DNA of 64,000 nt, taken from sequence record NC_054902.1; one strand, 5' to 3'. The position numbers and the translations under genes were made by a program. This document shows, piece by piece, positions 1 to 64,000 of this stretch. This DNA is from Enterobacteria phage Aplg8. The notes beneath the pieces were generated by a model. The model was not told the origin of the DNA, ran no database searches, and saw only the letters and a list, made by a program, of their open reading frames with translations. How positions within the stretch are numbered: the first letter of the stretch is position 1; every line of letters starts with the position of its first letter.

Positions 1-90
1 TAAGGCCAAGAATGGAACTAATAGTTCATTATAGACTAAAGCCTCACGCTCACGTTCGGCCTCTACTACGTTCTGAAGATTATGACTCAT
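1..90 (-). CDS. hypothetical protein, N-terminal fragment (gene continues past window start)
   Basis: ATG at 90..88 (minus) just after stop of upstream ORF; reads MSHNLQNVVEAEREREALVYNELLV to the window edge. Confidence 0.3.
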   Translation of the reverse strand, partial: MSHNLQNVVEAEREREALVYNELLVPFLAL

Positions 91-379
91 ATTGTTCCTT
101 ATAACTATCAATGTAGTCCTGTATGTCGAAGAATGACATTTCATATTCTAGGACATTAAGAGCCCGTTCTTCAGTATAGTCAGAACCAAAGACGATAGTG
201 ATTTCACCAGGCTTCATATGGTTGAAATCGACACTAAAAGGAATACGAGAACAGACTTCATCTTCCATATCTACGATAACACTACGACACACTTCTCGGT
301 TAACCTGATAAAGCTCTGCAAGTTCTTCACAACGAATAACAAGTTCAGTGGCAGGATTTTCTTTGATTTTAGTAAACAT
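80..379 (-). CDS. hypothetical acidic protein (weak candidate for Arn-like anti-restriction protein)
   Basis: 99-aa Asp/Glu-rich ORF, five ORFs below motA where T4 carries arn; identity not verified. Confidence 0.4.
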   Translation of the reverse strand: MFTKIKENPATELVIRCEELAELYQVNREVCRSVIVDMEDEVCSRIPFSVDFNHMKPGEITIVFGSDYTEERALNVLEYEMSFFDIQDYIDSYKEQYES

Positions 380-453
380 AGTCTTTACCCTTATGTTTTT
401 GTTTGCGTTTAGATTGAAGTTCTGATTTCTTCTTGTACTTATGGACAGAAGCC

Positions 454-681
454 TTATTGAAATCGTGTTTTGCTACAAGATTGTTCATAATGATTTATAA
501 CCTCGTTTAAACATTTACTAGTGAAAGAAAACTTTTTAGCCACAGAGCATTCGATAATGTGCTCTTTCAAATCTTTAGAGTTAGTATAACCCATCTCAGT
601 AATAAAGTGGCGAATTAAAGCTTTATTCTTATCATTAACAGAATTAAAATAATCTGCTTTAGAATCAATTATTCTCATCAT
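454..681 (-). CDS. hypothetical protein
   Basis: 75-aa ORF in arn-motA interval; tight packing with neighbours; no recognisable motif. Confidence 0.4.
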   Translation of the reverse strand: MMRIIDSKADYFNSVNDKNKALIRHFITEMGYTNSKDLKEHIIECSVAKKFSFTSKCLNEVINHYEQSCSKTRFQ

Positions 682-946
682 CTAATTTCCTTAATTGATA
701 CTGCAACGAGCTAATAATTTCTTCGTTCATTTTAATATACATGTCGCGCAAGAAAGGTTTTAACCCGTCACGAATAATTGCTAACGTATCACCTTTACAT
801 AAATTAACCAAATAAGGATGGTCTAAAGCATCCCAACCAGGCTGATTAGCATACATACCATAATTTTCTTCCATCATAGCATTCAGGCGTTTGATATGAT
901 TAATGTTGGCTTCAATAGCATCAATCTGGAGTTGTTTAAGATTCAT
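665..946 (-). CDS. hypothetical protein
   Basis: 93-aa ORF, overlaps neighbours by a few nt as typical for T4 operons. Confidence 0.45.
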   Translation of the reverse strand: MNLKQLQIDAIEANINHIKRLNAMMEENYGMYANQPGWDALDHPYLVNLCKGDTLAIIRDGLKPFLRDMYIKMNEEIISSLQYQLRKLDDENN

Positions 947-1407
947 TAGTAAAGGTCCTCAGAGTAAAGTTCTTTTTCACTACCACCACGTTCAATACGT
1001 ACTTGTCCAGCGTAAGTTGCAATAATCATTGCTTCTTCACGTGTCCAATAATTACTATATTGGTCAATAAACCCTTGGTCATCATCACAAACTTGTTGAG
1101 TAACTAATTGAGGTTTAACTACATCTAAAACTTCTGCCATATCTTTAGAATAATGACGAGCACCTGGAATAATAAGAGTTCGTCCATCTTTTAATTTAAA
1201 ACGGTTGGCTGCACAGACAATTCGTCGTTGATACTTTTGGTTTTCATCCCAGTACGCAGTCTGCCAACAGATTTCAGGAACTTCTTTCAGAATATCTTCT
1301 TCTGTGCATTTATAACCATGCGCTTTAAATTTTTCAACAAGACTTTCTGGAGTTTCACGAGATAAAGGAACATTCAGCATTTTTAAACGATTAACAAACG
1401 GGTTCAT
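946..1407 (-). CDS. hypothetical protein
   Basis: 153-aa ORF, stop/start juxtaposed with flanking ORFs. Confidence 0.5.
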
Positions 1408-1733
1408 TTAAACCATCCTTTAATACGTTGCCACAAAGTTTTCTGTTGAGCTTTGTTAACACCAATTGAACGAATAACTGGTTGAGATTCCTGGAATTCT
1501 TTATAATCAGCAAGGTAAATTTCATAAGCCGCTTGAACAAAAGTACTAATCGCTGCCATAAAGTTCTTGCGAATTCCCATAGAGGCTTCAGAACCACCAC
1601 GGATGATTAAATATTTACCAGTCTTAATCTTTACAATAGTTCCAAGATAAGCTCCATGGTACCAAATATCCCAACCCTCTTGAGTAGGTTCTGCACAACG
1701 ACGAAGTTCATTGACAATTTCTAACTTGTTCAT
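1404..1733 (-). CDS. hypothetical protein
   Basis: 109-aa ORF immediately below motA. Confidence 0.5.
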
Positions 1734-1743
1734 TATTTATTCC

Positions 1744-2379
1744 TCACAGTTCAGATGCTACAGTGATTACAGCTTCAATGTTTTCTACTGAGCGTTTAAT
1801 GTCAAGATACACATTACCGTTTTTAGCGATTTTACATGACATTCCGATATCAGTAAATTTCTGAATATGATGTTCCATCATTTTGTATCCAAAAATTCGC
1901 ATGTTTCCATTGTTGTTAATTTCAAAATTACGAATTCCGTGAGTGCGTTTTTCTAAAATAGCGAGATAGTTACTGCGATAAGTTTCGACCTTTTTAAGAA
2001 CAAATCCATTTTCATCTAAAAGTTTTAACATGAGGTCTTTATCTTCTTCCATATCAGAAGTAATCTCACGAGCTTTACGAGTTGCTCGTTTTTTCAGCAG
2101 TTCCGGAGCATTTTCCTGCGCGTATAAAGTTGCTGCGTTTGAAATAATATCCTGAGCTTCACCTGTAATGATTAATCCATCACCAGATTTCTCCACCAGG
2201 CCTTTTTTAATCAATACCCCAATATTACTATTAACTACTGCGTTACCTAAATCTGGATGCACCTCACGAACTTCTGCAGCTGTAATGAAATCTTTCTTAG
2301 CAATGGTAATTAAAATCGCAGCAGTTTTTTCATTCAGAACATCGTTAGAAGCTTTGATGATGTAAGTTACTTTAGACAT
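1744..2379 (-). CDS. motA: MotA, activator of middle transcription
   Basis: 211 aa; sequence MSKVTYIIKASNDVLNEKTA...ITIAKKDFITAAEVREVHPDLG recognised as T4 MotA; same length as T4 MotA. Confidence 0.93.
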   Translation of the reverse strand: MSKVTYIIKASNDVLNEKTAAILITIAKKDFITAAEVREVHPDLGNAVVNSNIGVLIKKGLVEKSGDGLIITGEAQDIISNAATLYAQENAPELLKKRATRKAREITSDMEEDKDLMLKLLDENGFVLKKVETYRSNYLAILEKRTHGIRNFEINNNGNMRIFGYKMMEHHIQKFTDIGMSCKIAKNGNVYLDIKRSVENIEAVITVASEL

Positions 2380-2420
2380 TTTCTAATCTCCGTAATTCTG
2401 TATCAGTAGTTGATAGTTGT

Positions 2421-2450
2421 ATAGTACCACAGTATGCTTTGGTTGTAAAC
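2421..2450 (-). promoter_or_regulatory. early promoter (GTTTAC -35, 18-bp spacer, TACTAT -10) upstream of motA
   Basis: minus-strand GTTTAC at 2450..2445 and TACTAT at 2426..2421, followed by conserved CAACTATCAACTAC leader shared with 5 other sites. Confidence 0.6.
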
Positions 2451-2470
2451 CGTTTTGTGAAAAAAATTTT

Positions 2471-2502
2471 TGAAATAAAAAAGGGAGAGCCGAGGCTCTC
2501 CC
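2471..2502 (-). terminator. intrinsic terminator (GC-rich hairpin + U tract) after small ORF below gene 52
   Basis: inverted repeat gggagagcc/ggctctccc 2483..2502 followed on mRNA strand by UUUUUUAUUU. Confidence 0.6.
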
Positions 2503-2507
2503 TAAAA

Positions 2508-2657
2508 TTACTGCATGACTGTGATAACTGTCATGATAACACGTTGAATTCCGAACGCAAGAAGACCTCCTGCTACGGCTGGAACAACACCTAAACCCGC
2601 CAGTAAAATGCTACCGGATACTAATGCAGCGCTTGTAATACCTATGAATGGACTCAT
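2508..2657 (-). CDS. small hydrophobic protein (49 aa)
   Basis: hand-translated MSPFIGITSAALVSGSILLAGLGVVPAVAGG...; its ATG overlaps gene 52 TGA stop (ATGA). Confidence 0.45.
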   Translation of the reverse strand: MSPFIGITSAALVSGSILLAGLGVVPAVAGGLLAFGIQRVIMTVITVMQ

Positions 2658-3982
2658 TTGATTTCCTCTAAATCTTTAGTGTATTCGGTAACTACATCAG
2701 TAGTTTTCCAATATTCGTTTTCTTCTTTCTTAGCTTTAGCTTCTTCAGCAAGTTTCTTTGCTTCGTCGGAAGTCATATGAAAAATATTCATTCCGACTAG
2801 TTTATCAACATAAGAAGAATACATCTCAATTTTAGAAAGTTCTTCGGTCAGTTCTTTACGAGTTTTACCTTGAACAACAATTTCACCTGAAATTACTTTC
2901 TTAATGAAATGTGCCTTGGCAAAGGCTAAACGAAAAGCTGACTCAGTTTCTTTGATTTTGTTATCAATTCGTTTTTGGACATAAGTTTTACGAACTTCAA
3001 CAAAGTCTTTAATTAAATCAACTACGTTATCGTAAACTTGCAGTTTTCCTTTCTCATTAATGACGGTAATATTCTGAGAACGACGCTCAATCAACCCGAA
3101 GTCTTTCATAATTTTTGCATGGCGTTCTTCTTCATTATCGCTCAAAGAATATTCTTTACGGAATTTAACTTTGAATCCAAAACCATGCTCACCACAAGCA
3201 TCATCCCATGTAATGAAGCCTTTATCTTCAAGTGGGTCTAAGATTTTACTCACATAAGTTTCACGATCATACTTATACGGAATCTCAGTGATATGCATTT
3301 GAGTTCGTGAAGTAAACTTATATGTTCCACGAATTTCATATTGCCCATCAATTTCAACGACTTCACCACGAAATTCTGGGAATTCTACCTTCGGTTTAGT
3401 TACTTTCTTTCCTTGAAGAGCTTGCAGTACAGCTTTCTTAACAGAAGAAACACTATGAGGAAGAATGTAAGTTGCATAACCAGTTGCAATACCGGAAACG
3501 CCATTAAGAAGAACAGTAGGAATAATAGGCAAATAGAAAGCAGGCGGAATGTGTTCTTTATCTTGATGTACCGGAGCATATTCAGTATCTTTATATACGT
3601 TATAGAAATTTTTACTTACACGAGCAAAAATATAACGACTTGCTGCTGCTTTTTGGACGGTACGAGAACCGAAGTTTCCTTGACCATCTAACAAAGGAAA
3701 GTTATTATTCCAAGTGTTAGCCATCAAAGCCCCCGCATCTTGTGCAGAGTTTTCACCATGGTGATATCCAAGGTCCGCTACACCACCTGCAATAGAAGCG
3801 AGTTTGTGAAACTTATCTTTATTTCCTCGTGCCAAATCAAGAGCTCGAGCAATAACAAATCGTTGAACTGGCTTAAATCCATCAATCATATTTGGAATAG
3901 CACGATTTTCAACCGTGTACATAGCATAAGCCAATGCTTCATTATCAATGATACTTTTTAAATCGCGATTATTCAGTTGCAT
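2654..3982 (-). CDS. 52: DNA topoisomerase II medium subunit gp52 (GyrA-like)
   Basis: 442 aa, same length as T4 gp52; GyrA/ParC-like N-terminal motifs (FKPVQRFVI...); position between motA and rIIB. Confidence 0.9.
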   Translation of the reverse strand: MQLNNRDLKSIIDNEALAYAMYTVENRAIPNMIDGFKPVQRFVIARALDLARGNKDKFHKLASIAGGVADLGYHHGENSAQDAGALMANTWNNNFPLLDGQGNFGSRTVQKAAASRYIFARVSKNFYNVYKDTEYAPVHQDKEHIPPAFYLPIIPTVLLNGVSGIATGYATYILPHSVSSVKKAVLQALQGKKVTKPKVEFPEFRGEVVEIDGQYEIRGTYKFTSRTQMHITEIPYKYDRETYVSKILDPLEDKGFITWDDACGEHGFGFKVKFRKEYSLSDNEEERHAKIMKDFGLIERRSQNITVINEKGKLQVYDNVVDLIKDFVEVRKTYVQKRIDNKIKETESAFRLAFAKAHFIKKVISGEIVVQGKTRKELTEELSKIEMYSSYVDKLVGMNIFHMTSDEAKKLAEEAKAKKEENEYWKTTDVVTEYTKDLEEIK

Positions 3983-3986
3983 AAAT

Positions 3987-4127
3987 TTACCATACTAGTG
4001 AATGTAGTGCCATAATAACATCAGAAATGAAAAGCACGACTTGAATTAATCCAAACATTACTCCATAATATAGTGCTATTAATAAAATAGCAAGGGCTAA
4101 TGAATAGCCCAAGATTTTCTTAATCAT
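3987..4127 (-). CDS. small hydrophobic membrane protein (46 aa)
   Basis: hand-translated MIKKILGYSLALAILLIALYYGVMFGLIQVV...; fills gap upstream of gene 52. Confidence 0.35.
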   Translation of the reverse strand: MIKKILGYSLALAILLIALYYGVMFGLIQVVLFISDVIMALHSLVW

Positions 4128-4278
4128 TAGTAGATAACAACACAAATGTTAAATATGCACACATACCCTGAGCTAAAGCTTGCGAAAACACACTGCTGGC
4201 ATCAATACAGATAGTTAAAACACATGCTACTATCCAACAAATAAATGAAATAACTCCTAATAATTTTGCAATATTCAT
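4120..4278 (-). CDS. small membrane protein, paralogue of Ac (52.1-like)
   Basis: MNIAKLLGVISFICWIVACVLTICIDASSVFSQALAQG...; GAGGAG SD 6 nt upstream; shares SVF.QA.AQG motif with ac product. Confidence 0.55.
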   Translation of the reverse strand: MNIAKLLGVISFICWIVACVLTICIDASSVFSQALAQGMCAYLTFVLLSTND

Positions 4279-4288
4279 AATATTCTCC

Positions 4289-4444
4289 TCAACTATTTTT
4301 AGAACCAATGTACGCGAATAATGATAAAATCGCTAATACGCCCTGAGCTGATGCTTGCAAAAATACTGAAGTTTCTCCAGTTATTACTGTTCCGATGCAT
4401 AAAAAGAACCAACAGAAAAAGGCTATACCGTGAACAAATTTCAT
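4289..4444 (-). CDS. ac: Ac-like small membrane protein (acridine sensitivity locus), 51 aa
   Basis: hand-translated MKFVHGIAFFCWFFLCIGTVITGETSVFLQASAQGVLAILSLFAYIGSKNS; position between 52 and stp as in T4. Confidence 0.6.
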   Translation of the reverse strand: MKFVHGIAFFCWFFLCIGTVITGETSVFLQASAQGVLAILSLFAYIGSKNS

Positions 4445-4451
4445 ATTTTCC

Positions 4452-4532
4452 TCACTGGCGTCCGAAGACGCCTTTGGTTTTAAGATTGTTACGATAGAAC
4501 TGCATCACGTGTTCGTTGTGGAAATTACTCAT
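4452..4532 (-). CDS. stp: Stp peptide (26 aa), activator of host PrrC anticodon nuclease
   Basis: hand-translated [26 protein letters not shown] matches T4 Stp as remembered; ATG overlaps ndd stop (TAATG). Confidence 0.85.
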
Positions 4533-4990
4533 TAATATGCCTGCAAAACGAATTTAAAGTTATCAGCCAACATACGGTTCATTTCTTCAAGTGTTTGATA
4601 CTCAGAATGATGATTACGAGTAAACGCCAAAGCTAACTGACCTTTACCAAATCCTGTCGTCAGAGGTTTCATCTTAGAAGCAGGCAGATAAAATACTGTG
4701 TATGGAACATTGTTATTTGCAATAGTACGTGCAAGCTGAGACCGACGTTGACGAATATGACTTAGAACTGCACTGAATCCTTGCTTAGAACGCTGATTAC
4801 CTACATAAAATCGTGCAGACACGCATGGATTACTAAATGGACGACCATCTAATTTACTTACTAAAAAGTAAAATCCAGGTTTAGATAAAATATCTTTATG
4901 CGGAGTTCCCAAAAACCATTCACCACCCTTGATTGTACCAATAACAGTAGCACCTGCGTTGTTCAGATCAGTAACAGTCATATATTTCAT
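4532..4990 (-). CDS. ndd: Ndd nucleoid disruption protein
   Basis: 152 aa from [13 protein letters not shown] with GAGGAAA SD; position after stp as in T4; track ORF start trimmed to SD-supported ATG. Confidence 0.8.
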
Positions 4991-5048
4991 ATTAATTTCC
5001 TCTAAATTATTTTCTACTCCAAGGCCGCATGAATACGCGGCCATTAAA

Positions 5049-5264
5049 TTAATCGTCACAGTCGACGCTCAATTCCCAAAACTCTTCTACGGTATAAGTT
5101 TCAGTATCATTTTCAATACAGAAACGTTCATTACTGTTATTTGCTAAAGTAGCATTAACTGTCGGTTTCTCGCTAGTGCTCTTAAGAGGTGAAATACGAA
5201 TTAACTGATCACCGTTATCTAAACAGAAAATTTCACCAACTTTTACATCTTTAAAACTTTTCAT
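5049..5264 (-). CDS. hypothetical protein (ndd.1 position)
   Basis: 71-aa ORF, acidic C-terminus. Confidence 0.5.
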
Positions 5265-5379
5265 AATTCACCTCAAGGAGTATAAAATCCAAATGCAGTT
5301 GTTGACCATCCCATCCAATACGGAAAATTTGCACCAATGTAAAACATAAGAATATAAAACCAAATGTTTAGTAAATTCA

Positions 5380-5598
5380 TCATTTTACACCATTCCAAAT
5401 TGTTTCAACTACGGATTTTAAACCATTTTGATGAATATCCATTCCGACTACCGCCATCAAATAGATTCCAACTACAACTGAACCTAAGGCAAAAATCAGC
5501 ATGAAAATGAATAAAGCCGGAAAAATATTATCGAAAAACCATTCAATAAATGTAAAAGCACTGCGTTTACGCTTCATATTTTCCTCACATAAATCCAA
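5380..5598 (-). CDS. hypothetical membrane protein
   Basis: 72-aa ORF with long hydrophobic segment. Confidence 0.45.
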   Translation of the reverse strand: MDLCEENMKRKRSAFTFIEWFFDNIFPALFIFMLIFALGSVVVGIYLMAVVGMDIHQNGLKSVVETIWNGVK

Positions 5599-5698
5599 AG
5601 TAAACGTTTAATACATCAATCATTAAAACGATTGGGAATATACTCAAAACTACTAGTATTATAACTACATTCCATATAGCTTTAACAATCTTTTTCAT
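5585..5698 (-). CDS. small hydrophobic protein (37 aa)
   Basis: MKKIVKAIWNVVIILVVLSIF...; GGAGGAACAG SD; track ORF N-terminus is read-through of promoter/leader. Confidence 0.45.
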   Translation of the reverse strand: MKKIVKAIWNVVIILVVLSIFPIVLMIDVLNVYFGFM

Positions 5699-5726
5699 TT
5701 TCTGTTCCTCCGTAGTTGATAGGGTA

Positions 5727-5756
5727 ATAGTACCACGGAAGAACAGTCTTGTAAAC
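5727..5756 (-). promoter_or_regulatory. early promoter
   Basis: GTTTAC (5756..5751) - 18 bp - TACTAT (5732..5727) on minus strand. Confidence 0.55.
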
Positions 5757-5941
5757 AACTTTTTTAAAAATATTCGTAATAAATGTGAATACCAACTACT
5801 ACCGCTGAAACCTGTGCAACCCACCACGCACAAGCAATAAGTACAGAATTCAAAATTTTCATAATAACCTCATCACAAAAGTAAATGTTAAACAAATTAC
5901 TGGAATACTAATTAACCAAACAAAACACCACCATAGTGAAC

Positions 5942-6205
5942 TCATAACTCAATCTCAGCGATTTTCATTTCATTACTATTAATAGCCGCTTTAAGACTAT
6001 CTGAAAGAATTACATTCCAGTGGTCATTCATATGACCATTAACTAAGCGTGTAATTTCTTCAGGAGTTGAAAAATAAGGCTGATCAGACTCCCAATGCGA
6101 TAATCCTAAGCGAGTATAAATCATGCCTTCATCATCACTAGAATATTCAACTGACACAAACTCATCAGTTATTTTATGTTTAGCGTAATAAAATTTAAAT
6201 TTCAT
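5942..6205 (-). CDS. hypothetical protein
   Basis: 87 aa from MKFKFYYAKHK; upstream part of track ORF is promoter/leader read-through. Confidence 0.5.
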   Translation of the reverse strand: MKFKFYYAKHKITDEFVSVEYSSDDEGMIYTRLGLSHWESDQPYFSTPEEITRLVNGHMNDHWNVILSDSLKAAINSNEMKIAEIEL

Positions 6206-6239
6206 TTTATTCTCCAAATCCGTATCAGTTGATAGTTGT

Positions 6240-6269
6240 ATAGTACCACGGTCCTTGTGGTACGTAAAC
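6240..6269 (-). promoter_or_regulatory. early promoter
   Basis: GTTTAC (6269..6264) - 18 bp - TACTAT (6245..6240); conserved leader CAACTATCAACTGATACGG. Confidence 0.55.
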
Positions 6270-6285
6270 TGTTTTGTGAAATTTT

Positions 6286-6843
6286 TTAAATGGAAAGATA
6301 CCATCCGTTGTAGTTGCTTTTTCTTACAACCCTACGAAGGTCTTCTCTGTCACCGATGAACTTCGGAGTGTACTGGATGACACCTGGATGAATTTCTTTA
6401 GTGTTGAATATAATTATACAGTCAGCGACTTGATGATTTAGAATGGGCCCTAGATTTATTCCAGAACCATATGGATACTCTCCGCTGCATCCTGTTGTTA
6501 CCGAAATCCAACGTGAGTCAGTTTGATGTGTCTTAACTTCTACGCGAAGCCCGCAATATTTTGGATGCGCCAATACATCCCATGCATATGTGTACGGATC
6601 ATCGACATCTTCTTGGCCTTTATTGACATATCCGCTTAGCCAATCTGCCACAAAAAACTCTGCGTACACAGCGATACGGCATCTTTCGATAACTTCTGCC
6701 TTATCCTGGTTCGGGTTTTGTTTTAAAGAGTATCTTACAGTATCAGCAATTTTGACCTTCATTTCATTGGTTAAATCGCTGTTCGATAGAGTAAATGTCG
6801 GAATCTGAAATAGTCTCTGTAACCCAGGATTCGTTTTCTGCAT
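6286..6843 (-). CDS. denB: DenB, endonuclease IV (dC-DNA specific)
   Basis: 185 aa, same size and position (just left of rIIB) as T4 denB. Confidence 0.7.
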   Translation of the reverse strand: MQKTNPGLQRLFQIPTFTLSNSDLTNEMKVKIADTVRYSLKQNPNQDKAEVIERCRIAVYAEFFVADWLSGYVNKGQEDVDDPYTYAWDVLAHPKYCGLRVEVKTHQTDSRWISVTTGCSGEYPYGSGINLGPILNHQVADCIIIFNTKEIHPGVIQYTPKFIGDREDLRRVVRKSNYNGWYLSI

Positions 6844-6926
6844 TTAAACTTTCCTTTATGTCGGAATCACTGATATTCATATAAATCATAATTTCTCTTA
6901 AAACAAAAGGGCCGAAGCCCCTTATT

Positions 6927-7121
6927 TTATTTGAATTGTGCAATTCTTTTCTCTAGACACTCAGCATAAGATTTCATTGAGATGAACTGTGAAAGCAGCA
7001 GTTCTTGCTCAACTGCACTAACCGTTAGAAACTTTGTGCTTTCTAAAAATTTGCTCAGTGCATTAATTTTGAGCATTAATTGATCGTATTCTTCTTTTAC
7101 TCGTGCTTGATAACCTAACAT
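6927..7121 (-). CDS. hypothetical protein
   Basis: 64-aa ORF between denB and rIIB, flanked by UUCG hairpins. Confidence 0.5.
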   Translation of the reverse strand: MLGYQARVKEEYDQLMLKINALSKFLESTKFLTVSAVEQELLLSQFISMKSYAECLEKRIAQFK

Positions 7122-7149
7122 AATTTTCCTTAGTTAAGGGCCGAAGCCC

Positions 7150-8088
7150 TTATTTAAATTGTTCAGTAACGTCTTCAACTACTTCGTATTGGCAGGTACG
7201 CATTTTAGCATCGTTGTAATCAATCGGAATTGATACTACATCACGTGGATGTACTTTAACTTTTACAACTCGGCTAGTTGAACTGCCAAAGTGACGAATA
7301 TAAGATTTAGAACACACATGCAGACCACGAGAACAAGTTTGTGTATCATCGTCATTCACACGAGTACGCGGCATTTTAACTACTTTACCAGGACTGTTAT
7401 CAAAGGTGTTTGAGTGACAGTCAAAGTAGTTGTCACGAACTACTTTCCAAGCATAGAAGTAACCATCTTCTGTAATTTCAATATCGTTTGCTACCAAGAA
7501 ATCAAAGAGTCGAGATACCGCTTTCTGGCTTGGGTTTTCCAGCAGATTTTCCAAGAACGGAAAATAAAATTCAAAGTTTTCACCTTTTTCCATCGAATCG
7601 AGAATACGATCAACTAAACCAGACCGTAATTCGATATTTTGATAGAACAAGCTTCCGCCTTCAATTCGAACATCGCCGGAAATATATTTTTCAACAGCGC
7701 GACGAACATTAATTTTTTGTGCCGCTTCTTCCAGCTTATCCGCTACAAGCAGATTAAGAATTTCCTGGAAGTTTGAATGAGTATTAGGAGTTGCGTTATA
7801 AGTTACACCGTCAACAGTAATTGAAATGAATTTTTTAGATGCATTCCAAATAATGTCAGATTTAGCAACTGGAGCAATAACTTCATCGCTATTAACTTTA
7901 ACTGTAATATCACCGCTAATAGTAACTTTAGGGTGTTTAGCTTCTTCAGCATTTTTCAAAACACGACGGATTGTGTCAACCGATACATCCTTCCAATAAG
8001 CTAATTCCTGCTGAGTGTAATTACCGCTTGAATACAGTTTAACAATTTCAGCTTGTTCGTTTTTGGTCAGGCATTTAATATTGTACAT
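7150..8088 (-). CDS. rIIB: rIIB protein
   Basis: 312 aa (T4 rIIB length); adjacent to rIIA; MYNIKCLTKNEQAEIVKLY N-terminus. Confidence 0.9.
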   Translation of the reverse strand: MYNIKCLTKNEQAEIVKLYSSGNYTQQELAYWKDVSVDTIRRVLKNAEEAKHPKVTISGDITVKVNSDEVIAPVAKSDIIWNASKKFISITVDGVTYNATPNTHSNFQEILNLLVADKLEEAAQKINVRRAVEKYISGDVRIEGGSLFYQNIELRSGLVDRILDSMEKGENFEFYFPFLENLLENPSQKAVSRLFDFLVANDIEITEDGYFYAWKVVRDNYFDCHSNTFDNSPGKVVKMPRTRVNDDDTQTCSRGLHVCSKSYIRHFGSSTSRVVKVKVHPRDVVSIPIDYNDAKMRTCQYEVVEDVTEQFK

Positions 8089-8099
8089 AATTTTCCTTA

Positions 8100-10277
8100 T
8101 TAGGCCGCAAGGGCCTTCATAGTTTTAGCGATTTGGGAAACTTCATCATCACTTAAAGAACTGCGATATCCGATGAAGTCGGAAACAATACGGAATTTCT
8201 TGGTAAACTCAGCAACCATTTTATCACTGTTTTTTGAAGCATTATTTGATAATACATCAAAAAGATTAGTTACTGTCCAGATGTCATGACCGATGGTATC
8301 TTTTCCACCATTAAAATATACACCGCGCAATGAACTAACTATATTAGCGAGTCGTGTATATTCTTCAGAAACTTCATCTGTACTGAAGTACTTCATCATA
8401 AAATCTAGTTCAGGATACTTGATAATTTTATCAATATATCGTTGAGCTGAACTTGAATAACCTACATACTTATCATAATCTACATCATCAAAAGCATCTA
8501 CATATAAATCACGCAAAGCTTCAAAAATACATTGGCACTGACCAAGCTCTTTTACCTTTTTCTGCAAAAGCGGACGAATAACATAAAATTCATTAATGCC
8601 AATAAGATTAGCCATACGAATCAAAATATTCATAGATGGATGACAAAGTGATGTAGTACCATCCATAGAGAAAATATCAGAACGATGCATATACGCTACA
8701 TAACCAGTAATTTCATCTGCTTCTGACGTAAGTGTAAATAGTTCCTCTTTTTCCCAGCGCCCGTCTTTAATTTCAAACTTAAATGCTGTAGCAGCTTTAG
8801 GACGAGGAGCTTTACTTTTAACTACCTTTGGAATATAGCTTTTAACTAAAGCTTCAATTTCTGACAAATAATGAATGTTAACTTCATCACTTTCAAACAT
8901 CGCCATAATATCAGGAAGTAAATCAATCTGCGATTCTACTTCTGGGTTAATAAACAAAAGGCGTTCGTTATGATGAATATTCAAAGTGTTATTAAATTCA
9001 CTATCATCTAACGCATGTGCTAATCCACGAACAATATTAACACGATTTTTAATATTATCAATAACGATATTAATTTTTGTTGTATTAATACCAAACAGAC
9101 GATAACTTGATGCAACGGCTGAAGTTTCATGACTTTGCTTAATGCGCTTCAGTCGAGGGTCAAGATTTACTTCATACACAACTCCTGCATTGCATAACTT
9201 ACTGTCAGGTTCAAACATGCTCTGCATCTTTTTATATGACAGATTTTTAGTCGTGAATTTGACTGAATTACTAATCATATAATCTCGAGCAGAATACCCC
9301 ATCTTCATTAATTCACGATATGTGTGACGAGGAGATGTAGATTCTTTAAATCGTTTTACATCTTCATTAAATGCTTTCTCACTAAGCTCTTTAACTCGTT
9401 CAATAATATTTTTACGAGTGCGATCATCTAATGAAAGAGCTTCACGTGATGGAGCAATATCAAGTGAACCCATTGGAAATTTAATGTAATTCACTTCATT
9501 ACGAATGCTTAGCCAGTTACGGTCTCTAATAACACCATCGATAGGATAAACAATACCACCATAGATAGCATATAATCCACCACGATCAGGCCAGTATCTT
9601 TCTGGATTTACACCGTAATAGTCATCAAAATCCGGAAAATAGTCAATTTCACGGTCAAGACCATTAATGATAGCCAAATCTTTGAACGGCCGCATGATAT
9701 AAGAAACTTCATAAGCAAAGTTTCTAAAGTCTTTTTCTTCAACTGGAACTACGATTTCAATACCAGTTTTATCATCTGGACCCATTTCTTTTACGAATGT
9801 AGGTTTAATCTGTGGTCCATCGCCATCCATGTAAGCTACATAACCACGAATTTCACCTTTATGATACGAAGTAATACTAAATGTATCAGTATAACTAAAC
9901 GGAGATTTAGAACCTAAACCAAACCCGCCAATAAAGTCATTAGATTCAGCCTTAGATGAACTGAAGTATGAATTATACAGACCAGGAGAATTATCATCAC
10001 CCTGAATATCAAAATCACTCATACCCGGACCAAAATCTCGACAAACAAATCGTGGATCTAATCGTCCTGGAACTTGAATGATAAATTTTTCAGGATTTCC
10101 ATTAAGTGCATGAGCATCAATCATGTTAGTAATCAATTCACGGACTACTGCGCGAATCTTGTTTGTATACAAATCAGATGACAGAATTTTAAATACTTTA
10201 GGATTTGCTGCGATGCTAAATGCTTTTGATTTAGAACCATTGCCAAGAATTGTTTCTTTTTCAGTGGTGATAATCAT
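8100..10277 (-). CDS. rIIA: rIIA protein
   Basis: 725 aa (T4 rIIA length); HATPase-like N-terminal domain; 11-nt rIIA-rIIB junction. Confidence 0.92.
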
Positions 10278-10287
10278 AATTTCCTCA

Positions 10288-10491
10288 TTAATTCATATTA
10301 CGCTTAATAACTTCAGCAACTTCTAGTAGTTCATCTTTAGTTGCGGTGTCTGATTGAATTTTATCTCTAATATCCTTAAAGCGGTTTTTAAACTCTTCGG
10401 CTTCTCCCATATCGAAAAAGCGTTGAATGATTCTATATTCTCGATGAACTGCTTTATCAAAAAGTTCTAAATTTACTTTATATGATTTCAT
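10288..10491 (-). CDS. hypothetical protein rIIA.1
   Basis: 67-aa ORF directly upstream of rIIA, as in T4. Confidence 0.6.
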
Positions 10492-10516
10492 TTCAATATC
10501 CTCATTTGCCCAATTA

Positions 10517-10546
10517 ATTATACCACATCCTTGTGGTAAAGTAAAC
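10517..10546 (-). promoter_or_regulatory. early promoter (GTTTAC / TATAAT)
   Basis: minus-strand GTTTACTTTACCACAAGGATGTGGTATAAT; -35 at 10546..10541, -10 at 10522..10517. Confidence 0.7.
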
Positions 10547-12366
10547 TACTGGCTCATCCATTCTTTGCGAAGGTCAGCATTATCTCCCATGAGCATTTCA
10601 AAAAGCTCTTTCCAGTTCTCAGGAAGTTTAACAACATCATATACTGGATTTTGAATCATCTCACGATATTCAGATTTTTCCAAAGAGCCAAGTCCTTTAA
10701 TATAACGGATGCTATGTTTAGGTAGAGCATCTTTGGCACTCTCATATTCAGCGACTGTATAAAACCATTCTTGTTTTTTACCGACCTGAGCGATGATTAC
10801 AGGAGTTTTGACAAAGCGAATTCGTCCTTGCTCAAACAATTCTGGCCAATTACTAAAAAACCCGAGCAGAGAAGGATAAATGCTTCCTAGACCATCATGG
10901 TCAGCATCAGTCATAATAGCAATATTGCGATAATTCAAGTTTTCAGCTTTTTCACCAAGAACTAGACCAGTGATTGCGCAAATATCAAATAGTTCTTTGT
11001 TTTTAAGCATATCGGCATATGACATACCCCAGCTATTAAGAACTTTACCGCGCAATGGATAACCACCATGAAGTTCTTTATCGCGAACATCAATAAGATA
11101 TCCGATAGCTGAATCACCCTCAGTCAAGAACAATGTAGTGTCAGCATCTTTACCGCAAAGATTCGCTTTGATATGTTTGTGAACCTTAGCTTTAGAAGCC
11201 TTTTTAGCTGCTTTAGTTTCTGCTGCTTTTTCTGCCGCCAATTTACGAGCCAAAGCAGCTTCAATAATCGGCATTAAAATTGCTTCATTATTTAGAATAG
11301 CGCGTGAAATCTTTTTAGCATCAAGTTGAATATGACTACGGATTTCACCAAATGGAGAAGTCAAACGCTCTTTAGTTTGAGAATCAAATCGCATGTTTTT
11401 CATATCACGAACAAACATAACGATAGTCAAACATTCTTTGACACGCGCTTTGGTTACATCAATTTTGAACTTACGTTTGATTTGTGGAATAAGGTCTTCA
11501 CAAATATCATCCATAACACAGTCAATGTGATGGCCACCATTCTTAGTATGAATGTTATTGACGTATGTTAATTGACGAAAACCATCCGGTGAACGACCAA
11601 CCGCAATAGAACAATTTTCTTGTTCTTGAACGATAGCATGTTCATCATATTGGCGTGCGTATTTCTTAAAATTACCCTGAACCTTTTTACCATTAAAGGT
11701 AAATTGAATATCAGGATAAACAACAGCAAGTGTTTGGAGACGATCTAGTGTAATGTCAAGATAAACTTGGGACAGCTCATTAGTTTCAAATGACATAAAA
11801 TCAGGAATGAAAGTAACACGAGTTCCTTTCCATTTTCCAGGAATATCTTCCCATGATTTATTTTCCATGCCATTTGAGCAACGAACTACAATATTATTTT
11901 GACCATCGCCAGTTTCACCGACAAACATCACAGAAAAAATGTTTGTCAAACTAGAACCAACACCGTTCATACCGCCAGTGACGCGTTCTTTATCATCACC
12001 GAAGTTACCACCTGCTTTTGGAATAGTCCATGCGGCAACAGGACCAGGAATTTCTTCACCGGTAGGTGTTTTAACCATCGCTTGTGGAATACCGCGACCG
12101 TTATCTTCAACTGTTACTTGATTGTTTTTAATAGTAACATTAATTTTATTTGCGAATTTAAACTTAGTACGAATACCTTCATCTACTGAGTTATCGATAA
12201 TTTCATCAATAAGCTTAACAAGACCAGGTACATACTGAACACTTTCCCATTTACCAAACAGAAAGCGCTCATGCATTTCATTAGCAGAAGAGCCAATGTA
12301 CATGCCACTACGCTTTTTGATATGTTCAATATCGCTCAGAATTTTAATTTCATTCTTAATCATCAC
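10546..12366 (-). CDS. 39: DNA topoisomerase II large subunit (GyrB-like), uninterrupted gene 39 (39+60 fused)
   Basis: 606 aa; N-terminal GHKL ATPase matches T4 gp39, C-terminal 120 aa match T4 gp60 (...NVAIMTDADHDGLGSIYPSLLGFFSNWPELF...) in one frame. Confidence 0.93.
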   Translation of the reverse strand: MMIKNEIKILSDIEHIKKRSGMYIGSSANEMHERFLFGKWESVQYVPGLVKLIDEIIDNSVDEGIRTKFKFANKINVTIKNNQVTVEDNGRGIPQAMVKTPTGEEIPGPVAAWTIPKAGGNFGDDKERVTGGMNGVGSSLTNIFSVMFVGETGDGQNNIVVRCSNGMENKSWEDIPGKWKGTRVTFIPDFMSFETNELSQVYLDITLDRLQTLAVVYPDIQFTFNGKKVQGNFKKYARQYDEHAIVQEQENCSIAVGRSPDGFRQLTYVNNIHTKNGGHHIDCVMDDICEDLIPQIKRKFKIDVTKARVKECLTIVMFVRDMKNMRFDSQTKERLTSPFGEIRSHIQLDAKKISRAILNNEAILMPIIEAALARKLAAEKAAETKAAKKASKAKVHKHIKANLCGKDADTTLFLTEGDSAIGYLIDVRDKELHGGYPLRGKVLNSWGMSYADMLKNKELFDICAITGLVLGEKAENLNYRNIAIMTDADHDGLGSIYPSLLGFFSNWPELFEQGRIRFVKTPVIIAQVGKKQEWFYTVAEYESAKDALPKHSIRYIKGLGSLEKSEYREMIQNPVYDVVKLPENWKELFEMLMGDNADLRKEWMSQ

Positions 12367-12390
12367 TTATCCTCGTTTGGTTTCGGGAAT

Positions 12391-12417
12391 ATTATACTCC
12401 GGTAATCATAAAGCTAA
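12391..12417 (-). promoter_or_regulatory. MotA-dependent middle promoter upstream of gene 39
   Basis: minus-strand TTAGCTTTA (MotA-box-like) - 12 bp - TATAAT. Confidence 0.5.
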
Positions 12418-12433
12418 AGGCCCGAAGGCCTTT
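12416..12433 (-). other. UUCG-tetraloop RNA hairpin (AAAGGCC UUCG GGCCUUU)
   Basis: perfect 7-bp inverted repeat with cgaa loop on plus strand, intercistronic. Confidence 0.65.
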
Positions 12434-12702
12434 TATTTAAAACGAATAGTTGAATCCTTAAAGAACAGCCCAGAACATACTGTTCCTTCTACTTTCTGCC
12501 CAGTAGGTCCAATAGCACGAAATCCAGTATGTTGGAAATCATTTTCAGAACAACCAAACCAATTATATCCAGTGATTTCAATATTAGTAAAACCACTTGA
12601 AGATAAAACTTTGGTTGCATTATCAGCATCAGTACATCCTGCTAAAGACACTGCTAATACTAATGCCGCGATAGAACGATTAATATATTTCATAATTTTC
12701 AC
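12433..12702 (-). CDS. putative lipoprotein
   Basis: 89 aa; signal peptide with lipobox LAGC near N-terminus. Confidence 0.55.
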   Translation of the reverse strand: MKIMKYINRSIAALVLAVSLAGCTDADNATKVLSSSGFTNIEITGYNWFGCSENDFQHTGFRAIGPTGQKVEGTVCSGLFFKDSTIRFK

Positions 12703-13070
12703 TCAAATTTAATGGCTTGAAGAAGACTAATAATTCTCAAGCGACTTCTTTCATCTTTAACTGTAAAAGAAAGAGGGTCACCAGATTTCATAGTAATAGT
12801 ACATTCAAAATCAAAATCTTCTGTGACTTCTTCGAAGAAGTCAAATTCTTCATCATAAATTAGAACATTACTCTGACAACTATGAAGAATTTTTCCATCA
12901 TTTCCAGATGCTGTACTAATCATTGTAACATTATGACCTTTCATATCTTCAACGATAAATTCACTAGTCAATATTACGGCATTAATAGAACTATTCCTAT
13001 TACTAGCAGAAAGTAGATATTTCTGTTCTTCACCTTCACGAATACGATATTTCTTACCGATTTTAAACAT
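12699..13070 (-). CDS. hypothetical protein
   Basis: 123-aa ORF, 4-nt overlap with downstream gene. Confidence 0.55.
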   Translation of the reverse strand: MFKIGKKYRIREGEEQKYLLSASNRNSSINAVILTSEFIVEDMKGHNVTMISTASGNDGKILHSCQSNVLIYDEEFDFFEEVTEDFDFECTITMKSGDPLSFTVKDERSRLRIISLLQAIKFE

Positions 13071-13072
13071 AA

Positions 13073-13249
13073 TTACCCTTTAAGTAAGTCGTAAAATCCA
13101 CCATTCACATGCTTAGGAGCAGAAGGCCGACGAATAGACAGACGATGACATTTAGGGCAAACATCATTTTCTCGTTCAGAAATCTTTTTAATTTTTTCAT
13201 ATTCATGCCCGCAATCTTCGGATTGGCATTTATAATCATACATTGGCAT
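13073..13249 (-). CDS. FmdB-like zinc-ribbon micro-protein (58 aa)
   Basis: hand-translated MPMYDYKCQSEDCGHEYEKIKKISERENDVCPKCHRLSIRR...; two CxxC pairs. Confidence 0.5.
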   Translation of the reverse strand: MPMYDYKCQSEDCGHEYEKIKKISERENDVCPKCHRLSIRRPSAPKHVNGGFYDLLKG

Positions 13250-13251
13250 AA

Positions 13252-13677
13252 TTATTCCTTAAAGTGAGCTTTCAACATCTGATACAAGGACCATGCATGT
13301 TCATTATTTTCAATAGTAACTTTCATGACTGGGAATTCTGTGAAATCTTCTATTTGTTCTTGCTCTTTCTCTTCCTGCTCTTGCTCTTCAACTGCCTGAT
13401 ATGGATTTTCCACTTCATCAAAGAACCCAGCTTCGTTAGTAGAAAGCCAAATAAAGTTTTCGTCAAGGATATCACCATGTGTTGCATATCCAACTGTGCC
13501 AGTAGATGTCACAATTTTAGTAGGACGACCAAGATGGTCAACATCTAAAATTTTAAAAGGATGCATACCTAAACGGCGTGCATAGATTCCGTTATCAGTA
13601 TGATCTTTAATAAAATTTTCTTGAGCTTGTTTATTTTTAAATTGATACCATTTATTAACTTCAAATCTAATAGCCAT
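13252..13677 (-). CDS. goF: GoF-like protein (mRNA metabolism modulator)
   Basis: 141 aa, matching T4 goF length and position; acidic [11 protein letters not shown] tract. Confidence 0.55.
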
Positions 13678-13892
13678 TAATAAATTTCCTTCCAGTAAGT
13701 TGTACCGTCTTCAGTGATTTCACGGAATACACCATAAATCGGTTGTTTATCACCAACCTTTTCATACACATAAACCGAAGTCAAGTGAGTAAACTTGATG
13801 GTGTGTTCCTTTTGAACTACTACCAAATCTGGATCGAATAATACATCTTCAAATTCGTCATTAGTGCAATTCTGAACAATTTTACGTTTCAT
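13677..13892 (-). CDS. cef: Cef-like protein (modifier of suppressor tRNAs)
   Basis: 71 aa from MKRKIVQNC with GAGGAAA SD; size and position match T4 cef. Confidence 0.5.
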
Positions 13893-13905
13893 TACAATTT
13901 CCTCA

Positions 13906-14187
13906 TTAATTGAACAGTGGAGCAATGCGTTTCAGAAGAGTAGCAGCACCTTTGGCGAATTTTACATCATGAAAAACAGTTTCTTCTTCCGTTACAACAC
14001 GAGCTTTAATGTTTTCACAATCCCAATTTTTGCGAACAATCTTCAAAAGCTGCAGTAAATCTTTACATTCAGCAATATCGATAACACATCCACGAGAATC
14101 TTCCATTATCGCACGATAACCGTAAGCCATACCATAATTGTTGAAAGATTGCTCGATGATAATTAAGTTTTCCATTTTATTCTCCAA
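13906..14187 (-). CDS. hypothetical protein
   Basis: 93-aa ORF downstream of an early promoter-like element. Confidence 0.5.
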   Translation of the reverse strand: MENKMENLIIIEQSFNNYGMAYGYRAIMEDSRGCVIDIAECKDLLQLLKIVRKNWDCENIKARVVTEEETVFHDVKFAKGAATLLKRIAPLFN

Positions 14188-14282
14188 GTTGTTTTCTGTA
14201 TCAGTAGTTGATATTGATATAGTACCATAATCAACTACTGATGTATATAGTTTTATGAAAAAATTTTAAACTTTATGCAAAT

Positions 14283-14702
14283 TTATGCTAAAGCTGCTTC
14301 GCACCATTTTTTAATTTGGAATTCAGGAACTACCATGAACTGGCCTGCAAAAACAATATTGTAGAGCTTGACACCATCTTCTACCCAACGGTCCGAAATA
14401 AAACCAGCGACTTGATTCGTTGTCCATGGAGTTCCATCTGTTGCCGCCGCAATTGTGAATTTATGGTCTTTTACAACTAAAACTGAAGAACAAAGTTTCC
14501 ATTTAAATGCGCTTTCTTCTGGCTCAATGAACTGACTTGAGACATAACCAATGTTACCATCAGCGTCACGAACTTTAACCTCGTTACGACCAAAAACTGG
14601 ATCACTTACAGAAAGAACTTCAACCAGCTTTCCTGCAACTTTAGAACGAGAAGCAACGGATACATATACGTAATCACCAGTAGAGAGATTTACAATATTC
14701 AT
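14283..14702 (-). CDS. hypothetical protein, member of three-gene paralogue family
   Basis: 139 aa; C-terminal motif FISDRWVEDGVKLYNIVFAGQFMVVPE shared with next two ORFs. Confidence 0.6.
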   Translation of the reverse strand: MNIVNLSTGDYVYVSVASRSKVAGKLVEVLSVSDPVFGRNEVKVRDADGNIGYVSSQFIEPEESAFKWKLCSSVLVVKDHKFTIAAATDGTPWTTNQVAGFISDRWVEDGVKLYNIVFAGQFMVVPEFQIKKWCEAALA

Positions 14703-14711
14703 AATAATTCC

Positions 14712-15185
14712 TTAAGCTTTACGAGGAGAAGCATAACGAGTGATTTCAGATTCTTCAACAACCCGGAAGTCACCTAAAAATACAATATTGTATAGCTTTT
14801 TACCGTCTTCAATCCATTGGTCTGTGATGAAGCCACACATCCTATCAGTTTTACTTGGACCAGCGAAATCATCAATATAATCGAATTCTTCATCAGTTAC
14901 AAATTCAACGCCTTTACACAACGCCCATTTAAATTGTGCATTAGACTCAGTGGATTCAACTTCTTCAACAGAAGCAAAATGAGAGCTAACACGAGTTTCC
15001 AGAAATTTAGGACTTACGTAAGCGTACTGAGTTTCAGTTTTTCCAGAACTAGGAATGATTCGAACTTTAACTTCTATAACACGACCAGTACCATTAGTAC
15101 GAAGTCCTACCACTTCAACTAGACGACCTGCAGCTTTAGAACGAGATGCAGACGATACACGCTTAATTTCACCGATAGTAATCAT
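14712..15185 (-). CDS. hypothetical protein, paralogue family member
   Basis: 157 aa; C-terminal motif FITDQWIEDGKKLYNIVFLGDFRVV. Confidence 0.6.
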   Translation of the reverse strand: MITIGEIKRVSSASRSKAAGRLVEVVGLRTNGTGRVIEVKVRIIPSSGKTETQYAYVSPKFLETRVSSHFASVEEVESTESNAQFKWALCKGVEFVTDEEFDYIDDFAGPSKTDRMCGFITDQWIEDGKKLYNIVFLGDFRVVEESEITRYASPRKA

Positions 15186-15257
15186 AATTTTTCTCTCTTT
15201 GCTGTTAAGATTTATTCTCCATGAGAGCCATTATAACAGGCTCTCTATAAAGTAAAC

Positions 15258-15752
15258 TTAATTAAGGATATTAATTACTGCACTACGTGGAACTACACTA
15301 AAATCACCTGCATGAACAACGTTCAGAAGTTCAACACCGTCTTCAATCCACTGATCAGTTACCCATCCACTCACTGGACCTGCGAACGGACGTCGAATTG
15401 AAACAGCTTTACACAACAAATCAGTAGGCTCAATAGGCTTAACCAGAGTACCGTACATACAAGCGATATCCATATCAATACAGATGTCTTTAACGGGTTC
15501 TACTTCTTCAATCAACAGTTCAAAGTCGGTGCTTGGAAGGGCGGTAGTAGAAATTGTACCGTATGAATTTTTAATTTCTAAGAATAACCAAGGGCCTTCA
15601 GCTTGTTTGATGAAGTTAACAATAGTGAAACTATTACCTTGAGTGGCGCCTAAAATTTCACAAAACTTTTCATAAGCTCGCACTGAAGCACCATACCAGT
15701 TGATTTGCTTTTCGTCTTTCAGGATGTAAGTAGCTGTAGTACTGATATTCAT
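15258..15752 (-). CDS. hypothetical protein, paralogue family member (MotB position)
   Basis: 164 aa; C-terminal motif WVTDQWIEDGVELLNVVHAGDFSVVP. Confidence 0.6.
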   Translation of the reverse strand: MNISTTATYILKDEKQINWYGASVRAYEKFCEILGATQGNSFTIVNFIKQAEGPWLFLEIKNSYGTISTTALPSTDFELLIEEVEPVKDICIDMDIACMYGTLVKPIEPTDLLCKAVSIRRPFAGPVSGWVTDQWIEDGVELLNVVHAGDFSVVPRSAVINILN

Positions 15753-15764
15753 GATGTTTTCCCC

Positions 15765-16268
15765 TTAATCTAAGGTAATAAAGCCTTTTAATTCGGCATG
15801 TGACTTGCGGAACATTACTTGATGACCGCCAATGATAACTTGGTCATCAGGTACTTCGTATACAGCGAGATAAAATCCTTTAGAAGCTAATTCTTCACGC
15901 TCTTCTCGTGTGAACCATCTCATCATATCATATTCGCTAGCGAAAGCAAAATGATAAAGAGCTATAAACCATCCTGGAATATAGTGATCTACGCCTACAT
16001 ATTCTTCTTTCTCAAAATTAGTATTAATTGCTATATTAGCATTTTTAACTAATAATTTGTCTTCATGCGGCACAGGAATTCTTTTATTATCATTACTATG
16101 ATGCATAAAATTAGGTCTGTCATAACCTACGTGTAATAACCACTCTTCACTCCATGAATCTATTATACTCCTGTACGGAGTTATTTGAACACAAAGATCT
16201 CGACGTATTGTTATAGCATCTTCATAATTAAGAATACTAAATGATGATTCAACACGATAAATTTTCAT
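15765..16268 (-). CDS. hypothetical protein
   Basis: 167 aa from MKIYRVESSF; track ORF N-terminus is upstream leader. Confidence 0.5.
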   Translation of the reverse strand: MKIYRVESSFSILNYEDAITIRRDLCVQITPYRSIIDSWSEEWLLHVGYDRPNFMHHSNDNKRIPVPHEDKLLVKNANIAINTNFEKEEYVGVDHYIPGWFIALYHFAFASEYDMMRWFTREEREELASKGFYLAVYEVPDDQVIIGGHQVMFRKSHAELKGFITLD

Positions 16269-16331
16269 TTTATTATCCTCAGTAGCTATGGTGTTATAAT
16301 ACCACAACTAACCGAGGAAGTAAACAACTTT

Positions 16332-17015
16332 TTATCGTTTTGTTGGAAGAGACAGAGGATCGCACTCTTCCTCTGACGGAGCATCTTCAAGACCCATAGC
16401 GTATCGCAAAGCATACTTCATCATCAGGATGTCTTTCGCACAGTCATGAATAGAATCATGCGCAACGAATCCATCTAAGGTTCCCTTTGGAAGAGGACAT
16501 GTTGTCATATCACGAACAAGCAGAAGTGCTTCAATTCTGGTACGAATATCACGCTGATTCCAGAATTTACATGGTTCTAACTTAAATGTGTCAAGCTCAT
16601 TCTCAGAAACACCATTAAGACGTTGAATATCACGAATGAGATCGACTAAAATTGGAAAATCAAACGACATTCCACGGCACCAGCCTTGAGATTTCCAAGG
16701 ATCGATATTATGTGCATTGATGTAATCATTAAATTTTGCAATACCGTCGATAGTGCTTACATCTTCATCGGATGGTGCAATATTTTTTCGAGCTTCAGGA
16801 GATTGATTTTTCCACCATTCGATAGTGCTTTTAGTAAAAAGACGATGTCCTTTTTGGCTTTTTAAATCAAATTTGATTTTAATGCCACGTGAAACTAATT
16901 CATCAAACGTTTCAACTACTTCTGGGTTAGGGTCAAAAGCAATTACAGCCAAATCAATAACAGCTGCTTTTTCACCGCTTCCCATTGTTTCAAAATCTAT
17001 AATAAAATCAAACAT
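16332..17015 (-). CDS. dexA: DexA exonuclease A (DnaQ-like 3'-5' exonuclease)
   Basis: 227 aa (T4 DexA length); DEDD-type exonuclease motifs (FDFETMG..., HDSIHDCAKD); position next to dda. Confidence 0.85.
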   Translation of the reverse strand: MFDFIIDFETMGSGEKAAVIDLAVIAFDPNPEVVETFDELVSRGIKIKFDLKSQKGHRLFTKSTIEWWKNQSPEARKNIAPSDEDVSTIDGIAKFNDYINAHNIDPWKSQGWCRGMSFDFPILVDLIRDIQRLNGVSENELDTFKLEPCKFWNQRDIRTRIEALLLVRDMTTCPLPKGTLDGFVAHDSIHDCAKDILMMKYALRYAMGLEDAPSEEECDPLSLPTKR

Positions 17016-17257
17016 TAAATTTTCCTTGCTAAATCGCGAATTTGACCTACAGTATAATCTTGGATATAAACTTTATTAATAGGCTCATCAATAAATTTTG
17101 CCATAGATTCAATATCTTTTTGCATCTCTTCAAGACTGTATATTATCTTTAAAGCTTTTTCGCGAATAGTAATATTTTCAGGACCAGAATTTTTCTCAAT
17201 GACAGCTTTAACATTTGTCATAAGAGATTTAAACTGCTGCAAACTTAATTCAATCAT
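17015..17257 (-). CDS. small hypothetical protein (tandem paralogue a)
   Basis: 80 aa from MIELSLQQF; start overlaps stop of upstream ORF (ATGATTGA). Confidence 0.45.
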   Translation of the reverse strand: MIELSLQQFKSLMTNVKAVIEKNSGPENITIREKALKIIYSLEEMQKDIESMAKFIDEPINKVYIQDYTVGQIRDLARKI

Positions 17258-17510
17258 TAATAACCGCCTTATAAAGATGGCTAATTTCACCTAAAATGTA
17301 ATCACTGATTGTAACAGTTTTTACTTCACCACAAAAGAATTCTAACGCAATTAAATCTCGTTCAATTTCTTCTAATTGAAGCATTAACTTGCCAGATTCA
17401 ATTTTTACATTTCTACGATTTTTACTATAAGCTATTTCATAAATTTCGCTCACTTTATCTTGAAGCAGATAAAACTGGTCTTTAGTTATTTCCACGAATA
17501 GCTTCCTCAA
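17250..17510 (-). CDS. small hypothetical protein (tandem paralogue b)
   Basis: 86 aa; shares QF...LEE...DY..G.I pattern with ORF a. Confidence 0.45.
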   Translation of the reverse strand: MRKLFVEITKDQFYLLQDKVSEIYEIAYSKNRRNVKIESGKLMLQLEEIERDLIALEFFCGEVKTVTISDYILGEISHLYKAVIND

Positions 17511-17742
17511 ATTTAATTAGTAATTTACAGACACTTTCATCTAGTGTAATTACCGTATCTGTATTACTGTGATATGATTGTTTTTCAATTCGTTTAATTG
17601 CTAATATAGTATCACTTATAAGATAAAGCTTATGAAGGAGCTCAGCTCCTGTTACCATAACATCGAGATTATCTTGCTTATTAGTATGCTTCCTTATACC
17701 ATCTATTAGACGATTTAAATATTTTGAATTGATGTTAATCAT
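17482..17742 (-). CDS. small hypothetical protein
   Basis: 86-aa ORF between dda and dexA. Confidence 0.45.
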   Translation of the reverse strand: MININSKYLNRLIDGIRKHTNKQDNLDVMVTGAELLHKLYLISDTILAIKRIEKQSYHSNTDTVITLDESVCKLLIKFEEAIRGNN

Positions 17743-17748
17743 ATAGCC

Positions 17749-19068
17749 TCACACATAAAACACATCATAACGACCACGTGTTACACCAACATAAAGAAGT
17801 TGTTGAGCTAGTTCAGCATCTGCATAATGAATACAAGGCGTATAAATGAAAGCACGGTCTACAGACATACCCTGAGCTTTATGGAATGTTGATGCAGGAA
17901 GTGCTTTCACTTTACTAAACTGTGATTTAGCATCCCAAAAATCACTCCACGGAGCCTTTCCGCCTTTATTCCAATTTTTATAAGTTTCTGCCGTTTTACC
18001 TAAAAACAGGTTAAACTTATATAGCTCTTCATCAGATGAAATTATTTTAATCTTTTCACGATAATATTCATCATCGCCGTAAGTTTCTACTGTTAAATCC
18101 CAATGACGAATTAAGTATTCTCCAGGAACACCACGAGCTTTAACAAACGTTGATGTATACTCTGCTTCTATAATACGAACTAATTGTCCATTATTAAAAA
18201 TAATTTCTGATACAGGCTTTCCATCAATTTTATATGTTTTAATTAATGGTTCCTGCATTACAATAATTTCACCAACAATAAAATCTTTATCAGTTTCAAA
18301 AATCTTTTTACGAATAATATTGTTTAACTTGTCAACAGATTTATTCGTAAATGCCATTACGCGATTTTCAAACAAATCATCTAGTGATTTGACGATTGAA
18401 AAATAATTTACCATAAAATCGCGTAAAGCGGTATCACCAGTAAATCCACGTACTCCATGCCCGTCAACAACTTTATCATAAATCCACTTACCGTTACGAA
18501 CGTCAGTAGCTACATCAATAATAGGAGCATTACTGCGTTTAACTTCAGTGAGTTCACACTGATAAAAATCTTTATGCGTAAAGAATGGACTGATATAAGC
18601 AGTATTTTCTCCTGGGTCAACAGGTCTAATTTGCTTATTATCACCTATTCCAATTATAGTACACCACGGCGGGATAGTTGAAAGCAGAATTTTAAATAGC
18701 TTTCTATCATACATTGACACTTCATCGCAGATTAATACTCTGCATTTAGCTAAATCTGGTACTTCCTTCTGCTCAAAGAGGACATTTTCTTCATATGTTA
18801 CCGGGTTAATTTTGAGAATACTGTGAATAGTACTCGCTTCTTTCCCTGATAGTTTTGAAAGAATCTTTTTAGCTGCATGAGTAGGAGCTGCTAAAATAAT
18901 GCCAGTTTCGCCCGTAGATATTAAGGCTTCAATGATGAACTTAGTAAGAGTAGTCTTACCAGTACCAGCAGGTCCATTAATAGTTACATGATGTTTCTTT
19001 TCTTTAATAGCCCTCATAACAATGTTAAAGGCATTTTTCTGGCCTTCAGTCAAATCATCAAATGTCAT
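17749..19068 (-). CDS. dda: Dda DNA helicase (SF1B)
   Basis: 439 aa (T4 Dda length); Walker A GPAGTGKT; helicase motifs. Confidence 0.92.
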   Translation of the reverse strand: MTFDDLTEGQKNAFNIVMRAIKEKKHHVTINGPAGTGKTTLTKFIIEALISTGETGIILAAPTHAAKKILSKLSGKEASTIHSILKINPVTYEENVLFEQKEVPDLAKCRVLICDEVSMYDRKLFKILLSTIPPWCTIIGIGDNKQIRPVDPGENTAYISPFFTHKDFYQCELTEVKRSNAPIIDVATDVRNGKWIYDKVVDGHGVRGFTGDTALRDFMVNYFSIVKSLDDLFENRVMAFTNKSVDKLNNIIRKKIFETDKDFIVGEIIVMQEPLIKTYKIDGKPVSEIIFNNGQLVRIIEAEYTSTFVKARGVPGEYLIRHWDLTVETYGDDEYYREKIKIISSDEELYKFNLFLGKTAETYKNWNKGGKAPWSDFWDAKSQFSKVKALPASTFHKAQGMSVDRAFIYTPCIHYADAELAQQLLYVGVTRGRYDVFYV

Positions 19069-19376
19069 CGTAAATTCCCTGCAATTGGTATACTAACAAT
19101 ACGCCCAGTATCTAAAATTCGCCGATATAATCTTTGTGTGTCTACATCAGGCTTAACATGTTTAACTTCTATTTTATTAAACCAAAACTTGCGTGGAGTC
19201 TCAACTAATCTTGGAATTCCCTTACCTAAAGCTAATCGATACTGCTCTTTAAGAGTAGTAAATACTTTATCAGCAATATTCCATTCAAAAAATACAGCAG
19301 GACGATGTTCATCAAGCGGAACTGGCGCCGTAAATCCGTCTTTGTCTCGGTAAACTATCGCATATACATAAACCAT
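19065..19376 (-). CDS. hypothetical protein (dda.1 position)
   Basis: 103-aa ORF with 4-nt overlap on dda. Confidence 0.55.
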   Translation of the reverse strand: MVYVYAIVYRDKDGFTAPVPLDEHRPAVFFEWNIADKVFTTLKEQYRLALGKGIPRLVETPRKFWFNKIEVKHVKPDVDTQRLYRRILDTGRIVSIPIAGNLR

Positions 19377-19377
19377 A

Positions 19378-20133
19378 TTATCCTCGGATAAGTTTAAAAA
19401 TTGAACAATTTAGCGGGTATCCTCTTTTCAGTTTAAGTTTATCAATAAAAGACAAGTTTTGATACCGCTCTACACCTTGAATAATTTTATCACACATATC
19501 ATATTGCATTTCTGCTTCTGACAACTTTTTCACAATTTTCCAATCCGAGCCTTTAAGAAGAACGTTCAGTTTAACAACTTCAGCGCCTTCTGCTATGCGA
19601 GAACCATCAATACGAGCTTTAAGTGCTATAATTCTTAGCTTAATGTCAGAGGTCTGTTTTGATTTAGAAAGCTGAGAAATGTGTTCAATTCGGTTTTCAC
19701 GTTTTTTCTGTATAGCTTTAATTTGATTATAAGTCTTTTTGATTTTAGCCCATTTCTTTTCATCTAAATTTAGTTTATGAACTTTTTTCGCAGATGAACG
19801 ACCAATTCGCAAAGCAAACAAATCACGTTTTTCAATTAACTCCTCTAAAGTATAATCAGAACGAAATGTATTATACTTTTTCTTTACTGCAATAACATTC
19901 CCTTTAATGTATCCAACGTTATTATCAAAACGTTCTAATGATAATTTCTCTCCTTCAATACGATTATCAAAAGGTTCTCCCGAGTAAGCACAAACTTTTT
20001 GATCTAAAATGTTCTTAATGTAATTGAAGTCTAAGTTAAAATCTTTAGAACGTCTTTTTGCAGATGCCTGAGTATGCTCTAAACGACGTTTAATTTTACG
20101 AATTTGGTTATTAGACATATTATGCAGTTTCAT
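19378..20133 (-). CDS. srd: Srd-like protein (sigma-factor-like)
   Basis: 251 aa, very basic; size and position after dda.1 match T4 srd. Confidence 0.6.
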   Translation of the reverse strand: MKLHNMSNNQIRKIKRRLEHTQASAKRRSKDFNLDFNYIKNILDQKVCAYSGEPFDNRIEGEKLSLERFDNNVGYIKGNVIAVKKKYNTFRSDYTLEELIEKRDLFALRIGRSSAKKVHKLNLDEKKWAKIKKTYNQIKAIQKKRENRIEHISQLSKSKQTSDIKLRIIALKARIDGSRIAEGAEVVKLNVLLKGSDWKIVKKLSEAEMQYDMCDKIIQGVERYQNLSFIDKLKLKRGYPLNCSIFKLIRG

Positions 20134-20255
20134 ATTTTTATCACATCTTACGGACGATTGACTACTATACTATAACATTTTTACTTTAACTTGTAAACAA
20201 CTTTATGTAAAAATGCTTTAAAAATTTCATGGTATAATGAATCTAAGTCCTTCCA

Positions 20256-20858
20256 TTATAGATTAAATCCTTCAAAATCAAGAGTATAGATAGTGTATGT
20301 TGAATACTTTTTGTACTCATATCTATCTGCAATTTTAAATACACTTCCAGCTGGTATCATTACTTCTTGTTCATCTGAAACTAATTCCATATTACGATAA
20401 CGATGGCTATCCGGAAACTTAAAGTTTGGATTGTATTCTTTACAGCGTAGAGCTTTTATAGCATACTCCTGGAAATTGAATACCATAGGAGCTTTGAATT
20501 CAAAAATAACTTGTGTGTTGTATTCTAATCCAGAAGCAAAATGTAGAGCTATATTTTTATCATATGAAGCTGATACTACTTTATCAAATGTAATAATATC
20601 AATTCCTTGATTTAACACCTGCTTAGTCTCAACTGGAACACCTCTCCAAAGAGGTTTATCGTTTGGAACCAAACGAGATTTGATTATTTCATTTAACCAA
20701 GTATGGTCATCTGGCTTATTAGTAATACAATGAATTAAAAGTTCAATTTCAGATAAATTAAACCCTTCAGAAAGTAATTCTTCACGAATAGAAGCACGCA
20801 CCGATGCATCCATTGATTTTATTTTAAAATCTTTTAGTTGCATTACTGAGTATTTCAT
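20256..20858 (-). CDS. modA: ModA ADP-ribosyltransferase
   Basis: 200 aa; tandem with 207-aa paralogue; position srd-modA-modB as in T4. Confidence 0.7.
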   Translation of the reverse strand: MKYSVMQLKDFKIKSMDASVRASIREELLSEGFNLSEIELLIHCITNKPDDHTWLNEIIKSRLVPNDKPLWRGVPVETKQVLNQGIDIITFDKVVSASYDKNIALHFASGLEYNTQVIFEFKAPMVFNFQEYAIKALRCKEYNPNFKFPDSHRYRNMELVSDEQEVMIPAGSVFKIADRYEYKKYSTYTIYTLDFEGFNL

Positions 20859-21478
20859 TCAACTACCTCAATATCATAAACTTTAAATGTTCCAAATGAA
20901 TCGTGTAATTTTTCTTTTGAAATAGAAGTTATTTTATACTTTCCAATTGGAATCATCCATTCTTGTTCATGTGCAATCATCATTAAGTTATCAGTACGTT
21001 CTGAATCTAATCCATCAGTATCTTCATATGTATACTTAAACTCAGTATTAGGAGAAGAAAGTATAATATCGCTGATATGGTCAGAGTAATTAAAAGCTTT
21101 ATCCGTTTTTAAGCGAAGTACTATTTCAGTGAAATATTCAGCATAAGAAAAAGAACACGCTGTATGCAAACTAGTAGTAAATGAATCTACTCTGTTCGTT
21201 GAAAACACTTCTCCAACTTGTAAATCTTTAATGAGTTCTTTTGTCGATTTTGATATACCACGATATAGCTGATACGGCGATTTAGTTAAATGCTTTTTAA
21301 CGATTTTATTCAACTGTTGGTGAAGAGCTTCATTCTTTTTGGCTTCCATACATTGCCAAAGAACTGACTGTTCAAAGTCAGTAAATTTTTCACAGACCTT
21401 TTTATACATATCATATTGAAAATCAACACTTTCAGCTTTTATAGATAGCTGTTCAACATCTGCAAGATTAATAATCAT
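20855..21478 (-). CDS. modB: ModB ADP-ribosyltransferase
   Basis: 207 aa; overlaps modA by 4 nt. Confidence 0.7.
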   Translation of the reverse strand: MIINLADVEQLSIKAESVDFQYDMYKKVCEKFTDFEQSVLWQCMEAKKNEALHQQLNKIVKKHLTKSPYQLYRGISKSTKELIKDLQVGEVFSTNRVDSFTTSLHTACSFSYAEYFTEIVLRLKTDKAFNYSDHISDIILSSPNTEFKYTYEDTDGLDSERTDNLMMIAHEQEWMIPIGKYKITSISKEKLHDSFGTFKVYDIEVVE

Positions 21479-21545
21479 GATAGCCTCCGTATACTTCAGA
21501 AGCTATCATATCATTGTTAGGAAGGAAAGTAAACAACTTTTTGAA

Positions 21546-21728
21546 TTATTTTGCCCAGGGAGCCCAGGGCGGAGGGTCAAGATGGTATGAAGCTAGTTCT
21601 TCTAGAAGAGCATCTGGGGCTTCAATTCCATAATTCTGTAATACTATACGGTATTCTTTCTTATAATCACTAGAATCATTCTGGATATTCGTAGAATGAT
21701 TATCTTCTAACATCTCAAATAAATCCAT
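21546..21728 (-). CDS. hypothetical protein
   Basis: 60-aa ORF. Confidence 0.4.
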   Translation of the reverse strand: MDLFEMLEDNHSTNIQNDSSDYKKEYRIVLQNYGIEAPDALLEELASYHLDPPPWAPWAK

Positions 21729-21736
21729 ACTAATTC

Positions 21737-22207
21737 CTAGCGATAAAAACCAAATTGACGATTAGCTTCAATAATCTTTCTTTCTTCTTCGGACATTCTC
21801 CAACGTAGTCCAACATCAAAATGAGCCCAGACCATCTTAACAAATGCATTTATATCTTTAATATCTTCAATAATGAATGTTTTACTTTTAGAAGGTTGAC
21901 TCGCTAATTTAACTTTATCGTCTTCAAACATGTCAAAAAGACCATATTCATGAGCTCTTTTATAGCCTTTAATAGTTAAAGCTTCAGAAGAAGAAAATGG
22001 TGAATCTGTATTCTGCAAAATATCTTCAGTATGCTTTATAATTAGAATAATATTTTCTGGATATTTTCTTTCTTTTATATCTTTAATTAAAATATCCGGA
22101 TTTTCTGCTAAAGGAATAATTAACGAGCATTTTTTATCAAGTGTATTTACTGATTTACCTTCTTTAGACATAAATCCTATTGAATACAGTTTTGCTACTT
22201 CAATCAT
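21737..22207 (-). CDS. hypothetical protein
   Basis: 156-aa ORF. Confidence 0.5.
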
Positions 22208-22364
22208 GTGATTTCCTCTTGCCTACTAATGGACCATCAGGAATTTTGTTTTCCTGGATATATTTCTCATTTTCTTCCATCATTTTACTACCGATTTTAA
22301 GAAGCAAATCTAAGGCTTCATTTGCTTTATCCTTAGCCTCTTCTAACGTCATGTTCTTGTTCAT
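22200..22364 (-). CDS. small hypothetical protein (54 aa)
   Basis: hand-translated [27 protein letters not shown]...; ATGA overlaps at both ends. Confidence 0.4.
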
Positions 22365-22564
22365 GATTTATCCCCATAGATGTCTCTCATCAATTTAAGC
22401 ACTGAGCGTTCTAATTTCTTTTCTTTCTCAGCACTAATCATTGATTTCATCCATTCTTCTGATTCGTTCTGCATTTCTTTATTTGCCTGTTCAACCCAAC
22501 CATCATCAATATACATTGAGTTTGGTCTACTGAACCATTCAAGCATCTTCTTCAGAACTTTCAT
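22361..22564 (-). CDS. hypothetical protein
   Basis: 67-aa ORF. Confidence 0.45.
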
Positions 22565-23024
22565 TTGTTTTACCTAAAACAATAGTAGGAGCATCGTCAA
22601 ATTCATGAATTTTTAGCAATTTTGGATTTAAATTATTCCATACATAATAAATAAAGTATGATAAAGCATCTTCACTCGCAATTATAAATTTATTTCCTTC
22701 ATTTATTTTCCAGTCATATACTGAATCGTACGAATAAAAAGATAAAGGATTACCATTATATTGTTCTGCGCTAACATTAATGTATTCGGATTTAGTAAAT
22801 GCTTCAATTGCTCTAAACGGACTATTTGGCACAGTTTCAATAATTCCGATCTTTTTAAGTTTTATTTCAACATCTTCTGGAACTGGCATTGAAACGAAAT
22901 TTTCTACGAGATACATAGGGTTACAATAACCCCTATCAATCACTACGGCTACAGTAATTGGAACATCTTTAGCAAACGACATGCTATTACTGCTAATATA
23001 CATTTCAAACAAAATCGCTTCCAT
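22539..23024 (-). CDS. mrh: Mrh-like protein
   Basis: 161 aa from MEAILFEMY with GAGGAAAA SD; length equals T4 Mrh. Confidence 0.45.
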
Positions 23025-23032
23025 AATTTTCC

Positions 23033-23374
23033 TCAATCGCAAGATGTAGATGAACAACCAGAATCACAAGAACTTCCACATGAATCACCTGCCCATACAT
23101 GAACAGGAACATTGGTGTCATATGAATCAGAACTAGACTGTGTATTTTGTGTGTTAGATGATGCAGTAGGTGTTGACCAGCGCCAAGGATTTTTATAATA
23201 TTCTTGGGCTTCTTCATAAGTCATAGTAACTGCTTCTACTGTTCCATCTCCCATATAAACATACTCAACTACAGTTAAAGGAAGGTAGTCATTTGAAATA
23301 GGAACTACACCTTCTCCAGGAGTCGTAGAGAAAAAATCCGTAAAGAAACTTTTAAACCAATTAAAAATAAACAT
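23033..23374 (-). CDS. hypothetical protein with Cys/Ser-rich C-terminal tail
   Basis: 113 aa ending ...[20 protein letters not shown]. Confidence 0.5.
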
Positions 23375-23580
23375 TACAAAAAGCCTCTTTTGAATTCGAC
23401 TTGCTTCTCACCATAATCATATCGAATCTCTGCATTAAATTCGACAGAACCATCTGCGTACATCATAAATGAATGCACAACAACTTCTGTAGACCATGGT
23501 TGTAGTTCATATTTCTTCATTACATGCCGTGAAATGATAATATCTAAATCTTCATTTGGTTTAATCCAACGATTTAACAT
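23374..23580 (-). CDS. hypothetical protein
   Basis: 68-aa ORF downstream of an early promoter (GTTTAC...TATAAT at about 23595..23630). Confidence 0.5.
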   Translation of the reverse strand: MLNRWIKPNEDLDIIISRHVMKKYELQPWSTEVVVHSFMMYADGSVEFNAEIRYDYGEKQVEFKRGFL

Positions 23581-23644
23581 AGTGCTCTCCTCTATAAGAT
23601 AATTCTATTATACCATACTCATTTTGGAAAGTAAACCATTTAAA

Positions 23645-23671
23645 TGAAAAAAGGACTCCCGAAGGAGTCCT
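23645..23671 (-). terminator. intrinsic terminator after soc
   Basis: hairpin aggactcc-cgaa-ggagtcct 23652..23671 followed on mRNA by UUUUUU. Confidence 0.6.
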
Positions 23672-23676
23672 TGAAT

Positions 23677-23922
23677 TTATTCACCAGTTACTTTCCACAA
23701 ATCTTCATTTGCAGCAATCCATTCAGTACGTTGATTTTCTTCATATACTGTAGAATATGCTGCTTTTTCTGAAGGGAATGTCTGATAATGAGCACCAGAA
23801 ATTTTGTGAACGTCAGAATAAAGAGGGAAAGCTACAGAAATTTCCTTTCCTTCAATTTTCTTATTTCCATCTAATTTCTGCTCAAATGTTTTGATATTAA
23901 CATAACCGCGAGTACTAGCCAT
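23677..23922 (-). CDS. soc: Soc small outer capsid protein
   Basis: MASTRGYVNIKTFEQKLDGNKKIEGKEISVAFPLYSD... recognised as T4 Soc; 81 codons. Confidence 0.93.
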   Translation of the reverse strand: MASTRGYVNIKTFEQKLDGNKKIEGKEISVAFPLYSDVHKISGAHYQTFPSEKAAYSTVYEENQRTEWIAANEDLWKVTGE

Positions 23923-23935
23923 GTAATTCTCCTTT

Positions 23936-23943
23936 TATTTAAA
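23936..23943 (-). promoter_or_regulatory. late promoter-like TTTAAATA box upstream of soc
   Basis: minus-strand TTTAAATAAAAGGAGAATTACATG; one mismatch to the TATAAATA late consensus. Confidence 0.45.
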
Positions 23944-24148
23944 TTACATGATTATTTATAATAAATTCTCGCGGAACGTTAAAATACCCAATTTTAGTTA
24001 ATATAACAATATCGCCGTTAATAATTACCGGAGAATAATCGGCTGGAGCATTAAATTTCCAATGGGCTCTAATATTATATCCATCAGAACCAAATGCTCG
24101 ACTAGCCGGTCTCCCGGCTTTTTGCCACGCGTAGAAATCAAATTTCAT
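23939..24148 (-). CDS. hypothetical protein (soc.1 position)
   Basis: 69-aa ORF between soc and 56, where T4 carries segF. Confidence 0.5.
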   Translation of the reverse strand: MKFDFYAWQKAGRPASRAFGSDGYNIRAHWKFNAPADYSPVIINGDIVILTKIGYFNVPREFIINNHVI

Positions 24149-24339
24149 TTTGAATGATCTATAATTAATTTTAAATCTTCTTCACTGACAAAAATTTCGT
24201 CAGGACCTTCTATAACTTCAACCATACGAAGTTGATTAGTTAAGAGCTCACATACGAGCTCCTTGTTATAATCTTTAAATAGCTGGTCAATACGTTTCTT
24301 GCGGGCTTTCTTAAGCTGGCGTTTATTTAAACGAGCCAT
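24145..24339 (-). CDS. hypothetical protein (soc.2 position)
   Basis: 64-aa ORF. Confidence 0.5.
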   Translation of the reverse strand: MARLNKRQLKKARKKRIDQLFKDYNKELVCELLTNQLRMVEVIEGPDEIFVSEEDLKLIIDHSK

Positions 24340-24857
24340 TAATAGCCTCTGTCTTGACGAGCGAAGTTTTCAGCATTTTTCAGATAATAAAGTTTAAATA
24401 TTTCTTCAGCTGACATTCCAAGAGCAATGAATTTATTCATGAAAAAGTGAAATTGATCAATCAGTTCAAATTTAATTTCAAGTTGATCTTCAGGAGATAA
24501 ATCTTGAATTTTCTTGGATTGCATTTCAGAATAACGTTTCTTCCAAGGTTTCCATACAGCAGAAGCTTCTTTTTCACCATTACTCATACCACCAAGAGAA
24601 GTATATAGCTCGCGAGTTTCGTCTGCGATATAATCGTCTTGGTTTCGCAGCCAAGCAAGAACTTCTCCTGCAGTTTCAAGTGAATCAGGATGACGATTTG
24701 TTTCTGGTTTATCATTAGCCAAACGAATCTGTAAATGCCGCTGCATATCAAGCATAACCTGCAGTGGGTCAATATTGTGCATAATATTCTCAGCATATGC
24801 ACGATTTGCTTTATCAACACCTTCGATCAAATGAGCACATTCATTAAAGTAAGCCAT
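24339..24857 (-). CDS. 56: gp56 dCTPase/dUTPase (MazG-like NTP pyrophosphatase)
   Basis: 172 codons from MAYFNECAHLIEG; MazG-like motifs; C-terminus ...YYLKNAENFARQDRGY. Confidence 0.85.
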   Translation of the reverse strand: MAYFNECAHLIEGVDKANRAYAENIMHNIDPLQVMLDMQRHLQIRLANDKPETNRHPDSLETAGEVLAWLRNQDDYIADETRELYTSLGGMSNGEKEASAVWKPWKKRYSEMQSKKIQDLSPEDQLEIKFELIDQFHFFMNKFIALGMSAEEIFKLYYLKNAENFARQDRGY

Positions 24858-24891
24858 TATTTTTCCTTTCAATTCATGGGTTAGTAGATTA

Positions 24892-24917
24892 ATTATACAA
24901 TAAATATATAAAGCAAT
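24892..24917 (-). promoter_or_regulatory. MotA-dependent middle promoter for gene 56
   Basis: minus-strand ATTGCTTTA (perfect MotA box) - 11 bp - TATAAT. Confidence 0.65.
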
Positions 24918-24928
24918 AAGGAGGACAT

Positions 24929-25129
24929 ATGATACAAAAATTAATGGCACTTGTTAATGCCATAAAAGGTAATAAGAAACGTATAGCTTTTACTATTTCT
25001 GCTATGGTAGGAATTTTACTCTGGAACTTTATTTTATCACCTGTTGCAATTGCACATGGTATTAATATTCCAGTAGTTACTCTTGATACATTCGTAGATT
25101 TAGCATTTGCTTTAGTTGGGTTAATTTAA
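24929..25129 (+). CDS. small hydrophobic protein (66 aa), plus-strand
   Basis: AAGGAGG SD 5 nt before ATG; AATAAATA late-promoter-like box at 24897..24904; two hydrophobic segments; fills otherwise non-coding 56-61 gap. Confidence 0.5.
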   Translation: MIQKLMALVNAIKGNKKRIAFTISAMVGILLWNFILSPVAIAHGINIPVVTLDTFVDLAFALVGLI

Positions 25130-26154
25130 ATCTTAGCATATTTAGATAACCTCATTTTAGCCATCAACCCCTGGGCAATATTATTTTTCATATATTCCAT
25201 AATTTGTTCAGGGGTTGCACCTTCCTTTCTAATCATATCATTAACATCTTTTGATTTCCAGGGAGATTTATCCCAAAACATAACTCTTTCTCCTGCATCA
25301 ACTAATTTAGTCATTCGTTTGATAGTGTCAGGATGACGAGGTTCATTATCTAAAACCCACACACGTCTATCTTTAAATGGAACAACTTCTAGGTCTAATT
25401 GACCACCCGTAATAGCTATACCATTTTCAATAAAAAGTGAATCTATAGGTCCTTCTAGAACATATACATCACCATCTTTAACTCGTTCGACTCCATAGAT
25501 TTTTGTTGCTTCAGGATAAGCTTTGATGGTGATATATTTTTGGGGAGCATCTTTCTTTAATGCACGTCCTTGAAAAGACTCAGCTTTTCCATTAGCATTA
25601 TAAATTGGAATAACAAGACGAGGCTCAGAAATTTCCTTTTTGTATGTTCCCGGTGCTATGCTATTAACTAATTTAGGCCATTCGGTTGTAAACCAAAGAT
25701 ATTTCCATTTATCCTTTGGAATACAACGAGCTTTTACATATTTTATAATTGGATGGTCTTCCGCCAGTTTATCTAATCTAACACATGACGGAAGAGATTT
25801 AATTATTTTCTTCTCAGGTTGCTTAGGAAGTTCTTTAGGTTTTTCTACTGGACGACTTTTACCTTTTTCTTTTCTTATTTCAAAGATATACTCACGATAT
25901 AAATCAGGTTCAAACTCCTTTAAATATATTCCGATTGGTGCATGATAATTACAGTTATAACAATGAATATTTCCTTCATTATTATCACCATAATACCATC
26001 CACGAGCTTTATTCTGGTCGGTTTTTGAATCTCCACAAACAGGACATCTAAACCGCAATTTAAAAGTTGAACTATTATTTACTTGTGTGAATTTAGGTAA
26101 ATGAGCTAATGCACGGTATGCAAACTCATTATCAATCCAAGGTATTGATGACAT
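25126..26154 (-). CDS. 61: gp61 DNA primase
   Basis: 342 aa (T4 gp61 length); N-terminal zinc ribbon CPVCGD...CYNC; Toprim-like core. Confidence 0.9.
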   Translation of the reverse strand: MSSIPWIDNEFAYRALAHLPKFTQVNNSSTFKLRFRCPVCGDSKTDQNKARGWYYGDNNEGNIHCYNCNYHAPIGIYLKEFEPDLYREYIFEIRKEKGKSRPVEKPKELPKQPEKKIIKSLPSCVRLDKLAEDHPIIKYVKARCIPKDKWKYLWFTTEWPKLVNSIAPGTYKKEISEPRLVIPIYNANGKAESFQGRALKKDAPQKYITIKAYPEATKIYGVERVKDGDVYVLEGPIDSLFIENGIAITGGQLDLEVVPFKDRRVWVLDNEPRHPDTIKRMTKLVDAGERVMFWDKSPWKSKDVNDMIRKEGATPEQIMEYMKNNIAQGLMAKMRLSKYAKI

Positions 26155-26156
26155 TT

Positions 26157-26321
26157 TTACTCTTCTTTTTCTTTAGATTCCTCTTTCTTCTTTTTAGGAA
26201 TCTGTTCAGGACCTTTATTTACTACAGCACCTGACGTTGTTCCAGTAGAGATATTTTCAGGATTACCGCCTGAATCTCCAGCGACCATATCTTCTTTAAT
26301 AAATTCTTTATATGTTTTCAT
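26157..26321 (-). CDS. hypothetical protein (61.1 position), 54 aa
   Basis: hand-translated MKTYKEFIKEDMVAGDSGGNPEN...KKKKEESKEKEE. Confidence 0.45.
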   Translation of the reverse strand: MKTYKEFIKEDMVAGDSGGNPENISTGTTSGAVVNKGPEQIPKKKKEESKEKEE

Positions 26322-26322
26322 A

Positions 26323-26949
26323 TTAACCTCTATTCATAAAAGCATTAAAAATTTGGTCATCAATAGAAACATTTACTTTAGACTGTTTTTCAGATGGCAA
26401 TTCATATCCACATATTACAATTTTGTGATCAATATCAAAATATACAGAAGCAATATGATTAATGATGTTTTCAGTAAAGTCTAAATCAACATCAATATCT
26501 TTTTGACCACAGCCCAAAGGATAAATAATGCGAGTAATTCGATTATCTTTAACAAAGATTCCACCGACATACTCTGTACTGCGTTTAAAGTCTACACGCC
26601 GACGAAATGAAAAATATTCAGGCTCTTTATGAGCTCGGCTCATAGGACACAACGAATAACTAGAATAAGAGATGTCAAATCCTACGCCTTCGATATGAGC
26701 CAAAGTGTCATGATTAAACCAATTATAATCGTACGCCAAATCCATTAGATTATAATATGTAAAAGGCACCGGATTAACATCATTAGTCACAAGCATGTAA
26801 TTAGCAACTGCTATAATTTCATTGTTTTTAACGAATACAAACCGTGATTGATGCGAATGACCTGGACCCGCGTTTTCACGATTAATGATATAACACTGGG
26901 CACCTTTATATTTGTATGTATCTTTGCACTTGTGCATTTGATAGAGCAT
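26323..26949 (-). CDS. hypothetical protein at the T4 61.2 position (possibly AdfA-like anti-DarT factor)
   Basis: 208-aa ORF; assignment positional only. Confidence 0.55.
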   Translation of the reverse strand: MLYQMHKCKDTYKYKGAQCYIINRENAGPGHSHQSRFVFVKNNEIIAVANYMLVTNDVNPVPFTYYNLMDLAYDYNWFNHDTLAHIEGVGFDISYSSYSLCPMSRAHKEPEYFSFRRRVDFKRSTEYVGGIFVKDNRITRIIYPLGCGQKDIDVDLDFTENIINHIASVYFDIDHKIVICGYELPSEKQSKVNVSIDDQIFNAFMNRG

Positions 26950-27242
26950 TATTCACCTACCACTTCAGCGATGATATTTTTGTTATTAAAGTTTTTATCG
27001 CAATACAGAACATAATTATACTGCATTACACCACCAGACTTAAGTTGTTTTTGCACTTCAGCTTTCATTTCAGGACGATCACGCTCAACGATATTCATAA
27101 TATCCGCTTCAATTTGAGTTTCAACTTCAGTCTGATCCGCAGTCATAGACCATTCGCACAAATCTTTATCATAACCTGCCATAGCAGGCTGAGCAGCGCA
27201 AGAAGCTAAAGCAAAAATTGTAGCAAAGATAAATTTTTTCAT
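26949..27242 (-). CDS. sp: Sp (spackle) periplasmic protein
   Basis: 97 aa with N-terminal signal peptide MKKFIFATIFALASCAAQPAMA; matches T4 Sp size and position. Confidence 0.75.
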   Translation of the reverse strand: MKKFIFATIFALASCAAQPAMAGYDKDLCEWSMTADQTEVETQIEADIMNIVERDRPEMKAEVQKQLKSGGVMQYNYVLYCDKNFNNKNIIAEVVGE

Positions 27243-27270
27243 GATAATCTCCTCAGTAGTTTATGTTTAT

Positions 27271-27300
27271 ATAGTATCTCAATTTCCAACAAAAGTAAAC
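27271..27300 (-). promoter_or_regulatory. early promoter
   Basis: GTTTAC (27300..27295) - 18 bp - TACTAT (27276..27271). Confidence 0.55.
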
Positions 27301-27302
27301 AG

Positions 27303-27557
27303 TTATTTTAAAATTTCTGCGTAATCACATGTTACAAACTGTTTCTCTAGCTTGACGATTTTACGAAAGTATCTTTTACATTGACGAATCTGTCGCTTAG
27401 TAGGGCGCACAGCAAACTTAATAAATTCCACTCGACCAAATGGAGGGCTTTCTTCTGATGGAATATCTAACACCAATTCCCACGTATCTGCAATAAGTGC
27501 TTTGAATTGCGTATTTTTCCTGACGTTATACGGAGTAGGTTTAAATAAAACAATATG
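27303..27557 (-). CDS. hypothetical protein at the T4 61.4 position (possibly TifA-like)
   Basis: 84 aa from MHIVLFKPT with GAGGA SD; lies between sp and dmd. Confidence 0.5.
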   Translation of the reverse strand, partial: HIVLFKPTPYNVRKNTQFKALIADTWELVLDIPSEESPPFGRVEFIKFAVRPTKRQIRQCKRYFRKIVKLEKQFVTCDYAEILK

Positions 27558-27561
27558 CATA

Positions 27562-27744
27562 TTATCCTCGGCAATCCACTTCACATACTTTCTTGTCATC
27601 AATGAAAGCTTTAACTAATGCTTTATTAACTTCAGCATATTGAGTAGTAGCCCATTGAACGTCATCTTTCATCATTGTGGTTTCTTTAGTAAACATGCTT
27701 TCATTCTTAAACCACCCCATAAAAACTACCTTTACCAATTCCAT
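27562..27744 (-). CDS. dmd: Dmd, antitoxin against host RnlA/LsoA
   Basis: 60 aa, MELVKVVFMGWFKNESMFTKE...; size and position immediately below gene 41 match T4 dmd. Confidence 0.8.
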   Translation of the reverse strand: MELVKVVFMGWFKNESMFTKETTMMKDDVQWATTQYAEVNKALVKAFIDDKKVCEVDCRG

Positions 27745-27773
27745 AACAATCTCCTCATTTAACCAACAAGACT

Positions 27774-27803
27774 ACTATACCATAGTCTTGTCAGCTTGTA
27801 AAC
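27774..27803 (-). promoter_or_regulatory. early promoter overlapping gene 41 stop
   Basis: GTTTAC (27803..27798) - 18 bp - TATAGT (27779..27774). Confidence 0.55.
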
Positions 27804-29230
27804 TAAAATTTTAATTCATTCGCCAAAGCATCTAACTGAGCTCGAGTGGATTCATTTCTTTGATAGCGATTCTGCTCAGCCTGAATCTGTTGTGAACCTG
27901 CTACTTCGTTCACTTCAGTTGGAGTAGAATCTTGTTCAATTTCTACCCATTTCTGATTTCCTTTTTGAACACCCATCAAAAACTTATTCCATTTGTTCTT
28001 ATCGCCATATCGTGATTTGATTTGCTTAATGAGTTGTTGTTCAGCAGCTGCTAGCTCCTCGGTTTCAATGACCGCAAGCATAAAATCAGCTGTTGCTGGA
28101 AGACCAGCAGATTCTGCAATATCGCTCATGTTAACATCAGAAGAGTCCCAAGCTTGTTTACCGACCTGTGCTGCAGTCCAAAGAACAGTTTCGGTTTCAA
28201 CAGCAAGAGCACGCAATTCCTCTGCAATAGCTTTAACAGTTGTGTAACTATTTTCTGAATAAACTCGGATGCGACAAGATTTACAAATACCTAGATAGTC
28301 GACAATAATGATTGTTGGAACAAAATTCTTTTTGAGCTTCAATTCATTCAAGAGAGACCTGAATGTATTAGCGTCTGCTCCACCAGTAGGATACTGTTTA
28401 ACGATTAAACGACCGAGGGTAGATTTCTCACGCCATTTTTCCATTTTTCCTTTATACTCGGCGTAAGAAATATGTCCATCATCAATATCGTCAAGAGAAA
28501 CATCGAGCATATTAGCATCAATACGTTTAGCACAGACTTCTTCTGCCATTTCCATGGAGATATAAAGAACGTTATGACCAAGCTGCAAATAATCTGCTGC
28601 TAATGAACAAAGTCCTAATGATTTACCAACGTTAACGCCAGCCATTAAAACGTTCAGTGTTCCAGTCTCAGCTCCGCCTTTAGTAATTTTGTTTAGAATT
28701 CTGAGTTTAAATGGAACCTTACGAGCTTTATTCATATAAGATAGCCAACGCGCTTCGTAGTCATCCATCCAATCATGACCAACGTAACTATCAAATGAAA
28801 TTGATAATGCTTGGCGCATGATGTCAGGAATAGCACCAACATCCGGCATTTTCTTATTTCGTTTTTCCGGAGGAAGTTCAGCATTAGTTTGAATTTCGAT
28901 TATTTTAGACGTAGCATTAAACATCGCCCTTTGCTGAACATATTTTTCTGTTTCTTTTACTAACCAACTGTGGTCTTCCGGAGAATCAGCTAGTTTTGAA
29001 ATAAGTGTTTTTACACCAGAATATTCTGTTTCAGTAAATGAACTATTTTCTAATGCAACATTTAACGCATTAATAGATGGAACGCTATGGTACTCATTAA
29101 CATGAGATTTAATTAATTTGAATGTATTTTTAGCTGGACCACTTTCAAAATATTCTGAATCCATATATGGCCAAACTTTTGAAAAATAAGCTTGATCAAA
29201 TATAAGATGAGAAAGAATAATTTCTACCAC
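27803..29230 (-). CDS. 41: gp41 replicative DNA helicase (DnaB-like)
   Basis: 475 aa (T4 gp41 length); Walker A GVNVGKS; DnaB-family architecture. Confidence 0.92.
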   Translation of the reverse strand: MVEIILSHLIFDQAYFSKVWPYMDSEYFESGPAKNTFKLIKSHVNEYHSVPSINALNVALENSSFTETEYSGVKTLISKLADSPEDHSWLVKETEKYVQQRAMFNATSKIIEIQTNAELPPEKRNKKMPDVGAIPDIMRQALSISFDSYVGHDWMDDYEARWLSYMNKARKVPFKLRILNKITKGGAETGTLNVLMAGVNVGKSLGLCSLAADYLQLGHNVLYISMEMAEEVCAKRIDANMLDVSLDDIDDGHISYAEYKGKMEKWREKSTLGRLIVKQYPTGGADANTFRSLLNELKLKKNFVPTIIIVDYLGICKSCRIRVYSENSYTTVKAIAEELRALAVETETVLWTAAQVGKQAWDSSDVNMSDIAESAGLPATADFMLAVIETEELAAAEQQLIKQIKSRYGDKNKWNKFLMGVQKGNQKWVEIEQDSTPTEVNEVAGSQQIQAEQNRYQRNESTRAQLDALANELKF

Positions 29231-29239
29231 ACTTACTCC

Positions 29240-29602
29240 TTAAAAGAATTTAAACTTTTTCTTTGACCTTTTATTAAATGCATCTTGTAGTTGCATTGTA
29301 ATACATTTTTCTACATGAGGAGCTAACTCAGCTTTTCTTTCTTGGTCAAGAACAGCAAAGTCCATTACAACCTTTCCATCAACCCAATCCAGTTTAGTTA
29401 CATACACTATATGTGTAGAACCATCTTCTAGTTTAATGACAATCTCCTGGATAACATTTTCCATGGCAGATTTAATTATCTTAAGAGATTCATTAAAAAG
29501 ACGTTCTTTTCTTTCTTCTTCCCCCTCCGAAGAGGGGGATTCGTCGATAATTTCTAGATCTAAATCTAAATCATCTTTATTCATTAAATTCTTCCATATC
29601 AC
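29240..29602 (-). CDS. 40: gp40 head vertex assembly chaperone
   Basis: 120-aa ORF between uvsX and 41 as in T4; contains an internal UUCG hairpin. Confidence 0.65.
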   Translation of the reverse strand: MIWKNLMNKDDLDLDLEIIDESPSSEGEEERKERLFNESLKIIKSAMENVIQEIVIKLEDGSTHIVYVTKLDWVDGKVVMDFAVLDQERKAELAPHVEKCITMQLQDAFNKRSKKKFKFF

Positions 29603-30758
29603 TTAACTGTTCGAGGTCAGTTTCTAAATCAGCTGCTGATTTACTTTTACTTTCTGGAGATTTAAATTTTTCAACCTTTGAGTTAATCAATTCATCAACT
29701 TCAGCTTCAACAATTTCATTACTATCAATAGCACCTAATTGATAAGCACGTTTAATAGCATCTCGGAATGGTTGATGCTTAAATAAAGGACCCCAGAATG
29801 TAGTGCAGTTGGTATCTTTTGCACGCCAAGATTTTTCTTCGCGAATCATCTCGCCGGTTTCTTCGTCAAGAAATTCACGAGCATACCAGCCATTTTTAGG
29901 TTTTACTACAAATCCTAATTCTAGAGCCATATCTAACAATCCAGAATAAGGATCGATACCACCGTCAAATTTAACATCAATAAAGAATTTACTTTTTTCT
30001 TTAACGGTACGAGATTTTTCTACATTTAGAACAAATTGATACCCCTGAAGATCAGAACCATCTTTAATCTGGCGTTTACCGATAATGAATACAGTATCAG
30101 CCGAATACATTACGCCTGTACCACCTGTCATCACGGTTTTACTAAACATTTCAATTGTTTCAATTGTATGGTTAACCGCAACGCACGGAATATTTTTAAT
30201 GCTAAAATAAGGAGTAACAATACGGAATAATGACTTCAGTGATTTAGCACGAGTCATATCTGCCACAGATTTTTCATTCAAGGCATCTTCCGTTTCTTTC
30301 TTAGAAGCCATATTACCAATTGAGTCGATGAATACTATAACCTTTTCACCACGCTCAATAGCTTCAAGCTGATTCACCATATCAATTTTCAGCTGTTCAA
30401 CTGACTGGATTGGCGTATGAATTACTCGTTCCGGGTCAACTCCCATGGATCGCAAATAAGCTGGAGTAATACCAAATTCGCTATCATAGAATAGACAAAC
30501 CGCGTCAGGATATTTGTTCAAATACGCCGCAACCATAGTCAAAGACATATTTGATTTAAAGTGTTTAGAAGGACCTGCAAAAATAGTTAAACCAGACTGC
30601 ATGCCGCCATCAATCGCACCAGAAATAGCAATATTAAGCATTGGGATTTTTGTACGGATTACATCCTTTTCATTAAAGAATTTAGATGTAGTCAGTTCAG
30701 CAGTCATTTTAGAAGTGGAAGCTTTAATCAAACGGGATTTTAAATCTGCAATAGACAT
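29577..30758 (-). CDS. uvsX: UvsX recombinase (RecA-like)
   Basis: 393 aa; sequence ...KIPMLNIAISGAIDGGMQSGLTIFAGPSKHFKS... matches T4 UvsX. Confidence 0.93.
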   Translation of the reverse strand: MSIADLKSRLIKASTSKMTAELTTSKFFNEKDVIRTKIPMLNIAISGAIDGGMQSGLTIFAGPSKHFKSNMSLTMVAAYLNKYPDAVCLFYDSEFGITPAYLRSMGVDPERVIHTPIQSVEQLKIDMVNQLEAIERGEKVIVFIDSIGNMASKKETEDALNEKSVADMTRAKSLKSLFRIVTPYFSIKNIPCVAVNHTIETIEMFSKTVMTGGTGVMYSADTVFIIGKRQIKDGSDLQGYQFVLNVEKSRTVKEKSKFFIDVKFDGGIDPYSGLLDMALELGFVVKPKNGWYAREFLDEETGEMIREEKSWRAKDTNCTTFWGPLFKHQPFRDAIKRAYQLGAIDSNEIVEAEVDELINSKVEKFKSPESKSKSAADLETDLEQLSDMEEFNE

Positions 30759-30835
30759 TCATTTTTTCCATAGGCATCATTATATTTTCCTCACTGGTTA
30801 AAGATAGAGTAATTATAACACAATAAATTTAGGCA

Positions 30836-31684
30836 TTAATCAACTGCTATTGGATGAATAGCATTAAACTTATGAAATGCTTCTGATTTTTCTTTACGCG
30901 AAACACACATGCGAAGAACCTTTAATGGCTCGTCTTCTTCACCCAACGATTTTCGTTTTTCAATATTCGACGTTTTCCAACGAGCTTGCTCTGGAAACTC
31001 TCTATTGATTTGCTCAAGCGCTCTATTATGTTTAGAATTACTACGAATTGAACTACACCCACCAGGAGCTTGCGCTTTACCTGATACAACCAGATATTTG
31101 AACAAGGCCAAATGCGGATAACCTTGATTAATTAAATTGAGAAATGCATACATATCTTCGCACAAATCAATTTTTCCATACCCAATTTGTTCTGTCGTAA
31201 GTTTTCCGAGGTCATACCATGTATTCGTGAATCCATATGAATTTTCACGATAATTACCCCAAGATGAAGTAATTTTAAAAATAGGTAGACGAGCATGGCC
31301 ATGATAATACCCGCAATCCATGGCATCCTCAACATATTGAATCAATTCATAGAACTGTTCACGAGTCAATTGATTGACTTTATCTACGCAACGACGATCA
31401 TCTCTTTTTCGCATTGAACTCATACGAATAGTAGTATCATCGTCAATCATCCAGATTCGTTGGCCTGCATACATATCAGTAATTGCTTTACGAGTACCGG
31501 CAATTCCGTTTACATCATCAGGAATAGTTATAATTTTAGCTCTAGACCCATAGGCATCATAATAAGCTTTTTCTTCATGTTCACGCACTACAATATGGGG
31601 TTCATAATCAGTCGGAAACATATCAAGGGCAGAAACTGCCCCTACACGTTGATAACTTGGAATTACGAATTGAATCATTTCCAC
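30836..31684 (-). CDS. GT-A fold glycosyltransferase, probable beta-glucosyl-HMC-alpha-glucosyltransferase (T2/T6-type)
   Basis: 282 aa with DxD-like IDDDT motif; occupies uvsX-42 slot where T4 has 351-aa beta-gt. Confidence 0.6.
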   Translation of the reverse strand: MEMIQFVIPSYQRVGAVSALDMFPTDYEPHIVVREHEEKAYYDAYGSRAKIITIPDDVNGIAGTRKAITDMYAGQRIWMIDDDTTIRMSSMRKRDDRRCVDKVNQLTREQFYELIQYVEDAMDCGYYHGHARLPIFKITSSWGNYRENSYGFTNTWYDLGKLTTEQIGYGKIDLCEDMYAFLNLINQGYPHLALFKYLVVSGKAQAPGGCSSIRSNSKHNRALEQINREFPEQARWKTSNIEKRKSLGEEDEPLKVLRMCVSRKEKSEAFHKFNAIHPIAVD

Positions 31685-32415
31685 TCACCGTTATAATCTT
31701 TTTTCACAATATGAGTTTCGCCAGTATTCCACCAATGATCAACCAAGTAAAAATGACGAGAATATACATGAAGACTTCCAACATTCCATATAATAGAACC
31801 TGCTTTATACTGACGAGTTGAATCGCCGGCATTCAAATCAGATACTAATTTATCTAATACGTATTTTTGCCATGCATAATCATTACGGAATCCGAAGACC
31901 ACGTCATTTGAGCGCATGCTTACTACTGCATTGACTTTCTTATCACGAATCAGGTACTGTACTGTATTAGTACACATGAAATCTGACATACCATCTTTAT
32001 TGTAGTCAAATTGCATGGATGGACGAGTATAAATCATGATACCACGTCGAGAATCAGGATTTTGACCAAGTTCAGCTAAACACATATCATACTGGGCATA
32101 GTTATCTTCTGACCAAATAGCCCAACCATAATTCGAGTTAATTTCGCCTTTAGAAGATGCTACCTGCTGCCAAATCTTTGGTGTTTCGCCTGGAATATCT
32201 TTGACAAACAGACTTTGAGACTTGTACCATTCAAGTTCACGCTGAATGTATTCATCATTAAGAGCGCCAAAAATAAAGGGTTCATCTGCTACAAATGATG
32301 CGCCAATAATTTCAATAGTTTTAACACCGGTTTTATCAACTACGAAATCTTTTTCTTTTAATGCAAGCCCCAAATGAAGACGGATTTCTTCAACTGTCAT
32401 AGAGTCACTAATCAT
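31675..32415 (-). CDS. 42: gp42 dCMP hydroxymethylase
   Basis: 246 aa (T4 gp42 length); thymidylate-synthase-like fold. Confidence 0.88.
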   Translation of the reverse strand: MISDSMTVEEIRLHLGLALKEKDFVVDKTGVKTIEIIGASFVADEPFIFGALNDEYIQRELEWYKSQSLFVKDIPGETPKIWQQVASSKGEINSNYGWAIWSEDNYAQYDMCLAELGQNPDSRRGIMIYTRPSMQFDYNKDGMSDFMCTNTVQYLIRDKKVNAVVSMRSNDVVFGFRNDYAWQKYVLDKLVSDLNAGDSTRQYKAGSIIWNVGSLHVYSRHFYLVDHWWNTGETHIVKKDYNGEWK

Positions 32416-32568
32416 TTAAACCTCAATTGATACATTCATATTTAAATTGTAACAGTAATAAACCCCACCCTATGATAAGAGTTGGAATCATAGCAGGAAC
32501 TGTTACGCTATAGTATATACTTATTATAACCATCAAGATTAAAAGCAACACTGTTATAATTTTGCTTT

Positions 32569-32820
32569 TCATTCTTTCTCTCTGATGATAATTACCTGAT
32601 TTGGCTGTGCAGACTTTTTAGTTTCACCAGCAATTGACCAAATAAATGTAATAAACCAACCAATAATTGACCAGTTAAACAGTAAAGATGTGAAAAAGAT
32701 TCCTACTGTCGATTTTGACCCACGCATCAAGGCGATAAACCATGGAAGCATGTATATAATAATAGCCAACACACCTGAAACTAAAACCATAAAAATTGAA
32801 CCTGCTACTAAAGTTTCCAT
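32569..32820 (-). CDS. imm: Imm superinfection immunity membrane protein
   Basis: 83 aa with two TM helices; between 42 and 43 as in T4. Confidence 0.7.
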   Translation of the reverse strand: METLVAGSIFMVLVSGVLAIIIYMLPWFIALMRGSKSTVGIFFTSLLFNWSIIGWFITFIWSIAGETKKSAQPNQVIIIREKE

Positions 32821-32827
32821 GTTTTCC

Positions 32828-33208
32828 TCACTTAGTCAAATTTTTTACACATGAATTATAAGAATTCACTACATACTCCATCGGAGCATTTTTACCAGTA
32901 CGCCATTGGTAATTATTAGCCCAATTAGCCCAAATTTCGGCGCAGTAGTTTTCAATTTTTTCTTCGCGTGTAATTACATCAGAATTACGATATGCTTGAG
33001 CAGATTCATCTGGACGAATAGCTTCGTCAAAATTCGCCTGCATTTGTTCGACTGTTTGCTTTGGAGCTTCTTTATAACACTTGACATTAGGATTATAAAA
33101 TTTGCTTGAACAGTTTACAATTTTTCCTACATCAGACTGATTTACTACCGGTCCTTGAGCTATACAACCAGTAAGACCTAATGCAATAACCAAAATAGCG
33201 ATTTTCAT
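32828..33208 (-). CDS. putative lipoprotein
   Basis: 126 aa; signal peptide with lipobox LTGC. Confidence 0.55.
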   Translation of the reverse strand: MKIAILVIALGLTGCIAQGPVVNQSDVGKIVNCSSKFYNPNVKCYKEAPKQTVEQMQANFDEAIRPDESAQAYRNSDVITREEKIENYCAEIWANWANNYQWRTGKNAPMEYVVNSYNSCVKNLTK

Positions 33209-33218
33209 AATAATTTCC

Positions 33219-33455
33219 TCAAATGCAAGTAGTAATTACTCCAGTAGTGCTTATGCAGGTATTACCCATTTGCACACCTAAAGATCCATTTGTATTCACA
33301 TGAAGATTATCATCAATTTTAACTGATATTTTACCATTAGTGTGAATAACGGTGCTAGATTCAATCACAGGTTGAGTATCATTTTCAACACTAACAAATG
33401 GAACTGCTGCTAATGCAACTAAACAAACTGCTAAGCATCCCATAACAATTTTCAT
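33219..33455 (-). CDS. secreted/membrane-anchored small protein
   Basis: 78 aa from MKIVMGCLAVCLVALAAVPFVSV; N-terminal signal sequence. Confidence 0.5.
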   Translation of the reverse strand: MKIVMGCLAVCLVALAAVPFVSVENDTQPVIESSTVIHTNGKISVKIDDNLHVNTNGSLGVQMGNTCISTTGVITTCI

Positions 33456-33489
33456 TTTATTCTCCAAATCCGTATTAGTTGATAGTTGT

Positions 33490-33519
33490 ATAGTACCATG
33501 GAAGAACAGTCTTGTAAAC
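33490..33519 (-). promoter_or_regulatory. early promoter
   Basis: GTTTAC (33519..33514) - 18 bp - TACTAT (33495..33490); conserved leader. Confidence 0.55.
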
Positions 33520-33599
33520 AGTTTTGTGAAAATTTTTTAGGGAATTCTAAAGGTCCAGAATCATCTGTTTTTCATAAGTATAGATTTATATTACTTGTA

Positions 33600-33623
33600 T
33601 GAAAAAGGGACCCGGAGGTCCCC
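33600..33623 (-). terminator. terminator-like hairpin after gene 43
   Basis: gggacc-cgga-ggtccc stem-loop 33607..33622 followed on mRNA by UUUUUC. Confidence 0.5.
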
Positions 33624-33635
33624 AGATTTATTCTA

Positions 33636-36332
33636 TCAGCCAAACAGGAAGTCTAACGAAGCTTTTTCTTCATAGTCCATACCAGCCGATTCACACATAC
33701 CCGCAAGCGGTTTAACAAACGATTTTTGGAACAAAGTTGAGTAGTCAATCCAAGACAGTACGTCAGAACGAATTTCTTTTGGAAGTTCTGTGCCCGACGG
33801 CCAAGCAATACACTTGTCACCAAATGGATTTCCTTCACGTAATGGAAGAACCATTACTTTATTTCCATCCAAAATTGGAGCTACACCCAGACCATTAACA
33901 GCTCGACGATAAGTTAGCACACCACGAATATGGAACGGGCATTTAAATCCTGGCCAACCTTTATCATCATATTTCGCTATATCGTTCGCAGTTTTTACTT
34001 CAGCAATAACTTTATAGTCAAGTTGACGATATTCTTTCTCGAAGTTCTTGTAATATTCTTGGACAGACTCTTCACCTTCCTGAAGAATACGACGAATACT
34101 TTCTTCGAGAGCTTCTTGCACTGCTTTTGGTGTTGAACTCTGCTGAGTTTCCATACCCATGATTTTTAGATGCGGTTCAGCAAATCGCTTATCTTCCATA
34201 TCATAAACGTTCAGAGCATAACGCTTTTTCGCTTTCCAAAATCCGCCAACGCCTTTTGAACCAAGTGGAGGGCAAGAAATAGCTTCACGGTCCATATGCA
34301 TCAGATGCTCGCGGTTATTCATATAATCACATAACTCACGATATGCAACATCAATCATAGGTTCCATCTTTTTCTTACCGAACTGATTCATGAATTCAAC
34401 TAAATCGTTCTGCTCTTTGAATCGGTCAAGACCAACTTTTTCAATAACTTTATCTACACAAACATATACCGAATCAGTATCACCTGCTGCGATGAAATCT
34501 TCGCCATTAGTTCCACATACTTTATTCAGATACTCATTAATTTTACGAGCAATCCACTGAATACCGACTTGACCAAAAATTGTAATAGCAGTAGCATTTC
34601 GCAAATCATAGTAGCGGAAATGAATATTACCAAGAGCACCGTAAAGGCTGTTAATAAGAATTTTACGGTTCAGCTGATTTGTATTAGCAAGTGTAGCCGC
34701 TTTTTCACATTCTTCAATCAAACTATTGAGAACAGATTCAGTATAATTCGATAGTTCATTTAAGAAATCATCACTGAACTTAACATATCGTTCAACTTCA
34801 GGTTTAGTTGAACAAGACCCTGCGCCTTTCATAATAATCTTTTTAATAGCTTCGGCATTCATTTCTTCAGCGAACATTTTCTTTTTCCAATCTTTACGCT
34901 GGAAAAATACTTTAGCGATTTCCTTTGGAATGATACCTTCTTGATGCTTATCATACATCCATCCATTCGGAGAACAAGAATATTCATCACTCGGTTTAGG
35001 AGCTGTTCCTGCGATATATTCATGAATTGGATGAACTTTAAACTGCCCACGAATAGTCTCAGGACTAATGTTAACCTGACGAATAATGCTCGGATACAGA
35101 GACGTCAAGTCAAAACTCATAATATATCGACGAGCAATTGGTTTAGGTTCAAACACAAATGCACCCGGAAAACTCTGTTTAACATGCGAACCTTGTTGAG
35201 GAATAACCTTATGTTCACCTTTCAATGAGTTAAAAATAATAGCATCCCAGGTTTTAATAGGACTCATTACACCGGAAAAAGGCATTTTAGCGTAATAAGA
35301 CATACTTAAAACTAGATCGATAAACCCGCGAATTTTATCAATTGCTTGAACTGATTCTACGTCAATGATGTTATAACTAATGTATCGTTGATGATTAGTC
35401 TCACGAAGTTTATTAATAGGACCGTCGTATGGTAATTTACCTTTTTTGGTTTCATGTTGAGCAACTGATTCCAAAGAGAATGACGGCAAATTAGTAAAAG
35501 CGAATTTCTTGTACAAATCTAAATAATCAAGAATAGATACGCCATCAATAGAATAAATTTCTTTGCTACCGTACATATTTTGAATTAATTTAGATTTTAC
35601 TCGACCGATTGGAGAGAAGCGTTTCATACTACGTTCACCGAGAACCATTTTAACGCGATTCATGATATACGGAACGTCAAATCCCTCAATATTCCAACCG
35701 GTAAAAATAGCAGGTCGTTTCTGTTCCCAAAGATTAATATATTCCATGAGCATATCACGCTCATTATCGAATGGCATATAAATTACTCGGTCAAGAATTT
35801 CTTGAGGAACTTCATCACCACCTTCACAGTCAAGCTTAGCAGCTAACTTTGCATCCCATTTTGATACTGAACCATACATTGAATTCAAAAGGTCGAAAAC
35901 ATAAAAACGATCATCAATTGAATCGTAATGAGTGATAGCATCAATTTCATATTCAGCTTTCATTGGGTCAGGAAATTTATCACCAGTAACCTCAATGTCA
36001 CAGTTAGCTACACGAACAAATTTTCGGTCATAAACAATTTCTGAACCGTATGTATCACTGATATAAGCGAGTTTAAAATCGTTCATACCGAGAGCTTCGA
36101 GACCGATGTCTTCCATTCGTTTCATCCAATCTCGAGCATCTTTCATTGATGAAAATTTTTGAGGAGCGCAATTTTTACCATAGATGTCTTTGTACTTTGA
36201 CTCTTCCTTACAATGCCTAAACATAGTCGGAAGATATTCTACTTCACGAGTACGTTCCTTTCCGTTTTCATCAATATAACGTTCAACAATGTTATTTCCG
36301 ACTGTTTCGATAGAGATATAAAATTCTTTCAT
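33636..36332 (-). CDS. 43: gp43 DNA polymerase (family B)
   Basis: 898 aa (T4 gp43 length); MKEFYISIETVGNNIVERYIDENGKERTREVEYLPTMF N-terminus; exo and pol motifs (YGDTDS). Confidence 0.95.
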   Translation of the reverse strand: MKEFYISIETVGNNIVERYIDENGKERTREVEYLPTMFRHCKEESKYKDIYGKNCAPQKFSSMKDARDWMKRMEDIGLEALGMNDFKLAYISDTYGSEIVYDRKFVRVANCDIEVTGDKFPDPMKAEYEIDAITHYDSIDDRFYVFDLLNSMYGSVSKWDAKLAAKLDCEGGDEVPQEILDRVIYMPFDNERDMLMEYINLWEQKRPAIFTGWNIEGFDVPYIMNRVKMVLGERSMKRFSPIGRVKSKLIQNMYGSKEIYSIDGVSILDYLDLYKKFAFTNLPSFSLESVAQHETKKGKLPYDGPINKLRETNHQRYISYNIIDVESVQAIDKIRGFIDLVLSMSYYAKMPFSGVMSPIKTWDAIIFNSLKGEHKVIPQQGSHVKQSFPGAFVFEPKPIARRYIMSFDLTSLYPSIIRQVNISPETIRGQFKVHPIHEYIAGTAPKPSDEYSCSPNGWMYDKHQEGIIPKEIAKVFFQRKDWKKKMFAEEMNAEAIKKIIMKGAGSCSTKPEVERYVKFSDDFLNELSNYTESVLNSLIEECEKAATLANTNQLNRKILINSLYGALGNIHFRYYDLRNATAITIFGQVGIQWIARKINEYLNKVCGTNGEDFIAAGDTDSVYVCVDKVIEKVGLDRFKEQNDLVEFMNQFGKKKMEPMIDVAYRELCDYMNNREHLMHMDREAISCPPLGSKGVGGFWKAKKRYALNVYDMEDKRFAEPHLKIMGMETQQSSTPKAVQEALEESIRRILQEGEESVQEYYKNFEKEYRQLDYKVIAEVKTANDIAKYDDKGWPGFKCPFHIRGVLTYRRAVNGLGVAPILDGNKVMVLPLREGNPFGDKCIAWPSGTELPKEIRSDVLSWIDYSTLFQKSFVKPLAGMCESAGMDYEEKASLDFLFG

Positions 36333-36350
36333 AGATATTCCTTAGTTTAT

Positions 36351-36368
36351 AGCCCGAGTTATTAGGCT
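36351..36368 (-). promoter_or_regulatory. gene 43 translational operator hairpin
   Basis: mRNA GAGCCUAAUAACUCGGGCUAUAAACUAAGGAAUAUCUAUG: 5-bp stem, 8-nt loop abutting SD. Confidence 0.65.
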
Positions 36369-36392
36369 CTTGATATATTATACTCCAAATAA

Positions 36393-36406
36393 GGGGCCGA
36401 AGCCCC
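36393..36406 (-). other. UUCG-tetraloop RNA hairpin between regA and 43
   Basis: ggggc-cgaa-gcccc inverted repeat; TATAAT -10 element follows at 36382..36377 (minus). Confidence 0.6.
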
Positions 36407-36410
36407 TTGC

Positions 36411-36779
36411 TTAATTACCAATCGTATATTTAGGAACGAGTTTCCATTCATGTTTTTGTTTAAAAGAAATAACTCGGAAGTTATTAGTTAAATCTTTCAT
36501 AAAAGTTCTTTGACCAGGAACGATTTCAATCAGTCCCCAATCTTCTAACAACCATGCAATCGAATCACGACGAACTTCATCTTCTTCTGTCATTTCAACT
36601 TGACGGCCATCCATACGAAGCATTTCTTTAAAATGAACGATATAGTATAGTCCTTTTTTCTGAAGAATATGACAGGACTGATACAGAACTTTATCTTTAT
36701 TATTAGCAATTCCCATACGAGTCAAAGTTTCTTTTACTTTCAGAAAATCTTCAGGTTTTTTAAGAGTAATTTCAATCAT
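36411..36779 (-). CDS. regA: RegA translational repressor
   Basis: 122 aa (T4 RegA length); position between 43 and 62. Confidence 0.85.
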   Translation of the reverse strand: MIEITLKKPEDFLKVKETLTRMGIANNKDKVLYQSCHILQKKGLYYIVHFKEMLRMDGRQVEMTEEDEVRRDSIAWLLEDWGLIEIVPGQRTFMKDLTNNFRVISFKQKHEWKLVPKYTIGN

Positions 36780-36780
36780 T

Positions 36781-37344
36781 TTACCATTCCAATGCTAGTT
36801 TTTTGAGTTGTTTCTGTTCTTTTACGTTCTTAGTCACTTCTTTCAAAAAATCATCCGTGACTAAACCTTTTAGTTCTTTTAATACTAAAGGAAGTTTTCC
36901 ATTTTTAGTAAGAATTGATTTATAGTTAATTGCATCATTTGTATTAACTTGATACCGCTTAGCAAGTAACTTAATAATCAATACTTCGGTGGAATCTTCA
37001 ACTAGTTTTGCCCATTTACCATATCTTTTACCACGAGGAACTGCAGCCATTAGATAATTAAAATGGGCTTCATCACTTAAGCCTGATCCAATTAAATTCA
37101 TAGCATATACGGCTGGCATGCACTCTGGAAATTGTGATAATGCATTTTCAACCATGAATTTTGAATAATCTTTTTGAGCAATAGAGCATTTAGTTTTATT
37201 ATTAATAGCTCCAATTATTTCAAAAAATTCATTTTCAGCTTTTTCTTTAAAAGAATCAGCAGCGGATTGGACAGCTGTCCAATCTTTAGAATACCAAGCA
37301 ACTTGATGCTCGTTTAATTGAATATCATCTTCAAATAAGCTCAT
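36781..37344 (-). CDS. 62: gp62 clamp loader small subunit
   Basis: 187 aa from [22 protein letters not shown]. Confidence 0.9.
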
Positions 37345-37345
37345 A

Positions 37346-38305
37346 TCACTTCCACTGCATTTCACATGCTAACTGAATGAAAAGATAAGCTAAATGCAAT
37401 TCAGTATTAGCTGCAATACCATGATACTGATTATTTTCGCCGACAATTTCGTACATACGAATAATACTCTGTGGAGTTACACGTGAATAGATTTCTTCGG
37501 CAAGTTTACCCACGAACCACGAATAATCGGCTGCATATTTTGGTGCTAAAGCTCTGAGTTGTTTAACATCTTTATTTTTGAGAGACTCAAGAACATCATC
37601 AATAGCACCACGATCGTTAGTAACCAGTGATAAAATACCAGCATCCAAAACACCTTTAGATGAATAACTATCGAGCTCGCCAATAGTTTTACGAAAATCA
37701 GGAAAATTCTTTTTAACCAAAGCTGCTACAACTTTCATATCAGCTATAGCAATACCTTCATGTTTACAGATTTCAGTCAATCGACGAATCATCTGCTTCA
37801 TCATTTCAATTTTATCTTCATCGGTCGGTTGACCGAACGTAATAACTCGGCAGCGTGACTGAAGTGGTTTAATAATACCATCAATATTGTTAGCAGTAAT
37901 AATAATACTACAGTTCGAACTATAAGCTTCCATAAAGGAACGAAGATGTCGCTGAGACTCTGCTAATCCTGAGCGGTCAAATTCATCAATAACGATTACT
38001 TTTTGACGCCCATCAAATGAAGCGGCGCTAGCAAAATTAGTCAAAGGACCACGAACGAAATCAATTTTACAGTCTGATCCATTTACAAACATCATATCAG
38101 CATTTACATCATGACACAATGCTTTCGCTACAGTTGTTTTACCTGTTCCTGGAGAAGGAGAATGAAGAATAATATGTGGAATCTTACCTTTACTTGTAAT
38201 AGATTTAAAGGTTTCTTTATCAAAGGCGGGAAGAATACATTCATCGATAGTAGATGGACGATATTTCTGTTCAAGAATGTGTTCTTTTTCATTTACGGTA
38301 ATCAT
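37346..38305 (-). CDS. 44: gp44 clamp loader ATPase subunit (RFC-like AAA+)
   Basis: 319 aa from [22 protein letters not shown]; Walker A GTGKTT. Confidence 0.92.
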
Positions 38306-38340
38306 AATTTCCTCATTCAAGTTTTAGTGTAAATTATAAA

Positions 38341-38352
38341 GGGCCGAAGCCC
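38341..38352 (-). other. UUCG-tetraloop RNA hairpin between 45 and 44
   Basis: gggc-cgaa-gccc inverted repeat. Confidence 0.55.
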
Positions 38353-38356
38353 TCTA

Positions 38357-39043
38357 TTAAAAATCGTGGGTAGAATCAGCTTCAAGAGCTACTACATAAT
38401 TCGCGTGTTCACCTTCAAATTTAGCAGCACCTTGTTTACCTTTTGCCCAGAGCAGAAGTTTATAATTTCCTGGTTGCATTTTCATATTTGCCATATTGAT
38501 AATGAAATTAAATGTATTTTCACCATCATAATCACCAAGAGTCAAAGAATATTTAACACGGGTAAGAGCAGAATCTTCTACTTTATTAAAACCGTTAATT
38601 ACGATTTTACCTTCTTTTACCGTGATAGCAATTGTATCAATCTGCAGACCACGAGATACACGCAACAGCTGTTGAAGGTCTTCAGCTTTAATTTCAGTAA
38701 CAACAGATGCTACCGGGAATGGAATTGGTTTATTAGGAGCAACTACTGTACTCGGATCGGCTGCTGGCCAAAAAATTGTTGAACGGGCATCAGCAATTTT
38801 AATATTACCATCTTCTGACTGGGAAATTTCTGCATCGTCATTAACTAGAGACAGAATACCGAGAAAACCGTTCAAATCGTAAATCGCTACATCAAAATCA
38901 ATAGTGTCAGAAATATTTGCTTCCGCATAAGTTGTACCATTAACTGCGCGAGTCATAATAAATTGACCGGATTTAAGCATAATACCAGAGTTAATAGTAG
39001 CGAAATTTTTAAGCAGAGCAGTAGTATCTTTAGACAGTTTCAT
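38357..39043 (-). CDS. 45: gp45 sliding clamp
   Basis: 228 aa (T4 gp45 length); MKLSKDTTALLKNFATINSGIML N-terminus. Confidence 0.92.
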   Translation of the reverse strand: MKLSKDTTALLKNFATINSGIMLKSGQFIMTRAVNGTTYAEANISDTIDFDVAIYDLNGFLGILSLVNDDAEISQSEDGNIKIADARSTIFWPAADPSTVVAPNKPIPFPVASVVTEIKAEDLQQLLRVSRGLQIDTIAITVKEGKIVINGFNKVEDSALTRVKYSLTLGDYDGENTFNFIINMANMKMQPGNYKLLLWAKGKQGAAKFEGEHANYVVALEADSTHDF

Positions 39044-39098
39044 GTAATTTCCTTCAATTCAAATGAGATTTAATTTTATAACTAATTTAATAAAGCAA

Positions 39099-39488
39099 TT
39101 AACGATTAAAATCAGCCGCAATTGTTTCCGCAACAATTTGAGCAGCAACAATTAGACGTTCATCTGCATTACCACAATAATCATCTTCAAGGCGTTCACC
39201 ACATGAAGTCATAATAAATTTAGCACCGGCGTTTAGAGATTCTGTAGTATGTTTGCGCATTAGTTCAATCCATTTATTACTTACTTCACGATCGATAGCT
39301 TCATAATACGCATGACGAGCAGGTGCAGATTTAATTTTGTTCTGAATAACTTCCATTGCGTTATCAGAAAGAGACAAAACCCATGCTCGACGGATTTTAT
39401 TTTGGTTTTGTGGATTTGATTCAGAACGCACGTGTTTTGGCTGAATATCTTTTACATCAACAGTATAATTCACAGTAATTTTAGTCAT
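39099..39488 (-). CDS. rpbA: RpbA RNA polymerase-binding protein
   Basis: 129 aa (T4 RpbA length), immediately after 45. Confidence 0.75.
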
Positions 39489-39497
39489 AATACACCT

Positions 39498-39689
39498 TTA
39501 GTCATAATAATCAGTAACAGTCCAAGCTTCATTTCTATTGGACATTATTTTTGTATATTCTGCTTTAAATGCATTCCTAAGCATATATTCAGTAACTATA
39601 TGCTCTTCATTAGAAAAATTATTTCTCAGAATATATCGTTTTATTTCAGGAAAAGTTAATAGATGCTGTCCAGTTGAATATTCTGCCAC
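39498..39689 (-). CDS. hypothetical protein (45.2 position)
   Basis: 63-aa ORF. Confidence 0.5.
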   Translation of the reverse strand: MAEYSTGQHLLTFPEIKRYILRNNFSNEEHIVTEYMLRNAFKAEYTKIMSNRNEAWTVTDYYD

Positions 39690-39699
39690 AGTTCCTCCG

Positions 39700-39707
39700 T
39701 ATAAATA
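39700..39707 (+). promoter_or_regulatory. late promoter TATAAATA (plus strand) for the HNH gene
   Basis: exact TATAAATA 33 nt upstream of ATG at 39741, with AAGGA SD in between. Confidence 0.6.
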
Positions 39708-39740
39708 TGTTTATCACTCGCTGTATCAAAAGGATATGTT

Positions 39741-40457
39741 ATGAATTATAAACTAATTTATGAAAAGTTAATCTCTAATGCTAAATCTCGAAAACTTGAT
39801 TGCTATACTGAATCTCATCACATTATACCACGCTGTTTAAATGGCAGCGATGATGCCTCAAACTTAGTAGATTTAACACCAGAAGAGCACTATGTAGCTC
39901 ATCAACTTTTAGTAAAAATTTATCCTTCTGAACCAAAATTAGTCTATGCTGCTAACATGATGACAGTTTCCACGAAATACGCTAAACGTAACAATAAAAC
40001 TTTCGGTTGGATTCGTCGTAAACTCTGGGAAATAGAAAAGAATAAAGAATTCTCCCAGGAGACACGAAAGAAAATGTCTGATGCAGTAGCTAATAAAGCA
40101 AGACTAACTTGTCCACATTGCGGTAAGTCCGGATTAAGCGGGAATATGAATCGATGGCATTTTGATAACTGCCCGAATCACCCTAATCCTAAAGTTAGAC
40201 CACCGATGTCTAAAGAACACAGAAATAATATCTCAAACGGGCTTAAAGCAATCATTCTTGAAGAAACATCCTGCGAATTCTGCGGAATGATAGGCAAGAA
40301 ATGCGTTATCGCAGCGCATAGAAATTTCTGCAAGAAAAATCCAAATGGACGCAAGAAAACTGAAAAGACTGGTACTTGCGTCCATTGTGGTAAAGTTACC
40401 ACTTTCGGAAATTTATCAAGATGGCATAATGATAACTGTAAATATAAACCTAGCTAA
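39741..40457 (+). mobile_element. free-standing HNH homing endonuclease gene (Mob-like), convergent with gene 46
   Basis: 238 aa; HNH motif ESHHIIPRCLNGSDDASNLVDLTPEEHYVAHQ; three C-terminal zinc-ribbon repeats CxxC...RWHxDNC; only long plus-strand ORF among minus-strand early genes. Confidence 0.8.
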
Positions 40458-42138
40458 TCTTAGCTAAACTAAATCTACCAACTTTTTCCATTTGAATATG
40501 CTGACCATATTCTTGTGGGTCATGGTCTTTATGCGAAATTATGAAGAAGTTGGTATCCTTCAAACCATCTAAAATTTTAGCTACATTTTTAATACCTTCA
40601 GCATCAAATGCACCGTCATACACTTCATCAAGAAATAAACAACTTATTTTAACACCTGAAACTTTTTCAGCAATATCACGCCAAGTAAATAAAAGAGCAA
40701 TATCAATTCGTGCTTTTTCACCTTGACTGAATGAAGCATAACTAAAATCTTCACGACCACGGGATTTAATTGTCTCATTAAATTCTTCATCTAATGTAAA
40801 CACATAATCCGCTTCCATTATTTTAAGATAATGGTTAATCTGCTTATTAAATAATGGAATGTACTTTTTAATAATAGCACCTTTAATACCAGAATCTTTG
40901 AGCATATCAGTCAAAATTCCTCGGTGGTATTTTTCCATTACTAAATTAGTTTTTGTCTTAACAATTTTATCAAGTTCTTCTTGAAGCAGTGCTATTTCAT
41001 CAGCATGGTCAATAAACTCAGAAGATGCTTTTTCTATAGCTGCTTTAACTTTTTTAGCTTTATCTACCGTCGTGATTAGAGATTGCTTTTTATTGCGAAT
41101 ATCATTTGCCAACGACTGCTGAGTTTTAATATTATCTCGGTATTCATCAACAAGAACTTTTAAATTATCACGGTGTGTTGAAAGCTGTTCAAACGAATGC
41201 GTACATTCAGAAACTTTATCTTTAATTTTAGAAACAACTTTATCACCGGAACTTAATTGTGACAAGCAGGTTGGACATAATCCACCTTCGTGATACATAT
41301 TAATGACTTTATTATACGAGTCAATTTTTGATTTAATTAAAACTGCTTCTTGACCGATTTTATTAAATGCATCAGTCGGGTCTTCATCCAAAACAATATT
41401 AACTAATCTTTCATTAGCTTCTTCTATTTCCGATTTTAGCGTTCTAGCTTCTTTTGCCAAATCATCATACATATTTTGTAGACGAGTAAGGTTGTCACCC
41501 GTTAATTTTTTCTGGCGTTCAACGTTATCATTATATATTTTAATTTGTTGGATAATACTATCTTTTTTAACATCAAGCACTTGGTTTTGTGAATTTAATT
41601 CACGTATTAGTGCTTTATTAAGCTTATCCATTTCAGCTAATGTTCCTACCTCAAGCAGGTCTTCCACAAGCTTTCTTCGCGCAGGGGTCGACAAACCCAT
41701 GAAAGGGGTATACCCTGCTGTACCAAGGACAACAATCTGCTTGAAACTGGCATATGACATTCCGATAAGCTGTTCAAATTCTGCTTGGAAATCTTTACTG
41801 CTGGCAGATTCATTAAGACGTGTACCGTTAACGGTGATTTCGAAAACGTTTGGTTTTTGTCCTCTTTTGATATAGTACTTTTTCTCATCATATTCCATCC
41901 ACAATTCAACTAAAAGTTCTTTCTTATTTGTGCTGTTTATTAATTGACCTTTCTTTACATCACGAAATGGCTTGCCAAAAAGCCCAAATGTGATGGCTTC
42001 TAACATAGTAGACTTACCACCGCCATTTCGTCCAGTAATAAGAGTTTTTTGAACCTTATCTAATTGAATGTCAACTCCATTTTGACCAACTGACATTATA
42101 TTTTTATATTTTACTCTATTAAGTTTAAATGATTTCAT
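40450..42138 (-). CDS. 46: gp46 recombination nuclease subunit (Rad50/SbcC-like ATPase)
   Basis: 562 aa; Walker A GRNGGGKST, coiled-coil with CPTC zinc hook, signature/Walker B near C-terminus. Confidence 0.92.
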   Translation of the reverse strand: MKSFKLNRVKYKNIMSVGQNGVDIQLDKVQKTLITGRNGGGKSTMLEAITFGLFGKPFRDVKKGQLINSTNKKELLVELWMEYDEKKYYIKRGQKPNVFEITVNGTRLNESASSKDFQAEFEQLIGMSYASFKQIVVLGTAGYTPFMGLSTPARRKLVEDLLEVGTLAEMDKLNKALIRELNSQNQVLDVKKDSIIQQIKIYNDNVERQKKLTGDNLTRLQNMYDDLAKEARTLKSEIEEANERLVNIVLDEDPTDAFNKIGQEAVLIKSKIDSYNKVINMYHEGGLCPTCLSQLSSGDKVVSKIKDKVSECTHSFEQLSTHRDNLKVLVDEYRDNIKTQQSLANDIRNKKQSLITTVDKAKKVKAAIEKASSEFIDHADEIALLQEELDKIVKTKTNLVMEKYHRGILTDMLKDSGIKGAIIKKYIPLFNKQINHYLKIMEADYVFTLDEEFNETIKSRGREDFSYASFSQGEKARIDIALLFTWRDIAEKVSGVKISCLFLDEVYDGAFDAEGIKNVAKILDGLKDTNFFIISHKDHDPQEYGQHIQMEKVGRFSLAKIS

Positions 42139-42153
42139 TTTGTATCCAATTGT

Positions 42154-43008
42154 TCACAATGAAGAAAATTCTTTAACTAAAGCCTGTAATGAAGCCTCTA
42201 TTGGATATCCATTCTTAACTAACATTTTCCTAAACATTACATGTTTAGGACGATTATATGATATCCACAATTCATACAATTTATCTTTATTATCCCAATG
42301 ATAGCCTTTTCGTCGAGATGCTATATGAGCTTTTCTAATCTCCGGATTTTTCCAACTAGCAGCTACTGAATTTGATATAGCTATTTTATATTCAGGTTTT
42401 GATAAAGCAGCACGAACAGCCTTTTGGTGTTTAATTTTATTTTCTTCGTTATTAAACCATTCCCTTGAAGCCATTGAAATTTTTTGTTTTGTTTTAAAAT
42501 TATTTAATCTTTCTTTATTATCTTTCCTATTTTTTGCTACTGAAAAATATTTTAATGCCCTTTCTCTAGCAGCATTTCTATTTTGCGGATTTGAATAATA
42601 CTGTTGAAGCCTTTTTGATATTGTGTCACTTACATCTTGTTTTATAAAACTATATTCAGCAGCTATTAAATCAACTTCGGCTAAAGATAAATTTTTATAT
42701 GTTTTTCCTGACATCATTCTATTTAAAGCATTTAGCATTTTTCCATTTTTACCTTTTGCTAATAAGAAGTGTGCTTTAAAATGATTAAAATGACTTAAAT
42801 TAACTAAATTCCATGTAGATTTTAAATATTCAGGAAATATTGATTTAGGAAGCACGTGGTGTGCTTCCGTTTTACCTGGAGTTTTAACAGTTGAATTCAC
42901 AGAAATAAAATTAATGTAAGACTTGGCGTCTTCTTCACTCAACGCTAATTTTTCAACTAATTCCTTTATTAAAAATTCATCATTAATGTCAAGTTTAAAA
43001 TTCTTCAC
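42154..43008 (-). mobile_element. HNH homing endonuclease gene with NUMOD-like repeats
   Basis: 284 aa; HNH-like TEAHHVLPKS...NLVNLSHFNHFKAH; C-terminal repeated basic helix motifs; inserted between 46 and 47. Confidence 0.7.
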
Positions 43009-43220
43009 AAAAGATTCCTTTTAATGTATCTTTTAGACCATTCTATCATATCATCATAATCTAAAAAGTATTCATCAAATTCAGCCATGCAAACAACGCC
43101 TTGTGCTGTTTTTGATGTAATATAAATTATTCCAACATATCTAGAATCTTCTTCGGTATAATCAATGTTTGCTATGAATTCATCATTAATGTCAAATGTC
43201 GAAAACTTCACAGTATGCAT
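43005..43220 (-). CDS. hypothetical protein (46.1/46.2 position)
   Basis: 71 aa from MHTVKFSTFDINDEF; first codons duplicated at start of the adjacent HNH gene. Confidence 0.45.
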   Translation of the reverse strand: MHTVKFSTFDINDEFIANIDYTEEDSRYVGIIYITSKTAQGVVCMAEFDEYFLDYDDMIEWSKRYIKRNLL

Positions 43221-43455
43221 CCTTAATACAAGATACAGCCATATCTCGTAATGATTTAGGTGTGTCATTATCTAAAATGTTGAAGTTAAAAGATACAGCC
43301 CAGTCAGTGCAGACTGTAACCTTTTTAATACAATTATCTTCAACTTCTAGCGGTTCAAACCAATATTCAATAATTTCTTTATGCCCAATATCATCTTTTA
43401 CTTCGCATTCAAAATGCTGACTCATCATGACATCTTTAAATTCATCAAAAATCAT
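43192..43455 (-). CDS. hypothetical protein (46.1/46.2 position)
   Basis: 87-aa ORF, 4-nt overlap with gene 47. Confidence 0.5.
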   Translation of the reverse strand: MIFDEFKDVMMSQHFECEVKDDIGHKEIIEYWFEPLEVEDNCIKKVTVCTDWAVSFNFNILDNDTPKSLRDMAVSCIKDAYCEVFDI

Positions 43456-44471
43456 TGTGTTGCCTCTACATATAACTGATTTGCATATTGAATAAGTGCT
43501 TCACGATCAGAATCAGTGATGTCTGGAATTGCATTAATGTATTCTTCCATTAACGTCTGAAGAGATTGAACTTCAACTTCTTCACTGTCATCTGACTCGA
43601 CAGAGTTATCAATCTTTGACACAACTCGTAATGAATGCACAACTTTTTCTAGTTCAGATTCGAACTTCGTCAGATTTTTGTCTACCTCAGTTACTATAAC
43701 ACGTACTGATAGATTTGTAAAATCTTTATAGTCAATTTTTCCTTTAAATGGATAATGAATTCTACGATGCCAGGTAGTGTTGTTTGGAATAAATTCCATT
43801 CGTTCTGTTTTTGTATCAAACATCCAGAACCCGCGAGGGTCATTCTCGTCACCTGCAGTTAGTGTCCATGGTGTCCCAATATATCTGACGTTAGCAGCCT
43901 CAGAGATAGTATGGAAGTGACCAGACCACACTTCTTTATAAGTCTTAAGGAAATCAGGTTCAAGACCGTGAGATTTCATTCCTTTATAAAAATAAAATCC
44001 ATTCAGTTCCCAGTGACCAACACAAAAAGAAGCAGAAGAAGTTTTTATGTGCTCGAGAATTTCACCAGTATTTTCTTCACACATCCAAGGAATTAAATCA
44101 ATTAAACATCCGTCAAAATCTACTGTAGTAGGCTTATCATATACTTTAACATTAGGATATTTAGCCAAAAGCTCAGTAGAGGCATTTGGAGTTAAAGTAT
44201 TTTTAAAGTGCATATCATGGTTTCCTACAACAGTATGCAGGGTAATACCAGCATCATCAAGCATTTGAACTATTTCACGAGCGAACTCCATAGTTTTATG
44301 TGTGATTGCTTTTCGCACATCAAAAATATCACCATATTGAATCCAGGTAGTAATTCCATTTTTCTTAGAATATTCTATTGCTTGTTTAATTCCATCTAAC
44401 TGAATGGATTGAACCCACTCATCATCGGCTTTAACGCCTAAATGCCAATCACCTAAATTTAAAATTTTCAT
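43452..44471 (-). CDS. 47: gp47 recombination nuclease subunit (Mre11/SbcD-like)
   Basis: 339 aa (T4 gp47 length); calcineurin-like phosphoesterase motifs (GDWH, GNHD). Confidence 0.92.
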   Translation of the reverse strand: MKILNLGDWHLGVKADDEWVQSIQLDGIKQAIEYSKKNGITTWIQYGDIFDVRKAITHKTMEFAREIVQMLDDAGITLHTVVGNHDMHFKNTLTPNASTELLAKYPNVKVYDKPTTVDFDGCLIDLIPWMCEENTGEILEHIKTSSASFCVGHWELNGFYFYKGMKSHGLEPDFLKTYKEVWSGHFHTISEAANVRYIGTPWTLTAGDENDPRGFWMFDTKTERMEFIPNNTTWHRRIHYPFKGKIDYKDFTNLSVRVIVTEVDKNLTKFESELEKVVHSLRVVSKIDNSVESDDSEEVEVQSLQTLMEEYINAIPDITDSDREALIQYANQLYVEATQ

Positions 44472-44608
44472 ATATCAAGAACCGTCATTGAAATGCAAAA
44501 TAAAATTATTGAAATAAACCCATCTGGTGTGCTAAAGAAACCAATCCAGCATGCTCTAGTGAATAGATAAAATGCGAGAAAAAGTATCACATATCCAAGA
44601 AATATCAT
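44468..44608 (-). CDS. small hydrophobic protein (46 aa)
   Basis: hand-translated MIFLGYVILFLAFYLFTRACWIGFF...; stop overlaps gene 47 ATG. Confidence 0.35.
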   Translation of the reverse strand: MIFLGYVILFLAFYLFTRACWIGFFSTPDGFISIILFCISMTVLDI

Positions 44609-44631
44609 TATATCAAACTCCGTATAAAGCT

Positions 44632-44649
44632 AAAGGGCCGAAGCCCTTT
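44632..44649 (-). other. UUCG-tetraloop RNA hairpin overlapping agt stop
   Basis: aaagggc-cgaa-gcccttt inverted repeat; U-rich on both strands. Confidence 0.6.
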
Positions 44650-45850
44650 ATTTTGTAATAATGTCAAACTGTTCTTTAAAGCAGAAGCTTGAATCTTGAT
44701 GCTGATACAAAAATTCATAAGCTTTTTCGCGTTCACGGTCATAAAGAGTTCGGTCAGATGACAGTTCTTTAATACGTTCAAACGTTGATTCCATGTCATT
44801 TTCATCAAACCAAATGATACCGCTATCATGCGAGGTCAAAGGAGTATTATCAACACGGAATTTTAAATTTTCGCCAGTAGATTTCCAAAATACCGGAATT
44901 GTTCCACATGCACCAAGCTCGAGATGAGTATATTCTAAAGAACGTTGTAGATATTTTTTATCCAACTTACTCAACTGATAACCAAATCCGGATTTACTCA
45001 TGCGTTCAAGCATTTCGCTATTTACATAACGGTCAAGAATTTGCGTTGGCAAATTAGGAGCAATTTTAATTTGGTCTACTTGATGAAGACGATAATACTC
45101 GTATGGAATTCCTTTTTCTTTAATAGGAATGAACGCTGGAGAACGTTCCAGACCTTCCATAATAGTACTTAGTCCTGCAGGTTTAAGATGTTTTTCATGA
45201 AAATCAAACATCTGATAAAAACCTTTCCATGTAGTCGTACGACCAATCCAACGGTTGATATTCATGTTAATTTCAGAAACATCTTTCCAGTAGGTTGACC
45301 GAACCTTCGCAATATCCATAGGAGGCTGAAAGTTATATACTGTCGGTGCTTCTTCAATATCATCAAACAGAGAAACTGTTTCAGGATACCATTCTTTCAT
45401 CAGAACTTTATTAAAATCACCATTATCAGAATGGCTAAAAATAACATCAGCTCGACGAACAGTTTCTTCTAATCCCAAATTTCGGCGCAAAGAAAGAGAA
45501 GAATGGTCATGTTGATAAACTACAACACGAACCGAAGGTTTAATGTTATCAATAATTTTTTTATAGTTATTAATAGTGTCTTCTTCAACCGAAGTAGCAG
45601 GAACTGAATTGATAATTAGAATATCACAATCATTTACCAGCTTAAGTGTTTTATCATATTCTTTTGCCAATAAAACCGGAATTGAAAATGATTTATAATC
45701 ATGCGCGCAATTACGAGTAAATGATTTATCTTTAGCATAAACCAAAGTTACTTCATGACCATTCTTAATAAACCAATCACGTTGCTCAAGAGAAAATTTA
45801 GTTACACCACAACCTTCAAGACCTCGAGCCATAAAAATACATACTTTCAT
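44648..45850 (-). CDS. agt: alpha-glucosyltransferase
   Basis: 400 aa (T4 alpha-gt length); position between 47 and 55. Confidence 0.85.
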   Translation of the reverse strand: MKVCIFMARGLEGCGVTKFSLEQRDWFIKNGHEVTLVYAKDKSFTRNCAHDYKSFSIPVLLAKEYDKTLKLVNDCDILIINSVPATSVEEDTINNYKKIIDNIKPSVRVVVYQHDHSSLSLRRNLGLEETVRRADVIFSHSDNGDFNKVLMKEWYPETVSLFDDIEEAPTVYNFQPPMDIAKVRSTYWKDVSEINMNINRWIGRTTTWKGFYQMFDFHEKHLKPAGLSTIMEGLERSPAFIPIKEKGIPYEYYRLHQVDQIKIAPNLPTQILDRYVNSEMLERMSKSGFGYQLSKLDKKYLQRSLEYTHLELGACGTIPVFWKSTGENLKFRVDNTPLTSHDSGIIWFDENDMESTFERIKELSSDRTLYDREREKAYEFLYQHQDSSFCFKEQFDIITK

Positions 45851-45874
45851 TTAATATCCTCTTTGTTTTGGTTT

Positions 45875-45900
45875 ATTTTACCAAAAATTTATAAAGCAAT
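45875..45900 (-). promoter_or_regulatory. MotA-dependent middle promoter for alpha-gt
   Basis: minus-strand ATTGCTTTA - 11 bp - TAAAAT. Confidence 0.6.
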
Positions 45901-45920
45901 ATAGGAGCCGAAGCTCCTAT
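45901..45920 (-). other. UUCG-tetraloop RNA hairpin
   Basis: ataggagc-cgaa-gctcctat 8-bp inverted repeat immediately upstream of MotA box. Confidence 0.65.
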
Positions 45921-46093
45921 CCACATAATACGCCATACAGAGGCTCGTTAGAACTTTTAAATTTTATGCGCTTATATTTTATAGTTCCTTCTGCTTTAGC
46001 TTTATCATGAGACGCTTTAAAGAGTCTCATCATTTCCTCTTTAGAGGAACGAATTTTATTATAATCTATTTCAGAAGTCTGGGTGTTCATCTT

Positions 46094-46300
46094 TCATAAC
46101 TGCCACCATTTTTTGACTTGATAAGAATCAACCCACACTTTCATATTAGGGTCTGCTCTTACAATAGGAGGATTAACTTCTTTAATTGAACTATCATGGT
46201 ATTCTTTTTCAGAAATTTTCACACAAAGATGACCATTCAAAGATTCAGTAAATCCTGCATTAATTTTAAGACGCTTGAATTTTACGTGTGTAAGCATCAA
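46094..46300 (-). CDS. hypothetical protein
   Basis: 68-aa ORF. Confidence 0.45.
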   Translation of the reverse strand: MMLTHVKFKRLKINAGFTESLNGHLCVKISEKEYHDSSIKEVNPPIVRADPNMKVWVDSYQVKKWWQL

Positions 46301-46583
46301 TCATATCCTCAATTTGCGATCTAGTAGTCTTCCAAAGAATACTGATGAGTTCATCGTTATATGGCTGTTTTAGAATATCCCGACTTTTCTTGATAGCATA
46401 TTCGTATTGAGCAAAATTATTATTTTCAGCTGCAATCTGAGCGTGCTTATAAAGACGATTCAGTTCGCGTTTGTTTTTAGACAATAACTTATTTGCTTTT
46501 CTTTCTGCTTCAAGACGGTTCTTTTCTTCAATAGAAGAAATAAGCTTTTCCACTTCATCATTAATTTCGGGTTTATCAGTCAT
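46266..46583 (-). CDS. hypothetical protein
   Basis: 105-aa ORF, predicted helical. Confidence 0.5.
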   Translation of the reverse strand: MTDKPEINDEVEKLISSIEEKNRLEAERKANKLLSKNKRELNRLYKHAQIAAENNNFAQYEYAIKKSRDILKQPYNDELISILWKTTRSQIEDMIDAYTRKIQAS

Positions 46584-46584
46584 A

Positions 46585-46803
46585 TTATTTCTCTAATATA
46601 AAATAAAAATCATCATCTGTTAAATGATACCGATAGTTTAATTCTACACCATTAGATTTAAAAGCGGTATCATACGGATTTTCTGGATCAATATCAATGT
46701 CAAGAGCTAAAACTTCCCTGAGATACATTTTAAGTAAATAGGGAATAGCTTCAACTTCAGGTATTTCTTCCAAGAATCCGGAGAGGTTAATCGTTAGCCT
46801 CAT
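46585..46803 (-). CDS. hypothetical protein
   Basis: 72-aa ORF directly below gene 55. Confidence 0.5.
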
Positions 46804-47344
46804 ATAAAAAATCCAAACTAGGAGAATCGTCTACAACACTTTTCTTTTCAGCCCCCGGTGTTCTATAGGTTGATTCTTCGTAATGCGTCATTTTATCATA
46901 GATGTCTTGAATAAAAGTTTCATCTACTAACGCAACCATATCGTCGTCACGGCTGTCATAGACATTGTGAACGAAGTAACTATATTTCTTTGCAACTTCC
47001 TTACGTTCTTTTTTAATACGTTGGACGAATGCATTAAAACAAGCTTGAGTTATATATGCATGTGGGTTTTTATATTTCGTTTCATCAAAATTATGAAGCC
47101 CCTTAATAGAAGCTTCTATACCATCTGCAATCATTTCTTGTTTCCAAGACTGGGTGTATCCTGAAAAGTTGAAACGTTTAGATAAGCCTTCTGCAATAAG
47201 CATAATGGCTAATCCGATAGTATCATTCTGACGAACTACTTTATTTGGGTCTTTATTATTTGCTAATTCTGTTTTCCAATCAATAATAGCTTGTAAAAGC
47301 TCTTTATTGTTTACGTAATTATATTTAGGCTTAGTTTCTGACAT
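46787..47344 (-). CDS. 55: gp55 late-transcription sigma factor
   Basis: 185 aa from [23 protein letters not shown]. Confidence 0.9.
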
Positions 47345-47422
47345 TTTCACCTCTTAGCTCAATTCATAGATCTATTATATCATAATATTTGAAGATCTAT
47401 CTTAAAGCATAGAGGATATCAG

Positions 47423-47692
47423 TTATCTAAGTAAACAGTATGCTTGGAACACTTTCTCCATCATCTTTTTAAATTCATGAATATCTATATAATGACTAGT
47501 TAGATCAGCATGATATAAAAAGTCTAAAAACTTTTCATGTGTACTAACATATTCACTTTCATTTAATTCAGAAACATGGCTTTCCCAATATCCAACACCA
47601 GTCTTATTTGGGAAAAATGAAATTTTCATGTATTGGTCAACATAGAAAATGCCATAATTTTCAATAGTAATAGAAATATTAATAAATTTCAT
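47423..47692 (-). CDS. hypothetical protein
   Basis: 89-aa ORF. Confidence 0.45.
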   Translation of the reverse strand: MKFINISITIENYGIFYVDQYMKISFFPNKTGVGYWESHVSELNESEYVSTHEKFLDFLYHADLTSHYIDIHEFKKMMEKVFQAYCLLR

Positions 47693-47904
47693 ACATTCAT
47701 CAACTTAGCCGCTCCAAGAGCTGCATCTAGTGAATCAAATTGGTCAACATATTCAATCAATTCGCCGTAATTGGCATATAACCACCATTGGCTAAATTCA
47801 TACTCAAGGATGAATCCATTTCCTTCAATTTGAGTTAAACCATTGCCGTTTGTATTTACTTCATATCCGGAAAGACGCAAATCGTTAATAAGAGCTTCGT
47901 TCAT
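47689..47904 (-). CDS. hypothetical protein
   Basis: 71-aa ORF. Confidence 0.45.
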   Translation of the reverse strand: MNEALINDLRLSGYEVNTNGNGLTQIEGNGFILEYEFSQWWLYANYGELIEYVDQFDSLDAALGAAKLMNV

Positions 47905-47906
47905 AA

Positions 47907-48233
47907 TTATACCTTAGTAATTTTCAGGTCTGCAAATTTTTTCTTGCGTTGATTTTTCATGCGACGAATAGTTTTATCGGAAATTTCATGCTTTTGATAA
48001 GCTTTAGATTCTACACCAAAAGCTTTAACATCAAATTCTGACAAGATATATTGAACCAACAATTCACGGACAGTATTGCGTCCAATCTTCTGATCATTCT
48101 GTTTCATCATTTGATGAAGCTCTTTTTCCCATTTATCCAAAATTTGAGGAGTTACAATATCGCCTTTTTCTAGCAAAGAAACTACTTTATCATATGCGTA
48201 AGAATTGATGGCGTTTTTAATTTGAATAGTCAT
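47907..48233 (-). CDS. hypothetical protein
   Basis: 108-aa ORF, basic C-terminus. Confidence 0.5.
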   Translation of the reverse strand: MTIQIKNAINSYAYDKVVSLLEKGDIVTPQILDKWEKELHQMMKQNDQKIGRNTVRELLVQYILSEFDVKAFGVESKAYQKHEISDKTIRRMKNQRKKKFADLKITKV

Positions 48234-48285
48234 ACATTATCCTCAATTGCATTAAAATTTTATTATCCAAAAAGGGCCGAAGCCC

Positions 48286-48486
48286 TTAGCTAAACCGTTT
48301 GGCACCCTTCCAGCCTTCGTACATCATTGCGGCTGATATTAATATTGCTCCTGAGCAACTTGAATATTTGTGATTCCAAAACCAGTTTAGAAAAACTTCG
48401 TCATCAATACCTTGGGCTATCATATTTTCAAAGAACTGACGACGAGCTTCAGCAATTCGTTGCGATAATTTAGATTCGGGATTCAT
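48286..48486 (-). CDS. hypothetical protein
   Basis: 66-aa ORF followed by UUCG hairpin at 48274..48285. Confidence 0.45.
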   Translation of the reverse strand: MNPESKLSQRIAEARRQFFENMIAQGIDDEVFLNWFWNHKYSSCSGAILISAAMMYEGWKGAKRFS

Positions 48487-48618
48487 TTAAATTTTCCAGT
48501 TACCATTTTCATCAATAAATTTAATCCAGTCATTTACTGACCACTTAGTTGTATCGCCTTTTGGAGTAACATTTAAAGTATATAGCCCTTGCTTAAAAAG
48601 CATTCGTTTGATATTCAT
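48487..48618 (-). CDS. small hypothetical protein
   Basis: 43 aa from MNIKRMLFKQG; start chosen to avoid 77-nt overlap. Confidence 0.3.
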   Translation of the reverse strand: MNIKRMLFKQGLYTLNVTPKGDTTKWSVNDWIKFIDENGNWKI

Positions 48619-48625
48619 ATTTTCC

Positions 48626-48919
48626 TCAGCTGTAACGATAACACTCGTTTGATTTACGTTTAGCAACTCGTTGAGAAGTATTATAATCAAAATCATCGTC
48701 AATGTAAACTGATTTTTTCAACTTTCTTACTTCACCACGTAATTGGCGATTTAGCTCATCTTTAACTTCTGAATCAATGCCTTTCATTCTACGCCATTTA
48801 TCTGAGCGAAAAATGTTTTCAACCATATCTTTATGACTTACCCCATCAGGGGCTTTACGCTTTCCGAAATAGTCATAATCACGAACTTTCAAGTCTTTAC
48901 GACGATACGTTTTACCCAT
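48626..48919 (-). CDS. hypothetical basic protein
   Basis: 97 aa from MGKTYRRKDLK. Confidence 0.4.
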   Translation of the reverse strand: MGKTYRRKDLKVRDYDYFGKRKAPDGVSHKDMVENIFRSDKWRRMKGIDSEVKDELNRQLRGEVRKLKKSVYIDDDFDYNTSQRVAKRKSNECYRYS

Positions 48920-49094
48920 GGAGTTTAATTTCCTTAGCAACTGAACTAAATACAGCACGATCACAAATCATGTGTTTATGTAACTTGAGTATAATATAGC
49001 AAACTTCAAAACTATTTACATGAGTAACACGAACAGCATTACCATTAATGAGATAATACTGTCCCTTTTTAATTTCTTTATCAACCACAACCAT
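48912..49094 (-). CDS. hypothetical protein
   Basis: 60-aa ORF downstream of early promoter at about 49130..49165. Confidence 0.4.
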   Translation of the reverse strand: MVVVDKEIKKGQYYLINGNAVRVTHVNSFEVCYIILKLHKHMICDRAVFSSVAKEIKLHG

Positions 49095-49252
49095 ATCAAT
49101 TCCTCAAAGGTAATTCATGTGTTAATAATACCACAGTTTGAGCTCGTTGTAAACAACTTTGTGAAAATTATTTTAGGGAATGATAAGAAGGGAACGATAG
49201 CTTAGAATGGTAATATACAGAATGTAAGAAAGAAAGGCCCAGAGGGCCCGTC

Positions 49253-49561
49253 TCAGTCTTCTATGATATCTCTATCATATCCAAGTGAAATGAGAGTTTC
49301 TTTGAAGTGTTTAATGTTCTTTTGTCTAGAATCATTAATGAAAATGACTGGATAACGAATGTTAAGAGATGTGAATCCAGCGCGTTTAGCAAGAGATACA
49401 ATCAGTGGACGATCATACTCAATCTTACCATTATTTGTAAGAACTTTATAGAAAGTAAAAGGAGCATTGAGCTCCTTTAGAAGTTTTGTAACTGATTGAC
49501 ATCCAGGACAACGACCTACTTCATCTGGAATTCCATAGACTTCAATCTTATTTTGTTTCAC
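49253..49561 (-). CDS. nrdH: NrdH-like glutaredoxin
   Basis: 102 aa; CPGC redox motif; adjacent to nrdG/nrdD. Confidence 0.75.
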   Translation of the reverse strand: MKQNKIEVYGIPDEVGRCPGCQSVTKLLKELNAPFTFYKVLTNNGKIEYDRPLIVSLAKRAGFTSLNIRYPVIFINDSRQKNIKHFKETLISLGYDRDIIED

Positions 49562-49563
49562 AA

Positions 49564-49776
49564 CTATTCCTTACTAAGAGCAGCATTCAGCTTGTTAGTA
49601 ATTTTATCCAGACGCTTATTGAACTCACTAGAAGATAAGCCCTTTTCTGGAGAAATTAAACTAATAACGAAAAATACAACAATAAAAGGAATAAGGAAAA
49701 TAGCTCCAACTGCCATAAACAGAAAGAATGTTACAGTTGTAAGAAAATCAGCTAAACCTTTACGAAATTTATACAT
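49564..49776 (-). CDS. small membrane protein
   Basis: 70 aa with central TM segment. Confidence 0.45.
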   Translation of the reverse strand: MYKFRKGLADFLTTVTFFLFMAVGAIFLIPFIVVFFVISLISPEKGLSSSEFNKRLDKITNKLNAALSKE

Positions 49777-49891
49777 ATTTTACCCTTAATTGATTAACCA
49801 AGCATTGATAAGCACTAAACTATATTGCGAATAAAATTCTGGACCAAAATGAAAAATCATATCATTTATAGTATCCATAATGTAATTCAAT

Positions 49892-50362
49892 TTAATCATG
49901 TGTCCACACCCCATCGGTATTTGACCAAAGTCGCTGATTATCTGATCCTCGCCACAGCTTTTTAGTCGGAAGATTTTTCTCATACTTCCCATCAATAATA
50001 ACATCAACATATTTAAGCATTTCTAGTTGTTTAATATCTTCAAACTTATATCCTGTCCACAACCAAATGCTTTTATTGGGATAAAGATTTTTAATAGTTT
50101 GAACCACAGAGTGAATCACGTCTCTGTTATCAGGATAGAGAGGGTCTCCTCCAGTTATAGTTAATCCTTCTATATAATCATTATTCAAACATTCAATTAA
50201 TTGCTCTAGTGTTTCACCAGTGAATGGAATACCATTTCTAGCATTCCATGTTGATTTATTATAACACCCTTCACATTTATGCAAACAACCTGTAACGAAA
50301 AGAACGACCCTGCAACCAGGGCCATTCACAAAATCACAGGGATAAAATCTATCGTAATTCAT
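49892..50362 (-). CDS. nrdG: NrdG anaerobic ribonucleotide reductase activase (radical SAM)
   Basis: 156 aa; Cys cluster CLHKCEGC; overlaps nrdD by 4 nt. Confidence 0.88.
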   Translation of the reverse strand: MNYDRFYPCDFVNGPGCRVVLFVTGCLHKCEGCYNKSTWNARNGIPFTGETLEQLIECLNNDYIEGLTITGGDPLYPDNRDVIHSVVQTIKNLYPNKSIWLWTGYKFEDIKQLEMLKYVDVIIDGKYEKNLPTKKLWRGSDNQRLWSNTDGVWTHD

Positions 50363-52176
50363 TGGTGTTTAACCCTATGCATGATTTCTTTATTTTTACC
50401 GAGATTAAATCCGCGCTCGTTCGGATTTCCCAAATAACCACATGTTCTTCTTATGGTATTCATCTTTTTAGGATCAGTTTCTCCACAAATAGAACAAACA
50501 AATCCGTTTTCAGTAGGAGTCATTTCATGGGTACTTCCGCATGTAAAACACTTATCTACTGGCATGTTAACACCAAAATAATCTAAATGTTGTGCAGCAT
50601 AATCCCACACGGCCTCAAGACCTTTTAAGTTATTTTTCATATCAGGAAGTTCAACATAAGAAATGTGACCACCTGTCGCAATGAAATGATATGGCGCTTC
50701 ACGAGAAATCTTTTCAAACGGAGTAATATTTTCTTCTACTGAAACATGGAAACTGTTAGTGTACCAGCCTTTATCGGTAACATCTTTTACACTTCCATAT
50801 TTTTCTGTATCAAGTTTACAGAAGCGATAACAAAGGTTTTCAGCAGGAGTCGAATACAAACTAAAAGCAAACCCAGTTCTTTCAGCCCACTGTTTAAGAC
50901 GAGCATTCATTTTAGTTAAAATTTCTTGTCCAATGTCACGACCGACAAGAATATTCAATTCATGAATACCAATGTATCCTAAAGACACTGAACTTCTACC
51001 GTTTTTAAATAACTCAATTATGTCGTCATCAGGTTTAAGACGAACCCCGAATGCACCTTCTTGGTAAAGAATAGGAGCAACAGTCGCTTTAACTCCTTTT
51101 AAGGAACTAATTCTACACATCAAAGCTTCAAAACACAGATCCATTCGTTCATTGAATAATTCAACAAATTTCTGTTCATTGAACTGTGTTCCAATATAAG
51201 AATCTAACGCGATGCGAGGAAGATTCAGTGTTACAACACCAAGATTATTACGTCCATCAAGAATTTCATTACCAGTCGAATCTTTCCATACGCTCAAGAA
51301 ACTACGACAACCCATTGGAGAAACAGGAATAGATGAGCCAGTGATAGCTTTATTGTTCTTAGCTGAAATAATATCAGGATACATTCTTTTGCTTGCGCAC
51401 TCTAGAGCAAGCTGCTTAATATCGTAGTTCGGATCGTCTTTATAAAGATTAACACCTTCTTCAACGAACATAACAAGCTTAGGGAAAATAGGAGTTATCC
51501 CATCACGACCGAGACCTTTAATACGATTTTTCAGAATTGCTTTCTGAATCATTCGTTCAGTCCAGTCAGTTCCTGTACCAAATGTAATTGTTACAAAAGG
51601 TGTTTGTCCGTTTGAACTAAAGAGAGTATTTACTTCATATTCATAAGCTTGGAACGCATCGTATACGTCTTTTTCTGTTTTAGATTGGGCATAATTCAAC
51701 GCATCAGCGATTTGCCATTTTTCTGCATCCTCAATATGTTTTGCATAGGTGCGTTTAACATAAGGAGAAAGGACTTTGTCTACATTTGCAAAAGTCGTTC
51801 CACCGTATTGATGGGAAGCAACCTGTGCAGTAATTTGTGCCATAATTGCAGTAGCAACACCGATTGATTTAGGAGTTTCAATCTGTGCATTACCGAGCTT
51901 AAATCCGTTCTCAAGCATTCCTTTTAAATCTACTAAACAGCAATTAGTAAATGGAAGAGCAGGGGAATAATCAATATCATGGAAATGAATAATTCCGCTT
52001 TCATGCGCTTTCATAATAAAAGACGGGACCATATTTTTGGCAATGTGTTTAGACACAATACCAGCCATAAGGTCCCGTTGAGTTGGAAAAACACGAGAAT
52101 CTTTATTAGCATTCTCGTTCAAAAGGTCTTTATTAGTTTTATGAATCAATCCTTCAATTTCTTTTTCAATTGTCAT
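50359..52176 (-). CDS. nrdD: NrdD anaerobic ribonucleoside-triphosphate reductase, uninterrupted (no intron)
   Basis: 605 aa continuous ORF; glycyl-radical motif near C-terminus and C-terminal Zn ribbon CFTCGS...CSICG. Confidence 0.93.
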   Translation of the reverse strand: MTIEKEIEGLIHKTNKDLLNENANKDSRVFPTQRDLMAGIVSKHIAKNMVPSFIMKAHESGIIHFHDIDYSPALPFTNCCLVDLKGMLENGFKLGNAQIETPKSIGVATAIMAQITAQVASHQYGGTTFANVDKVLSPYVKRTYAKHIEDAEKWQIADALNYAQSKTEKDVYDAFQAYEYEVNTLFSSNGQTPFVTITFGTGTDWTERMIQKAILKNRIKGLGRDGITPIFPKLVMFVEEGVNLYKDDPNYDIKQLALECASKRMYPDIISAKNNKAITGSSIPVSPMGCRSFLSVWKDSTGNEILDGRNNLGVVTLNLPRIALDSYIGTQFNEQKFVELFNERMDLCFEALMCRISSLKGVKATVAPILYQEGAFGVRLKPDDDIIELFKNGRSSVSLGYIGIHELNILVGRDIGQEILTKMNARLKQWAERTGFAFSLYSTPAENLCYRFCKLDTEKYGSVKDVTDKGWYTNSFHVSVEENITPFEKISREAPYHFIATGGHISYVELPDMKNNLKGLEAVWDYAAQHLDYFGVNMPVDKCFTCGSTHEMTPTENGFVCSICGETDPKKMNTIRRTCGYLGNPNERGFNLGKNKEIMHRVKHQ

Positions 52177-52646
52177 TTTAAACTCTTTCTAAGCTGCTTC
52201 TTAAATGAAGCTATTAATTGTGTTTTAGTGTCAGATTCATTATATTCAAATCCTCTTTGAAGCATCTCAGCCATCATTTCCTCTTTTCCTAAACGAGAAA
52301 ATTCCTTTGATTTATCTCCAACGAAGTTAGGGTGAATATTATTTTGGGTGTAATCGGATTTTAAATAAGTAAGTAAATTTTCTAACCATTCAAGATAATC
52401 AACGCCTTGTCCCTTTAAGCCGGAACGATTAAATTTGTGCTTCATTTGACCTTCCGCTGCATTGCAGAGATTACAGAGCAATCCACGTACCTTTCCTGCT
52501 TTTTGTCCATTTAATTCATGATCATGGTCAAGGTGATTAGCTTGAACATCAGGATTTAGTTCTCGTTGGCAAATTAAGCATTTACCGTTTTGTGCATTAT
52601 AAAATTTCTGTTTTTCTTCTTTATATAATTTGCCAGTCAATAACAT
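52173..52646 (-). CDS. 49: gp49 endonuclease VII (Holliday junction resolvase)
   Basis: 157 aa; MLLTGKLYKEEKQKFYNAQNGKCLICQRELNPDVQANHLDHDHELNG recognised as T4 endo VII. Confidence 0.95.
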   Translation of the reverse strand: MLLTGKLYKEEKQKFYNAQNGKCLICQRELNPDVQANHLDHDHELNGQKAGKVRGLLCNLCNAAEGQMKHKFNRSGLKGQGVDYLEWLENLLTYLKSDYTQNNIHPNFVGDKSKEFSRLGKEEMMAEMLQRGFEYNESDTKTQLIASFKKQLRKSLK

Positions 52647-52652
52647 AATAAA

Positions 52653-52677
52653 ACCCTTACCTTAAATAGATAAGGGT
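52653..52677 (-). promoter_or_regulatory. gene 49 RBS-sequestering hairpin with adjacent late-promoter-like box
   Basis: mRNA ACCCUUA-11 nt loop-UAAGGGU, 3' arm covers SD 7 nt before AUG; AATAAATA box abuts 5' arm. Confidence 0.55.
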
Positions 52678-52688
52678 ATTTATTATTT

Positions 52689-52865
52689 TCAAGTATTGTA
52701 AAACATTCGATGCAATCGCTTATATTGTCGAATCATCTTTTTAGTAGGACGAGAATAAGTTCCTATACAAGTGGTCATATTAGGGTCAGTAGGACTTCCT
52801 TTAATAAAAAGTTTCCAAACCTTACCACCATTTAACTTTTCAGTATAAATTAATTCGGTTTTCAT
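52689..52865 (-). CDS. small basic protein (58 aa)
   Basis: hand-translated MKTELIYTEKLNGGKVWKLFIKGSPTDPNMTTCIGTYSRPTKK...; TAATG start-stop overlap. Confidence 0.4.
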   Translation of the reverse strand: MKTELIYTEKLNGGKVWKLFIKGSPTDPNMTTCIGTYSRPTKKMIRQYKRLHRMFYNT

Positions 52866-53329
52866 TAAAACGCTCGGTCAGAAAAAGAAATTTGAGTTTC
52901 AAGCCATTCAATATATTCTGCCGCGGCTTGCATTAAATTTCCTTCGTAATCATCAATATCTTTTTTCAACGCCGATTTAGATAATGCATATGAAATGCGT
53001 TCACCCTGAAATCCAGCTTTAGGTTTATGAATAACTTGATCAATTCGTTCTACGACTTCTTCAATTTCGCCATTTTCTGCGGATTCAGTATTCCACAAGC
53101 ACCAATATGTAATTGGCTTATCATAGATGTTAATAATCTTTCCATCAGAAAGTTCAATTTCAATAATTCCAGTGTCAGGCTCTATATCATCTTCACATTC
53201 TTTTGCAAGTTCACGAACTTTAAAGACAGTACCTGCACTAAGTTCCGGCCAGTAATTACACAGCCCTTTATCAGCACGATTAATTCTAAACCACTTATCT
53301 ACTGCAATCATACCCCATCTCCATATCAA
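52865..53329 (-). CDS. hypothetical protein
   Basis: 154-aa ORF. Confidence 0.5.
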   Translation of the reverse strand: MIWRWGMIAVDKWFRINRADKGLCNYWPELSAGTVFKVRELAKECEDDIEPDTGIIEIELSDGKIINIYDKPITYWCLWNTESAENGEIEEVVERIDQVIHKPKAGFQGERISYALSKSALKKDIDDYEGNLMQAAAEYIEWLETQISFSDRAF

Positions 53330-53434
53330 TTAAGTCATTTATCGTCGGTTCATTATATACTGTTTCTTCATCAGTGTAAACCGGTTCTTTCGGCTCTGGC
53401 TCTACAGTTTCCCATCTAGCCGCCCACCAAGGTT

Positions 53435-53755
53435 TTATAGTGTAATCCATTCTCGTACTGTCTGAGTTACTACACGTTCACGGGGCTCGACTAGTTCAAC
53501 AGTCGGAACTGCATAATACCAGTCAGAATGATAAGAACCTGACCGAGATTCATTTACAGCCACATGTACATTATGTTTTGGACTAAAGTAAACACACTGA
53601 CGATATTGACATTTACCATCTTGCACCCAGTCTTCTATTTCGACAGGTTTAAGATAATCGGAAAAATCGAAATCATAGTTTTCCGAAAATGCATCATGGT
53701 CTTCGATGATTTCGCTCAGAACTGCATCAACATCTAATTTATTTTCAATAGTCAT
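53435..53755 (-). CDS. hypothetical protein
   Basis: 106-aa ORF. Confidence 0.5.
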   Translation of the reverse strand: MTIENKLDVDAVLSEIIEDHDAFSENYDFDFSDYLKPVEIEDWVQDGKCQYRQCVYFSPKHNVHVAVNESRSGSYHSDWYYAVPTVELVEPRERVVTQTVREWITL

Positions 53756-53938
53756 TTTTCACCAATTAATTTCGCAATTTATTAAGTTCTTCATCATCAA
53801 TCCAGGATTCTAGTCCTGATGGCAGGTCACATTCAATTTCCCAAAGAAGTTCTTCAATTTTCTGAAGACGATCTAGTTCTTCGGCTGGAATAGTAACCAT
53901 TGACGGAGCTCGTGATACATTAATATCGTAAATCATAT

Positions 53939-54154
53939 TTACCCCAATTTAACCATACAATCGCCGTATTTCCACTTAGAAATAGACTTTTCACCATTAG
54001 AATAATAAACTTCGAGTTTAGCACGATTATTTTTAATTTGAATAACCTTGGCTGTCATCAAAGTTCCATACCCATAATAAACTGCAACTTCATCACCTAC
54101 ATATACCGCGCTTCCGCGGTAATCATGAATATAGTCAGTTCCTTCGAGCATCAT
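53939..54154 (-). CDS. hypothetical protein
   Basis: 71-aa ORF, 4-nt overlap with nrdC. Confidence 0.5.
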   Translation of the reverse strand: MMLEGTDYIHDYRGSAVYVGDEVAVYYGYGTLMTAKVIQIKNNRAKLEVYYSNGEKSISKWKYGDCMVKLG

Positions 54155-54414
54155 TTAAAATATTCTCGCAGTTGGTCAAATCCACCAATATGACTTCCAT
54201 CAGGAGCAAATACCTGAGGCATTGTCAAGCCGATTTGAGTATCACGACCTAGTTTAGTCAGAAGCTCAGCGATTTTCTCATCATCAAAAACACCTTTTTC
54301 CGGCATAATGTTGATAAATTCAAACGGCTGTTTCTTCACAGTCAAAAGACGTTTTGCATTATCGCAATACACGCATTTATGAATGTTGCTATCATAACCA
54401 TATACTTTAAACAT
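54151..54414 (-). CDS. nrdC: NrdC thioredoxin/glutaredoxin
   Basis: 87 aa (T4 NrdC length); CVYC redox motif. Confidence 0.85.
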   Translation of the reverse strand: MFKVYGYDSNIHKCVYCDNAKRLLTVKKQPFEFINIMPEKGVFDDEKIAELLTKLGRDTQIGLTMPQVFAPDGSHIGGFDQLREYFK

Positions 54415-54415
54415 A

Positions 54416-54658
54416 TTATTCCTTAATTCCTAGTACTTGTTTAAAAGTCTCGTCGTAATCAAGACTTTGGCCCGTTTGTTCTTTATGTTTGTATATAATA
54501 TCACTTACTTCTGATAGCATATTTTTATATGAACGAGTTAAAGCAGATTTAAGCACGCTGTATCTATCAGGAAATTTACCATGTTCATTATAATAAGCTA
54601 TTGCTAATTCACGGACTGCCTTTTCAGCAGTCTCCATATATTCTTTACGCTTGGTCAT
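54416..54658 (-). CDS. hypothetical protein
   Basis: 80 aa from [15 protein letters not shown]; start overlaps upstream ORF end. Confidence 0.45.
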
Positions 54659-54941
54659 TTTCTTCTCGGTCAAATCGGTGTTTACAATGGCGACATTTAT
54701 AACGAAGATTATTAGTCTGCCAATGGACCAATTGCACCTGTTCAGTTCCACATTCAGGGCAATTAGGAACGTTTTTAGAAGCCCTTTCGCGACGTTCAAC
54801 CATAGCCATAATAGCATCCCATGCTGGAGGTTTAAAATCTAAATCGTCAGTAACTAGCAGTCCTTTATCAAACCCAGCGCATGGAGTCCATTCAGGAAAA
54901 TCTGAAGCTTCGGCAATATCTTCTAATAAACGCTTTTTCAT
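54645..54941 (-). CDS. zinc-ribbon protein
   Basis: 98 aa; CPECGTE...CRHCKH four-Cys ribbon. Confidence 0.5.
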
Positions 54942-55864
54942 TTCAGTACCTCAATAGCATCACGTAAACCATTTGCTTTGGCGGTTAAAGCCTTAATAAC
55001 TTTAGTATGCTCTTCAATCTGTTTTTCAACTTCAATCAAACGGGCACTGAGATATTCGCGTTCTTCTTTCATAGTATCATTCCCATGATTGGGCTTTGGC
55101 GTAGGTTTAAATTTATTAGGGTCCTTTAACTTAATAACAACTTTAGTTTCAAACAGTGAAAGACCATAATTCGTATTATCATCAAAGGATTCAACTACGT
55201 CCATTTTAGACAATAACGTACGAAGATTATAAGTCAAAGAACGAATCGTTTTATTATGTTTATTAGCTTCACATGGTTTCATATATGGAAGATTTTTATA
55301 TATTTCATGCGGAGCACAAACAATAATTGACAATTCAAATGGTCCATTCTGTGATGATGGAATGAATTTAGCCGTAACCCAATCTTTTACATTTACATTA
55401 ATAGTACGATCATCGCCATGACAAAACAGTCTACGAGAATGCTTAAAAAGCATATTCACATTATTATTAAATTCGTGTGAAAACTCACTGGCAAATTTTT
55501 CTTTACTATTTTTAGAAAACCATTCTTCTAAATAAGTTCTTTTCACGTCATTAATAATATTAAATGTAACAACATTAGCATTTGATACATTAGTCTCAAT
55601 GTAGCTTGGATACATAAATTTTTTAACATTATTAACAGCTATCACAGAAGATAGTAATCGGGAACGTTTGAACCACTCGAGCAAAGAACCAAGAGAATGT
55701 GAATACGCATTTTGTGTATCTTTACAAATATGGTTTTCCCATCCAATATAGTCTAAAAAATCACGAAGAATATTATTGATTGCTGCTCTGTGTCCTATCT
55801 GATAATTACGATGTTTAGTAATAAGACTGTCAAAATAATCAATATAATGTTTACGAGTTTTCAT
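54938..55864 (-). CDS. hypothetical protein, tandem paralogue A (C-terminal coiled coil)
   Basis: 308 aa; heptad-rich C-terminal 45 aa; weak similarity to next three ORFs. Confidence 0.6.
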   Translation of the reverse strand: MKTRKHYIDYFDSLITKHRNYQIGHRAAINNILRDFLDYIGWENHICKDTQNAYSHSLGSLLEWFKRSRLLSSVIAVNNVKKFMYPSYIETNVSNANVVTFNIINDVKRTYLEEWFSKNSKEKFASEFSHEFNNNVNMLFKHSRRLFCHGDDRTINVNVKDWVTAKFIPSSQNGPFELSIIVCAPHEIYKNLPYMKPCEANKHNKTIRSLTYNLRTLLSKMDVVESFDDNTNYGLSLFETKVVIKLKDPNKFKPTPKPNHGNDTMKEEREYLSARLIEVEKQIEEHTKVIKALTAKANGLRDAIEVLK

Positions 55865-55916
55865 GTTCTTCTCACTTGGTTAATGATTTATACTCCGAGC
55901 CATCCTTGGCTTTAAA

Positions 55917-56918
55917 TTACTTAATTAACTGTAAAGCTTGTTCAAGACGATCCAGGCGATTAACAGATTCTTCCCAAATCCTTTTAGCCTGCTCATATTC
56001 TTTCTGCGCTTTATTAGAAATTTCTAGAACTTCTTTATAAGCTTTTTCTAGTGCAATAACTTCTGGACGAATTTCTACAGGTTCAGGCGAATCATCAAGA
56101 CATTCCATTAGTTCCTCAAGGGTAGTTTCTTCTTTAGGAGTATTCACAATTTCATCACATTTTTGTTGGTAAATTTCTTTACTAGTAAGTGAATAAGTAC
56201 ATTTCACTTCACGAAGACTAACTACAATTTTATATCCTTCCCAACCGCATATATTCTTAAAAGGATATGTATGAATATTTTCTACTGTTTCCATACAAAG
56301 TAATGCGGTCTCTAATTGACGAGTTATAGTGCTAGCAATTGAGAAAAATTTATTAATGTTCTTTTGGTTAGTTTCTGGTGTAAAAAATCCATAATTCACA
56401 AAAATAGCTACTTTATTTTTATCAAGCTCATATTCTTTTATGATAATCATATCAGAAGCCAAAGGATGAATTTGACGATAATCGCCATAGCATAATTTAG
56501 AAGCTGATTTTAAAATTTGCTTTTTGAAAAGTCTGAAATTACTAATCCAACGACGAGTAAAAATATTCTCAGGGTCTTCTTTATTATTAAGATGATAAGA
56601 ATTAACATCACCGAACCAATTATATCCTACTACATCTTTAGTTCGTTTAATTTCTTTCCCAAAATTACCAAGAATATCCCGATTAACCAAATATGAAAGA
56701 AGACGAGACTCTTTAAAGGTTTTCTTGATAACATCTTTATCTACACGGCTAGAAATTTTACGAATTTCATGAATAAATTTAGTAGAAGAAACAATACTTG
56801 CATCAACACTATTGAGCCATTGATTGATAATAGAAAGAACGATATTTTGACCAAACATCGGTATAGCTTTATCATCAATAACGCTATTGAATGATTTGAT
56901 ATATTCGTTACGAGTCAT
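55917..56918 (-). CDS. hypothetical protein, tandem paralogue B
   Basis: 333 aa from MTRNEYIKSF with GAGGAG SD; coiled-coil C-terminus. Confidence 0.6.
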   Translation of the reverse strand: MTRNEYIKSFNSVIDDKAIPMFGQNIVLSIINQWLNSVDASIVSSTKFIHEIRKISSRVDKDVIKKTFKESRLLSYLVNRDILGNFGKEIKRTKDVVGYNWFGDVNSYHLNNKEDPENIFTRRWISNFRLFKKQILKSASKLCYGDYRQIHPLASDMIIIKEYELDKNKVAIFVNYGFFTPETNQKNINKFFSIASTITRQLETALLCMETVENIHTYPFKNICGWEGYKIVVSLREVKCTYSLTSKEIYQQKCDEIVNTPKEETTLEELMECLDDSPEPVEIRPEVIALEKAYKEVLEISNKAQKEYEQAKRIWEESVNRLDRLEQALQLIK

Positions 56919-56946
56919 ATTAATCTCCTCAGTAGAAAGTAAGAAC

Positions 56947-56976
56947 ATTATACCACATCCTTGTGGCAAAGTAAAC
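56947..56976 (-). promoter_or_regulatory. early promoter (GTTTAC / TATAAT)
   Basis: minus-strand GTTTACTTTGCCACAAGGATGTGGTATAAT. Confidence 0.7.
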
Positions 56977-57995
56977 TAGTTCAGTGCATTTAGTGCATTG
57001 TTCAGTTTAGAACGTTGCTTCGTGAGATTTTTGACTTTTTCTTGTGCTTTTTCTAGCATCTTTTCAGCTTCTAACACTTCATTGGTCGCTTTAACGAGTT
57101 CATCATCTACTGCCTTAAGGGACTTCTCAATCGCATCCGCGTGCCATTTTTCAACAGGTTTAAGACTCGGATTTTCAATAGGAAGAAAATTCACTTTATT
57201 GAATTTCCATGCATCTTTATTACCTGAACTATACATCCAAAATTTAGGATCATTTGACGAGTAATTAGATAAATTTAAGTTATCTTGCACTTCCTGCTTT
57301 TTCTCTTGCGGGACTTCGTCCTTTCTCAAAAAATCGTATTTAAATGAAACGATCATATCAAGTTCATATGTTGTCGTATCTAATTTAAATCGTTCGAAAT
57401 GCTGCGAAATCTTAGATTGAACAGCAGCAACAACATCCATATACTTAAATGCTTCTGTCAGCTGTGATTTAAGACATTCACAAATTGAAAGAGAATTTTT
57501 TGTATTAGGTTTAAAGCTAATTCGTGCAGTTCTATTATTTTCTTTTAATGGTCTTACTTCCATCTGAAGAGTATAACCATCAAATTTCAGGTTCTTTAAG
57601 TTAATATCAGAACCTTTTAATCGACTAGCCGTCGACAAAATTTGCTTTAATTGTTTACGGAATAGAGCAATAAATCTCCATTCAATACGATAATGATTTG
57701 GATTGAAAAATCCAGATGATAAATCGACCTTACTCTGACCAACACCTTGAACAAATAGAGGATTTTTATAATCAATAGTTTTACAGAAATCGGTGAGCTG
57801 CTCACGAGCAGTCATTTGAGTAATATACCCTGCTTCATTAAAATGACGTAACCATTCACTGCTATTCATATACTTAAAGTGAATGGAACTATTAACTCTA
57901 TCAGGGTCTAAATTATTTTGGCACAAAAATGTCATAACATCACGAGTATAGCTGGCATTACGAACCATATCTTCAATTTGAGAACGAGTTTTCAT
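56976..57995 (-). CDS. hypothetical protein, tandem paralogue C
   Basis: 339 aa; coiled-coil C-terminus. Confidence 0.6.
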   Translation of the reverse strand: MKTRSQIEDMVRNASYTRDVMTFLCQNNLDPDRVNSSIHFKYMNSSEWLRHFNEAGYITQMTAREQLTDFCKTIDYKNPLFVQGVGQSKVDLSSGFFNPNHYRIEWRFIALFRKQLKQILSTASRLKGSDINLKNLKFDGYTLQMEVRPLKENNRTARISFKPNTKNSLSICECLKSQLTEAFKYMDVVAAVQSKISQHFERFKLDTTTYELDMIVSFKYDFLRKDEVPQEKKQEVQDNLNLSNYSSNDPKFWMYSSGNKDAWKFNKVNFLPIENPSLKPVEKWHADAIEKSLKAVDDELVKATNEVLEAEKMLEKAQEKVKNLTKQRSKLNNALNALN

Positions 57996-58003
57996 GGTGT
58001 TCC

Positions 58004-58912
58004 TTAAGATTTAAGTAAATCAACAATTTTAATTAATTTTTCACGCTCAGATTTAGCTTTACTACTCAATCCAGATAGTCTGAAAATTTCATCGTCATAC
58101 TGTTGAATAGAAATATTCAGCTCTTCAATTTGCTTATTAAAATAATCAATTTGCTCAGAATGTTTTTCATTACTGCGAACTGGTACAGGTTTTGTAGGAA
58201 ATTTAGTTAAACTGGATTCATCCGGGCGATAAATTAAAATGCAATTTGAACCAATCGGGCATTTAGCACCAGATGAATATTCTAACGTTCCAGCTTCTTT
58301 TAAAACTTCAAAAGCTAAACAGAGATGATGCCCCATATTAACATAATCTGTAGAGCGAGCTCTGATATAATAATCATCGCCGCGAATACTAAATTTAAAG
58401 CATTTAAGGTCTTCTGTATTATTGGTCTTAAAAATCATTTGTTTATCTAGACCTTTAGCTAATCGAGCGCCTAATGCTAATAATCGTCGTTGATTTTCCC
58501 ACAAATCCGCAATCATTTGATCGAATGACAATTTCGGCATTAGTCTACCATAAAGGTCATATCCTTTATTATAATTGCGAAGAATTTCACTCGCGTTAAT
58601 ACGAGACAACGCTCCAATTTTATTAAGGGCTTTCATGATGCGATTAGATAAACCCATTCCAGACCCGTTTGTTCGTTGTAAATGTTTATCTAATCCAAAC
58701 CCAATATCAACTTTAAATTTATCTAAAATTTCAGCATGAACATCTCTGTCAATAACATTCAAATCCAAAGTTGGGTTAAATCTATGAAAAAATTTATCTG
58801 ACTCTCCACGACGAAGTACAGTCCATTCATTCAATTTTTTATTAACTAAAGATTTAATTACTGCATTGACATTATTAATTACTACTGACATATTTTCCTC
58901 ACTCAATTTCAA
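58004..58912 (-). CDS. hypothetical protein, tandem paralogue D
   Basis: 302 aa; coiled-coil C-terminus. Confidence 0.6.
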   Translation of the reverse strand: MKLSEENMSVVINNVNAVIKSLVNKKLNEWTVLRRGESDKFFHRFNPTLDLNVIDRDVHAEILDKFKVDIGFGLDKHLQRTNGSGMGLSNRIMKALNKIGALSRINASEILRNYNKGYDLYGRLMPKLSFDQMIADLWENQRRLLALGARLAKGLDKQMIFKTNNTEDLKCFKFSIRGDDYYIRARSTDYVNMGHHLCLAFEVLKEAGTLEYSSGAKCPIGSNCILIYRPDESSLTKFPTKPVPVRSNEKHSEQIDYFNKQIEELNISIQQYDDEIFRLSGLSSKAKSEREKLIKIVDLLKS

Positions 58913-59306
58913 TTTTACTAAATACGCAGAATATGATGGAAAAGACTATATAAGCACCACACACAGATTGAACTAATACCATTCCAAAGAACCAAACAAT
59001 ATTATCAAACAATGTCTGTTTTACGTCGAAAGGACGTAAACTTACAGTAATATTATCACCTTTTTCTATTGAAGAATACATCTCCGGTGAAATATATTCG
59101 CTAAATCTATAACCGTCATTTAGTTCATATACGGCAATAAACGATAAACTAGACCCCTTTCCTTGAGTTCCTGTAAAGGTATTAACTACAGTAACATCAT
59201 AATCTTTATAATGCATATAATCATTAATTGCGTAATAACCATATGCAATTACTATACATAAACAACATATCAATAAATTCAATCTTTTAATTATCAACTG
59301 TTTCAT
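58899..59306 (-). CDS. membrane protein (2 TM)
   Basis: 135 aa; hydrophobic N- and C-terminal segments. Confidence 0.5.
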   Translation of the reverse strand: MKQLIIKRLNLLICCLCIVIAYGYYAINDYMHYKDYDVTVVNTFTGTQGKGSSLSFIAVYELNDGYRFSEYISPEMYSSIEKGDNITVSLRPFDVKQTLFDNIVWFFGMVLVQSVCGAYIVFSIIFCVFSKIEIE

Positions 59307-59335
59307 AATAATCTCAATTAAAAGGGCTTAGAACC

Positions 59336-59359
59336 ATTATACCATCCTTGGTATAAAGC
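59336..59359 (-). promoter_or_regulatory. MotA-dependent middle promoter
   Basis: minus-strand CGCTTTA - 12 bp - TATAAT. Confidence 0.5.
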
Positions 59360-59361
59360 GG

Positions 59362-59889
59362 TTATGCGAGTACCGTCTTTAACCGTTCTTCAAACTTCCG
59401 AAGAGTATTCTGGCGTTCAGCTCTTTGCTTTTTGTAAGTTTCAATACGCTCTGAAATGAGAGTGTATCGTTCATTTACTGATTCTTTCATAAAATCAGGA
59501 ATTTCACGAGAAGCTTTAATCTCGTCAAATTTATCAATAACAGCTTGCTCTTCAGCAATTAAGTTATCATACATCAAAATATCTTTCTTGATGAACTCAA
59601 TATCTTCTTGAGTTACACGAGATAATTTAGATGCTTTATCCTTTTTGTACTGTTCATTAGTATCACGAGACCAGTGTAATGTACGATTTTTATTCGTATT
59701 CTTGTAAATTTCTACAATACCGATCTCGTCAATAATAACGATCCAATTCCAACGGGATTTGTAAATTTGTCCTCCATCAACAGTGATTTCACCTCCAATT
59801 GAGATGTCATTAAAGAACTTGCTTTGTGCTTCTGATTTAAATTTACCATCGTTGTAATTTACCAGGTTGAAAATATCTTTAGCGTTCAT
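59362..59889 (-). CDS. hypothetical protein
   Basis: 175 aa from MNAKDIFNLV; track N-terminus is promoter/leader read-through. Confidence 0.5.
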   Translation of the reverse strand: MNAKDIFNLVNYNDGKFKSEAQSKFFNDISIGGEITVDGGQIYKSRWNWIVIIDEIGIVEIYKNTNKNRTLHWSRDTNEQYKKDKASKLSRVTQEDIEFIKKDILMYDNLIAEEQAVIDKFDEIKASREIPDFMKESVNERYTLISERIETYKKQRAERQNTLRKFEERLKTVLA

Positions 59890-59917
59890 TTTGTGTTCCT
59901 CCGTAGTTGATAGTTGT

Positions 59918-59947
59918 ATAGTACCACAGAGGAACGGTCTTGTAAAC
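59918..59947 (-). promoter_or_regulatory. early promoter
   Basis: GTTTAC (59947..59942) - 18 bp - TACTAT (59923..59918). Confidence 0.55.
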
Positions 59948-59949
59948 AA

Positions 59950-60264
59950 CTAAAAGAAACTTCTTTCACAATTTTTTCCACTGAACCACGCACTCACTGC
60001 TTTCTTAGTCTCAGGAGCAGTGTTATCCATAAACCATTCAAAGGCAGCCTTTTTATGATTCTGGAGGGCTTCTCGGGCTTTAATCTGCTCACGGTCTATT
60101 AACATTAACATATGAGCCTTTCTTGTCACCATGGGCTTCTTATGATTTTTTGAATACTCCCAATCATTTGTCCATCGCATCGTTGTTGCGAACTGATGAA
60201 CCGCGTCTTTAATTTTAGTTTCATAAATTTCACGAGCCTTTGAGTATAACATCACTACCTCCAT
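59950..60264 (-). CDS. hypothetical protein
   Basis: 104-aa ORF. Confidence 0.45.
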   Translation of the reverse strand: MEVVMLYSKAREIYETKIKDAVHQFATTMRWTNDWEYSKNHKKPMVTRKAHMLMLIDREQIKAREALQNHKKAAFEWFMDNTAPETKKAVSAWFSGKNCERSFF

Positions 60265-60353
60265 TTACCAGTTTAATTCTAGTCATCTTTTTAATGGCAG
60301 TCCATATAATCTATTTCTGAACTGCCTTTTTGTCATAGAAGTCCTCTTATGAA

Positions 60354-61322
60354 TTATTTCAGAAGAGTAACCTCAGCGATTTCTTCCCAACCGTTTTTGT
60401 CGGTCATAATAAAGTCAGCAAGATAAAGAGCAGTACGCAGTGAAACATTGCGTAAACGATTAACATTGACTTTCATCCATGATAATGCTTTATAAGTTTC
60501 TTCATCAGAAAGACCGCGTTTTTGCATCATGTCAGTTGAAAGAATAACATCTTCAACCCTGACCATAATTTCTTCATTAGTGTGAACACCCAAATCCAAA
60601 TAAACTGAGCGGGACACTAATGCTTGTAAATGTGGAGCAAGTTTAGTACCACGGTCTAATTCGCGGTCAATATCAACGTTTGTGATAAAAACAATCGTTC
60701 CTTTAAATTCAAACTCACGCTCAATGCCTTTTTCTTCTAAGTAAGAAGATGCAGTGCTCCAGCAGACTTTACGGGTCTCTCCAGTGTCCAGAGCAGCTTT
60801 CAAAAGATTAAGAATGTCCATATCAGAGAAAACATCCACATCATCAATCAAAAGGACAGAATTCTCTTCACGATTATTCCAGAGCTGTTCATAAAGACCG
60901 ATACCAGAGATTTTACCGTTAATGCTTTTATATTCAATGTATCCAATATCATTTGCTTTATTTAAAGCTTTATCTAAAGAATACGTTTTACCAATGCCTG
61001 CCGCACCAGAGATAATTAATGAACGAATGTTTCCGTTAATAATACCATTCGTCATCATTCCCATAACATTAAATCTTTTATTAATGCGGGTTTTCATATC
61101 TTCATATGATTCTTTAACTTCTTCAACTTTTACACCATCATATGAAATGTCTGATTTGTAAACCCAAACACCGCGACGCTTACCGTCAATTTCAACAAAA
61201 ACTTTACCATCTCCTTGTGCATCCACCGGAGCATTATCTGGGAACCATTCGCCTAAGAGCTCAAAAGTTCCAGAGATTTCTTTGCCAAAGTAGATACCCT
61301 TATTGATAGTTACAGTTTTCAT
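60354..61322 (-). CDS. AAA+/P-loop ATPase of unknown function
   Basis: 322 aa; Walker A ISGAAGIGKT, Walker B-like LLIDDVD. Confidence 0.7.
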   Translation of the reverse strand: MKTVTINKGIYFGKEISGTFELLGEWFPDNAPVDAQGDGKVFVEIDGKRRGVWVYKSDISYDGVKVEEVKESYEDMKTRINKRFNVMGMMTNGIINGNIRSLIISGAAGIGKTYSLDKALNKANDIGYIEYKSINGKISGIGLYEQLWNNREENSVLLIDDVDVFSDMDILNLLKAALDTGETRKVCWSTASSYLEEKGIEREFEFKGTIVFITNVDIDRELDRGTKLAPHLQALVSRSVYLDLGVHTNEEIMVRVEDVILSTDMMQKRGLSDEETYKALSWMKVNVNRLRNVSLRTALYLADFIMTDKNGWEEIAEVTLLK

Positions 61323-61379
61323 TTTATTCTCCTTTGATTTGATAGGACTACTATAACATAGTCCTATCAGTTTGTATAC

Positions 61380-61580
61380 TTATTTTGACATTTCTTCGAT
61401 GTCACGACGATACCCGTCACGAACTTCACGAAGAGCTTCAAGGCCACACATAGGCTCGATACCAGTAATGTGAACTTGATTAATCTGATACTCTACATCT
61501 TCTAACTGAGCGAAAACATAACGACGTTCAGCTGCACAACCAGATTTAGCTTTACCGAAACGTTTATTCAAAGTAGTCAT
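61380..61580 (-). CDS. hypothetical protein
   Basis: 66-aa ORF with GGAGA SD, downstream of early promoter. Confidence 0.5.
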   Translation of the reverse strand: MTTLNKRFGKAKSGCAAERRYVFAQLEDVEYQINQVHITGIEPMCGLEALREVRDGYRRDIEEMSK

Positions 61581-61618
61581 TTTGTATCTCCAATTTACTC
61601 ATTTGTTTTGATAGGTCT

Positions 61619-61648
61619 ATAGTATCAACAACTACAGACCATGTAAAC
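61619..61648 (-). promoter_or_regulatory. early promoter
   Basis: GTTTAC (61648..61643) - 18 bp - TACTAT (61624..61619). Confidence 0.55.
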
Positions 61649-61667
61649 CGTTTTATGAAAAATTTTT

Positions 61668-61697
61668 GAAATAAAAAAAGGGAGCCCGAAGGCTCCC
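61668..61697 (-). terminator. intrinsic terminator after nucleotidyltransferase gene
   Basis: gggagcc-cgaa-ggctccc hairpin 61680..61697 followed on mRNA by UUUUUUUAUUU; 3 nt after stop. Confidence 0.7.
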
Positions 61698-61699
61698 TA

Positions 61700-62713
61700 T
61701 CATTTATAATAACTTCGGTGGTTTTCAAGATAGACCTTCTCAAGGAAGTCATCCCAGAAACTCATGTCTACTGTTTTAGGCATACCGTTCTTAGAAGCTT
61801 CAGTAGATGCTGCTTCTACTTGATCGACCACATCTTCTAAAAACTCTTGAACAGTTTTAAATGGATGCTTACCCAGCTTCACGTCGAGAATAAATGGAGC
61901 ATCTTGGAGTGGATAAACCAAGTCACCAGTTTTGTAAATTTCCAATAGTTGGAGTCCACCACGGCAAGCATGACTCAGAGCTTTCCAGTCAATACCTTCA
62001 TTGGCTTCGGCCTTACGAGCACGTTCACCATATTCAGCATCTAATTTGTTCAGTGACTGCTTAAGCTCAATAAGAGAAAGCGTTGTCTGATATTTACGAC
62101 CCAGCACTGTATAGAACGTTTGTGGACCTGTTTTCTCATGATTATGGAATACCCATTCACAGAACTCGTTTTCTGGAAGACGATGCTTAATATCTTCAAC
62201 TTTAATGCGACGCTGCTTAATAGAACCATCTTCTTGGTAATCAACCCATTGCTCAGGGATTTGATTAACTACTTTCAATACATCGCGTAATGCAGCCAAA
62301 CGAGAACCCTTGACACCATATTTAGAAGCTTGCTTGCGAACATATCCTAAATAGGATTTCATGTTAGTCGTATAAAAACGAGAACGGTTGTCTTGAATAA
62401 ACTTCCACACGTCAGGCAAATCAGATTTAACCACTAGTTCAGGTGGAGTGTGAAGCATATCCAATGCTACAGTTTCACCATCTGCTGCTAATTTAAAGAA
62501 ATATTTAAGACTGTATAGTTCATGGTCAATATCATCTTTAGTGTTTTTAGATGATGTGTTGTTAGTGTTTTTACTCATATGCTCTTTAACATTTCCGATA
62601 AGAATATCGCGAGCAGGAGGAACAAAGATTTCTTTAAAATCTACATCAGATTCTGGGGTAGAAGTTCCATAAAGATGACTACCAAAATAGCTTTTCATTA
62701 CTGTTTTCATCAT
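61700..62713 (-). CDS. minimal (MNT/pol-beta-type) nucleotidyltransferase domain protein
   Basis: 337 aa; N-terminal motif FGSHLYGTSTPESDVDF fits the GS-x9-13-DxD NTase signature. Confidence 0.6.
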   Translation of the reverse strand: MMKTVMKSYFGSHLYGTSTPESDVDFKEIFVPPARDILIGNVKEHMSKNTNNTSSKNTKDDIDHELYSLKYFFKLAADGETVALDMLHTPPELVVKSDLPDVWKFIQDNRSRFYTTNMKSYLGYVRKQASKYGVKGSRLAALRDVLKVVNQIPEQWVDYQEDGSIKQRRIKVEDIKHRLPENEFCEWVFHNHEKTGPQTFYTVLGRKYQTTLSLIELKQSLNKLDAEYGERARKAEANEGIDWKALSHACRGGLQLLEIYKTGDLVYPLQDAPFILDVKLGKHPFKTVQEFLEDVVDQVEAASTEASKNGMPKTVDMSFWDDFLEKVYLENHRSYYK

Positions 62714-63171
62714 TCAGCCTTATATTCAATAACAGGACATACTTTAGCTTTACGAGCTTTTAAAAATTCAACGATAACCGATTTCTTGGGTTGAATAGGA
62801 GGTAAACCTTTATACGCCCTATCAATATTTTCTACGTGTAAAGCATAATCCTTTTTCCATTTATAATCTTTATATTTTTCACGCAAATGTGCAGGAATAA
62901 CAAATGAACCGATAATAAGTAAAACAACCAAAAGCGCAAGTATAAATGCTGATGGAAGCAAAGTCCATAAACTACCAAAAATAAGCCAACGTTGTAGGCT
63001 TTCTGCACAAATAATTGTTAGCCCTACGAGTATAGCACATCCAAAAATAGAAACGAAAAATGTAGGAATGACAATAGACCAAAAATATGCGCATAGTGTC
63101 TTAGGTCGTTGCCATTCATCGTTAAACAATTTGAATAATTTATAGTGCCAAGAGTTTTCATTAATAATCAT
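62710..63171 (-). CDS. integral membrane protein
   Basis: 153 aa with 3-4 predicted TM helices. Confidence 0.5.
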   Translation of the reverse strand: MIINENSWHYKLFKLFNDEWQRPKTLCAYFWSIVIPTFFVSIFGCAILVGLTIICAESLQRWLIFGSLWTLLPSAFILALLVVLLIIGSFVIPAHLREKYKDYKWKKDYALHVENIDRAYKGLPPIQPKKSVIVEFLKARKAKVCPVIEYKAE

Positions 63172-63173
63172 AA

Positions 63174-63695
63174 TTATCCTCTCATTGAAGGCGTAACAGT
63201 TGTTAAATACTTAATCATAGCTTCAGCTTCTGATTTTGATAATGAAATTTCTCCATTGTTTTGACGAATAGAAATAAAATCCGGATGACGGTCACCACCA
63301 GCTTTTAAAACACACATATAAGTATCAACTTCATCTTCAATATTTGAAATGATTGAAGCAGTTCCACATGAATGCGGTTTTTGATAAATCAATGCAGCTT
63401 TTCTTCCGCCATTTGACTGTTCATAAACTTTTAATACATCAAACAAATCACTTCTTTTATCAATAGCTAAAATGTTATTTTCATCTTCAATGTTAAATCC
63501 TTCGGATACTTCATAAAGTGTCACCCATAAATCGCCAATATCAATAACAGCGTTCACTTTTCCATGACTTTCAAGAGCATGACAAATTTTCTTGATTTCG
63601 TCATAACTCATTTTAATAATATCATCTCCTTGAATAAGAAAGATGTCATTTTTAAATTCAACACGAATTAAACCACTTCCACTTGAAATAAACAT
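63174..63695 (-). CDS. hypothetical protein
   Basis: 173-aa ORF. Confidence 0.5.
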   Translation of the reverse strand: MFISSGSGLIRVEFKNDIFLIQGDDIIKMSYDEIKKICHALESHGKVNAVIDIGDLWVTLYEVSEGFNIEDENNILAIDKRSDLFDVLKVYEQSNGGRKAALIYQKPHSCGTASIISNIEDEVDTYMCVLKAGGDRHPDFISIRQNNGEISLSKSEAEAMIKYLTTVTPSMRG

Positions 63696-63701
63696 ATTTC
63701 C

Positions 63702-63971
63702 TCACTTTGAAATCATAGTTGGAATGACAGAATCAAGATAAGTCTTTAGCGCAATAGCTTCGTCTTTGGTAAATGTGACAATATGTGCTCGAGAATCATC
63801 ATTTTGGCGAACAAGTACGACATCGCCATCTTCATAAGAAGTCTTGACATCCAAAGTCGTAGTATAGTTTGCAGCTACTGGATTAATAATGTTAGCACCG
63901 CGATCTTTAGCCCATTGAAGTTTAGCCTTTTCGGGTGTTTCGACTGTTTCAGATTCTAAGAATTCTTTCAC
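63702..63971 (-). CDS. hypothetical protein
   Basis: 89-aa ORF; C-terminus resembles that of the preceding ORF. Confidence 0.45.
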   Translation of the reverse strand: MKEFLESETVETPEKAKLQWAKDRGANIINPVAANYTTTLDVKTSYEDGDVVLVRQNDDSRAHIVTFTKDEAIALKTYLDSVIPTMISK

Positions 63972-64000
63972 CTTGGCAACGAATGTTGCCCAATTGTTGA

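Follow-up and report, generated by a model that had tools for sequence, protein, structure and literature searches.

Four consecutive minus-strand open reading frames (ORFs) in the window, the 64,000-nucleotide stretch of DNA analysed here, are T4 nrdC.3, nrdC.4, nrdC.5 and nrdC.6. They are diverged paralogues and each ends in a heptad-rich helix. Because nrdC.5 is a published anti-Dsr1 gene, its paralogues nrdC.3, nrdC.4 and nrdC.6 become candidate anti-defence genes.

Gene identity and start codons

The window is from a Tequatrovirus. Its DNA is 96% identical to T4 and 96–99% identical to Tequatrovirus genomes, and the T4T genes nrdC.3–nrdC.6 are annotated beneath the match. The genes and their features are listed in Table 1.

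Table 1. Features of the nrdC.3–nrdC.6 array in window coordinates.
Feature	Position	Strand	Basis
nrdC.3 orthologue, 308 aa	54938..55864	-	ORF; named from T4T annotation under the match; phrog_1435, PF26897
nrdC.4 orthologue, 333 aa, ATG start	55917..56918	-	ORF; phrog_1435; homologues with PF26897
nrdC.5 orthologue, 339 aa	56976..57995	-	ORF; DUF7235 / PF23882; 92% amino-acid identity to T4
nrdC.6 orthologue, probably 295 aa from ATG at 58891	58004..58891	-	Homologues with PF26899, starting MS..; GAGGA before ATG
nrdC.3 C-terminal heptad helix, residues 266–308	54941..55069	-	6 heptads; a/d 0.83 vs 0.27; p<0.0005
nrdC.4 C-terminal heptad helix, residues 285–333	55920..56066	-	7 heptads; a/d 0.85 vs 0.26; p<0.0005; model helix 285–332
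nrdC.5 C-terminal heptad helix, residues 284–339	56979..57146	-	8 heptads; a/d 0.94 vs 0.20; p<0.0005
nrdC.6 C-terminal heptad helix with Gly kink, residues 252–302 (302-aa numbering)	58007..58159	-	7 heptads; a/d 0.80 vs 0.25; p=0.0005
Early-promoter-like site, nrdC.5/nrdC.4 gap	56947..56975	-	GTTTAC-17-TGgTATAAT (also written TTTACT-17-TATAAT with TG); consensus scan and sequence reading

The nrdC.6 ORF was first listed as 58004–58912, 302 aa from a TTG at 58912. Since its homologues begin at Met8 (MSVVINN or MSQAIN) and GAGGA precedes the ATG at 58891 by 6 nt, the true product is probably the 295-aa form and not the TTG form. A 350-aa form of nrdC.4 extended to a TTG is unlikely, because the promoter-like site lies at 56947–56975 and homologues start at MTRNEY. 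This site is a consensus match only; the number of promoter-like sites found by the consensus scan across the region was not above that in shuffles. Only 8 nt separate nrdC.6 from nrdC.5, and the two appear to be translationally coupled. In composition the proteins are soluble and non-membrane, and three of the four are basic (pI about 9.1–9.2).

Family membership

The nrdC.5 ORF matched PF23882 (DUF7235) with 405 bits (E 2.5e-121) over profile positions 1–307 of 307, where the gathering score is 30 bits and a full-length match was required. The other three ORFs fell below this gathering score (nrdC.3: 12.7 bits). End-to-end matches to phrog_1435 were obtained for nrdC.3 (E 8e-100) and nrdC.4 (E 3e-167), and PF26897 is annotated on all 94 of 94 homologues of this family. 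Likewise, nrdC.6 matched phrog_2257 over its full length (E 5e-152), and 105/105 of its homologues carry PF26899. Membership of PF26897 and PF26899 was thus assigned by phrog profile match together with annotation on homologues, PF26897 itself by homologue annotation.

Searches of Pfam, NCBIfam and PADLOC gave no informative domain; the matches to BrxC, PgrA and xenorhabdolysin were rejected as coil noise. No enzyme or nucleic-acid-binding domain was found in these databases or by PDB sequence search, which returned nothing below E 0.07.

Homology among the four proteins

The first-pass annotation had called the four ORFs paralogues and had named profile comparison beforehand as a possible refutation. 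That comparison shows that they are related. Membership of one superfamily was defined by significant profile–profile similarity across the globular part, beyond the coil, and such similarity was found for all four. Their pairwise identity is only 13–27%. In direct BLASTP among the four proteins, nrdC.3 vs nrdC.4 alone reached E 0.004 and the other pairs gave noise. When representatives were searched exhaustively with the nrdC.5 profile, 13 hits came back, none cross-family; one of them, P0267, was discarded as a spurious repeat protein. At the DNA level the only repeats between the genes are 15–23-nt matches, so the duplication is ancient.

With HHalign, the nrdC.3 and nrdC.4 families matched each other at 98.1% (E 8e-14), and nrdC.5 matched the merged nrdC.3+4 profile at 93.7% (E 1.9e-7) over columns 45–200. 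The nrdC.6 profile remained sub-threshold against single families or nrdC.3+4 (0.4–40%, E 3e-4 to 0.12; two of the direct comparisons gave 28.7%, E 6e-4, and 0.5%, E 0.12). We therefore looked for a bridge family. The Karamvirus CC31p082 family matched nrdC.6 at 82–93% (E 1e-5 to 4e-7) and nrdC.3+4 at 73% (E 3e-5). When the merged Karamvirus+nrdC.6 profile was compared with the merged nrdC.3+4+5 profile, the match was 97.0% (E 9e-11) over 282 columns, including the globular part, whereas reversed-profile controls gave E 0.15–0.67. The sub-threshold alignments of nrdC.6 were collinear and paired the same landmarks every time. The 175-aa nrdC.8, which also has a C-terminal helix, was rejected as a fifth paralogue (HHalign ≤1.4%, no significant heptad signal).

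Short motifs had also been proposed as common to all four N-terminal domains. Those of nrdC.3 (SRRLFCHGDDRTINV), nrdC.4 (SKLCYGDYRQIHP) and nrdC.5 (SRLKGSDINLKNL) were indeed aligned with one another by HHalign, but the nrdC.6 segment was wrongly chosen: the segment homologous to the other three is GARLAKGLDKQMIF (residue 148), not FKFSIRGDDYYIR (residue 172). Across families, a G-D turn is conserved after the central helix.

Predicted structures

We modelled nrdC.4 and nrdC.6 with AlphaFold, each from its own alignment; a combined four-family alignment was avoided because it could force the models to look alike. The nrdC.4 model (pLDDT 84) has a helical N-domain, an alpha/beta sandwich, a low-confidence linker and a terminal helix. 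The nrdC.6 model (pLDDT 78) has its secondary-structure elements in the same order. In Foldseek searches of BFVD, each model matched the other's family, and both matched the same 300–370-aa Straboviridae proteins. The nrdC.4 model found nrdC.3 at E 8e-8 and JS10 nrdC.6 at E 2.4e-4 (probability 1.0). TM-scores were modest (0.36–0.41), and the best matches were exclusively Straboviridae proteins of similar size, with no generic coiled coils. Neither model matched an identifiable nrdC.5 entry in BFVD. The homology of nrdC.6 to the other three rests on the bridge family, the merged profiles and these Foldseek matches.

C-terminal heptad tails

A heptad-rich C-terminal segment had been noticed in each ORF; the quoted C-termini are exact and the heptad tests were positive for all four. 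In the family alignments, each protein has one unbroken register of 6–8 heptads that ends no more than 1–2 residues before the C-terminus. Hydrophobic occupancy is 0.80–0.94 at a/d and 0.20–0.27 at the other positions (column-permutation p≤0.0005, 4/4). All four tails thus show continuous hydrophobic a/d periodicity over at least 4 heptads within a helix, which was our criterion for a coiled coil. They have the same register relative to the C-terminus and the common ending ...L(L/I)K, and the core a/d residues vary considerably from paralogue to paralogue. The modelled terminal helix is 48 residues long in nrdC.4. In nrdC.6 the tail is modelled as two helices (242–271 and 277–294), split at the SGLSS segment. 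Judging from the heptads in these monomer models, the coiled coil most likely makes each protein a homo-oligomer.

Distribution and divergence

The family was found only in T4-like phages (Straboviridae), in 1–4 copies between nrdC.11 and nrdC. It spans at least seven T4-like genera, whose hosts include Escherichia, Klebsiella, Enterobacter and Acinetobacter. The gene order 6-5-(4/3) is conserved: it is 6-5-4 in Gaprivervirus and Dhakavirus and 6-5-3 in Mosigvirus, and at least three paralogues stand together in fixed order across four genera. Karamvirus, Jiaodavirus and Lazarusvirus have a single copy. Natural variants that lack or truncate nrdC.4 also occur (P0056; L007, 54% coverage).

Within Tequatrovirus, the central 60–180 region is nearly invariant. 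The average dN/dS is 0.06–0.28, above that of neighbouring genes, on a limited sample (the viral-contig scans gave 5 and 2 loci). These values mean relaxed purifying selection and no overt positive selection; taken alone, the average is no sign of an arms race. The earlier description of the paralogues as diversified is therefore right as to their ancient divergence but not in the sense of positive selection.

Proposed function and alternatives

On E. coli with the ECOR17 dsr1 gene, a deletion mutant plates again when T4 nrdC.5 is expressed (Srikant et al. 2022, eLife, PMC9391042). The anti-Dsr1 support is this single complementation experiment, with nrdC.5 alone on a plasmid. The nrdC.1-6 block can be deleted from T4 with viability kept (PMC9825161), and the neighbouring gp49.2, which lies in the window at 53435–53755, 1.2 kb from the array, inhibits OLD (PMC13096335). 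These three reports support the host-interaction or anti-defence role suggested in the first-pass annotation, with published experiments covering nrdC.5 only. Dsr1 was called poorly characterised as of 2026, and our literature search on a renamed NrdC.5 or a Dsr1-inhibitor mechanism found nothing beyond PMC9391042.

The explanation we favour, and consider somewhat better than an even chance as a whole, is that the array represents four copies, produced by ancient tandem duplication, of a gene family confined to Straboviridae and serves as a dispensable counter-defence module. Each gene would encode a soluble, mostly basic early protein of 34–40 kDa. The predicted domain plan starts with a helical bundle at the N-terminus, followed by a conserved central domain (a helix plus an alpha/beta sandwich), a linker with little order and, at the C-terminus, a coiled coil of 6–8 heptads. 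The nrdC.5 protein would neutralise Dsr1, a SIR2 NADase of the host. Most probably, a putative nrdC.5 oligomer would bind Dsr1 directly and stoichiometrically and so keep it from being switched on during infection. The diverged siblings nrdC.3, nrdC.4 and nrdC.6 probably counter other defence proteins or Dsr1-like variants.

A bolder extension, which we regard as speculative and on balance unlikely, is that the superfamily forms a modular "anti-sensor" platform across Straboviridae. A constant oligomerising stalk and the conserved core would carry variable N-terminal helices, and each paralogue or allele would have its own target among pattern-recognition defence proteins, whose ligand-binding groove it would plug. 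The TPR-type sensors common to Dsr1 and Avs7, reported in a 2026 preprint to recognise major capsid proteins, are an example of such a target class. If this were true, the four genes of the T4 array, together with the dimorphic alleles of nrdC.3, would correspond in phages to the expanded immune-evasion families in large eukaryotic DNA viruses.

The paralogues could instead be subunits of one hetero-oligomeric complex, joined by their similar coiled coils and acting as a unit such as a multivalent inhibitor or a scaffold. The fixed order of at least three paralogues, the common register and ending of the tails and the apparent coupling of nrdC.6 to nrdC.5 are consistent with this. We nevertheless find it improbable, given the single-copy genera, the variants with missing or truncated nrdC.4 and the differing a/d cores. 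In addition, plasmid-borne nrdC.5 by itself rescued the T4 deletion mutant on the dsr1 host, although the paper is silent on whether that phage kept the other paralogues (PMC9391042).

There is a similarly low chance that the proteins serve in host takeover or metabolism, acting for example in NAD+ homeostasis, transcription or translation, and that the Dsr1 rescue is indirect. NAD+-restoring pathways (NARP1/2/3) can also counter Dsr1 indirectly; the conserved G-D turn and the basic pI fit such a role, and near-invariance of the 60–180 region would be expected if it held an active site or had a conserved host target. The database searches that found no enzyme or nucleic-acid-binding domain and the viability of the block deletion argue against it. 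That true paralogy is limited to nrdC.3, nrdC.4 and nrdC.5, the likeness of nrdC.6 reflecting coiled-coil or compositional bias and a common small fold, agrees with its sub-threshold direct comparisons and modest TM-scores but is very improbable in view of the Karamvirus bridge and full-length merged match, the collinear landmarks, the far weaker reversed controls, the null score of nrdC.8, the size-matched Straboviridae Foldseek hits, the identical order of secondary-structure elements and the conserved array position.

T4 is the reference phage, yet on nrdC.3, nrdC.4 and nrdC.6 our literature search yielded nothing but a genome announcement. Kinship to nrdC.5, the only gene in the block whose counter-defence role is known, makes three "hypothetical proteins" specific anti-defence candidates. 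The domain plan (variable N-terminus, invariant core, linker, coiled coil) may guide mutagenesis and structural work on Dsr1 inhibition.

Relation to known systems

The closest known protein is T4 NrdC.5. The nrdC.5 ORF is its full-length orthologue and is likewise early, non-essential and at the same genomic position, whereas the other three ORFs are as distant from T4 NrdC.5 as from one another and belong to separate Pfam families. In mode of action, the proposed NrdC.5 model is paralleled by DSAD1 of an SPbeta-group phage. According to two reports (PMC10981675, PMC11087589), DSAD1 disables the SIR2-domain NADase sensor DSR2 by binding and competes with the phage trigger; for NrdC.5, binding is what we infer. 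DSAD1 differs in target and host clade and has no tandem paralogue array, and PDB sequence searches at E≤1 gave nothing relevant to a sequence relationship. T4 Dmd, TifA, the AdfA island and Gp49.2 are likewise small-to-medium, early, dispensable genes that cluster in hyperplastic regions and act against one host system each. Unlike nrdC.3–nrdC.6, where duplication has given up to four copies of a single fold with a coiled-coil tail, these are unrelated singletons. Tail terminator or tail completion proteins (lambda gpU-like alpha/beta sandwich) are a further system for comparison.

Many GenBank records name these ORFs thioredoxin or glutaredoxin. We rejected this identity: there was no such Pfam or NCBIfam match, the CxxC motif is absent from all four proteins, and the fold of the nrdC.4 and nrdC.6 models differs from the thioredoxin fold. 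The product name "thioredoxin" is a widespread misannotation, transferred from the neighbouring nrdC gene, and is flagged here.

Locus and gene starts

The window belongs to a Tequatrovirus. Across its 3,975 bp the array shares 99.2% identity with phage vB_EcoM-S1P5QW and 96.2% with T4, and in the T4T record the matching stretch is annotated with nrdC.3, nrdC.4, nrdC.5 and nrdC.6. The four consecutive ORFs described in the first-pass annotation were confirmed in position and length; all are on the minus strand.

For nrdC.6, homologues begin at internal Met8 of the ORF, and GAGGA lies immediately 5' of that ATG. Thus, the product is most likely 295 aa, starting at the ATG at 58891. A 350-aa TTG-extended form of nrdC.4 is unlikely, because an early-promoter-like site fills the extension stretch and homologues have the N-terminus MTRNEY.

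All four proteins are soluble, without a hydrophobic segment. Three have a pI of ~9.1-9.2 and nrdC.4 is near neutral (pI 7.5). Many GenBank records name the homologues "thioredoxin" or "thioredoxin, phage-associated". No CxxC motif or thioredoxin-fold match was found in any of the four; the label is carried over from the adjacent nrdC gene.

Table. Array genes, neighbours and promoter-like sites in window coordinates
Feature	Position	Strand	Description
gp49.2	53435-53755	minus	106-aa ORF, 63% identity to CC31 49.2
nrdC.3	54938-55864	minus	ORF, 308 aa
TATAAT/TATAAA-type -10 element	gap 55865-55916	minus	before nrdC.3
nrdC.4	55917-56918	minus	ORF, 333 aa
Early-promoter-like site GTTTAC-17-TGgTATAAT	56947-56975	minus	gap before nrdC.4
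nrdC.5	56976-57995	minus	ORF, 339 aa
nrdC.6	58004-58912	minus	ORF, 302 aa counted from TTG
nrdC.7	58899-59306 (window)		membrane protein, directly upstream of nrdC.6
TATAAT/TATAAA-type -10 element preceded by TG	~59336-59341	minus	before nrdC.7
TATAAT/TATAAA-type -10 element, TG-preceded, with GTTTAC -35	59918-59946	minus	before nrdC.8
nrdC.10	60354-61322	minus	P-loop AAA/STAND-like ATPase, weak Pfam matches
nrdC.11	61700-62713	minus	RlaP-type nucleotidyltransferase, PF10127

Paralogy of the four proteins

Pairwise BLASTP among the four proteins matched only nrdC.3 with nrdC.4 (E 0.004), so we turned to profile comparison, with family alignments drawn from three database searches. nrdC.3 and nrdC.4 are already one family in PHROGs (phrog_1435) and in the newer Pfam release (PF26897); nrdC.5 is DUF7235 (PF23882) and nrdC.6 is PF26899. 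With HHalign, nrdC.3 matched nrdC.4 at 98.1% (E 8e-14), and nrdC.5 matched the nrdC.3+4 alignment at 93.7% (E 1.9e-7), with 152 globular-part columns aligned; a separate comparison of this kind agreed.

When compared with each single family, nrdC.6 stayed sub-threshold (E 3e-4 to 0.12); these alignments were collinear and paired the same landmarks every time. A single-copy Karamvirus protein (CC31p082 and relatives) served as a bridge. It matched nrdC.6 at 82-93% (E 1e-5 to 4e-7), nrdC.3+4 at 73% (E 3e-5, 237 columns) and nrdC.5 at 54%. Merged profiles, Karamvirus+nrdC.6 against nrdC.3+4+5, aligned at 97.0% (E 9e-11) over 282 columns, approximately full length. Controls with reversed profiles gave E 0.15-0.67, and the neighbouring nrdC.8, whose product also ends in a helix, gave no score against the family by profile comparison. 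All four ORFs are thus linked as paralogues, as had been proposed from the sequence, with nrdC.6 joined through the bridge and the merged profiles. That nrdC.6 is no true member, as its single-family scores might suggest, is very improbable.

Predicted structures and coiled-coil tails

Because an independent test was wanted, the nrdC.4 model (mean pLDDT 84, pTM 0.68) used only the nrdC.3+4 alignment as input, and the nrdC.6 model (mean pLDDT 78, pTM 0.65) only that of its own family. Both models have identical element order. The N-terminal helices form a bundle, which is followed by a long, broken helix with a short one (119-148 in nrdC.4, 123-150 in nrdC.6), a beta hairpin, a further helix (185-208 and 186-199, respectively) and another hairpin; a linker modelled with low confidence then leads into the long helix at the C-terminus. 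In BFVD, the nrdC.4 model matched nrdC.3 (E 8e-8) and JS10 nrdC.6 (E 2.4e-4, probability 1.0). Matches common to both models were 300-370-aa uncharacterised proteins (E 1e-7 to 1e-4) of T4-like phages of Pectobacterium, Enterobacter, Klebsiella, Acinetobacter, Yersinia and Serratia. No generic coiled-coil proteins were among the BFVD matches of either model. For nrdC.5, membership is indicated by sequence profiles.

The heptad-rich C-terminal segments noticed at first reading were borne out in all four family alignments. Each protein has one unbroken register of 6-8 heptads, ending 1-2 residues short of the C-terminus. Hydrophobic occupancy was 0.80-0.94 at a/d positions versus 0.20-0.27 elsewhere (column permutation p<=0.0005). 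A cruder single-sequence scan gave a clear signal for nrdC.3 and nrdC.5 only; the nrdC.4 core includes Tyr, Trp and Ser, and the nrdC.6 heptads have a Gly kink. We infer that the proteins oligomerise through this helix.

Distribution and evolution

By tblastn, each type occurs in 552-740 of ~1,500 Straboviridae records with nrdC.11. The genes keep their relative order across genera, with 6-5-4-3 in Tequatrovirus, 6-5-4 in both Gaprivervirus and Dhakavirus, and 6-5-3 in Mosigvirus. Karamvirus, Jiaodavirus and an Acinetobacter Lazarusvirus each yielded a single copy. No DNA-level repeats were found between the four copies; therefore, the duplications are ancient, older than the genera themselves. 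The four-way relationship, domain plan and spread of the family are new, whereas the genes themselves and one function were known before.

Against four related contigs, dN/dS was 0.14-0.28 for nrdC.3, nrdC.4 and nrdC.5 and 0.06-0.15 for nrdC.6, compared with 0-0.08 for the neighbours nrdC, nrdC.8, nrdC.10 and nrdC.11. This is relaxed constraint, short of demonstrated positive selection. The flanking nrdC.10 and nrdC.11, the latter the region's best-conserved gene (1,502 records), are constrained much more tightly than the array genes (dN/dS <=0.07). Tequatrovirus variability is concentrated in the first 20-60 residues and the pre-coil linker, and residues 60-180 are almost invariant.

Among otherwise closely related Tequatrovirus genomes, nrdC.3 is dimorphic: 135 records carry the window type (>=90% aa identity) and 329 an alternative with only ~61% identity to it (dS>1). 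nrdC.2 switches along with nrdC.3 (64% identity; both lie in 54645-55864), which looks like allele replacement by recombination.

Transcription and function

The CAAGGATG motif is common to the spacers before nrdC.3, nrdC.4 and nrdC.7. Together with the -10 and -35 elements in the gaps, it suggests that there may be several separate early transcription units; promoter-like sites in the region total no excess over shuffles.

One T4 clone, whose deletion takes in nrdC.5, failed to plate both on ECOR17 and on MG1655 with the dsr1 gene of ECOR17, and nrdC.5 expressed alone restored plating (Srikant et al., eLife 2022, PMC9391042). That the four paralogues, each with its tail, form one hetero-oligomeric complex seems unlikely to us. 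A 2026 preprint reports that the TPR sensor of Dsr1, a SIR2 NADase, recognises major capsid proteins. Viable T4 without nrdC.1-6 was recovered in a genome-reduction study (PMC9825161). An indirect metabolic or host-takeover role seems to us as unlikely as a hetero-oligomeric complex. The literature searched gave no mechanism for NrdC.5 and no function for nrdC.3, nrdC.4 or nrdC.6. Beside the array lies gp49.2, whose T6 homologue inhibits the OLD defence nuclease according to a 2026 report (PMC13096335); counter-defence genes published for the nrdC neighbourhood thus number at least two.

The best-supported reading is that the array is a dispensable, early-expressed counter-defence set of ancient paralogues. 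Each is envisaged as an oligomer with head, linker and stalk that would block a host immune protein by binding it. For nrdC.5 the target would be Dsr1, on which its action was shown by others; nrdC.3, nrdC.4 and nrdC.6 would act on other host targets.

Natural rearrangements

A 167-kb phage contig (P0056) carries an in-frame fusion in which nrdC.5 breaks off in its middle and continues into the second, C-terminal half of nrdC.3, with nrdC.4 deleted (junction AWKFNKVN/MLFKH; equivalent window span ~55450-57590). Evidently, the array is reshaped by recombination between paralogues or short microhomologies between them. nrdC.4 is truncated or split in some Tequatrovirus genomes, including an IMG/VR contig (L007, 54% coverage) and the homologues P0204 and P0219 (fragments of 177-211 aa), so individual paralogues are lost in nature. 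In a 173-aa protein (P0261), an unrelated N-terminal segment precedes ~55 C-terminal residues that are identical to the window nrdC.5 coiled coil; this protein reflects either a deletion fusion within a phage genome or a chimeric assembly. Gaprivervirus and Dhakavirus have an additional 71-aa ORF, predicted to encode a membrane protein, between nrdC.6 and nrdC.5 (4733-4948 in VR7, L001; 4724-4939 in WG01, L002). nrdC.6 of Shigella phage Sf25 (P0058) has an 83-residue internal tandem duplication of the second hairpin, linker and first heptads, giving 378 aa instead of 295.

What the first reader, a model, noticed from the sequence alone, without database searches (positions are those of the whole stretch)
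61700..62713. MNT-type nucleotidyltransferase gene ending a transcription unit
The 337-aa product begins with FGSHLYGTSTPESDVDF, matching the G[GS]-x(9-13)-D-x-[DE] signature of minimal/pol-beta nucleotidyltransferases, the fold used by cGAS/DncV-like, CCA-adding, antibiotic and toxin-antitoxin NTases. The gene is followed 3 nt after its stop by a textbook intrinsic terminator and then a fresh early promoter. A phage NTase with a long C-terminal extension could modify nucleic acid or protein, or produce or intercept nucleotide signals.
Basis: partly seen in the sequence, partly recalled or inferred. Interest (0 to 1): 0.6.

Follow-up and report, generated by a model that had tools for sequence, protein, structure and literature searches.

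The report
T4 NrdC.11-type RNA-repair nucleotidyltransferase gene
This is the ordinary, already annotated T4 phage gene nrdC.11, a member of the RlaP family of enzymes that add one or two nucleotides to broken RNA ends, so it is a correct but not a new observation.

Summary
A 337-aa ORF lies on the minus strand at 61700..62713. It carries G11-S12-x10-D23-x-D25, is followed by a strong hairpin terminator, and then by a T4 early-type promoter. The window is a T4-like phage (Tequatrovirus), and the protein is 97% identical to T4 NrdC.11, which RefSeq already annotates as "nucleotidyltransferase".

It is not a minimal (MNT) NTase. [quoted passage not shown] A December 2025 preprint showed that bacterial RlaPs add 1-2 NMPs to RNA 3'-OH ends and help restore trimmed tRNA, and it names T4 NrdC.11 as a family member.

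Here, G11, S12, D23, D25 and D63 are invariant in 57 homologues of 34-55% identity. An AlphaFold model (pLDDT 94) shows a Pol-beta NTase domain plus a helical domain. Bacterial relatives sit directly beside Pnkp, RtcB/RtcA, Hen1, Ro60 and Rnl1-type ligase genes.

The most likely role is to restore nucleotides on broken tRNA, working with T4 Pnk and RNA ligases. This has not been tested for the phage enzyme.

Two minor points may be new. This clade carries about 100 extra residues compared with short RlaPs, and in bacteria it is often paired in tandem with a short RlaP.

Novelty: already known. Interest: low.

The parts
61700..62713 (-). CDS of 337 aa (336 aa if started at the second Met, as in T4). 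Ortholog of T4 nrdC.11 and an RlaP-family (PF10127) nucleotidyltransferase.
   Evidence: ORF list; 97% aa identity to T4 NP_049709; Pfam RlaP 43.8 bits against cut-off 23; PHROG 388 'nucleotidyltransferase', E 6e-138.
62375..62713 (-). N-terminal Pol-beta NTase domain, residues 1 to about 113 (strands 3-10, 24-31, 45-49, 62-68).
62639..62683 (-). G11-S12-x10-D23-x-D25 signature: the helix-turn and the first two catalytic carboxylates.
   Evidence: G11, S12, G16, S22, D23 and D25 are invariant in 57 sequences of 34-55% identity.
62525..62527 (-). D63, the probable third catalytic Asp, on strand 62-68.
   Evidence: Invariant in A1. It aligns with the invariant Asp of 'LDxNGWD' in short RlaPs. 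The catalytic assignment itself is inferred.
62006..62305 (-). Module specific to this clade, residues about 137-236: helix 135-151, a beta-rich part 155-209 that is variable in sequence, and helix 214-236 with invariant R231.
   Evidence: AF2 secondary structure. This is the most indel-rich part of alignment A1. Short RlaPs are 252-277 aa and the Pfam model has 249 positions, whereas this clade is mostly 310-350 aa. Calling it an insertion is inferred.
61703..62005 (-). C-terminal helical bundle, residues 237-337, with invariant K244, H248, R251 and P268 (DWKAxSHAxR).
61669..61698 (-). Intrinsic terminator: 8-bp stem, UUCG loop and U-rich tail.
   Evidence: Identical in T4 and G50 apart from one T in the tail, and annotated as a terminator in G50.
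61619..61648 (-). T4 early-type promoter, GTTTACA-N17-TACTAT, for the next transcription unit.
   Evidence: 17 sites against about 1 expected, all on the minus strand. Hexamers conserved in T4 and G50.

Best explanation
The gene encodes the T4 NrdC.11 ortholog. It is a Pol-beta-superfamily nucleotidyltransferase of the RlaP family. The proposed mechanism is as follows. The N-terminal domain binds NTP and two divalent metal ions (Mn2+ in characterised RlaPs) through D23, D25 and D63. The helical C-terminal region, with invariant R231, K244, H248 and R251, forms the other wall of a cleft that holds an RNA 3' end. [quoted passage not shown] In infection, its likely substrates are tRNA halves produced by host anticodon nucleases that also trim a nucleotide (the RloC type). 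T4 Pnk would first convert the broken ends to 3'-OH and 5'-P. NrdC.11 would then replace the lost nucleotide, and T4 Rnl1 or Rnl2 would seal the break. The gene is expressed as the last cistron of an early-promoter unit, closed by a strong terminator. What is shown: family membership, invariant catalytic residues, the predicted fold, the RNA-repair neighbourhood of bacterial relatives, and the transcription signals. What is inferred: activity of the phage enzyme itself, its in vivo substrate, and its cooperation with Pnk and the RNA ligases.
Against: No experiment exists on the phage enzyme. In T4-like genomes the gene is not adjacent to pseT, rnlA or rnlB, and nothing in this 64-kb window was identified as an RNA-repair gene. 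Only the N-terminal ~130 residues align significantly to Pfam RlaP or to short RlaPs. The C-terminal halves do not align significantly (E 0.23), so substrate specificity could differ. RNA-repair neighbours were found in only a minority of the 69 bacterial loci examined. The nrdC.11-mobD.3 region can be deleted from T4 (PMC9825161), so any role is conditional. The RlaP paper is a preprint, and its own authors say that the in vivo role is unproven.
Confidence: 0.6

Rival explanations
1. It is an RNA 3'-tailing enzyme whose purpose is not repair. For example, it could add untemplated nucleotides to host or phage RNAs (mRNA, tRNA 3' ends, small RNAs) to change their stability or to block host nucleases or sensors.
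For: RlaPs label many E. coli RNA species in vitro and show little NTP specificity (PMC12776372). The phage gene is not linked to ligase genes in T4-like genomes. Most bacterial loci of this clade lack recognisable repair neighbours. The clade-specific ~100-residue module could confer a different substrate.
Against: Characterised RlaPs prefer the 3' end of the 5' tRNA half in a nicked-tRNA mimic over the acceptor end. Members of the NrdC.11 clade lie directly next to Pnkp, an Rnl1-type ligase fusion, and RtcB/RtcA/Hen1.
Confidence: 0.2
2. It makes or mimics a nucleotide or oligonucleotide signal. One version is a HalB-like oligodeoxyadenylate synthase that would keep a Hailong-type host defence switched off. 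Another is a cGAS/DncV-like signal synthase or decoy.
Confidence: 0.06
3. It nucleotidylylates a protein or a small molecule, like MNT antitoxins that AMPylate HEPN toxins or like aminoglycoside NTases.
Against: NTP_transf_2 scores below its cut-off (13.7 against 21 bits). E. coli proteins are not substrates of characterised RlaPs. No partner toxin gene is evident beside the gene: the neighbours are a membrane protein and small ORFs of unknown function.
Confidence: 0.05

Closest known systems
T4 NrdC.11 (NP_049709; T4 55435-56445)
   Same: 97% amino-acid identity over the full length. Same position upstream of the nrdC.10 homologue. Same terminator and same downstream early promoter.
   Different: In T4 the HNH homing endonuclease gene mobD lies directly upstream and overlaps the start. 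Here a 153-aa membrane-protein ORF takes that place. Here, as in phage G50, a 66-aa ORF is inserted between the promoter and nrdC.10.
RlaP family (Pfam PF10127), characterised members PfRlaP and PaRlaP (PMC12776372)
   Same: The N-terminal NTase domain has GS...DxD and a third Asp. Pfam scores above the gathering cut-off. There is a two-domain plan with a helical C-terminal region. Relatives sit in RNA-repair operons.
   Different: The protein has about 337 aa, against 252-277 aa for the short RlaPs encoded next to its bacterial relatives. About 100 extra residues include a beta-rich segment. Beyond residue ~135 it does not align significantly with the Pfam model or with short RlaPs. In the preprint it falls in SSN cluster 5, whereas the characterised enzymes are in cluster 1a. 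Its activity is untested.
HalB (Hailong defence NTase, PDB 9dbh) and kanamycin nucleotidyltransferase (1kny/6nlt)
   Different: Identity is 8-15%. There is no match from sequence models. Their products and substrates differ (oligo-dA, aminoglycosides).
CCA-adding enzymes and other template-independent RNA 3' NTases
   Same: Pol-beta superfamily and untemplated addition to an RNA 3'-OH, as a mode of action.
   Different: No Pfam match to the CCA-adding enzyme family (PolyA_pol) appeared among the hits at E<=0.1. RlaPs show little nucleotide specificity and add only 1-2 nt.

Membership tests
RlaP (Pfam PF10127) | Score above the Pfam gathering cut-off | tested here: met
   43.8 bits against 23, E 3e-11. 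Only residues 7-135 match, on profile positions 23-142 of 249. All 57 aligned homologues also match, best E 2e-19.
RlaP (Pfam PF10127) | hG[GS] motif plus three conserved catalytic Asp residues | tested here: met
   G11, S12, D23, D25 and D63 are invariant in 57 sequences. D63 aligns with the invariant Asp of short RlaPs.
RlaP (Pfam PF10127) | NTase domain plus C-terminal helical domain forming a cleft, with a last helix packing back on the NTase domain (PfRlaP crystal structure) | tested here: inconclusive
   The AF2 model has an NTase domain, a helical bundle and a terminal helix 317-336. No RlaP structure is in the PDB copy. The C-terminal halves do not align significantly. The alignments to shorter phage NTases span most of the query, about 320-360 columns, but the family of those proteins was not verified.
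RlaP (Pfam PF10127) | Gene neighbourhood with RNA ligases or RNA-repair genes | tested here: inconclusive
   Not met at this locus: the neighbours are small ORFs, a membrane protein and an AAA protein. Met for bacterial members of the same clade, with Pnkp, an Rnl1-type fusion, and RtcB/RtcA/Hen1/Ro60, but only in a minority of 69 loci.
RlaP (Pfam PF10127) | Adds 1-2 NMPs to RNA 3'-OH | not testable with these tools
   This is biochemistry. It has been shown only for two Pseudomonas enzymes (PMC12776372).
MNT / minimal nucleotidyltransferase (NTP_transf_2, PF01909; HEPN-MNT antitoxins) | Match to the NTP_transf_2 model above its cut-off; a small single-domain protein with an adjacent HEPN partner | tested here: not met
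   13.7 bits against a cut-off of 21. The protein has 337 aa in several domains. Neither flanking ORF had a HEPN match among its Pfam hits at E<=0.1, and none of the four ORFs scanned had a PADLOC hit.
CD-NTase / cGAS-DncV-like and other defence NTases | Match to the defence-system NTase models | tested here: not met
   No PADLOC family at E<=0.01 and no such Pfam hit.
T4 early transcription unit | Early-type promoter consensus and an intrinsic terminator conserved in T4 | tested here: met

The most novel reading that the evidence does not exclude
NrdC.11-type proteins would be a distinct 'long' RlaP subfamily carrying an extra module of about 100 residues that includes a beta-rich part. In bacteria this long form usually works as a pair with a canonical short RlaP next to Pnkp/Hen1 or RtcB/RtcA/Ro60. 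In T4-like phages the long form alone would be the missing nucleotide-restoring third step of the classical Pnk-Rnl1 tRNA repair pathway, allowing the phage to defeat anticodon nucleases of the RloC type that excise the wobble base.
Probability: 0.35. Interest if true: 0.5.

Novelty: already known. Interest (0 to 1): 0.15.

Why it matters
T4 is the phage in which RNA repair was discovered, through Pnk and Rnl1 acting against the PrrC nuclease. A third T4 enzyme that restores nucleotides removed by "smart" anticodon nucleases would complete that pathway and explain why the gene is kept in hundreds of T4-like phages. The gene, its family and this hypothesis are already in the literature (PMC12776372, PMC7824862) and in RefSeq annotation, so this finding adds no new entity. 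What this analysis adds is supporting detail: conservation of the catalytic residues, a confident structural model, the RNA-repair context of bacterial relatives, and the long/short tandem pairing.

Tried and rejected
- Sequence searches of the PDB with the protein, with its family profile and with a short-RlaP profile found no relative. The PfRlaP crystal structure is therefore not available for comparison.
- The afdb50 fold library was not installed.
No model-to-model comparison was possible.
- NCBIfam and PADLOC gave no hits.
- hhalign of the C-terminal halves of long and short RlaPs placed K244-x3-H248-x2-R251 on the short-RlaP K-x3-Y-x2-R. This was not significant (E 0.23), so C-terminal homology remains a suggestion.
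- D85 was first considered as the third catalytic carboxylate and then rejected. It lies in a helix (81-87) and is not invariant. D63 lies on a strand, is invariant, and aligns with the invariant Asp of short RlaPs.
- The reading as a MNT antitoxin, a CD-NTase or a CCA-adding enzyme was rejected on model scores.
- No second RlaP was found in the window, and no short RlaP was found in Escherichia T4-like phages.

Full report
**Observation.** The ORF exists as described, but on the minus strand at 61700..62713. It encodes 337 aa beginning MMKTVMKSYFGSHLYGTSTPESDVDF. The motif is G11-S12, ten residues, then D23-x-D25. The loose regex matches only three times in the six-frame translation of the window; the other two matches are in the 898-aa ORF at 33636..36332. 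The motif alone is therefore suggestive, not decisive.

One nucleotide after the TGA stop (61702..61700) comes an 8-bp hairpin with six G-C pairs and a UUCG loop, at 61698..61679. It is followed by U6-A-U3. The centroid structure, the hairpin alone, has -16.2 kcal/mol (MFE of the 43-nt stretch -16.5), with z = -3.8 against shuffles. About 20 nt further on lies GTTTACA-N17-TACTAT with an upstream TG, at 61648..61619. The pattern GTTTAC-N18-TAnnnT occurs 17 times in the window, always on the minus strand, against about one expected by chance. This is the T4 early-promoter class.

The start codon overlaps the stop of the upstream ORF (ATGA). In the collinear phage G50 the nearest upstream early-type promoter lies about 2.1 kb upstream, with six ORFs in between.

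**Identity.** The region is 98% identical in DNA to Shigella phage ESh31. It matches 721 phage records, mostly Escherichia and Shigella Tequatroviruses. The protein is 97% identical (327 of 336 residues) to T4 NrdC.11, which RefSeq calls "nucleotidyltransferase". The terminator and the promoter hexamers are conserved in T4. A COG3541 nucleotidyltransferase match for nrdC.11 was already reported in 2006 (PMC1524935). The nrdC.11-mobD.3 region can be deleted from T4 (PMC9825161).

**Family.**
- The generic NTP_transf_2 model does not pass: 13.7 against 21 bits.
- PHROG 388 "nucleotidyltransferase" matches over the full length.
- NCBIfam and PADLOC give nothing.

An exhaustive HMMER search found 3,507 cluster representatives at E<=1e-3 and 835 at E<=1e-30. 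Nearly all of the best 150 listed have 300-370 aa and align end to end. In an alignment of 57 of them (34-55% identity), the invariant residues are G11, S12, G16, S22, D23, D25, N57, D63, W103, Y124, Y132, R231, K244, H248, R251 and P268. All 57 match PF10127.

**Structure.** The AlphaFold2 model built from this alignment is confident, with pLDDT 94.2 and pTM 0.82. It contains:
- an alpha/beta NTase domain, residues 1 to about 113;
- helices 119-151;
- a beta-rich segment, 155-209;
- a helical bundle, 214-336.

**What the family does.** A December 2025 preprint (PMC12776372) characterised two Pseudomonas RlaPs.
- They add one or two NMPs (or dNMPs) to the 3'-OH of RNA.
- They do not act on DNA or protein.
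- They prefer Mn2+.
- They favour the 3' end of the 5' half in a nicked-tRNA mimic.
- They raise aminoacylation of a repaired tRNA that had lost one anticodon-loop nucleotide.

The authors propose that RlaP is the antidote to "smart" ribotoxins such as RloC. They explicitly place T4 NrdC.11 in the family (cluster 5) and mark its function as unknown. Iyer et al. 2021 (PMC7824862) made the same prediction for jumbo-phage RlaPs.

Relatives of the NrdC.11 clade (34-54% identity) occur in at least 156 bacterial and archaeal genome loci. In the 69 loci that could be analysed, the context is varied. The most frequent immediate downstream gene is a canonical short RlaP of about 255 aa: 11 loci in the Pfam scan, of which 10 were aligned. 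Some loci are unmistakable RNA-repair operons:
- L034 (Nitrosospira): Ro60, one unassigned ORF, RtcB, RtcA, long RlaP, short RlaP, Hen1.
- L055 (Asticcacaulis): Pnkp, long RlaP, short RlaP.
- L051 (Rickettsiales): a kinase/phosphatase/Rnl1-type ligase fusion, then long RlaP.

The last two are bacterial counterparts of T4 Pnk plus Rnl1. This supports the idea that the phage enzyme works with those T4 proteins, although the phage genes are not adjacent.

**Differences from characterised RlaPs.** Profile-profile comparison aligns only profile columns 9-136 (residues 2-131) to short RlaPs (probability 93.8%, E 1.8e-7). The C-terminal halves do not align significantly. Their best local match puts K244-x3-H248-x2-R251 on the short-RlaP motif K-x3-Y-x2-R (E 0.23). 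The simplest reading, which is inferred, is that the NrdC.11 clade is a long RlaP with an extra module of about 100 residues (137-236). The window holds no second RlaP. Short RlaPs in phages are found in phiKZ-like and other non-coliphage groups, not in Escherichia T4-like phages.

The best explanation is an RlaP-type RNA 3'-terminal nucleotidyltransferase that acts in tRNA repair together with T4 Pnk and the RNA ligases (confidence about 0.6). Membership of the RlaP family and catalytic competence are much more certain than the in vivo role. The rivals are non-repair RNA tailing (0.2), HalB-like or signal synthesis (0.06) and protein or small-molecule nucleotidylylation (0.05).

Novelty: already known. 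Interest: low (0.15).

Noticed in passing
window 61339-61580 (minus strand): A 66-aa ORF (61380..61580, phrog_6200, function unknown) and a 12-bp hairpin (61339..61370) lie between the early promoter and the nrdC.10 homologue. Phage G50 has the same insert. T4 lacks it, and there the promoter directly precedes nrdC.10.
   Followed up: partly
window 62710-63695 (minus strand): In T4 the HNH homing endonuclease gene mobD lies directly upstream of nrdC.11. Here that position holds a 153-aa predicted membrane protein (phrog_944), whose stop overlaps the NTase start (ATGA). The next ORF upstream (173 aa) is a 25%-identical relative of T4 MobD.1.
   Followed up: partly
window, 17 sites from 2421 to 61648 (minus strand): GTTTAC-N18-TAnnnT occurs 17 times, all on the minus strand, against about 1 expected by chance. 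This gives a map of T4 early-type promoters across the window.
   Followed up: no
window 60354-61322 (minus strand): The downstream gene is the nrdC.10 homologue, 322 aa. It has only sub-threshold P-loop/AAA and STAND-NTPase Pfam matches, best AAA_14 at 23.5 bits against a cut-off of 27, and matches phrog_1250 of unknown function.
   Followed up: no
L034 6004-7746; L055 6001-7802; L053, L058, L060, L068, L072, L007, L019, L035: In bacteria an NrdC.11-like long RlaP (about 320 aa) is immediately followed on the same strand by a canonical short RlaP (about 255 aa) in 11 of 69 loci by the Pfam scan (10 listed here and aligned). In some loci the pair lies inside Pnkp/Hen1 or RtcB/RtcA/Ro60 operons. 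I did not find this tandem long/short pairing mentioned in the RlaP papers I read.
   Followed up: partly
L053 4008-5930; L033 6964-8892: RecQ-like helicase genes lie directly next to the long RlaP in two bacterial loci. I have no explanation for this.
   Followed up: no
public annotations of the orthologs: Many GenBank and UniRef records call this protein 'thioredoxin', and one calls it 'HNH homing endonuclease'. These look like errors carried over from the gene name nrdC.11 and from the neighbouring mobD gene.
   Followed up: no
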